Source: Mobula hypostoma (Eukaryota). From it: a stretch of DNA of 64,000 nt. A model generated the notes under the pieces. It saw only the letters and a list, made by a program, of their open reading frames with translations. It ran no database searches and was not told the origin of the DNA. The stretch is taken from contig NC_086097.1 in the NCBI RefSeq assembly GCF_963921235.1, forward strand, positions 67,768,001-67,832,000, given 5' to 3'. Of the stretch, positions 1 to 64,000 are shown in pieces (position 1 is the first letter of the stretch; each line of letters begins with the position of its first letter). A program made the position numbers and the translations under genes.

Positions 1-135
1 GTCTGACTGGTGTCTTATAAAGTCTCAGCATTATCTCCAATGGCAACACATTCTTTCTGAGATGAGGGGCCCAAAACTGTTCACAATACTCCATGTGCGG
101 CCTGACAGGTATCTTATAAAGGCTCAGCATTATGT
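1..135 (-). mobile_element. CR1 LINE ORF2 fragment
   Basis: Minus strand reads EYCEQFWAPHLRK, like the other CR1 copies. An internal ~30-nt duplication lies at about 4-33 and 103-133. Confidence 0.75.
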
Positions 136-304
136 AAACAACAGGAATTCTGCAGATGCTGGAAATTCAAGCAACACACATCAAAGTTGCTGGTGAACGC
201 AGCAGGCCAGGCAGCATCTCCAGGAAGTGGTACAGTCGACGTTTCAGGCCGAGACCCTTCGTCAGGACTAACTGAGGGAAGAGTTAGTAAGAGATTTGAA
301 AGCT
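136..304 (-). mobile_element. Penelope-like element 3' terminal repeat fragment
   Basis: Near-identical to 27167-27332. The inverted arm of that insertion starts with the GIY-YIG ORF C-terminus. Confidence 0.85.
234..269 (-). ncRNA. Minimal type I hammerhead ribozyme motif, core intact
   Basis: Minus strand: AGUC-CUGACGA-AGGgucucggCCU-GAAA-CG-UC-GACU. Stem I is AGUC/GACU, both core boxes are present, and the cleavage triplet is GUC. Confidence 0.8.
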
Positions 305-857
305 TTATTCAGGCGTCAGTGGTAAGATCAGCTACCTGCCTTTGAGAGGGTGGTGGTGAGCCACTAGAATCTTGTTGGACTAAGTGGTTCCATGATATTT
401 GAAGGAAAAATATGAAGTCACATCAAGACAGTATCTAACGAAGTGTAGTTGGAGGTGTTTGGTAAAACAGAGCTCACTAGACATTAAGAGATAAACACAC
501 TGTTGCACAAAGGAAGGTGGTTTTGTTGGTGAATAAATCCAACCCCAGGATTAGGCTCAACTGCCTTCCAACAAAATGTCAGAAGTGAGAATATTCATTG
601 ATGATTGCAGAAAATAATCTCCATTGAAAATTCATGCTGGCATCCAGCAAGAAAACGCTGATAAGTAGCAAATACCACCTCTGTCAACTACTTTTGTGAA
701 GTTCCTCATCAATAACACCATTAACCAGAAACTCATTAGGGCCAGCCACACACACAATGACAACAGGAGTACATCATATCCTCTGACTCACTTCCTGAAA
801 CCTCATAACCTCATATCAGCAGTATGATGGAATGCCCTCCTGTTGTTTGTGGAGTAA

Positions 858-1368
858 AGGCTGATTTATACTTCTGCGTCAAATGGACGCTGTAACCTAC
901 GTAAGTGGCCTACTCACAATGCTAAGTCGTGAGCATTTATACTTGTGCATTGGTGTGTCTGCTTCACTCTGCAATTCGCGCATGTCACGCATGCGCACAC
1001 ACCTGCCCGTGCAAGGCTTCATGGTCATGGTAGTCTTTCTCGGGGTAAACACGTTTAAAGCGAGCATTTTCTTTGTAAAAGTGATATGTGTCCTCCATAA
1101 TATTGGAGGTCTGTAAAGCTTTATGGAAAGCATTGCAGCCAGAGTTCCTTCCCTGCTCTTCAGTCGCCCAATGGGAAGCTACTGTAGCTAAGGAGGAAAT
1201 GCAATGCTACCAACCAGACCAATCACAGTTGTTGTGGTGTGCATTGCTGCGACACGTAGTTACATTTTGGGAGAGGTGCATGTCAGGCTACGGCGTAGAC
1301 ATCCACGTAGGGTTCGCGACGACGCCGTACTTACGGCGCCCATTTGATGCAGAAGTATAAATCAGCCT
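858..1368 (+). mobile_element. Non-autonomous PIF/Harbinger DNA transposon (internal deletion derivative)
   Basis: TIRs of ~30-38 bp (AGGCTGATTTATACTTCTGCGTCAAATGG … CCATTTGATGCAGAAGTATAAATCAGCCT). TAA target duplication at 855-857 and 1369-1371. Internal remnant [30 protein letters not shown] resembles Harbinger transposase. Confidence 0.85.
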
Positions 1369-1501
1369 TAAGGCTCCAACACAACTTTCAAAATGCTAAC
1401 CAGAAAAGGTAGTTGCTTGATTGCTACCCAGTTGACTACCCCAAAACATTTCTTGTCTCTACCACCATTGCTTCTTGGTTGCAATGGAGGTATGCACTGT
1501 A

Positions 1502-1636
1502 TGTCCTGCTGAAGGGTTTTGTCCCGAAACATCGACTGTACTTTTTTCCATAGATGCTGCCTGGCCTGCTGAGTTCCTCCAGCATTTTGTGTGTGTTGCT
1601 CGGATTTCCAGCATCTGTAGACTTTCTCGTTTGTGA
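1502..1636 (+). mobile_element. Short Penelope-like terminal fragment with a degenerate hammerhead (1503-1537)
   Basis: GTC-CTGCTGA-AGGGttttgtCCC-GAAAC-ATC-GACT followed by the shared gatgctgcctggcctgctgagttcctccagca…atttccagcatctg tail. Possible ATGCACTGTA duplication at 1492-1501 and 1641-1650. Confidence 0.8.
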
Positions 1637-2679
1637 TACAATGCACTGTAGTCATTTGCCTTAGCATTAAGGTGGTCAAGGACATTAGGAACATGGGAAC
1701 TTTATCACATGAAGGAAATCACACACCTTTCTGATGAGGAAATATATTGTCACTCTTTCATTGTTGCTGGGTCTAAATCCTAGAAATTCCTACTCAAAAC
1801 ATCAGGAGGACTGCAGTAGTTCAGCACAGTGGCTCATCAGCATTTTCTCAAAGGCATTTAGAGATTGACAATAGTAACTGACCTTGCCAGTGACACTTGC
1901 ATCCAGAAAAATGATTTTTCTTAAATGACTCGAAAGTTGTGTAATCCTTTTGAAGAGTCATTCTCTTTCAAAAGTGCCAAAAGTAGTGAATGGTTAACAT
2001 GTTGAATAATGGTGCATTCTGTAGCAGTTCACTTGAGGCAGTCTTGAAAGATCTGAGAAGTTGTATAATAATGAAAAATGTTCAATACTTGTGGGGCATT
2101 GCTTGTGCACATATCCCTACAACCACACATTCATCATTTTACATGTATTGTCACTGAAAGTTTAATTGCATAAACACTCTGTAACTGTCCTGTCATATTT
2201 CTTGTCAGTGCAGATTCTCTCTCCGGGCTTACTATCTCAGAAACCATAATTGAATTGCTATTGAATCACACAGAGCTGAAAAATAAAATCTTTATGAATA
2301 GAATTTATTTCCTATCAGAAGATTTGACAAATTATTGCACAAGAACCTTGGTGATAATTTCTGAGTTTATTCTAGACTGAATCATTTCCTATTTAAAGTT
2401 ATCTCCTCACCAGAATTATGAGAATCCAGAAAGATTTTGAATGTGCTAAAATTCCAGGGCTCTAGCAAATGAGTCCTCGAGGGGCACTGACAATATTAAA
2501 TTGCTCACTACCTCGTGCAGCTTTGGTTCTTAAATAATCAACAGAACACAGCAGCAATTCAATTAATTTGTCATTAAAATTTGAATGACTCAACACGTTA
2601 TTAGATTGGGAAAACAGAACATCAAACAACTGAGCAATTATTTACCTGTGCTGTCTGAAATGTGTCAATTTCTTTTTAG

Positions 2680-3300
2680 GTATTCGTTTTCTAGGATCTG
2701 GGCATTGCTGGCAAGGCCCAACATTTATTACCCATCTTCTAATTGCCCTTCAGAAGGTGGTAATGACTGCCTTTTTCAAAAAGCTACTGCAGCATCCTCA
2801 TACCGCTTAATGCTGTCGGGGTAGAATTTCCAGAATTTAAACTCAGTGATGACAAAGGACCAGGAATATATCTTGAAAGCAGAAAGATGCACATCTCAGA
2901 GGAAACTTCCTTGCTACGCTGTCACGGAATACCCCATAGAATTGCCGCCAGAGACCCAAGTTTATCTAATGTCTGGGTACTCCAGTTTCCTTTCACGTGC
3001 CCAAGAGATGTGACTCTTTGATAGATCCTTGATTGGTCAGGGCATGAAGTGACATGGAGAGAAGGCAGGAGACTGGGACTGAGAAGTAACTTGGATCAGC
3101 CATGATGAAATAGTACAGCAAACTCGATGGACATAATGGCCTAATTCTGCTCCTATGTCTTATGGTGGTGGTGTTCCTGTGCAGCCCTTGCTCTTATCGT
3201 TGTTCACCTAGACCGTGTGCGTGGAAATGTTATCAAAGCAACCCAGGCAAGCAATTGTCATGCATTTTGTGTGAAACAGATTGCAGCCACTGTGTATTGG
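2680..3300 (-). mobile_element. Ancient LINE 3' end with a nested SINE fragment and a plus-strand CR1 3' tail (~3020-3165)
   Basis: ggcattgctggcaaggcccaacatttattacccatc is the reverse complement of the old LINE 3' end. The CR1 tail reads …ggcctaattctgctcctatgtcttatgg. Confidence 0.5.
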
Positions 3301-4789
3301 TGAGAAAGTACAATAAAACTATGCTAAATTATTTTTAATTATGCAGACATGACAAGCATAACTGATGCATTGTTGAAATCATTGTCTAAAAGGTTTGCTT
3401 TTATAAGCAAACAAGCTGAAATCAGCTGCATTTACATTCTCTTTACATTTTCAGTATTAGTATAGTATAATCTAAAATGCACCATACTAACAAAACCCTT
3501 AGCACTAGGTAAGCCTTGTGTATTACTGGTAAATGCCTTCCGTTCATAAACAAGACTATGACTGTCAAAAATAAACATTAGTTAACTATTTGAATTAATT
3601 AACAATAGTTAAAACATTAACTGTTTTTACTTACATAAATTGACCTCTGAAAGTTTTAAAATTATATCATTGATTTGCACTTTATGAAGTTCTGGCTAAA
3701 CCTAGATCTGATCTGACCATCATAAATTTGTCATCTGTTTCATAGATGGGGCTTGTTGAGCCTCATCTGGATATGCCCCCATATACCACTGATATGAGAC
3801 TGGAGTAACACCAGTAAACCCAACTCAAGCAAATGAGCAAATATTTAGCATGTATAGCCTTCCATCCCAAATAATTCTCCAGTCAAGCAGCTTTTACAAA
3901 AATTACAAAATCTTCCATCATTTGAAATATAAAGATTCATGAAATTGATAGACCTTGAAGCAATGGGTCTGGCTTGTTTTATATAATACACACCTACACA
4001 AAGCTATGCACAAGAATGGATAAAAAAAGAGATTTAACAAAATTTCAGGCCTGTCTAGTTCAGAAATTTATCTAACTGCTTCCATTCAATAATTAGAAGA
4101 GATTCCCATCAGCCTTAAACCAAAGGTAAAAACACGTCCAGAGCAGCCAGTAAAAGATACCATAAAATGAAGTATATTATTGAAAGGAGTGATCAGTCAT
4201 CTTTTATGTACAGAAATGGGCATTCTAGTCTGTTAGGTTTTGTAACTCCAGAAACTATTTGAAAGAAAAACACGGGAGTCGGAGAGTCTTGCGTACTTAA
4301 TTTCTACTTTCCTTCTTTAGTGAGGCTTGCACATTCACTGTGGAGAATTTCTTACACTTGTGGGATAACCTCTTTCCTGACTGGGGTGGGGTTCAGTCTG
4401 CTTCGCAGGTGAGACTTGCGGCTGTGAAACAATTTCAGACTCTGGGGTCTGTTCTGTGGGGGTTGTAGGAGTCCAGAGGAGTGATTCTGATGCTCTGGAC
4501 ACATTTCTTTTCCAGCAATTGGTCCTCCTTAGCTGTTCAATGTGTCATCTCTAGATGCCATCAGATGCAATCTCCACTGTTTAGGAAAGTGATCCAGTTC
4601 TGTTCTTAACCCTTCCGGTTGCCACACCTACTGGACGTATTGGCAGCCCAACCAGTGCATGGCAAGCTGCTCAATCTGCTGATCTATCCCAGGCCACCAG
4701 ACAAGGCTTTGTGCCAACACCTTCATTTTGATCACAACTAGATGACCAGCATTTAGCTTTAGAACACTTTAGCTCTTAGCTTCAATTGT

Positions 4790-5040
4790 AACATAAAAGA
4801 AACATAGAAAGCCTACAGCACAATACAGGCCCTTCGGCCCACAAAGCTGTGCCAAACATGTCCTTACTATAGAAATTACCCAGGGTTACCCATAGCCCTC
4901 TATTTTTCTGAGCTCCATGTACTATCCAGGAGTCTCTTAAAAGACCCTGTCGCATCTGCCTCCACCACTGCTGTCAGCAGCCACGCACTCACTACTCTCT
5001 GCGTAAAAAAACTTACCCCTGACATCTCCTTTGTACCTAC
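4790..5040 (-). mobile_element. CR1-type 3' tail inserted in the Gypsy element
   Basis: aacatagaaa tail, caggcccttcggcccac hairpin region, and RT C-terminal FFYAESSECV remnant. Confidence 0.7.
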
Positions 5041-5761
5041 TACATCTCCTCTTGCAACAGGAAGAATACCTCAAGAAGATTGTCCTATTTTGTAAATTTT
5101 TCAAGTATTTCCTTTTCCAAGGGTAAACAGGACAATCCATCAGCATTTCCATGATTAATTGTCCTCTTTAATGCAAACTTGCAATTGTGTACTCCAATAA
5201 ATAGAACCCATCTCTGTATTCAGCCTGTTAGTGGAACATCCTTCTGTGGATTGAAAATGGACATCAGTAGTTGATGATCAGTAATGAGCGTAAACTCTTT
5301 CCTAGACGAGTACCGGATGAAACACTTTACATCCCAAACCAGACTCAAGGCCTCTCTGTCAATCTGTATAATTTTTCTTTGCAGTGGTAAGGGAACGTGA
5401 TGCTAAGGCTATGGGGCGTTCACTTCCATCACTCATAATATTTGACACAACTGCACCTACACCATAAGGTGAGACGACACAGGCAAGCTTCACTGGATGG
5501 CGTGGATCATAGTGCACAATGTCTGACATCACCATATCCTTTGTCTTATGGAAAGCCACCCCATACCGCTTTGTCCATTGCTATTTCTTTCTGACCTGTA
5601 GTAATGAGTCCAAGGGGTGGAACACAGTGGCCAGGTTTGCCAGGAACCTGTTACAGTAATTGACAAATCCTAAAACGGACTGTAACTGTGACACATCTTT
5701 GGCCTTGGGGCATCCACTACTGTTTGAATTTTCTCAACACACTTGTGAAATACTTGTGTGT

Positions 5762-5849
5762 CAGCACAATACAGGTTCTTCGGCCCACAAAGCTGTGCCG
5801 AACATGTACTTAACTTTAGAAATTACCTAGGGTTACCCATAGCCCTCTA
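5762..5849 (-). mobile_element. Second CR1-type 3' tail fragment in the Gypsy element
   Basis: Close match to 4817-4902 (cagcacaatacagg…cccatagccctcta). Confidence 0.7.
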
Positions 5850-7689
5850 GTCATTTTTGAATGCTTTCTTGTAAGATTTCGCAATCTAAATGATCTCTCA
5901 GTGCATCATTAGGCCCATCACTGAACTGACAATGCTCAGTTATTTTTTTCGATTCAGCCACATAAGCTGAAATGGACTCTCTTTCTTTTTGATTTTGGTT
6001 ATGAAACCTAAACCATTCTCCAATCAACAATGGTTTTGGTTCTAAATGTTCCTGTATTACTTGCACAATATCAGCTAGGCTCTCTTCAGTGGGTTTGGTT
6101 GAAATAGTCAAACCTCAAAGCAAGTTGTATGCTTTTCCACCTATTGCACTCAGAAACACTGGCACTCACTTTTCATTGGCTATTTCGTTTGTTTTAAAGT
6201 ACTGCTTAATTCATTTAGTATACAACATCCAGTTATCTGTTGTGCAATCGAATATGTCTATCTTTCTGATGCAGCCAGCTATTTCTGTTTTTTTAAAAAT
6301 TTGTTATTATTATCACCTAGTACTCACTGTTTAAGAAACCACGGCTGTATTTATTGCTTGTTAATTTCACCCATTTTCTGCCTTTTGAAAAAAACTTAAA
6401 TGTCTCTCTCCCATTCCAAAGAAAAATGTGCTGCACTTCAACAGGTAGGTAGTCATCTTGGGTTCATTTTAAAACTTCCTTGTCACCGCTTGTTATGTTA
6501 AGCAATTCCAGAAACTAATCGAAAGAAAAAACATGGGAGCCAGGGATACTTAAGTTTTTGGTTTTCTTTTCTTTAGTGAGACACACACATATGATGTGTT
6601 GGTGTAACAATGTATAACCCATTATACATTATGTAAACAAATAATACTTAATTAAACAATATATTTACAATATTAAATGTACTACACCATGTCCAGGCTA
6701 AACTTTTACTCAACTACATGTCCCATTTGCCCACATTAGATCTGTATCCCTCTATCCCTTCCCTACATGAGTGCCTATCCAGATGTTTCTTAAATAAAAT
6801 GATTGCATCTAACTCCATATTAGCCTCTCTCACACTTTCTCCTAACTCTCCTTTAAAACGTCTTCATTTCACCTTAATCCCTTGACCTCTTATTTTTCAT
6901 ATGCCTAAATAGGAGAAAGATTCTGCCAACAACCTTTACAATGCTTCTGATAATTTTATAACTTCTTTGAGGTCACCCCTCAGCTTCCTTCACTCCAGGG
7001 AAAAGTGCTGAGCACATGAAATTTCTCCCTATAACTAAAATATCAATGAAAGCAACATCCATCACCACCTTCTACGTCTGATCATTAAAATAATTTTGGA
7101 TCTAATTAACCAGCCAGTCTTGTACCTAATGTGATACCTTCTGGATAATCTACCGTGCGGAACTGTCAAATGCTGAAGTGCATGTAGACAATGCCTTCTG
7201 CCCTATCTTCATCAATTTACTTAGATATCTCCTCAAATCAGTTGGCACAACATTGTGGCTAATGCTTCTAAAAACTTAATCAAATTAGTGATCAGGATTT
7301 CTCCTTCAGAAAGCCACGCTGACTATTCTTGATCAGTCACTGGCTTTCCAAGTATTCAGAAATCTGAACCGTTAGCATCTTCTTCTGTAATCACTGACAA
7401 GAGGGTCATTGGCCTGTAGATAACTTGTTCATATTTGCTGCTCCTATCTAATAAAGGAGCCAAATTAGCTATCATCAGCTGTCAAGTATTTTACCTATGG
7501 TAAGCAAGACACTGAATTTCTGTCAGGGCCCCAGCTATCTCCTCCCTTGTTTCCTACAGCATCCGGGGATGTATGTATCTCATTCAGCCCTGGGGATTTA
7601 TTAATCTTATGCATTCTAAAACCTCATCTTTCTTAGTGCTGGCATGCTCCCTGAATTTACTACCTTCCATGTTCTTCTCCTTGGTGATT

Positions 7690-8908
7690 ACATAGAAACA
7701 TAGAAAATAGGTGCAGGAGTAGGCCATTCGGCCCTTCGAGCCTGCACCGCCATTTATTATGATCATGGCTGATCATCCAACTCAGAACCCAGCCTTCCCT
7801 CCATACCCCCTGACCCCTGTAGCCACAAGGGCCATATCTAACTTCCTTTTAAACATAGCTAATGAACTGGCCTCAACAGTTTGCTGTGGCAGAGAATTCC
7901 ACAGATTCACCACTCTCTGTGTGAAGAAGTTTTTCCTAACCTCGGTCCTAAAAGGCTTCCCCTCTATCCTCAAACTGTGACCCCTCGTTCTAGACCTCCC
8001 CAACATCGGGAACAATCTTCCCGCATCTAGCCTGTCCAATCCCTTTAGGATCTTATACGTTTCAATCAGATCCCCCCTCAATCTTCTAAATTCCAACGAG
8101 TACAAGCCCAGTTCATCCAGTCTTTCTTCATATGAAAGACCTGCCATCCCAGGAATCAATCTGGTGAACCTTCTTTGTACTCCCTCTATGGCAAAGATGT
8201 CTTTCCTCAGATTAGGGGACCAAAACTGCACACAATACTCCAGGTGTGGTCTCACCAAGGCCTTGTACAACTGCAGTAGTACCTCCCTGCTCCTGTACTC
8301 GAATCCTCTCGCTATAAATGCCAGCATACCGTTCGCCTTTTTCACCGCCTGCTGTACCTGCATGCCCACTTTCAATGACTGGTGTATAATGACACCCAGG
8401 TCTCGTTGCACCTCCCCTTTTCCTAATCGGCCACCATTCAGATAATAATCTGTTTTCCTATTTTTGCCACCAAAGTGGATAACTTCACATTTATCCACAT
8501 TAAATTGCATCTGCCATGAGTTTGCCCACTCACCCAACCTATCCAAGTCACCCTGCATCCTCTTAGCATCCTCCTCACTGCTAACACTGCCACCCAGCTT
8601 CGTGTCATCCGCAAACTTGGAGATGCTGCATTTAATTCCCTCATCCAAGTCATTAATATATATTGTAAACAACTGGGGTCCCAGCACTGAGCCTTGCGGT
8701 ACCCCACTAGTCACCGCCTGCCATTCTGAAAAGGTCCCGTTTATTCCCACTCTTTGCTTCCTGTCTGCTAACCAATTCTCCACCCACACCAATACCTTAC
8801 CCCCAATACCGTGTGCTTTAAGTTTGCACACTAATCTCCTATGTGGGACCTTGTCAAAAGCCTTTTGAAAATCCAAATATACCACATCCACTGGTTCTCC
8901 CCTATCCA
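7690..8908 (-). mobile_element. Young 5'-truncated CR1 LINE with an open RT C-terminal ORF
   Basis: 375-aa ORF 7782-8909 with YLDFQKAFDKVPH, GVPQGSVLGP and KFADDTKL. 3' stem-loop (ggtgcagg…cctgcacc) and (CATAGAAA)n tail. Confidence 0.95.
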
Positions 8909-9289
8909 AATGCTACATATTTATTTTGAGGTTTATCTACATCCTCTGGCTTCACACATAGAATACCCCTTATGATTCTTAAAGGGACACACTCTTTCCT
9001 TGGCTACACCATTGCTTCTGATTTATGTATATTATGTCTTGGGATTCTCATGTCTTGGGACCCTTTCTGACTTCCTAATTTCTTTATTTAGTCTTGCCAA
9101 CACTCTTCATATAAGAATACAGAATAGTGCAACACTGGAACAGTCCCTTCGCCCATGATGTTGTGCCAAACTAATTAAACTAAAAATTAAATGCCGAACT
9201 TCATTAATCTCTTCTGCATACCCAATGTCCACATCCCTCTATTTCTCTGCATATTCATGTGCCTATCTAAAAGCCCCTTAAGTGCCAAG

Positions 9290-9815
9290 GTGATTATGGA
9301 AAAGGATAAAATTGTTTCCTCAAGTTAAGGCCCTAATATGGAGTAAGGCTGATTTCAGGAGTGCATCAACAACCTGGTGAAAGTAGATGAGGGCAGCTGC
9401 TTGCAGGACAAGATATCAGAAGAGTTAGTAGCAGTTCAGGGTCAGCATTTAGCAGATATAGGCAACTTGGAATCAAATGAGTTTATGAAGCCTAATATTT
9501 CTTCATAAGCTCATTTGATGCCAAGTTGCCTATATCTGCTATATACTTCCTTTTTTTCAAATTATATATTGAATATCCATTATCTTCTAAGGTTCCCTAA
9601 CATTGCCACATATGCCTTTTACTCTTATTGGAACATGCTGACCCTGAAATGCTACTAACTCTTTTCAAAGACTCCTGGATCTCAGATGTCATTTGTCCTG
9701 CAAGCACCTGCTCTCACTTACTTTCACCAAGTTGTCCCATGCACTTCCAAAATCAGCCTTACTCCAAGTTAGGGCCTTAACTTGAGGAAAAACTTTTACC
9801 CTTTTCCATAATTAG
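9290..9815. repeat. Local inverted duplication (outer arms ~9290-9448 and 9635-9815; inner 41-bp stem 9450-9490 and 9501-9541)
   Basis: Reverse-complement matches are visible directly. The inner arms match at 39 of 41 positions around a 10-nt loop. Confidence 0.9.
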
Positions 9816-10427
9816 CTTGACACTTACAGAATCATGGATCCAAAATGTTACTCCACTAACACTTTTATTATTGACAAGTTTCATTTCCAAAGTGAATGTC
9901 AAATACTGCCAAGTCTCTAGTGGGCCATCTGTATATTGTCTCAAAACTCTGTCTCTAATGTAATGAACTCCAGAGACAGAGTACAATGCACTAACACTAT
10001 TATATAGTGCATTTACCTACTGACTTGGGAGGAGAACCCAGGCTGGCATATGAAGTGCTGCAACTCATTATTTCTATATAGTTGTAGTTGGGTTGTTTTT
10101 CTACAAGCATCGTAAATCTTTATAAAAACACATTATTAGATTAAGTTACAATACTTAGATAATTGTAATTCACTAATCTATCTGAAGACATTAATAAACA
10201 ACAAAATTAAATGGTGAATGTTGAGAATCTATTAGTCTTTCAATATAATAAAAAGAAGCATTTAAGTTGGTAAGACTATTTTAATATTCTTTGTGTGTAT
10301 TGACAGAATAGTCTTTAATCGTTGAACAGCATCTAGGGCTTTAACAAACTGAGCATGTGGATTGCGAAATGATTATAATATGAGTTTATCAAATAATACT
10401 GTGTTATATGTTCTGGACAAAACAAAA

Positions 10428-10620
10428 GGATGGCAAGGTAGCATTGCGGTGTTTAACGCTATTGCAGTGCCAGGTTCAACTCTACCGCTGTCTGGAAGGA
10501 GTTTAAGGTTCTTCCTGTGACTGCGTGGATTTTTTCTGGGTACCTGGATTTCCTCCCACAGTTCGAAGATATATGCATTAGTTGGTTAAATTGTCATATG
10601 AGTGTAATTGGGCGGTGCAG
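10428..10620 (+). mobile_element. V-SINE-type SINE (HE1-like), degenerate
   Basis: tRNA-like head (ggttcaactc) plus central V-domain-like gcgtggattttttctgggtacctggatttcctcccaca. Confidence 0.65.
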
Positions 10621-10659
10621 AAGAACCTGTATCTATAAATAAAATAAAAATAATTATGT

Positions 10660-12233
10660 TTATTCTTGATGGCTCGTAAATTATTTTTGACACGGATGAA
10701 CAGAAAAAGATTCGTGTCAAAGTGAAAACAGATCTCTACAAAGTGAACTAAATAAATTACAAATATAAAACACAAAATAATTGATTGCTTAAGTATACAC
10801 CCCTTTATATTGCATACCAAATCGTCACTGGTGCAGCCAATTGGATTTAGAAGCCACATAATTAGATAAATTGAGATCTATTTCCAGAGACTTATGTGTA
10901 CTTAAGATGTTTCAATTGATTTTAGTCAAAATACAGCTATATCTGGAATGTCCAATTGCTCGTGTGTCAGTATCCTGGCAAAAACTACACCATGAAGACA
11001 AAACAACACTCCAAGTAAATCTGCAAAAAGGTTATCGAAAGGCACAAGAATATAATAAAATTTTCATGTCACGGAATAGATCTTGAGGTACAGTTAAGTC
11101 AAGCATCAGGTAAAGGAAAGCATGTGGCACAGCTATAAATCTGCCTAAAGCAGGTCATCCTGAAAAACTGAGTGACTATGCAAAAAGGGAACTAGTGATG
11201 CAGGTCACGAAGAGACCTCTGACATCTCTGGAGGAGTTACCAGCTTCAGTGGCTGAGTTTGGAGAGACTGCACATACAACAACTGTTGCCTGGGTGCTTC
11301 ACCAGTTTCAGCTTTAGAAGAGAGTGGCAAAAAGAAAGCCACTGTTGGAAAAAAAACTCACATGAAATCTCGGCTGGAGTTTGCCAGAAGGCATGTGGGA
11401 GATTCTGAATTCAGCTGGAAGAAGATTCTATGATCTGATAAATCCAAAATTGAGATTTCTGGCCATCAATCAAAACATTATGTTTGGTGAATGCCAAACA
11501 TTGCACGTCATCAAAAAAAAAACGCCATCCCTACCATAAAGCATGGTGGTGGCTGCATCATGCTATGGAGATGCTTCATTGCAGCAGGCTCTGGAAGGCT
11601 TGTGAAGGTACAGGGTAAAATAAATGCTGCAAAATACAGGGAAAACCTGGAGGAAAGCCTGACGCATTCTGCAAGAGAACTGCGACTTGGGAGAAGATTT
11701 GTTTTCCAGCAAGACAATGGCCTCAAGCAGAAAGCCAAAGCTATACAGGAATGGCTTAAAAACAACAAAGTTAATGTTCTGAAGTGGCCAAGACAGAGTC
11801 CAGACCTCAATCCAATTTAGAAATTGTGGGTGGACTTAAAGGGCTGTTCACGCACGATCCCCATGCAATCTGACAGAGCTTGAGCAGTTTGATGAAGAAG
11901 AATGGGGAAAAATTGCAGAGTCCTGATGTGCATAGCTCATAGAGACCTATCCACACAGACTCAAGGCTGTAATTGTTGCCAAAGGTACATCTGTTAAAGC
12001 CATCTCTACATCTGACTTGAAGGGGATGAATCTTTATGCAATCCATTATTTTGTGTTTTATATCTGTAATGGTTTAGATCACTTTTTAGAGATCTGTTTT
12101 CACTTTGACATGAATGAGTCATTTTTCTGTTGATTAGTGTCAAAAAAGCCACATTAAATCCACTGTGATTCAATGTTGTGAAACAATAAAACATGAAAAT
12201 TTCCAAGGGGTTCAATATTTTCTACAGGCACTG
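10660..12233 (+). mobile_element. Tc1-family DNA transposon (IR/DR type) with pseudogenised transposase; left TIR eroded
   Basis: Transposase remnants KHGGGCIMLW, FVFQQDN and WPRQSPDLNPI (DD34E family) with stop codons. The right TIR of ~220 bp ends …aggcactg followed by TA. Confidence 0.9.
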
Positions 12234-15200
12234 TAGATATTTCATCATTCTTCAACCGAATGCAATTTTGTTCTTTAAATATGTCTAAGTGTGTGTTCAT
12301 AATGCAGCAGGGTTATGTGTATCGTTGGTTAATGGGAAAAAAATCAATAACCTATCCCCTTAACAGTAGAATTTAAGTAAAGCAAATAAAGTGATTGGGA
12401 AAGAATGGTGAATTAGAGTCAATTTAGATACAAAAGGAAAATAGAGATAGCATGAGAACAAATGGATTTGGAGAGATGAAAAATACAGAAAGCAAGTCCT
12501 CATGATTTCATCTATTCCTTTCCTAAGGAAGATATTTAAACTGATAACATGCTTCTTAAACTGTACAAAAAAAAAGCAGGCCTAACATGCAGCTTGATTT
12601 CCATTGACTTGATGTTCTACAATTATCTTGGATGGTTGATGGCAAGTTTCTGTTTATGTGAGGCAAATGATGAGAAAGGGGACATTAGCCAATAATTTGC
12701 AACAATTCACAAGGCCCGGCATCTCTTTTCCTCACCACCAATAGCTTTTAGCGATTTTTCTGCATTCATATCTGCATGTATCATGAACTCTCTCTTACTT
12801 TTCAGCAAATTTGCAGTCATCTTTCATTTGGGATACAATCATGAATGACAGATGGAGAAATAGGATAGCATAATAACAGATCCTCTATACGCCAGTTATC
12901 TGGTTTTGTGCACCCTTTGTAAATCATTATTGTTGCACCAAGGCTATAATCTGGATTTAGTCCACCCTTTCTATATTTTCCATTATTTCTTCATTTTCCC
13001 TGTGCTCAACTGATGGAGTTAGAGAAGGAAAACCGAATACAAAGAATGTAATTTAATCAGTAAAAGTACCACTCTAGCCTCTGGAGAAAAGCTTTGCAAG
13101 CTGAAAATCAGCAGAGTTGCTATCATGCCTCTTGAGGACAAATAAATACCCCTGCTGGAACTTAATGCCAAATGCACTATTTTGAAGAAAAACATATTCT
13201 ACTGTTGCATGGCACTATATGAAAGGTGTTTGGTAACCTCTTTTTAATAAGACTATTTCAATCAAACAACTAATCACAAAATTGCTGACCACCTTAAATG
13301 TATTAAAACATTAAATTCTCATATATGTCAATAGAAAATATGTAATAATGAGGTTGACAGCTTCAAGATAGGGCAGAATTATATTTTCCATAAAATTTCT
13401 CAATAGTGTACCTTCTGAGCTGGAGTGAGATGGTAAGACTGTAGCAAGCTGTTAGTGTGATGGTAGACTGTATGAATTATATTGTTTTAACTTATACATT
13501 ATTCAGTGCCTAAAACTGCCTGCATAGTGTCTAGGGATCTCTGCACAGCAATTGAAGGGATACTTGCAATACCATATGATTGGGATTTTGCTGGAATGAG
13601 GGTTCACTGAATAAGTGTTCTGAATGCTACAGCAGTCTGAATATACACTTATTGACATTCTAATTTACCACTATATCTCAGAGGATTTTTGTCAATTTTC
13701 GATCAGCAAACTTGTAGGACATCCGATAAGTGAAGCCAAAAGCTGATTACATACTGTATATCAAACATGTTCACCATCATTTGAGTGTAGGGCTATAATT
13801 ACAAGTCTATGTCATGTGAAAGCAATGTTTTTTCAGATTTGTTTACAAAAAATATAACTATAAGAGAAAGGAAACAGGAATTTAAAAAACACAGAATGTA
13901 ATTAACAGAAATGTACCATTTCTTCTAGGAAACTGAGATACAAGTAAAATATTCTGGCACACTAGAGTGTTTTGTAGGGATCATGAATATCATTTAGGTG
14001 CCTATAATATCAGACCAGAAATTTCAGTTGGCATGCTGGCAAAACTTTTAGTGTCAGCATCATTATGCTGCAAAACTGACAACGAAGTTTGTGAACTTCA
14101 GATGCAGAGTTCAAAGCAGAAATCCACAATTTGCTGTCGATAATGCATTTCTCCTCTACAAATGTAATGTTGCAATAAAAGCAAAAGCAGTGATTTTATG
14201 CGAACAAGTTTGTTACCTGCCATTCTCAACATCAGAGAAAACACATAAAATAGTAGAATTGAGCTTTTCTCAGTATGTTAGGAGATATTATTGCAGACCA
14301 ACCTCTCTAATCCCAACAAGCTAATCTTATGTATTAATTATAATTTTCTCAGAATGACATTTTCAAATTATCGGCTATTAAAAATAGTGGAAACTGTTAG
14401 CTTCTGTTTATGACGTTTCATCTTTAAACTAAAGTGCATATGTACACTTCAATTGTTTTTTAACTTTCTAAAAAGAGTCACATCAGAAAAGGGGAAATCC
14501 ACACCATACAGGTTACTTAATCCCATGGGATGCTGCCTTTGCGGTCTGTATCAGGCATTATCTCTTCGCATTGTATGAATATTACAAGCATTAAACACAA
14601 ATATTTTCCTTTTAAGATGAAAGCCAAATAAAATCAATTACGGTAATGATGTGTGTTATAGTTACTCTGCTGGAAAAAGAAGCAAAAGCTAAGTACTTTA
14701 CGAGAGATGCAACAGCCTGAAAGTAATAGTATAATATAACACCTATGTCACTTCAGTATGCTATACTGATGAAACTAAATCTTTCTGGATGTGTTTATAG
14801 GAATGCACTTTATTGCAAAAATATTTTAATCCTTAGAATACTGTAATTTATGTCAATCACACTTGCATTCAAGGTTGTTATCAAAGATGATTTATCTTGA
14901 ATTTAACTGAAAAGCTATTAATATGCAGATTTCACAAGTGGCTGATTGCTTGTAGGAGTCATTAAACAAATTCTTAGTTTATCAATTATATAATCTGTGA
15001 CTGAATACTTAAAAAATTATAACTTTATATAGCCTTAATATAAACCTTGAGTATAGTATATTTGATTATTTTACTTGCTAGTTCTCACAAAGAATTGATG
15101 AAAATATTTAATATTTCAACATTCAAAATTCATATTTAGCATGAGATTAAAATATTAGGAGTATTTTAGTGTGGTGCATGTTACATTAAAGTACTTCTAC

Positions 15201-16149
15201 AGCAGTTGAATAAGCTTTGTTACCAAGATAATTAGCTCTTGCAAACTGTGTGCAGTTCATTTTTAAGTCATGCTGTATTCTGCAGTATACATGTTTTCAG
15301 ACTACTTTTAAATGATCATCAACGATTATATTCTGTGATACATATGGTGAGTTTCTTTCAAGCATTGTTGATATATCCAAACTAGACTGAACATAAACTA
15401 ACCTAAAAGGACGATGATTTCAGCCTGTCATATATAAAGGATGTATGGAGCAGATTCATGTCTGGTGCCTATGATCAACATGAAATGAAAATGTTTATTA
15501 GATTAATAAAATTATGGCATTAATTATTTGCATTTCAGTGTTATTCTCATGGAATTCAAAATCTAAAATTGATAAATGTTGCTGAACATGCTAGAAAAAT
15601 AAAAGCATTAACTTACATAGGTGCAAAATATTATATCAAAAATCTATGGATTTTGGACACGATGTCATTTCCGTTTCAACATATGACTAAAGTGGATGCA
15701 TGCATTTGAGGAGCAAATTCGAGAATTTTTCATGAACTAATGCACTGTTATCGCCCACTAGGCAGGCACAGTTTTGATAAATTGTACCATTAATAAGCAA
15801 GCAATGTTGATTTGATGTAATGTTCCCAGTCGGAACTAAATGCTCCAGCTAGCACTTTCTCTTCATTACACATAGCACATAATGGATTCTACAACAGGAA
15901 TTAAGACACAGACGATTTGAAAGTTTCATCAACTACCTTTAAATAAGATACTCATTGGTTCTACTAATTGTTGTCATGGTTTACGGTTATTTTCTGCTCC
16001 CTGGAATTCTTTAAAATTATTTGTTTATAGAGAGGGCTGTGCTGCCATGCTCGAGGGTTTTTGTCTTGATTTTGTCCAAAGCGGTTCTTTCCAGACAATA
16101 CCATGTCGAGGAGACTGGGTAGAAGTGGCACAGAGTAGGGCAAGTACAC

Positions 16150-16420
16150 AAGAGAGATAAGGGAGGGAGAGTTTAAATGCTGCTAATATCTTTCAGCTTG
16201 GGGTATCATGTTCATGTGTCGTGGGCACATGTTAATTGGCAGGCAACATAAATAAACAACAAAGGGGATTAATTGCATAATGCAATTCATGAGCCCACTT
16301 CAGGAGGCTTTTTACTTCAGCACCCGACAGACAATTCAAGTGTTAAATGTTACCCCTCCACAATTATGCTTCACCCAGGTTATAATGTTGCAATTTCTGA
16401 GGCTTCCTGATCTTTTTCAT
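16150..16420. promoter_or_regulatory. Candidate conserved enhancer (SOX/POU/FOX/homeodomain motif cluster)
   Basis: Non-repetitive sequence with TAATTG (16233), ATAAACA (16252), AACAAAG (16258) and the palindrome AATTGCAT-A-ATGCAATT (16271-16287). NPAS3 introns are known to be rich in conserved non-coding elements. Confidence 0.45.
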
Positions 16421-16817
16421 GGAATTGATTCTTAGCTTGATTCAGTCTTTCAAAAAATAATTTTACAGTTACAATTGGGAACTAATTCTAAAAAAATGTG
16501 GTTATTGATATGACAGTTAAATAAAAAGCAAAATCGCTCCTTTTATATCCCTTTTAGAATGTTCCAATGTGTTTTAGAGCACGTGAAGCATTTTTTGAAG
16601 TACGGGCACAGTAATAATATAGCAAACAAGATAGCCGGTCAGCACAAAACTAGCTTCCACAAATTTTAAAATCTAAATTATCTATTTTAGATATTTGATT
16701 GAAAAAAACAAATATTGCCCAGAACATCACGTGTACAGTATCTTGCCTGCACTTTAAAAAGTCTTTCATATCTGAGAGTGGGAGTTGAGTTTAAATGCCA
16801 CCTGATAGACAACACCT

Positions 16818-16980
16818 AGAACAGTACAGCATGAGAACAGGCCCTTCAGCACACTATGTTCAGCCAAACTAATTAAATTAGTAATCAAATACCGTATTAA
16901 ACAAATCCCTTCTGCCTAAACTGTTATAAAATGCATATCCTTTCATTTCCTTCAGATTCATGTGCCTATTTAAGAGCCCC
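16818..16980 (-). mobile_element. CR1 3' tail fragment
   Basis: Similar to the 9112-9285 tail (aacaggcccttc…ccaaactaattaaa…ttcatgtgcctat). Confidence 0.6.
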
Positions 16981-16989
16981 TTTGTTGTA

Positions 16990-18370
16990 TTTTAAGAATA
17001 GAGGGAGTCAGCAGAAAGAAAATTATAGAATAGTTAGTCTGAACTCAGTGGTTGGGAAGATATTGGAGTCAACTGTTATGGAATACTTGGTGACACAGGA
17101 CAAGATATGACAAAGTCAGCATGGTTGCCTTAAGGGGAAATCTTGCCTGTCAAACCTGTTGGATTTTTTTGTGGAGATTATAAGTAGGATAGATAAAGGG
17201 GATGCTGTGAATGTTGCATATTTGGATTTTCAGAGGGTCTTTGACATGGTGCCACACATAAGGCTGCTTACCAAGTTAAGAACCCATGGTATTACAGAAA
17301 GTTACTGGCATGGTTAGAGTATTGACTGATTGGTAGAAGCCAGCGAGTGGGAATAAAAGGATTATTGTCCCGTTGGCTTTCAGTGACTAATAGTGTTCCA
17401 CAGGGGTCGGTGATGGGACCACTTCTTTTTATGCTGTATATAAATGATTTAGGTGATGGAATAGATGGCTTTGTTGCCATGTTTACAGATGATATGAAGA
17501 TCAGTGGAGGGGCAGGTAGTGTTGAAGAAACAGGAAGGCTGCAGAAGGATTTAGACAGATTAGGAGAATGGGCAAGAAAGTGGAAAATGAAATACAGTGT
17601 TGGAAAATTGCATAGTCATGCACTTTGATAGTAGTAACAAATGTCCAGACTATTTTCTAAATGGGGAGAAAATCCAAAAATCTGAGATGCAAAGAGACTT
17701 GTAAATCCTGGTGCAGAACACCCTAAAAGTTAGCTTGCAGATTGAGTCGGTGGTGAGGAAGGCAAATACAGTGTTAGCATTCATTTCAAGAGGTCTAGAA
17801 TATAAGAGCAGGGATGTGATGCTGAGGTTTTATAAGGCACTGGTGAGGCTTCACCTTGAGTATTGTGAACAGTTTTGGGCTCCTCATCTTATGAAAGATG
17901 TGCTGGCATTGGAGAGGGTTCAGAGGAGGTTCACAAGGACGATTCCAGGAATGAAAGGATTATCACACAAGGAACATTTGATAGCTCTGGGCCTGCACTT
18001 GCTGGAACTTAAAAGGCTAAGGAGGGATCACATTGAAATCTTTCAAATGTTAAGAGGCCTAGACAGAGTAGATGTGGAAAGGATTTTTCCATGGTGAGCG
18101 AGTCTAGGACAAGAGGGCACAGTCTCAGGAAAGAGGGGTATCTGTTTAAAACAGATATGTGGAAAAATTCCTTTAGCCAGAGGGTGGTGAATTTGTGGAA
18201 TTTATTCCCACAGGCAGCTGTGGAGGCCAGGTCATTGGGTGTATTTAAGGCGGAGATTGATAGGTTCTTGCTTAGCCACAGCATCAAAGATTATGGGGAG
18301 AAGGCTGGGGATCAGCCATGATTGAATGGTGGAGCAGAGTCGATGGGCCAAATGGCCTCATTCTGCTCCA
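16990..18370 (+). mobile_element. CR1 LINE ORF2 (RT) fragment, frameshifted
   Basis: ORFs 17347-17628 (VPQGSVMGPLLF…MFTDDMK), 17711-18097 and 18091-18321 are collinear with CR1 RT. Confidence 0.9.
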
Positions 18371-18384
18371 AAGTCTTCTCGTCT

Positions 18385-21300
18385 TATTTCCCACCACCGT
18401 CACCCCTGGCTGTGCATTTCAGGCACCCAACACTTTGTGTAAAAACTTGCTCAAATATATCCTTTGAATTTCCCCCCCTCACCTTAAATGCATGCTCTCT
18501 GATATTAGGCATTTCAACCTTGGGAAAAAGATACTGGCTGTCTTTTCTATCTATGCCTCTCATAATCATAGAAAACTTTATCAGATCTTCTCTCAGCCTC
18601 CATCACTCCAAAGAAAACAACCCAAGTTTGTCCTCTAATGCAGAAAGCATCCTGGTAAACCTCTTCTGCACCCTCAACAAACCTTTGACATGCTTCCTAT
18701 ACTAGGAAAGGCAGAACTGAAGGCAATACTCCAGATGTGGCCTAACTAGAGTTTTATAAAGTTGCAATATAACTTCCTGATTCTAACTCAATTCCTCAAG
18801 TAATAAATGTAAGCGCCCCATATGCCACCTTCACTATCCTAGTAACCGATGTAGCCACTGACAGGGAACTACGGACTTGGGCCGCAAGATCCCTCTGCAC
18901 AACACTGTACATCCCTTTACGTTTCATCTGCCAAAGTGCAACACTTCACATTTGGCCAGGTTAAACTCCACCTGCCATTTCTTCACCCATGCCTGCAACT
19001 GATCTATACCCCACTGTATCCTTTGGCAGTCGTCTATGTTATTCATAATACCAAGGATCCCATTCATCTTACTCATGGATGAGTCTTGACGAGCTACCTA
19101 GTCAAACACCTTACTAAAATTCACGTAGACATCATCCACAGCCCTAACATTAATTGTCTTCGCCATCTCCTCGAAAGACTCTATCAAATTAGTAAGACAT
19201 GACTTGCCTTGACTATCCCTAATTAGGCAATGGTTGCCATATCTTCATAATTACTATCTCTAAGAATCCTCTCCAGGAACTTCCTCACCACTGGCATGAG
19301 ATTAACCTGTCTACAGTTTCCAGGATTTACCCTACTTTCCTTCTTGAATAATGGAACATTTCCTACCCACCAGTTCTCTCAAACCTCACAGGTGGCAAGA
19401 GACATGAAGATCTTTTTTAATGGGTTCTATTGGGTTTCTTGTTTTTGTGGCTGCCTGTAAGCAGATGAATCTCAAGATTGTCTATAGTATATTGTACATA
19501 CTTTGATAGAGGTCAAGGCACATCATCTCTTCTCTCCTCTCAGTAACCTGGGGTATATTGCATTAGGGCCTGGAGACTTATCCACCTTGACGCTGTTTAA
19601 GAGATTCAACACCACCTCCTCCTTTATCTCAAAATGCCCTAGCAAATTAGCAGACGGACATCCCAATCCTCTGTATCCTTCTCCTTAGTAAATACTGATT
19701 CAAAATATTCACTTAGAACCTCAACCACATTCTCCGCCTCCACATTCCCTCCTTTATCCGCGAGTAGTCCTACCCTCTATTGAAGTTTCTCTCTTCCTCT
19801 TGATGTATGTACAGAATGTGTTGGAACTCTTTTAAAATCAACTTGCCAAAGACTTTTCATGGTCCCTCTAGACTCTCTTAATTCTCTTCTTGACTTCTTT
19901 CTGGTCTATTTATAATCCCCATGCCTCTGTTTGATTTTAGATTCCTAAGCTTTACGTACAGCTTATTTTTCTTTTTAACTGAATTCATCACCTCTCAAGA
20001 CATCCAAGGTTCTCTTAGCTTGTCATCCTAGTTCTTCCTTCTTACCGCCTTGTACTATGTGCAGTTGGTCTTTAAACACCTTCAAAATGTCAAATGTGGA
20101 CTTGCTCAAAACAGTTGTTCCCAATGAACTCCCTTTACTTCTTGCCCAATACTCTCATAAATTGAACTGTTCAAATTAAATATTCTCCTGTAAGGTCTGT
20201 ACTTACCCATATCTGTAACTACCTTAAGACTTGTGAACCATCTTAAAAGTTGTGATCACTGTTTTCTACAACTGTCACCTGGCCAGGCCTATTACGCAAC
20301 ACCAGGCCAAGTATGCCCCCTCCTCTTGTTGGATTGATTGATTTAAGAGACCCTCCTGGATGTACCCAACAAATTCTACCCCATCTAAACCTTTTACACT
20401 GAGGAGGTCCCAGTCTATATTAGGGAAGTTGAAATTACCTACTGCAACAACCCTGATATTCTTACGCCATATTGTAATCTGCATATCTGCTTCTCAGGGT
20501 CTTGGTGGCTATTGGGTGGTCTGCAGTATAATCCAATCTGAGGGGTTGCACCATTCTTACCTTTGATTTCTACCCAAATATATTCTGTGGATGAGCCCTC
20601 CATTATGTTCTCTCTGATTGAGGCTGTGGTACTGTTCCTCATTGACAGTGCAACATCCCTCACCACCAACCCCCCCCCCCCTTACCTTCTTCTCTATCTT
20701 TTCTAAGACATCAAAAACCTGGAATATTAAGCTTTCATTTGTGTCTCTCTCTCAAACAAGTCTCTGTTATAGCCACAACATCATAGTTTCATGTACTAAT
20801 CCATGCTCTAATTTCATCGCTTTTACCCATTATACTTTCGGCAATAAATGCACACACTTCAACCTGTTTCTACTACCTTGCTCCTGTTTGTTCTTAATGG
20901 TCATGACATGTCACTTCTTCTCAATTCCTCCACTTTCTGACCTGGTGCTCTGGTTCCCATTCCCTGCCAAACGGGCACGAGTGAATCCCTTGGCCAGGAT
21001 ATCGATTTGAGGTGCAACACATCCCTCTTGTGCATATTGCCCCTGCCCTAGACAAGGTTCTAATAATCCAAGAAGCTGAAACCCTGCCCCCTGTTCCAGT
21101 TCCTCAGCCACACATTCATCTGTTCTATCTTTATATTCTTATCCTGACTCACACGTCGCACCGGGAGCAATCTGAAAATTTTAAGTCTGGTTTATCAGCC
21201 TCTTTCTTAACTCCCTATACTCACTGTGAAGGACCTCTTCCCCCTTCCTAACGGTATCATTATGCCGAAGTGCACTATGACCTCTGGCTTCTTATCTCCT

Positions 21301-21900
21301 CCTTGAGAATATTCTGCATCAACTCTGAGACATCCTTGGCAACATACTTTCTTGGTGTTTCTTTCACAGCCATACAATCTCCTGTCTATTCTCCTAACCA
21401 TCAGGTTTCTTATCACTATTACTCTGCATGACTTTATCCTTCCCTGCTGAGCCCCAAAACCAGCCACAGTTCCACTGACCTGGATGTTGTGCTCTGATAG
21501 GTCATCACTCCCTCTGCAGTATCCAAAGGGGTGTACTGGTTGCCATGAGCAATAGCCACAAGTGATCCTGCACTGCTCATCTCTTCCCCTTACCTTTGCT
21601 GATAGTCACCCAACTATCTGCAGTCAGTACCTCAGCAGCGACCACCTCACTAAAACTCTTGACTATGATGCTCTCAGCACCCCAGATGATCCCAAGTACA
21701 TCCAGCTTCATTTCCTTCACAGAGCCAGACACGAGCTGCAGCTGGGCATACATCCTACCGGTGAAATCATCAGGGACACTTGCAGTCTCCCTGATCTTCC
21801 ACATACTGCAGAAGAAGCATACCACAGCCCTGCTACTCTAATAAGAACAATTCTAAGGAAAGCCTCAGCAGTACCAACCAGCTCAGCGTTCTCTCACTGA
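18385..21900 (-). mobile_element. Near-full-length but degenerate CR1 LINE (ORF1 zinc-finger/esterase, endonuclease and RT remnants)
   Basis: ORF1 N-terminus MVCFFCSMWKIRE… (21577-21825), esterase-like RVIVIRNLMVRRIDRR (21207-21467), endonuclease GLYCRPPNS and GNFNFPNIDW (20275-20669), RT C-terminus 18384-18569. A small Rex1-type tail is inserted at about 19420-19507. Confidence 0.85.
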
Positions 21901-21994
21901 AGCCTCCTGAACCAAACTTCAACACTGACACTCAACCACAGAACACATCAACAAAAACATAGCCACCCCCAAAAATGGCTGCTCCACTCGAGCC

Positions 21995-22562
21995 TGTACT
22001 GGTATTACAGGAAAGATACTAGCATGGATAGAAAATTGGGGGACAGGCAGGAGATAAAGCGTGGAAATAAAGGAGGCATTGGAGAGGTTCACAAGAATGA
22101 GCTCAGGAATGAAAGGGTTAATATATGAGGGGCATTTGATGGCTCTGGGCCTGAGTTCAGAAGAATGAAGGGGGATCTCATTGAAACCTATTGAAGATTG
22201 AAATATGTAGATAATGTGGATGTGGATAGCATGTTTCCTATAGTGAGGGCATCCAGGACCAGAGGGCACAGGCTCAGAATACAAGGACATCCCTTTAGAA
22301 CAGATGTGTGAAGGAATTTTGTTAGCCAGTGGGTGGTGAATCTGTGTAACTCATTATGACAAATGGCTGTAGAGGCCAAGTCATTGGGTATGTTTAAAGC
22401 AGCGGTGACAGGTTCTTGATCAGTAATGGCATCAAAGGTTATGGGGAAAAGGCAAGAAAATGGGATTGAGAGAGATAATAAATCATCCTTGATGGAATGG
22501 TGGAGCAGATTTGATGGGCCGAATGGCTTTATTCTGCTTGAATGTCTTATGATTTTATGGTC
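21995..22562 (+). mobile_element. CR1 3' fragment with internal deletion
   Basis: ALERFTR- and SRTRGHRLRI-like remnants, plus the CR1 3'UTR (gatgggccgaatggc). Confidence 0.75.
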
Positions 22563-22580
22563 TATTTACTTGAACAGGTA

Positions 22581-24184
22581 CAAAGCCTGTAAGAAAGTAT
22601 TCCCCACCGCCCCCCAGGAGTTTTCATGTTATTTTGTTTTACAACATTGAATCACAGTGGATTTAATTTGGCTTTTTTGACATTGATAAACAGAAAAAGA
22701 CTGTTTCATGTCAAAGTGAAAACAGATCTCTACAAAGTTATCTAAATTCATTACAAATATAAAATGCAAAATAATTGATTGCCTAAGTATTCATCCTCTT
22801 CAAGTCAGTATTTAGTAGATGCATTTTGGGAGCAATTACAACCTTGAGTCTGTGTGGCTAGGTCTCTCTCAGCTTTGCATATCTGGACACTGCAACTTTT
22901 TCCCCATTCTTTTTTATAAAATTGCTCAAGCTCTGTCAGATTGCATGGAGATCGCGAATGAACTGCTCTTTTCAAGTCCAGCCATAAATTCTCAATTGGA
23001 TTGAGGTCTGGACTGCCTTGACCATTCCAGGACATTATCTTTGTTGTTTTTAAGCCATTCCTGTCTACCTTTGGCTTTCTGCTTAGGGGCATTGTCCTAC
23101 TGAAAAACAAATCTTCCAAGTTGCAGTTCTCTTGCAGACTACATCAGGTTTTCCTCCAGGATTTCTCTGTATTTTCTTGGATTTATATTACCCTCTACCT
23201 TCACAAGCCTTCCAAGGCTTGCTGCAGTGAAGCATCCCCACAGCATGAGGCAGCCACCACCATGCTTCATGGTGGAGATGGTGTGTATTTGATGATGTGT
23301 GATGCTTGGCTTATGTTAAACATAAGGTTTAGTCTGATGGCCAATCAGCTCAATTTTGGCTTCAGCAGTCGATAGAACCTTCTTCCAGCTGACTTCAGAG
23401 TCTCCCACATGCCTTCTGGCAAACTCCAGCCAAAATTTCATGTGAGATTTTTTCAACAGTGGCTTTCTCTTTGCAACTTTCTCATAAAGCTATGACTGGT
23501 GAAGCACCCAGGCAACAGTTGTATGTGCAGTCTCTCCCATAGCCATTGAAGCTTGTAACTCCTCCAGATATGTCAGAGGTCTCTTGGTGACCCCCCTCAC
23601 TAGTCCCCTTCTTACACACTCACTCAGTTTTTGAGGACGGCCTGCTCTAGACAGATTTATTGCTGTGCCATATTCTTTCCTTTTCTTGATGCTTGACCTA
23701 ACTGTACTTCAGGGGCTATTCAGTGACTTGGAAATTTCATCGCCTGACTTGTGCTTTTCAATAACCTTTTCATGGAGTTGCTTGGAGTGCTGTTTTGTCT
23801 TCATAGTGTAGTTTTTGCCAGGATACTGACTCACCAGAAGGTGGACCTTCTAGACACAGGTGTATTTTTACTACAATCAATTGAAACACTTTGACTGCAC
23901 AGGATGATCTCTATTTAACTAATTAAGTGACCTCTAAAACCAATTGGCTGCACCAGTGATGATTTGGTATGTCATATTAAAGGGAGGGGGCGAATTATTT
24001 GTGTTTTATATTTGTAATTAATTTAGATCATTTTGTAGAGACCTGTTTTCACTTTGATATGAAAGTGTCTTTTTCTGTTGATCAATGTCAAAAAGGCCAA
24101 ATTAAATCCACTGTGATTCAATGTTGTAAAACAATAAAGCATGAAAAATTCCAAGGGGGAGGTGAATACTTTCTGTAGGCACTG
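22581..24184 (-). mobile_element. Full-length (1.6 kb) Tc1-family transposon with pseudogenised transposase
   Basis: TIRs of ~220 bp with inner and outer aagtattcaccccc-type direct repeats. TA duplications at 22579-22580 and 24185-24186. SPDLNPIENLW motif in ORF 22805-23119. Same family as 10660-12233. Confidence 0.92.
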
Positions 24185-24309
24185 TATATGGATGGATGAG
24201 GTTTAAAGGACAAATACAGGCAAACACAGTCAAGGTCAAATATAGGCAAACGGAATGAGCCAAGATGTGTAGAAAGCAATGGATTCTGCCCAGTATCAGG
24301 GGCACATAC

Positions 24310-24640
24310 CTCTCCACCCCACCATTACCGTAGGTAGTATTACAAAAGGCATGAAGAAGGCAACATCTAGCATCGAAAATCTTCACCATCCAGGCTATGT
24401 CATCATTTTGCAGCTACTATCAGACAAGGAAGTACAGAAAGTTAAAGCTCCACACCACCAGGTTCAAGAACAGTTAATTTCCTTCAACATTTCATTCTTA
24501 AAGCAACGTTCACATTACAGTATGGCAATACTATGACCATTTCGATCAATTTGTACTTGGTTTAATTTATGTTTTTTTCTGTGAATGCTACTAATTGTCT
24601 GCTGTGTGCCTGTGATGCTGCAGCATTTAAGTGTTTTATC
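24310..24640 (+). mobile_element. Rex1/Babar-like LINE 3' fragment
   Basis: KATSSIENLHHPGYVIILQLLS resembles the C-termini of the Rex1 copies at about 54480 and 42750. Confidence 0.6.
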
Positions 24641-24809
24641 CCTCGGGCCTAAGATAATAGGCTTGACTCTGCCCGAATCATGTTTGATATGGACCAGTAG
24701 GAGTGAAGGGCCGAGATCCATGTTAATGATTCTATAGCTCAGTAACAGGGTCCATGAAATTATCAAATTGCTTTAAAAACTTAGCAGGTTCATTTATGTT
24801 CTTTAGGGA

Positions 24810-25135
24810 AAATTATGAGAGGCATAGATAGGGGCGATTAAGCATTTTTCTCAAGGTGGAAATTTCATATCACGGAGGGCATAAGTTTAAGGTAGCAGAG
24901 GGCAAGTTTAAAGGAGATCTGCGAGGTATGGCTTTCTTTTCAAAGACAATGGTAGATACAGTCCCAGTATGATAGCAATGTTTAAAAAGGCATTTAGACA
25001 GGTGCATGAAACAGATGGGCATAGAGATATATGGGGCATAGAGATATATGGACCATATGCAAGCAGATGGCATCATGATTGGTGTAGCCATGATGGACCA
25101 AAGGGTTTGTTCCTGTGTTAAACAATTCTGTGTTC
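24810..25135 (+). mobile_element. CR1 3' fragment
   Basis: attatgagaggcatagatagg…gggcataagtttaagg…tttagacaggtgcatg. Includes a 17-nt tandem duplication at about 25017-25052. Confidence 0.65.
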
Positions 25136-25137
25136 AG

Positions 25138-25253
25138 CAAACAGAATTCCTGACAAACCTTAGAGACAAACCTTACGCTTATCCCTGACAAACAGAATCC
25201 CTGACAAACCTTAGAGACAAACCTTACGTTTATCCCTGACAAACCTTAGAAAC
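25138..25253. repeat. Minisatellite: 2 x 51-bp unit plus a partial, built from GACAAAC(CTTA) sub-repeats
   Basis: acagaattcctgacaaaccttagagacaaaccttacgcttatccctgacaa repeats at 25141 and 25192. Confidence 0.9.
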
Positions 25254-25989
25254 ATTGTAGACAGAAAAAAAAGGATCAAGTTATTGCATGGTAATAATGC
25301 TAGGTCCAGTTTTTTGATGCAATTCATCTCAAGTTTCATAAAGTTAAACTCTGATATAATTTCCCAATAGAAATATCAATTTAAACAATTCAAATCTTAT
25401 AAGGTTATAGCAGCAATAATGTAATATAATACAATTGCCTTGACTTGAGAGGAAGATACTTTTAATTTGTGTAACTTTCATTCATTTTATTAAGTAAGAC
25501 ATCATTACACTAGCAAATTTTTCTTTTAATGTTCTCAGCGGGAAATTTATGGAAACAACTTGGTGCATTTACCCTATCGTATTTAAATTCCAAAAACACA
25601 ACAAGACCTAATTCAGTCTTGATCTTTCACAAATATGGGATTATAAGCACTCCAGGGATATTACTTTTCAAGAGAAATCTAATTGAGAATTGGTATGGAA
25701 AAGTAATAGCCAGAGTATGTATACTTATATAATACATATAATGTGTAGCAACAAATCTATATGACTCCCAATAAGCCACAGTATCTGTTTTTTCATACAC
25801 TAAGCATACTGCCAGAGGGCTGGATATCTATTTTATATGTAAAGTGCAGTATATGTTTTGTACTTGACTTTATTTGCCAAATTATTAGGACAATCTTTTC
25901 TGACTACTTTATGTCCTATCATTATCTAAGTTTAATATAAGTAACATTATTATTATTGTGTTCAGTTCTGGTTGTCTCATTATAGAAAG

Positions 25990-26745
25990 GAATCAGAATC
26001 AGGCTTAATGTCACCAGCATACTTCATGAAATTTGTTAACTTAGTGGCAGCAGTACAATGCAATACATGATGATATAAAAAATAAATCAATTACAGTAAG
26101 TATACATATGCATGTATATCAAATAGTTAAATTAAAAATACTGCAAAAACAGAAATAATAAAAATGAAGTAGTGTTTAAGGGTTCCATGTCCCTTTAGGA
26201 ATCAGATGGCAGAGGGCAAGAAATTGTGCCTAAATTGTTGAGTGTGTTCCTTCAGGCTTCTGTACCTCCTTCCTGATGGTAACAATGAGAAGAGGGCATG
26301 TCCTGGGTGGTGGGGGTCCTTCATGATGGACACCGCCTTTCTGAGTCACCACTCCTTGAAGATGCCTTGGAACTATGGAGGCTAGTACCCAAGATGGAGC
26401 TGACGAATTTTACAACTTTCTGTAGCTTCTTTCGATTCTGTGCAGTAGCTCCCTTCCACCCCTCCCCCATACCAGTCAGTGATGTAACCAGGCAGAATGC
26501 TCTCCATGGTACATCTGTAGAAGTTTTCAAGTGTCTTAGGCGACAAACCAAATCTCCTCAAATTCCCAATAAAATATAGCCACTGTCTTGCCTTCCTTAT
26601 AGCTGCATCAAAATGTTGGGACCAGGTGAGATCCACAGAGATCTTCTGCACCCAGGAATGTGAAATTGCTCACTCTCCCCACTTCTCATCTCTCTGTGAG
26701 GATTGGTTCGTGTCCCTTCATCCTACCCTTTCTGAGGTCCACAAT
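25990..26745 (-). mobile_element. Rex1/Babar LINE 3' portion
   Basis: ORF 26382-26651 reads DLTWSQHFDAAIRKARQWLYFIGNLRRFGLSPKTLENFYRCTMESIL. (GAATCA)n tail at about 25990. Confidence 0.85.
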
Positions 26746-27263
26746 TGGTGCTCCATATTGTTCGAGAAGGTCACATAAGAAGATAAAATTTCACATGTGA
26801 AGTCCACAGGATACCATTGATGAGCTTTTCAGTTAACTATTGCACTGTAATTGACATTGTTGGTTTCAATACAGTAATCCCTGCCATTGTCACTAATAAC
26901 ACAACTATTATAATTTTTGCAGGTAGGTCTTAAAGGATCATGCAATAGCATGGGCACACTGAATCTATATAGTGATGCCAATGAATAAATGGAAGTTATG
27001 ATGATGTGGAAGTATGGGGATGAGTTACATTTCATTGTTCAATTAATAAGAACTGAAGTTATTTGGAAGTTGAAATTTTCACTGCTTTTGAATTTTGCAT
27101 GTTGCATTGCCATGGATATAATTTGGGAAAGTTTTATTCCATCAAAACAATGCTAGAGAGAATGAGAACAACAGGGATTCTGCAGATGCTGGAAATTCAA
27201 GCAACACACATAAAAGTTGCTGGTGAATGCAGCAGGCCAGGCAGCATCTCTAGGAAGAGGTAC

Positions 27264-27299
27264 AGTCGATGTTTCAGGCCGAGACCTTTCGTCAGGACT
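27264..27299 (-). ncRNA. Hammerhead ribozyme motif (left arm of the fold-back)
   Basis: AGUC-CUGACGA-AAGGucucggCCU-GAAA-CA-UC-GACU. Core boxes are intact; the stem III CG has mutated to CA. Confidence 0.7.
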
Positions 27300-27934
27300 A
27301 ACTGAAGGAAGAGGTAGTAAGAGATTTGAAAGTGGGAGGGGGAGGGGGAGATGCAAAATGATAGGAGGAGACAGGAGGGGGAGGGATGGAGCCAAGATCT
27401 GGACAGGTGATTGGCAAAAGGGATATGAGAGGATCATGGGACAGGAGGTCCGGGAAGAAAGACAAGGGGGGGGGGGGAACCCAGAAGATGGGCAAGGGTA
27501 TATTCAGAGGGCCAGAGGGAGAAAAAGGAGAGTGAGAGAAAGAATGTGTGTATAAAAATAAGTAACAGATTGGGTACGAGGGGGAAGTGGGGCATTAGCG
27601 GAAGTTAGGCATGAACATCAACTTCTCTAACTTCCGCTAATGCCCCACCTCCCCCTCGTACCCCATCTGTTACTTATTTTTATACACATATTCTTTCTCT
27701 CACTCTCCTTTTTCTCCCTCTGTCCCTCTGAATATACCCCTTGCCCATCATCTGGGTTCCCCCCCACCTTGTCTTTCTTCCCGGACCTCCTGTCCCATGA
27801 TCCACTCGTATCCCTTTTGCCAATCACCTGTCCAGATCTTGGCTCCATCCCTCCCCCTCCTGTCTTCTCCTATCATTTTGGATCTCCCCCTCCCCCTCCA
27901 ACTTTCAAATCTCTTATTCACTCTTCCTTCAGTT

Positions 27935-27970
27935 AGTCCTGACGAAGGGTCTCGGCCTGAAATGTCGACT
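27935..27970 (+). ncRNA. Hammerhead ribozyme motif (right arm of the fold-back)
   Basis: AGUC-CUGACGA-AGGGucucggCCU-GAAA-UG-UC-GACU. The CG has mutated to UG. Confidence 0.7.
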
Positions 27971-29070
27971 GTACCTCTTCCTAGAGATGCTGCCTGGCCT
28001 GCTGCGTTCACCAGCAACTTTGATGTGTGTTGCTAGAGAGAATGAGAATCAGTATGACGAATGGTGAGACAGACATCCAATTGCCACTAAAGCAATCAGA
28101 AATAAACTCAAAATTACTTTAACTCCAGGATAACTTGATTTGCAAAGCACTGCACTTTTTTTGCAGTTGTGTGAATGTATTTCTAACCTGCTGTCTTAAC
28201 AATCTCAAATCTTCTGATCTAGAAGTGAGCTTATTACTTCAGATCCAAACTGCTATGTGATGACAGGTAATAGGATAAGCTGTTAAAGTAAGGTCCTCAG
28301 AGAAACATTTTTCTCTTTCCTTCAAATGTAACCATGTAATATGTCAACAACATCTTCAATTTACATATCTTTCAAATAGAGAGAACTGAGCTAAGGTATT
28401 AAACAGAAGCATTATCAAACATTTGGCACCAAAATGCAGACAAAGGAATCAAGACTATTAACTAAAAGCTTGGTCAAAAACTTTAGGAAGCATCCTCCAT
28501 CTCCACTGCATCTGCTCTCAGGCTGAGCTTTTCATTCCAGAACAACTATGATGTCCTCCTCTTTCAAAGAAAGGGGCTTCCTTTCCTCCACCATCACCTG
28601 TATCTTCTATTTCACGCATGACTGCCCTCACCCCATTCTCCCACTGCCACACCAGGGTGAGGGTTTCCCTTGTCCTCACTACTACCTCACCAGCCTCTGC
28701 ATTCGGCACATAACTCTCTGTAACTTCCACCTTCTCCAACAGGATCCCGCCACCAAGCACATCTTTCCATCCCGCCCCCACCCCCCCCCCCACTTTCTAC
28801 ATTCTGCAGGAATCGCTCTCTCAATGCAACTTCACTTGTCCACTTGTCCCTCCCAACTGATCGCTCTCCTGGCACTTACCCGTGTAGGTAGAACAGGTGC
28901 CACACCAGCCCTTACACCTTCTCCTTCACAACCATTCAGGACCCCAAACATTCCTTTCAGGTGAGGCAACACTTCACCTGTGAGTCTGTTGGGGTCATCT
29001 ACTGTATCCAGTGCTTCTGGTACAGCCTCCTGTATATTGGTGAGACCCAATGTAGATTGGAAGACCGCTT

Positions 29071-30891
29071 CAATAGACAATAGACAATAGGTGCAGGAGT
29101 AGGCCATTCGGCCCTTCGAGCCAGCACCGCCATTCACTGTGATCATGGCTGATCATCTACAATCAGTATCCGGTTCCTGCCTTATCCCCATAACCTTTGA
29201 TTCCACTATCTTTAAGAGCTCTATCCATCTCTTTCTTGAAAGCATCCAGAGACTTGGTTTCCACAGCCTTCTGGTGCAGAGCATTCCATATATCCACCAC
29301 TCTCTGGGTGAAAAAGTTTTTCCTCAACTCTGTTCTAAATGGCCTACCCCTTATTCTTAAACTGTGGCCTCTGGTTCTGGACTCACCCATCAGCGGGAAC
29401 ATGCTTCTTGCCTCCAGTGTGTCCAATCCCTTAATAATCTTATATGTTTCAATAAGATCCCCTCTCAGCCTTCTAAATTCCAGAGTATACAAGCCCAGTC
29501 GCTCCAATCTTTCGACATATGACAGTCCCGCCATCCTGGGAATTAACCTTGTGAATCTACGTTGCACTCCCTCAATAGCAAGAATGCCCTTCCTCAAATT
29601 TGGAGACCAAAACTGCACACAGTACTCCAGGTGTGGTCTCACCAGGGCCCTGTACAGCTGCAGAAGGACCTCTTTGCTCTTATACTCAATTCCCCTTGTT
29701 ATGAAGGCCAGCATGCTATTAGCTTTGTTCACTGCCTGCTGTACTTGCATGCTTGCTTTTAGTGACTGATGTACAAGAACACCTAGATCTCGTTGTGCTT
29801 CCCCTTTTCCTAACTTGACTCCATTTAGATAATAATCTGCCTTCCTGTTCTTATCACCAAAATGGATAACCTCACATTTATCCACATTAAACTGCATCTG
29901 CCATGCATCTGCCCACTCACCCAGCCTGTCCAAGTCACCCTGCATTCTCATAGCATCCTCCTCACATTTCACACTGCCACCCAGCTTTGTGTCATCGGCA
30001 AATTTGCTAATGTTACTTTTAATTCCCTCATCTAAATCATTAATATATATTGTAAGCAGCTGCGGTCCCAGCACTGAACCCTGCGGTACCCCACTGGTCA
30101 CCGCCAGCCATTCCGAAAGGGGCCCATTAATCGCTACTCCTTGTTTTCTGTCAGCCAGCCAATTTTCAATCCATGTCAGTACTCTGCCCCCAATACCATG
30201 TGCCCTAATTTTGCCCATTAATCTCCTATGTGGGACTTCATCAAAGGCTTTCTGAAAGTCCAGGTACACTACATCCACTGGCTCTCCCTTGTCCATTTTC
30301 ATAGTTACATACTAAAAAAATTCCAGAAGATTAGTCAAGCACGATTTCCCCTTCGTAAATCCATGCTGACTTGGACCGATCCTGTTACTGCTATCCAGAT
30401 GTGTTGTAATTTCATCTTTTATAATTGACTCCAGCATCTTTCCCACCATCGACGTCAGGCTAATCAGTCTATAATTCCCTATTTTCTCTCTTCCTCCCTT
30501 CTTGAAGACAGGGACAACATTAGCCACCCTCCTGTCCACAGGAACTGATCCTGAATCTATAGAACATTGGTAAATGATTACCAATGCATCCACGATTTCT
30601 AAAGCCACCTCCTTAAGTACCCTGGGATGCAGACCATCAGGTCCCGGGGACTTATCAGCCTTCAGACCCAACAGTCTATCCAACACCATTTCCTGCCTAA
30701 TATAAATTTCCTTCAGTTCATCCATTACCCTAGGTTCTTTGGCCACTATTATATCCGGGAGATTGTTTGTGTCTTCCCTAGTGAAGACAGATCCAAAGTA
30801 CCTGTTCAACCCGTCTGCCATTTCCTTGTTCCCCATAATAAATTCACCCGCTTCTGTCTTTAAGGACCCAATTTTGGTCTTAACTATTTTT
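29071..30891 (-). mobile_element. Young 5'-truncated CR1 LINE nested in the Penelope GIY-YIG domain
   Basis: ORFs 30312-30896 and 29163-30302 are in one frame, separated by a single TAG (LLEFF*). (CAATAGA)n tail. TTCA duplicated at 29069-29072 and 30892-30895. Confidence 0.95.
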
Positions 30892-31395
30892 TTCATCGAG
30901 CAACTTCACTCTATCCATCACAAAAAGCAGGATTTCCAACTGGCCACCCATCCCAATTCTACTTCCTATTCCAACATGTCAGTCTGTGGTCTCCTCCACT
31001 GCCAGGATGAAGCCACACTCAGAATGGAGGAGCAATACCTTAAATTCTGTCTGGGTAGCCTCCAACCTGATGGCACGAACATCGATTTCTCGAACTTCTG
31101 GTAATTGCCCCCACCCCCCACTTCACCATTCCCTATTTTTGTTTCTCTCTCACACCTTCTTTTCTTACCTGCTTGTCACCTCCCTCTGGTGCTCCTCCCC
31201 CTTCCCTTTCTTCCATGGTCTTCTATTCTCTCCTATCAGATTCCCCCTTCTCCAGTCCTTTATCTCTTTCACCAATTAACTTCCCAGCTCTTTAATTCAC
31301 CCCTCCCCCTCCCCTGGTTTCACCCTTCAGTTTCCACCTGGTATCTCTTCCACCCCTGTCCCCACCTTCTTGCTCTGGCTTCTCCCCTTCCTTTC

Positions 31396-31433
31396 CAGTC
31401 CTGATGAAGGGTCTCAGCCAGAAATGTCGACTG
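31396..31433 (+). ncRNA. Hammerhead ribozyme motif in the Penelope 3' repeat
   Basis: CAGUC-CUGAUGA-AGGGucucagCCA-GAAA-UG-UC-GACUG. Lies ~290 nt after the GIY-YIG ORF stop on the same strand. Confidence 0.75.
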
Positions 31434-31814
31434 TTTACTTTTTTCCATAGAAGCTGCCTGGCCTGCTGAGTTCCCCCAGCATTTTGTGTGTGTTGCTTGA
31501 TGAGGAAAGGAGAGGATAGGTTTCATAGAAAATGTGAGGCTGGCAGGAGAGGATAGGAAGAATCAATGATAGAAATGAAGAAAAATGTTGGATGGGTGTT
31601 TCAAAGCAAAGGGGGTGATATTGGCAGCATTGTAGAAATAGGGGGAAAATAAGCCCCCTATAACATGGATACTTAGCAGAAAAGTCACCTTTGAGTCAAA
31701 TTTGGCATTAAGATTATGAGAATGGTCTTGTTCAGCTTTCAAGGTTTTCCCAGAAAGTTAATAATGCCCACGTCTACTGCAGGGGCCAAGGCTAAGAGCT
31801 GAAATATCTGCAAA

Positions 31815-31997
31815 AGATGTTGGAAATATTCACTAGGTCAGGCAGCAGGAAGGGAGTTAATGTTTCAGTTGAATGACCTTTCAGTAGAACTGAAATGTTG
31901 ACTTTGTCTTTCTCTCTCTGCAGATGCTGCCTGAAGTGTTGAATATTTCCATTAACATTCTGCTTTAACTTCAGATAATCATCTGTGGTTTTTTTGC
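31815..31997. mobile_element. Older Penelope-like mini fold-back with a decayed hammerhead (31855-31891, minus strand)
   Basis: ggaaatattcac…tcaggcagca is inverted against tgctgcctga…gaatatttcc. Minus strand reads AGTT-CTACTGA-AAGG…-GAAAC-ATT-AACT. Confidence 0.6.
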
Positions 31998-32047
31998 TTT
32001 TGCTCCAAATGTTTCATTTTAGAAATTCAAGTTCACCCAATATTAAA

Positions 32048-32445
32048 ACCATAAGACCATGGGAACAGAATTAGACCATTGAAGTCTGCTCCACCATTCA
32101 AGGGTGATTTATTATCCCTCTCAACTCCATTCTTCTGCCTTCTGCCTGTAACCTTTGAGCTTTGACTAATCAAGAACTGATCAACTCCACTTTAATCTCA
32201 TACTCAATGACTTGGCTTCTACAGATGCCTGGGGCAATGAATTCCACAGATTCATGACCCTCTGGCTAAAGAAATTCCTCCTCATCTCTGTTCTAAATGG
32301 ACATCCCTCTATTCTGAGGCTGTGCCCTCTGGTCCTAGACTCCCGCACCATAGAAAACATCCTCTCCACATCCACACCATCTAAACCTTTCAATATTCCA
32401 TAGGTTTTAAAAAGTTCCTTCCTCCTTATTCTTCTAAACTCCAGC
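32048..32445 (-). mobile_element. CR1 3' fragment
   Basis: LLEFRRIR…SRTRGHSLRIEGCPFRTEMRRNFFSQRVMNLWNSLPQ. (ACCATAAG)n-like tail at about 32048. Confidence 0.85.
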
Positions 32446-32583
32446 AGGTACGGGCCCATTGTTTGCCAAAAGATGTACCAAGTCTGCAACATACAGAAAA
32501 ATGGTGATAACATAGGGCTGAGCGCCACCAACATATTTGAAATTGGTGCAACTTTTTTGAAAACATATAGATGAAAAATAGAA

Positions 32584-32798
32584 TCACAAACAAGATAAAA
32601 ATCTGCAGATGCTGGAAATCCAAGCAACACACACAAAAAGCTGGAGGAACTCAGCAGGCCAGGCAGCATCGATAGATAAAAGTTCTGTTGATGTTTCGGT
32701 CCTGCCAAAGGGTCTCAGCCCGAAACGTCGACTGTACTCTCGTCCATAGCTCTGCCTGGCCTGTTGATTCCCTCTAGCATTTTGTGCGTGTTGCTTCA
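32584..32798. mobile_element. Miniature Penelope-like fold-back with a 13-bp target-site duplication
   Basis: An inverted 3' end (32584-32698) is joined to a sense copy starting at hammerhead stem I (32699). ATGAAAAATAGAA occurs at 32571-32583 and 32799-32811. Confidence 0.88.
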
Positions 32799-33234
32799 AT
32801 GAAAAATAGAAGCAGGCAAAGAGAGATTATAAAGTAAGTCCAGAGATAATAGTGTGGGAAGAGGAAGAAAAGCCACGGCAGAAATTGAGTAGGTTCCTAT
32901 TCAACCAATAAGAATGAAATCAATCATAAGCATTTCTTTTCAGCTGGGTAAGAGTCAAAGCATCAGAGAAAGCAGAGTTTGGCAAGGGCTGCTAATGGGT
33001 TACCAAAGATAAGTGGTATAAATCTCAAATTATTTACAATTCCAGTAAAGGTAGTTTCCAACCTGCAGTGAGATTAAGTAATTACGATCACAACATTGTT
33101 CTAAATATCAGGTTAGTACAAAGTGTATAATTAGAATTATAAATTATGCTTATGCTACGAAAGATTAAATAATGTAGTTTGTGGAAATATGAAATAAGAT
33201 CAGAAAACAATGACAACACTGAGGAAGATTGTAA

Positions 33235-35995
33235 GAGATATATAAGAATTAAGCCACTTGGCCCATCTTGTCTGCTTCACCATTTCATTGTGGCTGATAT
33301 ATCTCTCTCGCAGCCCCAATCTCCCACCTCCCCATATCACTTCATGCTCTGAATAATCAAGAATCTATCGATCTGTGCCTTAAATATACCCAATGACTTG
33401 GCCTCCACAGATTCACCACTGTTTGGTGAAAGAAATTCCTCCTCAACTTCATTCTAAAGGGATGTCCCTCTATTCTGAGGTGTGTTATCTGATCTTCGAC
33501 TCCCTCACCATAGGAAACATCCTCTCCACATCCACTCTACATCCACTCTATTGAAGTCTTAAACATTTGATAGGTTTCAGTGAGATCCCCACTCATTCTT
33601 CTGAATTCCTTTGAGTATAGACCCAGAGTTATCAAATGTTCATCATATGATAAGCCTTTCATTCCAGGAATCATTTTCGTGAGCTTCCTTTGAAACTACT
33701 CTAATGTCAGCACATCCTTTCTTACATCCATTCCATTATTCAAATCATTGACATATGATACAAAAAGCTGTCCCAACACATGACCCCTGTGGAATCACTG
33801 GTAGCCAAAGAGAAAAGACTCCCTTTATTCCCACTCTTTGCCTCCTGCTAATCAGCCAATGCTCCATCCATGCTTATATCTTTCTTGCAATACCATGGGC
33901 TCTTAACTTGTTAAGCAGCCTCACGCGTGGCACCTTGTCAAGGGCCTCCTTCGTCTGTCCTGCTTATTATTTCTTCAAATAATTCAAACAGATTTGTCAG
34001 GCAAGATTTTCCCTTAAGGAAACCATGCCAACTTTGGCCTATTTTATCGTGTGCCTCCAAGTACCCCCAAACTATATCCTTAACAATCGACTCCAACATC
34101 TTCCCAACCACTGAGGTCTGGCTAACTGGACTATAATTTCCTCTTTTTTTGGATCCCTCTCTCCTTGAGATGTAGAGTGACATTTGCAATTCTTCAGTCC
34201 TCCGGAACCATGCCATAACCCATTCTCTTGTCCGACATGGTTACATCACCCTGCCTTTAGAATACTACTTCTTTCCTGGTATGTGTCTATCCTGCGTCTT
34301 CTGAATTGCTCCCAGAAACTCCAGCCATTGCTTCTCTACCATCATCCCTGCTGGTGTTCCCTTCAAATCAATTTTGGCCAGCTCCTTTCTTGTGCCTCTG
34401 TAATTCCCTTGACTGTAATGACTTTAGCTTCCCCCTTTCAAATTACAGGGTGAATTCTATCGTATTATGATCACTGTTCCTTAAGGATTCCTTTGCCTTA
34501 AGCTCTCTAATCAGATTTGGTTAATTACACACACCCAATCTAGAATAGCTGATCCCCCAGTGGGCTCACTACAAGCTGCTCTAAAAAGCCATCTCATAGG
34601 CATTCTACAAATTCCCCCTCTTGGGACCCAGTATCAACCTGATTTTCCCAAGCTAACTGCATATTAAAATCCCCCATGACTATCATAATATTGGCCTTTT
34701 GGCATGCATTTTCTATCTCATTCAAATTTGTAGACCACATTTATGCTACTATTTGGAGGTCTGTATATAACTCCCATCAGTCTTTTTACCTTTGCAGTTT
34801 CTAATGATTCTACACCTTCCGATCATATGTCACCTCTTTCTAATGATTTGATTTCATTTTTTTTTAAATCAACAAAGCCACCCCATCCTCCTCTGCCTAT
34901 CCGCTTGTCCTTTCGATACAATGTGTACCCTAGGACATTAATCTCCCAGCTATTGTCTTCTTTCAGCCACAGTTCAGTGATGCCCACAAAGTCATACCTG
35001 CCAACCTGTAATTGTGCTACCAGTTAATTTACCTTATTCCTTGTACTGTGTACATGCAAATAACATCTCCAGTCCTGTATTCACCCTTTTCAATTTTGTT
35101 CCCCTTATACATTGCTACTCATCCTTTGGTCCTAGACTCTGGTTGACTGCAATGTTGCCCTATCATCAACCTCTCCTTATGAGCAGTCTCACTACATACT
35201 GCCTCTGTTCCTAAAAAAAAAACTGCCCAATCTTCAGCCCTTTCACTGTGGTTCCTATTACCCTGCCAGATTAGTTTAAACTCTCCCAAACAGCTCTAGC
35301 AAACCTGGCCGCAAGGATATTGGTCCCCTTCGGGTTCAGGTGTAACCTGTCACTTTAATACAGGTTGCACCTTCCCCAGAAGAGATCCCAATGATCCAGA
35401 AATATGAATGCCTGCCCCCTGCAGCAGTTCTTCAGCCGTGCATTCACTTGCCAAATCATCCTATTCTTACCCTTACTGGCGCATCCAGAGATTACTACCA
35501 TGAAAGTTCTGCTATTCAGCTTTCTACCCAGCTCCCTAAAATCCCTTTTCAGGACCTCCTTACCTTTCCTCCATATGTTATTGATGCCAATATTTACCAA
35601 GACTTCTAGGTGATCACCATCTCCCTTTAGAATGCTGTAGACCCAATCCGGGACATCTCTAACACTGGTAACATCCAGGTGTCTCTATCATGTCCACAGA
35701 AACTTGTCTCTATTCCTCTACCTATGGAATCTTCTAACACTACTCCTCTTCATCTCTCTTCTCATCTGATCCACAGCCCCAGACTCATTGCCAGAGACTT
35801 GGTCACTGCAGCTCCCCCGGTAGGTCGCTCCTCCCCCCTTAATAGTATCCAAAGTGTTCTTATTATTGAGGAGAGCAGCCACAGGGATACACAGCACTGG
35901 CTGCCCATTTCCTTTCCTTCTCCTAACAGACATCCAGTTTCCTGCCTCCTGCAATCCAGGGGAGATCACTTCCCTGTAGCTCCTATCTTTCACTA
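33235..35995 (-). mobile_element. Degenerate long CR1 LINE with internal deletions (ORF1 esterase to RT 3' end)
   Basis: ORF1 remnants 35355-35600 (FLDHWDLFWGRCNLY) and 35718-36008. ORF2 remnant HGFLKGKSCLTNLFE (33938-34216). 3'UTR at about 33240-33330. Confidence 0.85.
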
Positions 35996-36379
35996 AGACA
36001 GGCAGCATCAGTTGAGAATGTATGGTAGGGATAGTTTTTCAAACTTCCACAGAAATTCTTCACACAATATCAGATGCACAGAGGACCTAGAGCAAGAGTT
36101 TAGAAGTGCACATTTTGTTCAAATCTTTACGAGAGAATCTTGTCAGGTTTGTGAGCTAGCCTCCAAAATCTGAATATCCTTTCTCTGTTCCAGTCATGTA
36201 CTGGTTTGAAGACCAAATGATAACTCACAGACTTTCTCTCCATTGAGGAAACATGTCATAGCATGTTCAGAGCTGCCTGACACGAAATGACGGAGAATAC
36301 TGTATACTTACAGCCTGTTTATAAAATATCACACAACATTAAAGACATTAAATCAAAGCTATCAGTGCTATCATATCAT

Positions 36380-36550
36380 GTCCACAACTTACTAACACTA
36401 ACTCTAACTTACTAGTCTTTGAAGTGTGGGAGGAAACCAGAGGAAGTGCACACCGTGGTGGGGAGAACATACAAACTCTTTTCAGGCAGGGGCTGGAATG
36501 TTACTCCAATCCCACAGGTGGCGCTGTAACACTAACCACTATGTTACTGT
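36380..36550 (-). mobile_element. V-SINE-type SINE fragment
   Basis: gtctttgaagtgtgggaggaaaccagagg…ggggagaacatacaaactc is the reverse complement of the V-domain. Confidence 0.65.
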
Positions 36551-37570
36551 GCAGTTCGTTATATCATTGTACTTCCAGAAAAATCATAGCCAAAATGATT
36601 CAGCTTGCATTGAATACAGAACACATTTTTCAGATTAGAAAATTTTAGAAAGATCTACCTTTAACCTACAAACAGAAAATATCATAGCCCATGATGAGTA
36701 ACAGGTGTTGATCAGAGTGTTGAGTATTTCTTCCTGACCTAATGTATCCAGATATAATGATGTCAATTCCTTTTAGCCGTACATAGAGCAATTAACATTA
36801 ATAATTTTGCAATAGTGTTTACACTTGATAATTCAATCATGTTATGCACTGTGAAAAATCAAGCAACAAAAATAACACAGCAGGACAGAAATTAGAGCTA
36901 AAATAAATTATTAGATCATTTAAATTTAAGCAACTTATAGCTTACTATACAGTATTACCTGGAAATCCATTGTCAGTCCATTATGTTAAATGCACCATTT
37001 AGTAGGTACGGCGACTTCAGAACTGCAACTATGCAGCATGATTAGCACTACTGAGCAACAATTAATTTTTTGACATCTATCTTTGTTAATAAAACAGTCC
37101 AAATCCATTATACAGGCATAGCTAACAGCCTTGTGGTACTTCACAACCAGCTAAGAGGTTAACAGCTTAAATGTTTTTTAGCTGGGATGTATCTAGGCGG
37201 TACATGGGAAAATGGTTCCTGGCACAAATCCATACATGAAACATGAAGTGAGAAATAAAATGTAATCCAAGTTCTCAAATGCAATATCTCCCTTTAACTT
37301 CAAAGTTCTAGTATACAGGAAGATAGAAAGAAAGTCCAGACACCCTCACTGTCAACTTGCTCTCCACAACATCCACATTCATGAGTTTAGGGTAAATTCA
37401 GCCTTAACTACAAGAACTATGGTCAGCAAAGTTCTCAATAGAACTCTAAACCACAGAATATAAAGGAGCTCATTCTTAGGACAGGATAAGTATGCTTTGA
37501 GAGATCATTTTCAAGCTGCATACATTCAAGATTCATTCAAAATTCTCTTCAGTTCACTCATCTCTGAAGC

Positions 37571-37979
37571 TGTAATGAGCTCTTCAGGCCTGTGCAGGGC
37601 ACCAGAGAGTGTTGGGTTCGGAGGTTTTTTGAAGGACCTGAATGGGTTAATTGTTGTTTAACGAGTCATTAATCATTTAAAGTTGGTTGTGTTTTTTCTC
37701 GAGTGACTCACTCTTTGTAATGTGGTCTTCTGGTCTTTCTGTTTAAGCTAGTTAAGTTTACTTTGGTAGGCTCAGGCATTCCGTGGATTTACGCAGTTTG
37801 ATTTCAGTGGACGCCCATTTAGCGCTCATCGTCCAGTCCTAGTTTTGAGGATGTAATTTCTCACAGTGTCGCTTGGCTGAGCCACTGATGTTCTTTTGGA
37901 ATTATTATGGATAAACTCTAGTCGCCATATCTACATTGGAGTCTATCTTACCTCTGCACCTGGTAGTAAGTGTAATACA
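37571..37979. mobile_element. Possible solo LTR
   Basis: A ~410-bp block that is richer in GC and CpG than its flanks. Begins TGTAAT and ends …TAATACA. No clear target duplication found. Confidence 0.3.
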
Positions 37980-38597
37980 TAAAACATCAATTCCCCTTAA
38001 ATATAATATTCAAATGAAGCCTAAGTAATTGGTTTTCAATGGGGAAAGGGGAAATTAGAAAAGGTGTTGAAAAGATCAGAACAGTGACACTGAGGTTAAC
38101 AATAACTTTAATAATTAGTGTGGAGAATAGAATGATGGTGATGGAATGAGTGCCCAGAGATAACAAATCTCTCTTAAGTGGGGATGGATCAGTGAAAAAA
38201 ATGTGGAAAACAATGGCCTAAGTAATAATGTTGATCGGAAAATCAACTTTAATTACCCTGACTTTCTTAAATTCAAACATTCCTTCAATCAACCTCATTT
38301 AAGAATTTCTGCAAGAAAATGATTCTCTGTCATACTGTACATTTCCAATTAAATCCATTATGATGAATAAGTGGAAAATCATGAGCTGGGGAGAAAATGA
38401 AGAAATACCCAAGAAATATACATTATCCTTGTTTTTATTTATTTATGAAACCCTGCTGGTTTCACTGACTGCGTAAGTCTAGGAAAGACACACTCAGGCC
38501 CCTGCAAACCCGTGAGATTGAGATGGTTCTCCCACACCAAAACCTGCTTCTTCAGAAAGACCATTACGTTGGCAGTGAAACTTTTCCCAGGGTGTTA

Positions 38598-38873
38598 CAT
38601 TTATTTAGAGGTTCAACATGGAACAGGCCCTTCCATCCCAACGAGCCCCACTGCCCAGCAATCCTCCTGTTTAAGCCTAGTCTAATGACAGGACAATTTA
38701 CATGACCAATTAACCTACTAGTTGGAATGTGGATAGAAACTGGAGCACCCAGAAGAACCCTGCATGCCTACGGGTAGAACGTACAATCTCCCTACAGAGA
38801 GTGCCGGAATTGAACTCTGAACTCCGACATACAGAGCTGTAATTGTATCACGCTAGCTGTTACTTTACTGTGG
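38598..38873 (-). mobile_element. V-SINE-type SINE
   Basis: ggaatgtggatagaaactggagcacccagaag V-domain and ggaattgaac B-box on the reverse strand. Same family as 55335-55605. Confidence 0.7.
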
Positions 38874-39484
38874 CTGAAAAAAAATCTGCAAAACAATAGT
38901 ACAAAATATAAGGAATTTCGGGTTTACCTTGAACCAATCAACCCATTGCCCTCACCATGACAAGTTCTGTTGAATTGGAATTCTAGAGGATCAGAACACA
39001 CTAGAGAACAATGCAGGTTTAATGCATTTACACCCTATATGTGTCAGAATGTTTCAGCAGATTCCCCAAAGTAACTGTTGTCTGCAAATTGCTGACAGGT
39101 TACTCTCAGGAATTTATCTGCCAAACCTGTGCTATGTTACCTTGTGCAAGAGGTGAACCCATTCATTTGAGTATGAAGGGAATTTGTATCATTTTTGAAT
39201 TAATTAAGTTTGTTATAATCTTTTTATTTAACAGTATCATACAAATTTTAAGCAACTTAATACAGTGAGAAGCTCTCAAATGCCTTGGCAGTTTTGACAA
39301 TTGACAAACTGCTAAAGTTTCATTCAGCTATTTTGTGTTTGGGGCTCATTCTGACCTTTCCATGTTAGGGCATTATGTAACCACAGGGTCTGCCAATTTA
39401 TAGTGCCTTGCTATCTTGGATCAGGTTCACAGTAATCAGCAAATTGACCTTTGTGTATCTGGAAAAGGTAGGCTTGCGGTTTAT

Positions 39485-41050
39485 CACAAACACAAAAGGT
39501 TCTGCAAATGCCGCAGATCCAAAGCAACACACATAAAATGCTGGAGGAACTCAGCAGGTCAGGCTGCATCTACAGAGAGGAATAAAGAGTCAAAGTTTCA
39601 GGCCAGGTCCTTCCTTAGGACTGGAGTGGAAAGGGGAAGAAGGTAGAAGGAGATGTGGGGGTGGAGGGGAAGGAGGACAATTTGGCAGGTGATAGGTGAA
39701 ATCATATGGGGGAAGGGGGGATGAAGTGAGAAGCTGGAAGGTGATGGATGGAAAGTGTAAAGGGCTGAAGAAGAAGGAATCTGATAGGAGAGCAAAGTGG
39801 ATCATGGGAGAAAGGGAAGGGGGGGCACAAGAGGGAGGTGATAGGAAAATGAAGAGAATTGAAGGGGTAAGAGGGGAGCCAGAATGGGAAGTGGTAAAAA
39901 GAAGGGGAGGAGTGGTAGAAAGTACCATAAATTAGAGTAATCTATGTTCATTCCATCAGGCTGGAGGTTACCCAGACAGAATATGAGGTGTTCCTCCACC
40001 AGCCTAGAGTGGCTTTATCGTGACAATGAAGGAGGTCATAGATTGACGTGTTAAAATAGGAATGGGAATTCAAAGTGAATTTGGTGGCCACCAGGAAATC
40101 CCGTCCTTTGTGGTGGGCAGAGCAAAGGTGCTCGATGAAGTGGTCTTCCAATCTGCACCAGGTCTCACCAATGTAGTGCACCGGGAGCATTGGAGACACA
40201 AAATAACTCTGACAGCTTTGCAGGTGAAGTGTCTCCTCACTTGGTAGGACCATTTGGGGTCCTGAGCAGTGGTGAGGGAGGATGTGTACGGGCAGTTGTA
40301 TCATTTGTGCTGCTTGCAGGGATAAGCGTCAGGAGGGCGATCGGGGGAATGGAGTCATGTAGAAATAGATCCCTGTAGAAAGAGGAGACGGTGGGGTGGG
40401 AGGTGCAGGGAAAGATGCCTTTAGTGTAGGATCCTGTTAAAGATGGCAGATATTACGAGAATGATGTGCTGGATATGGAGGTCTGTGGGAAGAACGAGGG
40501 GAACTTTGTCCCTGTTATGACAGTGGAAAGATGTGGGTGAAGGCAGCATTGATGGTAGAGGAAGGAAAACCCTTTTCTTTGAGGAAGGAAGATATCTCAG
40601 ATGTTCTGGAATGACAAGCTTCACCCTGAGAACAGATGTGGTAGAGGTGAGGAACTGAGAAAAGGGAATAGCATTTTTACAAGTGACAGAGTGGGAAAAG
40701 ACACAAGTCAATATGGATGTGAGGGCCAGTAGGTTTATAAAATATATCAGGAGATAGTTTCCAGAGATGGAAACAGAGGGATTCAGAAAGGGGAGAGAGA
40801 ATTCAGAGATGGACAGAGTAAATTTGAGGGCAGGGTGAAAGTTGGAGGCAAAGTTGATGAAATTGATGAGCTCAGCATGGATCCAAGAAGCAGCACAAAT
40901 CAATATAGTCTTTGATATAGCGTAGAAAGAGTTGAGGATCATTCCCAGTGTAGGCTGGAACATGCACTTGTCCCACGTAGCTGATGAAAAGGCAAGCAAA
41001 GCTGGGGTCCATACAGATGCCCATGGCTACACCGTGGGTTTGGAGAAAGT
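39485..41050 (-). mobile_element. Degenerate Penelope-like retroelement (RT C-half, GIY-YIG, 3' repeat with a decayed hammerhead at 39588-39623)
   Basis: GVAMG…FLRYIKD RT motifs (~40900-41035), FINFASNFHPALKFT, HYIGETWCRLEDHFIEH, and MEEHLIFCLGNLQPDGMNIDYSN. Confidence 0.88.
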
Positions 41051-41934
41051 GGGAGGCTTGCAGTTGTTACGCAGGTCAGCGGTAAATATGGATGGCTCAT
41101 TACAGCAATAGTTCTGCCTCAAGGATTCACACTTATATAAAAACAGAAAAAAAATCACTCAGCTGTTCTGCAGAGAGAAAAAAAATAAATGCAGTTATTG
41201 TTTCTGGCCTTCCACAGGTGATCTGTGTACAGATAATGCTGTGGCTAATGTGAGATGAGAAGTGGGTTGCTGGGGTATCAGAAACAATACTGAGTGTAGT
41301 GGGCAGTGAGCTGGAAGGATCAGAGCACAAAATTGGGGAAGGTGTGACACAAAGACAAGGATAGTGAGACTGGCCGTTAGTGTTTATACTGGGTGGGGTG
41401 ATCAGTAATTGGGAGCGATCAGTGTAGATTGGCAGTAGGGGTGAGGGGTGATGGGATAAGAGCCACACATGATGTTGTGCAGAGTCAAGGAAGGAGAAAT
41501 CAGCATTTGGTGGTACAATTGGTATGCTGGAAAGTGAAGGATCTTTATTTGGTACTTGATCAAATCAAGGAGAAAAACTAGCCATTGATTAAGTACTAGT
41601 GGAACAGTACATCAGAGGCCTTGACAAGGGGGATAAAATTGCAGGGTTAAGCATGGCACTGATTGGATGAACGGGTAGTAGTTCTGGGCCTTAGATTTGA
41701 GGTTTGTGGTTCGGTGATATGGGCAAGACTGCAGCAATATTTAAATTAGGTAATTTACTTCACAGCTGGCATCCCAGTCTGCTCAAAACAAGAAAGAATT
41801 TGTTGTCCCAAGAGGTGGGACAAAGTGCCCAAAAGGTAGTGACCCTGGTGTACCACGGGCCAAGCTCCCTAGCAATATGCTTGAAGGATTGTTGAAGTAG
41901 GATTGATCTTAACCCCCATACCCACTCTCAAAAT

Positions 41935-43140
41935 CAGACAGCAGATGCTATTTCAATGGCTCTCCATTCATCTCTGGAACATCTGGGCAGTGAAGGTGCA
42001 TACATCAGGATGCTCTTCATTGACTACAACTCTGTATTCAATACTATCATCCCCTAAACTAATCAATAATCTTCAAGACCTGAGCCTCAATACCTCCTTG
42101 AGCAACTGGGTCTTTGATTTCCCCACTTGTAGATCCCAGTCAGTTCTGATTGGCAACAACATGTCCTCCACGATCACCATCAGCACAGGTGCACCACAAG
42201 GCTGTGCCCTTAGCCCCCTGCTCTACTCACTTTATACTTCATAAAGTTTGTTGATGATACTACTGCTGTGGGCTGAATCAAAGGAGGTGACGCATCAGCA
42301 TATACGAGGGAGATTGAGAATCTGGCTGAATGATGCCACAACAATGTTTCACAATGCCAGCAAAACCATGGAGCAGATTATTGACTACAGGAGGAGGAAA
42401 CTAAAGGTCCATGAACTAGTCCTCATCAGGGGATCAGAGGTCAAGAGAATCAGCAGTTTTAAATTCATCGGATTATCATTTCATAGAATCTTTCCTGGGC
42501 CCAGCATTTAACTGTCATTACAAAGAAGGCACAGGAGCACCTCTACTTTCTCAGAAGTTTGTGCAAATTCGGCATGTCGTCTAAAACTGTCAAACTTCTA
42601 TAGATGCACAGTGAAGTGTTTACTGACTGGTTGCATCTTGAATGGAAATTATTACACAAAGTAATGGATGCAGCCCAATACATTGCAGGCAAAACCCTCT
42701 GCATCATTGAGCACACTAACAAGGAGTGCCGTCACAAGAAAGTTGTGTCCATCATCAAGGACCCCCACCATTCAGGCCATGCTCTCTTCTCATTGCTGCC
42801 ATCAGGAAGGAGGTACAGGAGCCTCAAACCCCTCATCACCAGGTTCAAGGAATAGTTATTACCCCTAGCCATCAGGCACTTGAACCCGAGGGGATAACTT
42901 TAATTACCCCAACACTGAACTGATTCCACAACCTACGGACTCACTTTTGAGGACTCTACAATTCATGTTCTCAATAGTTGTTACTTATTCATTTATTACT
43001 ATAATTATTTTTTTCCTTTTTTGTATTTGCAGAGTTTGTTGTCTAATGCATATTGACCGTTTGTCCATCTCTGTCATGTGTGATTTTTCATCAATGGTGA
43101 CATATATGTACTTCGATAAAAAAAAATTACTTTGAACTTT
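41935..43140 (+). mobile_element. Rex1/Babar LINE 3' portion, degenerate
   Basis: [48 protein letters not shown]. (CTTTGAA)n tail. Confidence 0.88.
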
Positions 43141-44989
43141 AAAAAAAAATCAGGTCAAATTTCCAGAATGATGAAAAACAACCAGGAAATCACTGCTACT
43201 GTGTTCACTTCCTGAAAGATATCAATTTAAAATTTTATAACCTTGAATTAAAAAATGTTCTGCATTTTAATTACTGGGAGTATGTTAGGATCCTTAAATA
43301 CAGACTGATATAATAAATAGAGGAAAAATATTTGTGGAATTGAGGACAATTGGACAAAATCAAAAAAAAAGCATGCTTTTCAGTAAAATAGAGTTAGGAA
43401 TCATTTCCACATAGCCAATATCACAGAAGTTCCTTCTACAAATGGCAATTACTGCAATTTAGTTTTCAGTCTGAGACGGTTGGACTTTTGACAATTAAAC
43501 ATTTAAGGCATACATACGTATGTGGTGTTATAGGGCCATGAATCTCAAACTGCGGCAGAAGAAGCTGGAAGCTAAATGACCCATTCCTTTAGCCGTTCCT
43601 GTTATGTATCAAGTTCATCCTGCTCATTATTTGCAGAAGTTTCTGGTCTCAACTGGGTCCCTTGGGTAAAATAGACATTAATCTACTCAAAGAACTGGGA
43701 AGTATTTTAATCGGTGGTTAATTTATAAGTGACACTGTCAAGGAGGAATGAAGGTGTTTTCTAGTTGCTTTCCAGCTTGTACAACTGTGAGGGTTAAGGA
43801 GCAGAAACTGTGCAAGGGAAAACAGGATTATGTAAATAATGAAACAGATACTTAAAAGAGTGAAGTAAAAGACAAGGAATCTCGTTTTAAATTAAAAAAA
43901 ACTAAGTTTTGAAAATGGGTGATTGTTATCAATACAATGAAACAGATTACCCTCCTAGGGCCACGGATTATTTCACCCTCAAGTGGTTTTACTCACTGCC
44001 TCAAGAGGAAAGGTAGACATTTTGTCATGCTTTCAGCTTTCAGCTATATCCTATGGCGTTGCTGGGGTTAATGTAGAATAAGGTGTCTTGTAAGTAGAAA
44101 TAGGGCATAATAAATTAGTACCAATTTCCTGGTGAAAATTCTCAAATGCAGCAAGAATATTGCTGAAAAACCAAAGATAAATTTACAATACTGGCAAAAT
44201 GAAATCGGTAACCAAATATGACAACAGTGAAATGAACAAGAATACCTCAGCAGGTATGCATTTTCAGTTGAAAATGGCATGTGAAATTAAAATGGAATAA
44301 TTTTCAATTTCCCTTTTAGTTTGCCAATATACATTCCAAAGACTTCTGTAACAATGCACTAAAATATGCCAAGAACTGAGCATATAATAATGACACAAGC
44401 TGACTTGTTCTCTGATTTTTTTTATTATGAAAGTAATCAACTTAGGTTTGCACTGACCTTCTAATAGTGTAATGAGCTGCAGATACATGACAGTTAAATG
44501 GGCCAAAATTCAGAAATACGGAAGTTACAAATTTCTCACTTTCACCAAACAGTAACCAGCTAGTAAGCTGTAACATAAAGATCATAGAAGTGTCTGGATT
44601 CTGCAACCTAAAAGAACGTTAAATACAAATGACAAAATTAATGCTATGGTATTATTGTTACACTGATGGGTCAAATTGAGGTACAATATGTCTGATGTTC
44701 AGTCCAGAACCTTAACTCAATGCGATCATGAACCATACGCTGTAGGTCAGATGCTGGTGTATCTGATCCCTTTTCTACACTGGACTCAATCCCCAATTTA
44801 TATTAAAAGATTACATTTAGATTAGACTCCTTGATTATATTTTATATTTATGCTTTCAATTTTATATTTTAATCACATCTTTTATTTGTAATTATTTTAA
44901 AATAATTTTGAGTTTTAAATTATTTATTGCCATGTAAAGTGCTTTTAAATGTCTCTGAACATCAGATACAGTTAAAACATAGTGACACA

Positions 44990-45230
44990 CATCTTTGACA
45001 GTAGTGAGCTGTCAAAGCCATCAGGTTGCCCTGGGGACCTGTTCTCCACCTGCTGCCCGGTCACCACTCATGGCCTGATCCGCCTTATAGAAGAGCTACG
45101 GAATGGCAACCTTCAGCTCAGCAGATCTCACGGGGCTGCAAAAGGTTGGTACAGACATGGGGGCTGGACAACTGACAAATGCGAGCAGTGTACTGATTTG
45201 AGAATGATCTGGCCCAATGCAACAAATCAT
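44990..45230. promoter_or_regulatory. GC-rich unique island, candidate regulatory element
   Basis: Sharp GC rise inside very AT-rich flanks. X-box/RFX-like GTTGCCCTGGGGAC (45025-45038) and half-site ATGGCAAC (45103). Confidence 0.3.
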
Positions 45231-45564
45231 ATTTCAGGCATTTTATGTTGCCACATTTCAAACCAATATCTTAAAAATTAGAATTTACTATTAAGGAAAC
45301 TTTTAGATCAAAGGCCTTGAGATTGCATTCTGGTATTCCTACATTTTATACACTTAATTTTTTTACAAAAGATGAACAATTATTGGACAAAGTGTGTTAA
45401 TCATATAATGTCATGTCATATATTAAAGACCTGTTTAGGTTTAATATAATTTTAAAGTCAAACTCATCTGCTTAACACCTTTTACCCATTGGTTGGAGGT
45501 CTTGCAACAATGATACAGAACAATGATATCTAAATTGGATATTTGCTTAAGAATATCCCTATAC

Positions 45565-46145
45565 CAAAATATAAAACAGACCCTTTAGTCCATGATATTT
45601 GTTCTGACCATGATGCTAAATTAAACTACACCTTTCTGCTTGTATACATCCCTTATCCTTCCATTCAGCACATGTCTTAATACCTCTTAAACACCACTAT
45701 TGTGGCTGCTTCCACCTCTACTACCCATCGTGACCTATTCCAGGCACATATAATCTCGATGTAAAACATCTACCTCATGTATCACCTTTGAACTTTCTTC
45801 CTCTCACTTTAAAGCTATGTCCCCTAGTATCTGACATTTCTATCCTGGAAAAAAGAACAACTACCTACCTTTCTATGCCTCTCAAAATTTTATAAATCTC
45901 CCTCAGGTTTCCTCTCAGACTCTGACACTCAAGAGAAAATCAGTCCAAGTTTATCCAACTTCTCCTTGTACTAATAACTCTTTAATCCAGGGAACATACT
46001 GGTGACCCTATTCTGTAACCTTTCTAAAGTCTTCACACCCTTCCTGTAATGGTGTTGCCAAAAATGCATACAATCCTCATGATGTGGCCTCACCAAAAGT
46101 TTTATCCAGCTGCAAGATAACTTCCCGACTCTTATACTTAATTCC
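45565..46145 (-). mobile_element. Old CR1 3' fragment
   Basis: Degenerate CR1 RT C-terminus and tail (aacagaccctttagtcc…; gatgtggcctcacca). Confidence 0.65.
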
Positions 46146-48210
46146 TCAAACTGAATTCCAAAGAATCCTTAAAAGAAAAACTTGCTAATTTGAAAGTGTC
46201 CATGATTGTTGATTCTGGTGGGTGGTCTTCAATTTATGCACTCCGAAGTATTTAATCAACTGCAATCACCCATGAATAATCAGCTACAAGACAAACTGGT
46301 CAGATTTAAGAATTCATCCACACCTCTGCTGACTAGTGAACAATAAATAATACAGAAAAATCACAACTCCAATTTCAAATTGTGAAATTAAATATTAATT
46401 ATACGTGGAACTGAATTAAATAGTTTCAAGGAAATGTGCACAAAATAATAAACTTAATTTATGCCATATGCTTGTTAAAATAATGCCTGTTGAAGCAATT
46501 ACCAACGCCTGTATACTCCACCTTTGAATTTAAGGTAGGTAAGTAAACTGAAAGCTGACATAGATGTATCCAGTCTCTTAATACACTAGTCTATTTCAAT
46601 TTCCATGGTATAGCACACATGAAGGTTTAATGTTTCTGATCAATTTTCACCTATGAATATTGAAAAACACATCAGGATAAATATATCATATTACAACTAA
46701 GCAGGTTTTTATTCCTGAGCCACAGCAATTTCAAGAGTAGGCAAGCTTTAAAACTCGGCAGCTTTAGTATTTACCCCTGTTTTTTTTGTTGTCACAGTTA
46801 ATTTATTAATTTGTTAAAATGATGCCATTAGGCTGGAATATATTATGAAATGACTTCAAAAATTTTTTTGGTGGAAGAAATTTCTGGAGATGAATATGAG
46901 CAGCTGGGAATCAAACTTGTGAAGAGCTGTTCCAATGGCCTTTTATTTTGAGGACAAACTTAATTGACATATTCAGAGTACAGGTTTTAATAAACATCCT
47001 TAGGTTAATTAGTTTGGTATCTTAACAATGGAATCATTGACTTACACAATTCATGGGAGAGAAATGATTTATATATCTCCAGACAGACTGATGGACACAC
47101 ACCCACATGCACACAAGCACAAGTATCCTTGACAACATATAGGTAAAGAATATCTAATAAATTCCTCCCAATGTAGAATACACTTTAAGTGGTGAGACTG
47201 ACATCCCTGAGTGGGTTTGTGTTAGCAGTGCAGAACAAGAAAATGAATGCTGTATTAAATTTTCCATGCCTTCTTCAGTACAATAATGATTTCCCAAGTA
47301 AGCAAACAGATCTTAGACTCTTAATCAGACCTCTCATTAAATTCTCCACCTCCTCCTCCTGAGAAAATTCCCATTTTAAACTGCTCCTGCTTTTGTTCAT
47401 AAACTCTGGCCCACAAGTATATGAAATATCTACTTTTAAAAAGTACGAAAAGGACAAAACCACAAATGTGGAACTTCAATTAATTTAAAGCCCCAATCAG
47501 TAAAGAATAAATCCTTAGCAGATCTAATTACCAGAACTCTCAGTAGACCTAAACAGACCAGCCAATCTTCCTGCTGTTTGAACAGCTTGATGAACTAAGG
47601 GACTGATGGATATCAAATCATTTTGTTTAATTTATAAATGGATTTTGCCTTAATACTTAAATTATCATCAGTACAACACCATCAAAATGGGAACATCCTG
47701 AATGCAAAGTCTATAAGGAGTCTGGAATGAATCCCAATGAGCAATGTTGCTTCAGTTCATTCCCCCCAGATTCATCTAATTAAACAGTAAGGGGCAAACC
47801 CGTATAAAATTACTGCACACTCAATGGTGTATCCCTAGCTGCTGTGTCGTGAGATTGCATTCAACAATAAAACAAAAAGTACAATTGTCAACAAATAACA
47901 AATAGTCACGAATAACAAATAGCCTTCTGTACAAAAAAAAACAAAATACTGCAAATGACATTGGAAGTCCCTAAATTTGTAAAATATTAACTTTAATGCT
48001 CTCAATTTAGATTAATTTATTTGACATGTTTTTAGTTAAATTAACACATGTTGACCAATCACACACTGAATATTTCATCAGCAATATTATATGGAATCTT
48101 AACTATCACTGAATCCATTTTTCCCCCCTAGTCTTCACATCGGTAAATAGAGCTCAATCATTTCAAAGGTCTTGCCCTCAACCTTGCCCTTTTCTCCTTG
48201 AAATTCCCAC

Positions 48211-48385
48211 CTGGCTCAGGGGTCTCAGACTGTGAGGACGAAGATGCTGAGCTGGCTCCATCCTCTGCGGTACCCTGTGAGAGAATGCCTCGCCCTGGGG
48301 GAAGTTTCATGCCCAGTTGCTCTGCCATCTCCACATGGTCTCCAGGGTGGACATAATCAAACACACTGCTGCCTGTCAGTTCCAC
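48211..48385 (-). CDS. NPAS3: Internal coding exon of neuronal PAS domain protein 3 (end of PAS-A domain plus Ser-rich linker)
   Basis: Translates to [58 protein letters not shown], which I recognise as vertebrate NPAS3. Acceptor ...cttctaccccctcAG|GTG (AG at 48387-48386) with an upstream ctgac branch-point candidate. Donor CCAG|gtggga (GT at 48210-48209). Length 175 nt, phase 0 in, phase 1 out. Confidence 0.95.
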
Positions 48386-50465
48386 CTGAGGGGGTAGAAG
48401 TTAAAGTCTAATGTCAGCATTCACTTTTCAATCAAATCCACAGTACTTTGAAAATAATGACGATTTGTCGTTACTTTCGAGTTACTGAAACTATGATAAT
48501 ATATATTTTGCTGTCTCTTCTTTAACACATGACTTTTGTAATCACATTCAGTTGTATTTTTGGTACTTAGATTTATTAATTTTATTAATCCAATAACCAG
48601 CAATAAAATTCAAAAGGATTGATTAATGAAAAAGTTAATTTTGGTTATCATAATTTCTTGTAAACAAATTGCAAAATTATTTTCCATTTTTAAAGTCCTA
48701 CAAACACAAACCTTATTAGTATACAGTGTTTTATAAAAAATAACTTAAAAGATTTATATTTAGTTATTAGCAGGATAATTCATTAATACAAACTAATGGT
48801 GAGATACTGATTTGAGAGTAGTGCACTGGTAACTTAGATAAGTTACTGCCAGGTTCTAGCTGAAAGGGTGTGAGTAAACTTGTAAGTTACAACAGCCTGA
48901 TAATATCCACAGTAAACATTAATACATTTATTTAGCCTTCATTTTAATCCAAGTATTGTATCTAATCAATTGACTACTCTAACATAGTTTGTGTGTTGTA
49001 AACTTCTGGTCTGATGCAGCCCAGTATAAATTCAACTGCATTTTACTATTCTTATTTCTTAAGATAGTTTTAGGAAATAATAATCACATCTTCTCTACGG
49101 AAATACCCCATGAGATCAATGTCTGACATTTTTAAAATTTTTATCAGCTTTACCCCATTATGTCAAAGGCAAGTTCTAAGGATTACTGTCAGCCATAAAA
49201 TATTTCTTGCAGAAACTATTGAATTGATATGGCAGAAAAACCACATCATAGTCTGATGCATTTATTATCACAACATATTTTTATCAACTGTTAATAATTA
49301 TAAATTTATAGCTGTCTTAAAATAATAATTGCTGCATTGAATACACATAAATTACAGAGTGATTTATTTTGTCCTTTAGAAGTTTAAAATGCCCTATCTT
49401 AGCATCATTGTAGTAGCAATCAAAGTTCTGGAATGTGGTGAATTTCTTATACATTTCTTTACTGTGGTTCTGAAAAGCACTTGGATATCTTTGGGCACTG
49501 GTAGACCTCTAATGCTTGCCCAATGTGACTATTTACATACTTGCAATTGTATAATAATGAAAAGGGAAAGGAAATCAGTATTGGTCCTGAAGTTCAGAAA
49601 CAAATTATTAAGATACTGTGTTATCAAATATCAATACCATTGCTCCTAAAAACTGAACCAATGGAAAAAAAAGCAAACAGTAAAGCCATCACAATTATTG
49701 TTACTATGTGCTTTGTACAACATTCTTCAATAAGCACCTGAGCTCTTGTTTCACTCTGATTAGTTTTTACTAGAAAATTGCCGAGTGAGGCAGCTTCTTT
49801 ATTTCATTCTTCCCACAGATCTTTTTATAACCAAGGCAGAAAGAAATTTATAAGCTGGTGTGCAATTTTCAAATTTAAAATATTATTTTAAAAATTCTGT
49901 AATTACCTGCACAAAATGTAGATTTAACCAGCTCCTTGTTTGATATTTATATTAGAAATATATTGCATATTTATATAATGAAATAGAGGTAAAGCAAATT
50001 TATGAATTTTTGAATGCTTGGATTTGGAAATACGTTGGAATTCTGAGATGAATTTACAATCAGTGGTTGTGAAACCAAGTTGGCAGCAAATCAAAGTGCA
50101 AGTGATTAAAAAGTAATAGTTTGCATGATGTTTTAATTTTCAGAAAAATAAATATCCATCTTTTTGTCACAACCAACAATGCAACTCAGTAAGAAATAGC
50201 CATAAACTGCATGGCAAAGCGAGATATACTTTTGTTTTCAATTTTAAATGATCACAGCTAAGTAAGCAAATGATCTGAACTTAATATTCAATGTAGTTCT
50301 TCAATTTTGGTTTTAGGTATAATAGTTCTTATATAACAATATGTAAAAGGTTGTTACATGACAGTAGGTATAACAATATGTTTTGGTTGCTAAAGGCTTT
50401 TACATGCAGGCAGCCGTCATGTTACGGTGGAGGTACGGGTGTGGTTGCGTTCCTAGAAAACTGTT

Positions 50466-51445
50466 CATAGAAACATAGAAACATAGAAAATAGGTGCAGG
50501 AGTAGGCCATTCGGCCCTTCGAGCCTGCACCGCCATTTATTATGATCATGGCTGATCATCCAACTCAGAACCCAGCCTTCCCTCCATACCCCCTGACCCC
50601 TGTAGCCACAAGGGCCATATCTAACTCCCTCTTAAACATAGCCAATGAACTGGCCTCAACAGTTTGCTGTGGCAGAGAATTCCACAGATTCACCACTCTC
50701 TGTGTGAAGAAGTTTTTCCTAATCTCGGTCCTAAAAGGCTTCCCCTCTATCCTCAAACTGTGACCCCTCGTTCTGGACCTCCCCAACATCGGAAACAATC
50801 TTCCCGCATCTAGCCTGCCCAATCCCTTTAGGATCTTATACGTTTCAATCAGATCCCCCCTCAATCTTCTAAATTCCAACAAGTACAAGCCCAGTTCATC
50901 CAGTCTTTCTTCATATGAAAGACCTGCCATCCCAGGAATCAATCTGGTGAACCTTCTTTGTACTCCCTCTATGGCAAAGATGTCTTTCCTCAGATTAGGG
51001 GACCAAAACTGCACACAATACTCCAGGTGTGGTCTCACCAAGGCCTTGTACAACTGCAGTAGTACCTCCCTGCTCCTGTACTCGAATCCTCTCGCTATAA
51101 ATGCCAGCATACCGTTCGCCTTTTTCACCGCCTGCTGTACCTGCATGCCCACTTTCAATGACTGGTGTATAATGACACCCAGGTCTCGTTGCACCTCCCC
51201 TTTTCCTAATCGGCCACCATTCAGATAATAATCTGTTTTCCCATTTTTGCCACCAAAGTGTATAACTTCACATTTATCCACATTAAATTGCATCTGCCAT
51301 GAGTTTGCCCACTCACCTAACCTATCCAAGTCACCCTGCATCCTCTTAGCATCCTCCTCACTGCTAACACTGCCACCCAGCTTCGTGTCATCCGCAAACT
51401 TGGAGATGCTGCATTTAATTCCCTCATCCAAGTCATTAATATATA
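50466..51445 (-). mobile_element. Young 5'-truncated CR1 LINE, near-identical to 7690-8662
   Basis: 288-aa ORF 50565-51431 differs from the 7782-8909 ORF at only 5 residues in the shared region. (CATAGAAA)n tail. Confidence 0.95.
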
Positions 51446-52599
51446 CTATGATTTTCCAGGAAGTGAATCAATGTTACCTATACACGCATCAAGATATACG
51501 AGATGAAAAAAAAAAGATAATTTATTTTTTTTTCACATGAATTCTGTGAAAGTGAGTTTCATTCCATATTTCAACTTTTTGGGTAATGATTGATAAATTT
51601 TCTAAGTGCTAACTTCCATTACTCAAATGGTCATAACATAGAGGGTCAATACTACATTATTGCAATGCCAGAAGTAAAGATTAAATATTGGAATACTAAA
51701 AACGGCATGAGTGATTTTATATATAAACTGAAAGCAGATGCTTTCAACTTCCCTGTTGTGATACCTGTTTGCTAGTTGTACACTAGAGTATTAGCCTTCA
51801 TCATACATCACCTTTTGACTAATATTGGGTGGCCTGGTCCCCAGCATTGGCAATGTTACAGTGTAATCTGTGAATTTGATAGAATTCCACCAACACAATT
51901 ACCCTTTGTAATCCCTTTCTGTTCTTCTCCTCCATTCTGTTAAGAAAACACATTTCCTTTGTTGTAATATCCTTGTTTATTTTGAATACTGTTGGAAACT
52001 TGTCATTTGGGACTCAAATGTGTAAACCCGGCAACCAGTCAATGTATTAAACAAGGCATTTGGACATTGTATATATTTTGGTGTATTTGTTTCCTGAGCA
52101 CTGGTTCTAACTTATAAATTCTTGTGTAGCCCTTGAAAACGCTACCCAGTCGATAGTTATCAATCCACAAAACAGACCAGTATAAAGAGATAAGAGTATA
52201 AATGGATTTAGAAATATTAAAGCTGACAAAGCCTTATTGCATTGATTCCATGGATTATAAACTCTGCCTCTTTAGCAATTTTTCTTTTACTTATTCATTT
52301 TAGAAGCACTGGACAATGCTGGCAAGGGTACTATTCATCTCTGTTTGCTCTTTGAAGGTGGCAATGAGCTACCTTCTTGATTTGTTGCTGTCTTTCTGGT
52401 GAAAGGTGGAAAAGTCGAAACTGCAAGAGTGGCAATATGTATGGGCAAGTAAGGATGGTGTGCAGTCTGCGGATGGTGGTGATGCTAGGTTGTTGCTCTT
52501 TCTCTCAGAGGTAGAGGCTGCAAATTTGAGAGATGCTTCTGGAGTAGTCTAGGCAAGTACACTGACTGCTGTGCATTGATAGTAATGTACACCATTGAT

Positions 52600-54858
52600 G
52601 GACTAGATACCGTGCTATTCCACGCCCTCACTTCGGGAAGTCTGATCACCTAGCTGCATTCTATTCCCTGGGTATAGGCAGAGACTGAAGACTGCAGCAC
52701 CAGTAGTGAGGACCAGGAAGGGATGGACAAGGGAGACACAGGAGTGCCTACAGGGCTGCTTTGAACTGGCGGACTGAAGTATTCAGGGATTCATCTTCAA
52801 ATCTGGATGAGTATGCTGCAGTTGTTACCGACTTCATTAAAACCTATGTGGATGGGTGAATGCCTACAAAGACTTACTGTACATTCCCAAACCAAAAGCC
52901 GTGAATGAACCAGGAGGTACATTGTCTGCTGAAGGCTAGATCTGTGGCATTCAAGTCTGGCAACCCAGGCCTGTACCGGAAAACCAGGTATGATTTGGGG
53001 AGGACTATTTCAAAGGTGAAGAGACAACTTTGAATGAGATTGGAGGCAACATCAGATGCAAGGCAACTCCGGCAGGGTTTGAAAGACATTTCTTCCTACA
53101 AAGCGAAAACCAATAGCATGAATGGCAGCAATGTTTCACTACCAGATGAATTCAACACCTTCTATGCTTGCTTTGAAAGGGAGAGCACAACCACAGCTGT
53201 GAAGATCCCTGCTGCACCTGATGACCCTGTGATCTCCGTCTCAGAGGCCGATGTTAGACTTCTTTAATGAGAGTGAACCCTCACAAGGCGGAAGGTCCCG
53301 ATGGAGTACCTGGTAAGGCTCTGAAAACCTGTGCCAACCAACTAGCGGGAGTATTCAAGGACATTTTCAACCTCTCACTGCTATGGGCAGAAGTTCCCAC
53401 TTGCTTCAAAAAGGCAACAATTATACCAGTTAGTTATAAAGAACGCAAGAAGAATAATGTGAGCTGCCTTAATGACTATCGCCCGGTAGCACTCACATCT
53501 ACAGTGATGAAATGCTTTGGGAGGATGGTCATGACTAGACTGAACTCCTGCCACAGCAAGGACCTGGACCCATTGCAATTTGCCTACCACCACAATAGGT
53601 CAACGGCGGATGCAATCTCAATGGCTCTCCACATGGCTTTAGACCACCTGGACAACACAAACACCTATGTCAGGATGCTGTTCATTGACTATAGCTCACC
53701 ATTTAGTACCATCATTCCCACAATCCTGATTGAGAAATTGCAGAACCTGAGCCTCTGTACCTCCCTCTGCAATTGGATCCTCAACTTTCTAACCGGAAGA
53801 TCACAATCTGTGTGGATTGGTGATAACATATCCTCCTCACTGACGATCAATACTGGTGCACCTCAGGGGTGTGTGCTTAGCCCAGTGCTCTGGCTCTCTA
53901 TATACAAATGACTGTATGGCTAGGCATAGCTCAATTACCATCTATAAATTTGGTAATGATACAACCATTGTTGGTAGGATCTCAGTTGGTGATGATAGGG
54001 CGTACAGGAGTGAGATATGCCAACTAGTGGAGTGAAGTCACAGCAACAACCTGGCACTCAACGTCAGTAAGACGAAAGAGCTGATTGTGGACTTCAGGAA
54101 GGGTAAGACGAAGAAACACATACCAATCCTCACAAAGGGGTCAGAAGTGGATAGAGTGAGCAGTTTCAAGTTTTCGGCTGTCAAGATCTCTGAGGATCTA
54201 ACCTGGTCCCAACATATCGATGTAGTTATAAAGAAGGCAAGACAGCGGCAATACTTCATGAGGAGTTTGAAGAGATTTGGCATGTCAACAAATACACTCA
54301 GACTTCTATAGATGTACTATGGAGAGCATTCTGACAGTCTGCATCACTGTCTGGTATGGAGGGGCTACTGCACAGGACTGAAAGAAGCTGCAGAAGGTTG
54401 TAAATTTAGTCAGCTCCATCTTGGGTACCAGCCTACAAAGTACCCAGGACATCTTTAAGGGCGGTGTCTCAGAAAGGCAGCGTCTATTATTAAAGACCTC
54501 CAGCACTCAGGGCATGCCCTTTTCTCACTGTTACCATCAGGTAGGAGGTACAGAAGCCTGAAGGCACACACTCAGCGATTCAGGAACAGCTTCTTCCCCT
54601 CTGCCACCCGATTCCTAAATGGACATTGAACACTTGAATACTACCTCACTTTTTTAAGTGAGGTAGTATCCAAGTGTTTTAAACCTATTCAATATACGTA
54701 TACTGTACTGTGATCAATTTACTTATTTATTTATTATTATCATTATTTTATTTCATTGATCATTTTTTCTATATTATGTATTGCATTGAACCGCTGCTGC
54801 TAAGTTAACAAATTTCACATCAGATGTCGGTGATAATAAACCTGATTCTGATCCTGAT
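52600..54858 (+). mobile_element. Long Rex1/Babar LINE (endonuclease end, RT, 3'UTR), inactivated
   Basis: ORF 53267-53911 ([10 protein letters not shown]…[10 protein letters not shown]…[13 protein letters not shown]…[11 protein letters not shown]). The catalytic motif has decayed to KFGNDTT. Several stops; (CTGATT)n tail. Confidence 0.92.
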
Positions 54859-55334
54859 TTCCCCTCTCTCCACTCAATCTAATGGCATTATGTTTATTTT
54901 GTCATGCAAGTTATGTATAATTTATGTTACATTCACTGTATATCTACTTAAGTTTGTCATGTTTGTAATATACTGTGCTGCTGCAGAGAAGTAATTTTTG
55001 TGTCATTTATACCCTGTGTATATATGTCTAAGACAATAAACTTAAACATGAATGTTCAGAGTATTGAATGGGAGGCCTCTTCGTCCTGAATATTGAGCTT
55101 CTTCAGTGTTTCTAATGTGCAACCAACCAAGCAACTGGATGTCATTCCATTAAGTTCGTTATTTGTGATGTAGAAATGCTTTGGGATGTCAGGGGGTGAA
55201 TCCCTTTCTGCAGGATATTCTCTTCTTAAAGTCACAATACTTAAATGGCTGGCAATGGATGTTGGTGTAGCGAAGTCAGCAAAGGTAATACTAGGGTAGG
55301 TGATTAGATTCTCCTTTGGATATAGTCATTGTTT

Positions 55335-55605
55335 TGTTTATTTGGAGATACAGTGTGGAATAAGCTCTTCCAGCCCTTCAAGCTGCTCCTACCTCTACCC
55401 ACCGATTTAACCCTAGACTAATCACAGGTTAATTAAAATGATCAATTAATCCACCACGTGGCAGATCTTTGGACTGCAGGAGGAATCCAGAGAACCCAAT
55501 GGAAACCTATGCACTTGTGGAGAGGGTATACAAATTTGTTGGAATTGAACTCCAAACACCAATGTCCCCGACCTGTAATAGCTTCACGTGAATCACTACA
55601 CTACC
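55335..55605 (-). mobile_element. V-SINE-type SINE
   Basis: Homologous to 38598-38873. Confidence 0.65.
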
Positions 55606-55626
55606 TTGAAGCATCTTTGTGTATGA

Positions 55627-55790
55627 AAGTTCCAAGTTCAAAGTAAATGTATTATCAAAGTACATGTATCTCACCATATACAGCCCTGAGATTCATTTTC
55701 TTGCAGGCATTCACAGTAAATACACAGAAACACACACAATAGAATCAATGAAAAACCACACACAACAAGACAGACAAATAACCAATGTGC
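55627..55790 (-). mobile_element. Rex1-type 3' tail fragment
   Basis: aagttcaaagtaaatgtattatcaaagtacatg…gagattc is the reverse complement of the tails at about 43100 and 60290. Confidence 0.6.
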
Positions 55791-58700
55791 AAATGTTACC
55801 TGCCACTTACAAAGAAGGTTACATGCCTGAATGTTGTCTAGGTCTTCCTGCACAGTGAAGCTGCTACTGGAATTGATCATGGAAAATTGATAGCAAATGA
55901 TTCAGCTTCTAAACACATGGAGGAAAGTCATGAATGGTTGAGATTAGGATACTGCCTCTCAGAAATTCATGGAGTGATGTCCCGGGATTGGGAAGATTTA
56001 CCCCCAGTAACCACAGTTATTTTCCTTTGCGCAAGGTGTGATTCTGACTACTGTTTTCCTCTCAGTGCCCATTGACTTCAGTTTTACCAAAGCTGAATCA
56101 ATGTCATGCTTACTCAAATGCTGCCTTGCAGGTCAACATATAGGACAACAAAATCAGGTGAATTGCTGTTCAGATAAGGAGGGGCTTCATATATATAATT
56201 ATTTGAAAGGCATACTAATCATCAGGATTGTATAAATATTCAAAATATGCCATTGCTCACCATATTACATTATTACTAGTATAACAAAAATTCAATGAAG
56301 GGAATTTAATCTTCTAGGGACAAACATAATATTTCCATTATATACTCAAATGTGTGCCACACCATTAGCCCTGTAGAAGATATTTACAATCTTCAGCTCT
56401 GCAGTTATAGAATATAAATAATTGCTACAACCTAATTTAAAACTGCCATATTGTTTCAGTCATAAAAACATGAAACATATGCATGTACTAAATGCAAAAT
56501 TATTAAGATATTTTTATTTTTTAAATCATTTAGGGATTCTCAATTCTTTTCAATGTTTCCTCTGCTCTGCAAATTTTGTTGGATTCAGTATAATCTGCCA
56601 GCGAAGAACCATATATTCCAGCAGTTAACTAAAAGCAAAGAGAACTATCATCTACTCAAAACTGTGATAAGGTTTAGATTTAATATTGTCCGGCAAGACA
56701 CTACACTGTTTGGTAAAAATCTCCTTGTTTCTTTGATTGATTTCAGTACCCAATAAAATGAATAATTCTAAATAATCTAAGAACAAAGACGGATATATTT
56801 GTTAATTCTTTGTTCTGAAGAAATTATCTGTTTTCCTGAATATATTTAATATTAATTTGCTGTAATCTAAAAGCCAAAATATTTTAAAAAACACAACTCG
56901 TTTTGGGAAATTAAGCTAATGTTCAAGTACTTCTTCAACCTTAAATTAGAATCTTGTATTCTTCTTTCAATTTGTTGTTTTCAATTTAGTTTCAGATAGG
57001 AGAACTTTATCATTCAAAAGCATTTTACTTTAAATAGATTCACATGTACATTAATAATGCTTGGATAAAATTAATTGACAAACTTTAAGAAACATGTAAA
57101 AAGTCTACCTGGAGGGAGGAAAAGGAATTTTCAGATGGAATGAATTACAGGTACCATCAGTAGGATAAACAATTAATAGTAAAATACTGGAGAACATATT
57201 TAAAGGAGATAACTGGGATGATCTAAGTCATTGGAGTTTTGATTTACATTTAGCTCTACTAAAATGATGCATTTGTCCACTATGCACATTTATAAATTCT
57301 ACATCCAGACTCAGTCAAAGAAAAAGGAAATATAAAAGGATTTACTAGATAGAAACATCTAGTAAAGATGGGCATTCAAATTTGAAAAGTGGAGACCGAT
57401 CACAGCAAGGATATTAAAAAGCATAAACACTTTCTATGGAACAGTATTTCACATTAAACTATAACAATGGGAGAAGAAGACACAAGTTCAAGTTAGTAAA
57501 AAAAAACAAGTGTAGGATTACTGTTATTAATTTAAATGATGATATATTTATAACTCTAAGGAGATTAGTGAATACAAAAACCTAGAATTAGTTCACATGA
57601 TGAAGGGATCAGTGAAAATTGTAATTTTACTGGATATGTTTATTAATGAGGAACAAATGAGTTTTATTACCTATATTTACTTATGATATGAGATTAGAGC
57701 AGTTGAAATGATGTTTTGTTGTAAAAACATCTTGAGTGATATAGTTTAAAAGGAGGAAATCCTCAATTCACCATTACCTTTCCATCATCCTCTACACAGT
57801 TATTTGTCAACCTGTAAGAGCTACAGTGTTTTACATTTCATGGTACAAATATTAGAAAATGTTGATACACTATTTGCAAATGATTCAGCTTACATTTATC
57901 AATACTTTGTAATAATTTTATTGATTCTTAAACATGAACAAACTCTGAATTACTTTAAAAATGTAAATAATGAACATCATTCTTTCTATAAATAAAGACT
58001 AATGTGATTGCGAAAAGGGGATAATGTCGAAAATGCCAAGAACCATCTTTTTGAAATCAAAATGCTCATAAATGCAAAAAGAACATAAAAACTATCAGAA
58101 CAGGAAAGAAGATTATTGACAACCACCTTGGCATGCATGGTGTTATTTGAAATATATAATCCAATGCAATCTTTCAAAATTGAGCTCTGTTGCACACATA
58201 CGTGGCTGCTTGCTCTTTCCATTGTTCAATCAATTTAAACCACGTAGTGATTTCCTATGTACTGCAAAAGACAGAACACTGCAATATTCATTGCTGAACA
58301 TCAGCAAGAGGTTTACACAATTTTAATTCTGGACGTTTGAAATGAGACAGGGATTATTCTCTGTCATTGCTCACGAATACTCAGCTATCTGGTTAGAACT
58401 TTGCATTGGAAATGAGTTTCATCAATCTGACTAGGGCAGGGTTAAAGCCCTTAGCAACATGCTTATTTTGTAGAAGGTCACTCAATAATAACTTCCTTTG
58501 CCCTCAAAGCTTATTAAGACTGACTGGCATATATTAATAAAAACACCTGATTTTCAGACCATAAAAGTCAGACACAGACTTATTTTAATTTTAATATTAG
58601 GAAAGAAACCCTTAATTAGCAGGGTTTCAAAATGTCAGCTTCTTCTATTAGCTGTTCTGGTCCATCAAAGGCATAATCCGGACTGTCAAATTTCATCACA

Positions 58701-59769
58701 TGATAGACAGATTTCTGCCTATCTTTTTTTATATATTGATCACACTGACTGAAGCCATGAGATTCCATAATCATATGCCCGAACATCTCCACACCAACAA
58801 TGTCTTTTTTAACCAGAGAAATACTGAAATTTGATATTGTTGTTCTGAGAGACCAATACCATGTGCACTGTACCAATCAGGTGGTTTCAAGTGGAAACAA
58901 GAGCTCAGTTCTGAAATTCCGAGCCAAGCTGGATGCAGTTGTTACTGAAGATCATTATTTAAACCCAATGACATGTCTAATGTTGCTATTTCTTTCATTT
59001 TTACTTTTCAACACAAATTTACAGTAGGGCAATTTTGACGAGCACACTTTGCATCAGACTTTACTTGCTCATTTACAGTTAATAGATTCTCCTACTCCTC
59101 TTCAGCTTCAAATATTCCAATCTGCTGTCTCATTTACAGCAGCAACTGTGCAATAAACCAGGTTGTTGATGCATTTGATCTTAGCTTACAGAAGCATTTA
59201 ACTGTGTTACACACCATGATAAATCTGATAACAGGATGTATGGATCATACAATACACAATATATTATTTGAGCATATGCTGAATTACAGATTATGGCAAT
59301 TTCCATTAAGGATTCAATTTATGATGCATTTTTTTACATTTAGAAATGTCTAATTTTCAGTTCTTGTGAGTGCTTTTTTAAAGACCTGTGAGAAAATCCT
59401 TTTGACTTGGACTCAGAAATGGTCTTAAAGAAGTAGATAGACTGCCACAAAATATATGCAGGTCAGGTTTAATCTTGATGTGCAGTGCCCACTTTGTAAA
59501 GAACAGAGAAAACCTAAAACACCCAGATATTAGATATAAAAGACAACTACAGAATTCAAAATATTTATGCCACAAAATTGGAACATTTTGAGCAACAAGG
59601 AGGGATTATGCTTACGATCATTTACTTCGATTTTTGAAGTTTTTTCAGAACAATGATATTCTTGTATTTTGTTTGAACATAAACAGTTGAGATTGTAGAT
59701 CAGAGAGCTGTGATGTTTCTCACACTACAGAAATAAACTCATTTACAAAAGAAAAGACATGTCACTTGC

Positions 59770-60590
59770 AGTGACTGGCTGGATCACAGGCTGGGAGGGA
59801 AACACCAAAGCCCTTAAACGGAAAGTCCTACAAAACGTAGTGGATACAGCCCAGTCTATCACCATTAAGCACACCTACATGGAGTGTTGTCATAGGAAAG
59901 CAGCATCCATCATCAGGGACCTCCACCACCCTGGTCCTACTCTTTTCTCACTGCTGCCATCAGAAAGAAGGTACAGGAGCCTCATGACTCACCAACAGGT
60001 TCAGGAACTGTTATTGCCCCTTAACCATCAGGATCTTGAACCAAAGAGGGTAACTTCACATGCCTCAACACTGAACAGTTCTCACAACCTATGGATTCAC
60101 TTTCAAGGACTCTTCCTCTCACGTTCTCGATATTTATGACTTGTATAGTATTATTATTTTTTTTTCTTTTTGTATTTGCAGTTTGTCTTCTGCACACTGG
60201 ATGTCTGCCCTGGTAGTGCAGCCTTTCATTGATTCTGTTATGGTTATAGCAAGAAACTGAATCTCAGGATTGTTTATGGTGACATAGATGCACTTTGATA
60301 ATAAATTTACTTTGAATTTTGAACGTGTCCTTGATGGTGAATGAGCTGGTGACAGTGATGCATTAGGCATTTTTGACTTCCTGTTGTAGAGGCTTCCCGT
60401 CTGCCATATTGCAGTTCCTATACCAAGCAGCGATGCAACTTGTTAGGATGCTCTCTACTGCACTTCTGTAGAATGACATGTGTATGGGTATGCGAAGTCC
60501 AGCTCTCTTCAGTTTCCTCAGAATTTTAACATGTTGATGAACTTTCTTGACTGTGTAGGATGTGTTCTGGGACCATGAGAGGTCCCAGAC
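59770..60590. mobile_element. Two adjacent Rex1/Babar fragments in opposite orientation (59770-60323 plus; ~60325-60590 minus)
   Basis: KAASIIRDLHHPGPTLFSLLPSERRYRS with tail, followed by minus-strand FYRSAVESILTSCIAAWYRNC. Confidence 0.8.
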
Positions 60591-61549
60591 CTCTCATGAC
60601 TGCCAAATCTCAGTATTTTTGCTCTCCGCAAAAATAATTGCAGTAGTTGATTTTCTGGGTTTTATAAAGACAAACTGAGTTTAATTTAAGTTTAGATGAA
60701 GAAACGTAAATGGTTTGCTTGAGAAAGGGAATATATAAATGTCAGTATGCATTAAGTACACTCCGAGTACAAATAACCTTCAAATTCAAGAATAAGTAGT
60801 GATCTGATTACACCATGGCTTTACTTTGAAAATGATGCTTGGAGTTGCTTGAGTTTAAGATAATAGTTTGCATTTAGATTGCAGTATACACGGGTCAACT
60901 TAATTTTGAATCAGGATCTAAGAAAATAAGACCTATGAATGTTAAGTGATGTTGGAATCATTTTAAATTAATAATAAGCTGGTGTTGTAAAAGGGCTGAT
61001 GTTACTTTGCAGCACACCACCATAAAAGTACTGTGGTTCCACAGATGAATTAGCCTGTTGTAAACCTGCAATATTATCAGTGATGTTAGAATTAGAACAG
61101 AAGAATGATGAATTTTAATAGAATAAAATGATTTAAGAAAATACCTAGCAAATAATTTTGACCAAAGAACAAAAGCACAGCCAAATAGATGCAGTGTTAA
61201 TAAGGTTTTGGACTTAGTTGATGATTATTATAATTTGAACATGCTGAGTGGAGATAACTAGAAAACAGTAGATTGAGTACTTAAGAGCAAATTTGTGGAG
61301 TCATAAATATGGGCTCCTGACATACCATTCAGTCAAAGCAATGAATGCTCTGACTAGTGTTCTACATGATGGCTCAGGGACAGAGGAGATGTACAGCATT
61401 TGGGATTGATTCACTGGAGATATTGGTAGTGCATGATTAGGGTAAAAGAGGATATCCTACCTTGGAGGTTTAAAAGGTGGGAAGAAATAAAGGACGCTAA
61501 CTTGTGCTTATCTGCCCCTCTCCATCAACAGCAGTTTTTATTCCATTTG

Positions 61550-62020
61550 GCTGCAGAAGGTTGTAAATCTAGTCAGTTCCATCTTGGGCACTAGCCTACA
61601 AAGTACCCAGGACATCTTTAGGGAGCGGTGTCTCAGAAAGGCAGTGTCCATTATTAAGGACCTCCAGCACCCAGGGTATGCCCTTTTCTCACTGTTACCA
61701 TCAGGTAGGAGATACAGAAGCCTGAAGGCACACACTCAGTGATTCAGGAACAGCTTCTTCCCCTCTGCCATCCGATTCCTAAATGGACATTGAAGCTTTG
61801 GACACCTCACTTTTTTTAAATATACATTATTCCTGTTTTTGTACATTTCTAAAAATCTATTCAATATACATAATTGATTTATTTGTTTATTTATTATTGT
61901 CTTATTTTATTTATTACTATTATTTTTCTCTCTGCTAGATTATGTATTGCATTGAACTGCTGCTGCTAAGTTAACAAATTTCTCGTCACATGTCGGTGAC
62001 AATAAACCTGATTCTGATTC
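61550..62020 (+). mobile_element. Rex1/Babar 3' end, close relative of 54388-54858
   Basis: Close match to the 54.4-54.85 kb segment. (CTGATT)n tail. Confidence 0.9.
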
Positions 62021-62259
62021 TACTCCAACTCCAAATAGACATTTAACAAAATGGCCAAGCCCAAACACCACCTTTCTCCTGATGATTCCTATTAAGTGTC
62101 CAATAAATTACAGTAGCCAAGCACTTACAATTTTGAGGTGAAATCCTCTGAGAATTTGGAAAATGAGTGTGACTTAAGTGTTGTGGTCTTGACAAACATG
62201 TTTTAATGTGCTTCACAGTCCATATTTATTCCTCCAACAGCATTGATCTGGCAAAGGAA

Positions 62260-63250
62260 CCTTTTAAATATTGAGTATAAGTAACATTTGAAATCAACAT
62301 CAAAGCTGTGTTTACACTGAAACAGCTAGTTGCTGCTGGGAGAGGACATTGGTTGAATTGCTAGCCACTGCAATACCATGCATTTTTTAATGAGTGCCAG
62401 CAGGCATTTCAAGTGGCAATTAGCTGTTTAACAAGCCTCTGGACAGCTGCTCCTGCTGCTGCCGTCAACTTGTTCACTAATATAGCAACTTCTGCTTAAT
62501 AGCAGCTAAACCATTTTGGTCAACTAATCAGTATTTAACAAAAATACATTTGCCTGTTTGAAAACAAATTTAGTATTTTGTTTGAAGGTGGCCAGTAGTA
62601 GTTGCTTTTAACCAAATTAGTTTCAAGTAAAAATGCCAAACATTCAATGCCTTTCAAGTATCTATAATAGTTAAGCATTTCTAAAGTCATTTCCTAATTT
62701 GTGACTTTTTATTACAGTGACCTAAGTTTGTATATTTTCCTACAGAAAAGAAATATTAGTCTGGTCTTTGGGAAGTCACACTGCAGTTACTGAAATCCTA
62801 CAGGACTGAGAGTGCTTGTCAGTGTCAACGACCCTTTAAACTGAATTCAAACCTAATCACTAACAAAAAAGAAACAGAAATCATGCAAATCATATTAATT
62901 TCAGCATATCCCTTGTGTGCTGGGCATAAACTACTGCCTAATTAAATATTTTTTAACGATGTGAGTAATTTTTGCCAAGGGGCGGATTCAGGGGAAAATT
63001 TAATATGAGATCACAAAAGCTGTTCCCAGCGTTGATTCTGTAAATTAATGACTATCTGCCTTATGATAAAAGCTCGCTGCCAAGAATGAAAATGAAGTCC
63101 GTAAGGCTTAGTCTATTTGCCTAATAACCAAGTGTACACAGAACAAAAGGCTAAGGCAGTTTGGAAATTTTCCATTATATTTTACACTGCTCTGTTGCCT
63201 GCATAATACATCAAATAGCAGGTGGTTTTAAATTAGAAATCATATATAAT
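62260..63250. promoter_or_regulatory. Candidate conserved enhancer block
   Basis: TE-free unique sequence with TCF ACATCAAAG (62297), FOX TGTTTAC (62309), NKX TCAAGTG (62409), CAATTA and E-box CAGCTG (62444). Confidence 0.4.
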
Positions 63251-64000
63251 TTTATAGATTTATTGCCACTATATCTGTCCCTAAATTTCTAAATAATGCT
63301 CCTAATAATTTCACATTCCATCCCCACACCCTCTTCCTGAAGCCTGTGAAACAGATTGGTAACAGTTTTATGCACATAGAAAGCCCTACTACATCTCACT
63401 CATGTGTACAAGTGTGATGCATTTGTGTGTAAGTGATTGTGTACAACATTATGTGTATGACCAGACAGTTTAAGTTGGCAGGCTTTTCTACTGTCCAGAA
63501 AACTACAATTAAACTAGATTCCACATCCAAACTTTCCTACAGGGATCAGAGGTTGGCAATCCCACGTGGGAACACTGGAATGATTCTACTTTCCTGAACA
63601 CACTGAAAATAATACCAGATACTTGTCCTCATTCCCAGCTGGTCATATATCCATTCTGTCTTATAGTGATCTAATAATAGATATAATGAAATGAAATACT
63701 TAACTTAGTACTTTTTTTCTGTCAGTAAAGGAAGAAAATCAAAAATGACCACGGTTATAAATAATTACTGTAAATTGCAATTGAGTTACATTTAACAAGG
63801 GACCTTGCTAGATTTTTTTCTTCTGCTTTCAGGGCTGGCAGTGGCCAACATAAAGGGCTGGCTGATTAATGAGGAATGGCACCCAGCAATCAGGAGGGAG
63901 AGGGAACAAGTGATGAGACTGTTGGGGTTGGCAGGATACAAGGAAGAGGGATGACATTATGTAAGACAATATTTGGAAATGGGAATCAGGTGATCATATA

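Follow-up and report, generated by a model that had tools for sequence, protein, structure and literature searches.

The hammerhead motif that recurs across a 64,000-nt stretch of Mobula hypostoma contig NC_086097.1 (the window) is very probably a minimal type I hammerhead residing in the pLTR of a young and abundant Penelope-like element, the short copies being 5'-truncated insertions of that element in which the lone ribozyme is likely inactive. Ribozymes of this kind have already been published, and the value of the present case is its scale and the statistics of insertion architecture that it yields. A previous sequence-only reading of the window had the motif and its carrier right, overstated the intactness and the density of the motifs, and was wrong in assigning the short copies to a separate family.

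The identification of the motif as a minimal type I hammerhead belonging to a Penelope-like element, proposed in that reading, is borne out by the core, the extra A, the ACGU palindrome, the location in the pLTR, and the presence of two copies per full-length locus. In the young family, CUGANGA, GAAA, and NUH are intact in type I order, the palindromic ACGU carries no loop 3, and an extra A follows A9 in 13 of the 14 aligned rows. Stem II can be drawn as four base pairs with a U-G closing pair and a CUCG loop. Over the aligned rows, its pair 10.1-11.1 is GU six times, GC four times, AU three times, and another combination once; it is G-C in the older subfamilies, G-U in the dominant young one, and A-U or G-U in the ancient ones. 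Across the young, C6, middle, and ancient families, the last represented by hand-picked rows, 83% of the stem cells are paired, as compared with 14-37% when slid. Stem I shows a single two-sided change, at the 2.1-1.1 pair beside the cut (CG 8, UA 6, again with hand-picked ancient rows), one-sided changes are present at four stem I/II pairs, and stem II has zero two-sided changes. Position 2.1 was also read in 30 loci selected on the 3' strand alone, which gave T in nine, C in three, A in two, and G in one, with 15 unreadable. A search with the Rfam hammerhead models, which had been suggested as a check, failed to recognize the motif, with no match in the window (E<=1) or on a perfect copy (E<=10). 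The Rfam hammerhead models expect a real stem III. Sub-threshold Rfam matches of miRNA type on fold-back DNA, none of them a hammerhead, were discarded.

Judging from its sequence, the motif is likely a self-cutting RNA. It is unlikely, in our view, that the motif is catalytically dead in this lineage and has been kept as a folded signal for transcript start, protein binding, or RT stop, being carried along by amplification. Such a relic would fit the replacement of the conserved G-C by G10.1-U11.1 in the dominant subfamily, as well as the amplification of a whole older subfamily with C6 (2,338 exact genome matches, associated with the older tail), a base that in other hammerheads strongly lowers Mg2+ cleavage (PMC7151607) and favours Mn2+ (PMC7151607, PMC3088659). 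For the lone young motif, the predicted fold has both stem I and stem II, while the core is sequestered by pairing with CGUC (p 0.98; -11.7 vs -7.7 kcal/mol), and eight of nine Xenopus dimer elements were without cleavage. Minimum-energy folding of natural mini-tandems gave no double hammerhead, the method being unable to represent a crossed dimer. However, the other core positions, the extra A, and ACGU have been kept from ancient to young copies while the flanks changed, the pair adjoining the cut shows a compensated change from C-G to U-A, and the corresponding motif of the anole element cleaves in the presence of protein (PMC11167929).

The eight motifs that had been placed in the window are all there, in position and in strand. 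The claim that their cores are intact holds for CUGANGA in four of them (those at 234, 27264, 27935, and 31396) and not in the rest, and of the eight only 234-269 additionally keeps GAAAC-GUC and both stems. The copies at 1503 and 32699 carry C at position 6, the latter together with G8A; those at 39588 and 31855 have G5A and a disrupted stem III; and the one at 31396-31433(+) is decayed, with a G10.1/A11.1 mismatch and C15.2U. The bare core CTGANGA-N10-30-GAAA occurs in the window at chance level (5 observed vs 5.12 expected). The copies form one family by about 100 nt of common downstream sequence (blastn E 9e-58 to 4e-11), and a profile search added two partial copies, at 32602-32702(-) and 31889-31945(+). 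As 27264/27935, 32699/32702, and 31855/31889 are arm pairs of head-to-head insertions, the window holds about seven insertions (Table 1).

Table 1. Insertions and associated features in the 64,000-nt window
Position	Strand	Feature	Detail
about 160-302 (motif 234..269)	-	short young copy with long tail	only fully intact motif of the window
1503..1537	+	motif of older C6 (CUGCYGA) subfamily	
27167..28037	both strands	single young head-to-head insertion	target-site duplication on flanks
28527..31500	+	older 5'-truncated Penelope-like element	short tail
29072..30891	-	LINE fragment inserted in endonuclease coding region of the 28527..31500 element	Pfam RVT_1 E 2e-21
31811..31990	both strands	ancient head-to-head remnant	outer ends approximate
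32602..32800	both strands	head-to-head mini-insertion	C6 subfamily
39495..41057	-	old decayed Penelope-like element	long tail

The young insertion at 27167..28037 has its long-tail arm on the minus strand (motif 27264-27299) and its short-tail arm on the plus strand (motif 27935-27970). The mini-insertion at 32602 consists of a partial long-tail arm on the minus strand and of motif 32699-32733(+) with a short tail, with a visible 13-nt target duplication, and the ancient remnant at 31811 comprises motif 31855-31891(-), of an AGUU/AACU family, and a partial opposite arm from 31889(+). The copy at 1503 begins at the stem I edge and has a long tail and a 10-nt target duplication visible in the sequence. 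Just ahead of stem I of the young motif, at 27915-27937, a pyrimidine tract that closes with CAG and TAG is reminiscent of a splice acceptor; Drosophila Penelope is reported to have an intron that ends at helix I (PMC4209133).

The motif had been tied to the element by its position downstream of a GIY-YIG frame at 31.4 and 39.6 kb, and this link holds in tblastn searches with an intact frame as the query. At 31.4 kb, the motif lies about 290 nt past the endonuclease stop of an element whose RT thumb, CX4CXXC linker, and GIY-YIG endonuclease are encoded by 28527-29071 and 30892-31104(+), with the 3' UTR beyond; a LINE, which we take to be CR1-type by name, interrupts it. At 39.6 kb, RT-EN remnants (41057-39931, minus strand) are followed by the 3' UTR and the broken motif 39588-39623, which is about 310 nt past the end of the decayed RT-EN frame, whose stop codon is mutated. 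A Pfam search of four broken element frames in the window gave no match. Young LINE fragments with long open RT frames are also present, at 7782-8912(-), 29072-30891(-), 50565-51467(-), 17705-18097(+), and 53258-53911(+); the first four presumably are of CR1 type and the last presumably belongs to another LINE clade.

A genome search that started from an RT fragment produced 150 scored matches, among which open frames reach 967 aa. Four of the 20 matches fetched show a motif-ORF-motif arrangement with the motifs about 3.5-3.7 kb apart, and the direct repeats in those four loci are 168-922 nt long with 97.7-99.4% identity. The unit is 3,513 nt, the cut site being 138 nt 5' of a conserved ATG that opens a single 1,016-aa frame for an RT with a C-terminal GIY-YIG endonuclease, and a second motif follows about 300 nt past the stop. 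The frame contains DKG, YIDD, a CX4CXXC linker (residue 883), CXXC, and LYIG; its Pfam matches, RVT_1 (E 5e-5) and GIY-YIG (E 1e-3), are both under the curated cut-offs, and a comparison of the protein with solved structures gave no match at E<=0.01. A CX2-5CXXC linker between RT and endonuclease is the criterion for Neptune and is common to Nematis (PMC8557442), and by the linker criteria of that report the element is classified, from its predicted protein, as EN+ Penelope-like of the Neptune/Nematis type. Traits of EN+ Penelope-like elements are all present: a single ORF joining RT to a C-terminal GIY-YIG endonuclease with its CCHH finger, partial tandems (pLTR), inverted 5'-truncated arms, an optional tail of 30-40 bp, and target duplication. 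Among 41 loci chosen by an ORF-start marker, at least 17 have full units with an upstream hammerhead-bearing pLTR, and the whole 1,016-aa frame is open in five. The element terminates at either of two fixed 3' positions, about 67 or 103 nt beyond the cut (about 70 or 35 nt before the ATG), and its target-site duplications measure about 14 nt.

Some loci show further peculiarities. At L062:3245-3315, the tail can be drawn in nested stems (AGAUGCUG with CAGCAUCU; AGCAAC with GUUGCU), and the short 3' end falls near the 3' edge of the inner tail stem, a candidate RT start signal. A tail variant at L209:3965-4043 gives an in-frame ATG 26 codons upstream, for a protein of 1,042 instead of 1,016 aa. 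The full-length L186, L207, and L210 have in common a duplication, about 210 nt long, that lies within the region for the proline-rich N-terminus and probably marks a sub-lineage; L060 has a similar one.

The genomic load of the motif is very large, as had been anticipated, and its density in the window was overestimated. The 34-nt pattern GTCCTGAYGAAGGGTCTCGGCCYGAAACGTCGAC has 45,139 matches in the 3.48-Gb genome, versus 0 for the reversed control, and a CpG-tolerant 31-nt version has 88,379. This corresponds to one motif per 39-77 kb genome-wide, with intact motifs at about one per 77 kb; the figure of one per 8 kb derived from the window is inflated because decayed relics were counted and two-armed insertions were counted twice. 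A tail marker has 109,317 genome matches versus 578 exact matches of the ORF-start marker; therefore, about 0.5% of the copies extend to the ORF start. By comparison, about 4,000 motifs in coelacanth and 9,000 in Xenopus, both heterogeneous, have been reported (PMC4209133), as have 14,255 retrozymes in axolotl (Li et al. 2026, bioRxiv 10.64898/2026.07.22.740005). The copy number here is above all of these counts, although the counting methods differ.

The copies of 140-220 nt had been taken for a non-autonomous family, an idea that is not supported, given their scattered 5' ends, the 3' ends of the autonomous element, and target duplications of their own in many of them. We analyzed 86 young arms from loci chosen by the tail marker (two of 88 were dropped at locus edges). 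With the cut taken as zero, their 5' ends lie between +30 and -1918; 75 of the arms span the cut site, 58 contain the whole motif, and 49 begin no further upstream than -65. A cluster of starts at -40..-24 comprises 19 arms (1.1 per nt vs 0.36-0.40 in the adjacent bins), and 1,474 perfect young motifs in the genome begin exactly at -32, with three non-matching bases just before. The 3' ends lie at +50..+76 in 51 arms and at +95..+105 in the other 35, i.e., at both tail ends of the autonomous element, and many short copies have their own 10-16-nt target-site duplication. Solo copies include 30 with a short and 15 with a long tail.

A separate non-autonomous, ribozyme-bearing family, SINE- or retrozyme-like, with masters of its own and a borrowed Penelope-like protein, is very improbable for these copies. 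It could account for the heavy over-representation of stubs noted above and for their pile-up at the stem I edge, and pLTR-derived retrozymes are known (bioRxiv 10.64898/2026.07.22.740005). Moreover, 13 of the 41 ORF-start loci contain ORF-deleted small tandem units with hammerheads, which retain the first 70-150 nt of the ORF; in 11 of them, a donor side at +211..+290 is fused with the 3' UTR, and at three loci one junction recurs unchanged, 2-4 times. The mini-units at L217:3263-4528, L219:3940-4482, and L192:3354-4385 are 310, 262, and about 435 nt long, respectively, and consist of a 3' UTR piece, the hammerhead, the tail, and the first ORF part. Their structure resembles that expected from rolling-circle copying of small RNAs, and they would be natural two-hammerhead substrates. 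However, no junction is common to two mini-tandem loci, the heterogeneous 5' ends of the short copies grade continuously into ORF-containing copies, and head-to-head junctions vary between insertions. The mini-tandems are a real non-autonomous by-product and look like one-off products, not families; the short copies are best read as truncations of the element itself.

Truncated arms are frequently joined head to head. Over all loci fetched, we found 70 insertions with outward-facing tails; some of these loci were fetched for two close matches, and tail type was never a selection criterion. The tail pairs are long and short in 65, long and extra-short in four, short and extra-short in one, and long and long in none, so that exactly one long tail is present in 69 of the 70 (p 6e-20 vs independence), the exception being L191, which has none. 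A target duplication of at least 10 nt (mode 14) flanks 57 of the 70, each of which is therefore a single event. Arm haplotypes were compared in these 57 pairs, as some of the others are probably neighbours of different age (e.g., L204). In pairs with two short arms, two of 79 comparisons at four non-CpG diagnostic tail sites differ (background 34/1,488; 32% for matched unrelated copies). Where an arm is longer, differences are seen in 15 of 88 tail and 24 of 360 upstream comparisons (background 1.3%; matched 37% and 18%), and the comparison of short-arm with long-arm pairs gives a Fisher p of 0.002, with sites that are not independent. In direct pLTR pairs, one of 52 tail-diagnostic comparisons differs. 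Three head-to-head insertions, L253, L254, and L255, are independent and have an identical junction, in which one arm ends at the stem I edge, an extra A follows, and the other arm starts exactly at the cut.

The one-sided tail has been known qualitatively and attributed to resolution of an intermediate, and head-to-head repeats have been attributed to self-priming (PMC8557442, PMC3846280). The rule of one long and one short tail, together with the frequent subfamily mismatch of long-armed pairs, points to RT being likely primed by both DNA ends, sometimes on two RNAs. In the scheme that we tentatively prefer, the protein would bind the RNA near the ORF start and nick both DNA strands about 14 nt apart, and cDNA would be primed internally at two tail sites, one per DNA end. 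Retention of both cDNAs would then lead to head-to-head joining. Many cDNAs would remain incomplete and frequently break off at the outer boundary of stem I, where either the RNA begins or the hairpin stalls the RT; this would leave stubs of 100-220 nt. Two-ended priming by a dimeric RT-endonuclease, in which the ends use different start sites, often on two RNAs where an arm is long, and in which few templates are hammerhead-cut, is as a whole a possible explanation, to be held with reserve. For this to fit the solo copies, which use one or the other tail site as their end, one of the two cDNAs would have to be lost frequently, and the tail asymmetry could instead come from resolution of the intermediate by the endonuclease, as suggested in PMC8557442. 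A literature search that covered mostly papers available without subscription found no published two-end priming model for Penelope-like elements.

The Anolis Poseidon element PAc (Frangieh et al. 2024, PMC11167929) offers a biochemical counterpart. Its tail is delimited by two internal sites of RT initiation, nicking and extension take place on both strands, and a dimer has been predicted; its hammerhead, also in the pLTR, is protein-assisted and dispensable for insertion. In PAc, however, hammerhead and start codon overlap and the tail is part of the ORF, whereas in the present element both the cut, 138 nt 5' of the ATG, and the tail precede the coding frame. No strand difference in start-site use was seen for PAc, and the accessible text does not cover inverted insertions.

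Whether the hammerhead acts during transposition can be approached through copies that start at the cut. Two of the 86 young arms have their 5' end at the cut, and the genome-wide counts give a small excess: 498 copies have three non-matching bases before the cut, versus 147 at +3 and 239 at -3, control positions that carry similar confounds. Starts at the cut make up about 1% of the copies by a filter-corrected estimate, 2-3 times the adjacent positions, and are partly due to microhomology. By eye, the flanks of 42 of the first 100 cut-start rows are explained by element-internal microhomology or a one-base deletion. Among 19 distinct cut-start loci, 14 are head-to-head, four are not inverted, and one is a copy that is intact save for a single deleted base. 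Six of the 14 can be explained by GAC microhomology to the opposite arm, which eight lack. The excess hints at cut RNA templates in part of the copies, and therefore the hammerhead may matter more than our preferred explanation states.

A more central role would have tandem transcripts cut to 3,513-nt monomers, circularised, and copied by rolling-circle reverse transcription into partial tandems and repeated mini-units, as proposed in PMC4209133. The two motifs lie exactly one unit apart, the 5' pLTRs continue seamlessly for 53 to 2,570 nt above the cut (with more than two units at one locus), and 51 of 52 tail-diagnostic comparisons match within direct pLTR pairs, all of which would be in keeping with such a cycle, as would the 2-3-fold excess at the cut and the eight inspected head-to-head cases without GAC microhomology. 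However, identical structures arise from read-through of a tandem locus, upstream differences within some direct pLTR pairs (8 of 33 sites in L187) are unlike what copies of one circular monomer would show, and 42 of the first 100 cut-start rows are otherwise explained. In addition, anole hammerhead mutants insert in vitro, and in the accessible text of that study no RNA read begins or ends at the cut (PMC11167929). Rare variants between direct pLTRs, shared in six cases and unshared in 86, do not discriminate for or against a circular template. We consider this rolling-circle cycle improbable as the main route. In the two-ended scheme, the hammerhead would likely cut a minority of two-hammerhead transcripts, as a dimer or helped by protein, and most insertions would stem from RNA whose cut site is either intact or has been re-ligated.

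The motif shares many features with the metazoan min-HHRs (Cervera and De la Pena 2014, PMC4209133), including the type I core, the extra base between 9 and 10.1, a stem I of 4-5 bp, the palindromic 15.2-16.2, the lack of loop 3, and the pLTR location. Similarly, it is found mostly as single copies on truncated elements, with some opposite-strand pairs 100-700 bp apart. In contrast to the min-HHRs, which number about 4,000 in coelacanth and 9,000 in Xenopus and are heterogeneous, there are 45,139 near-identical motifs here (by a different method), the dominant subfamily has a short stem II with G-U at 10.1-11.1, and there is a C6 subfamily; the searched supplements of that report have no shark, Callorhinchus, or Leucoraja entry. 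Compared with the Neptune/Nematis elements of Craig et al. 2021 (PMC8557442), the asymmetry is counted here (69/70) and tied to duplications and arm haplotypes. The mini-tandems are like non-LTR retrozymes (bioRxiv 10.64898/2026.07.22.740005), which are present in the one chondrichthyan sampled, in being short, pLTR-derived tandems of type I hammerheads. However, unlike those retrozymes, the window copies are not tandem units, and the mini-tandems elsewhere in the genome look one-off.

Tens of thousands of near-identical young insertions make several questions about Penelope-like elements countable, namely those on inverted structures, the one-sided tail, and cutting in vivo. The rule of one long and one short tail and the haplotype mismatch of long arms are direct predictions for the existing anole in vitro system. 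If it stems from hammerhead-cut templates, the excess of arms starting at the cut would be a genomic record of the ribozyme working in vivo. The load of the motif would also imply many intronic copies in host pre-mRNA, and sequestration of the core or a requirement for dimers would have to silence them.
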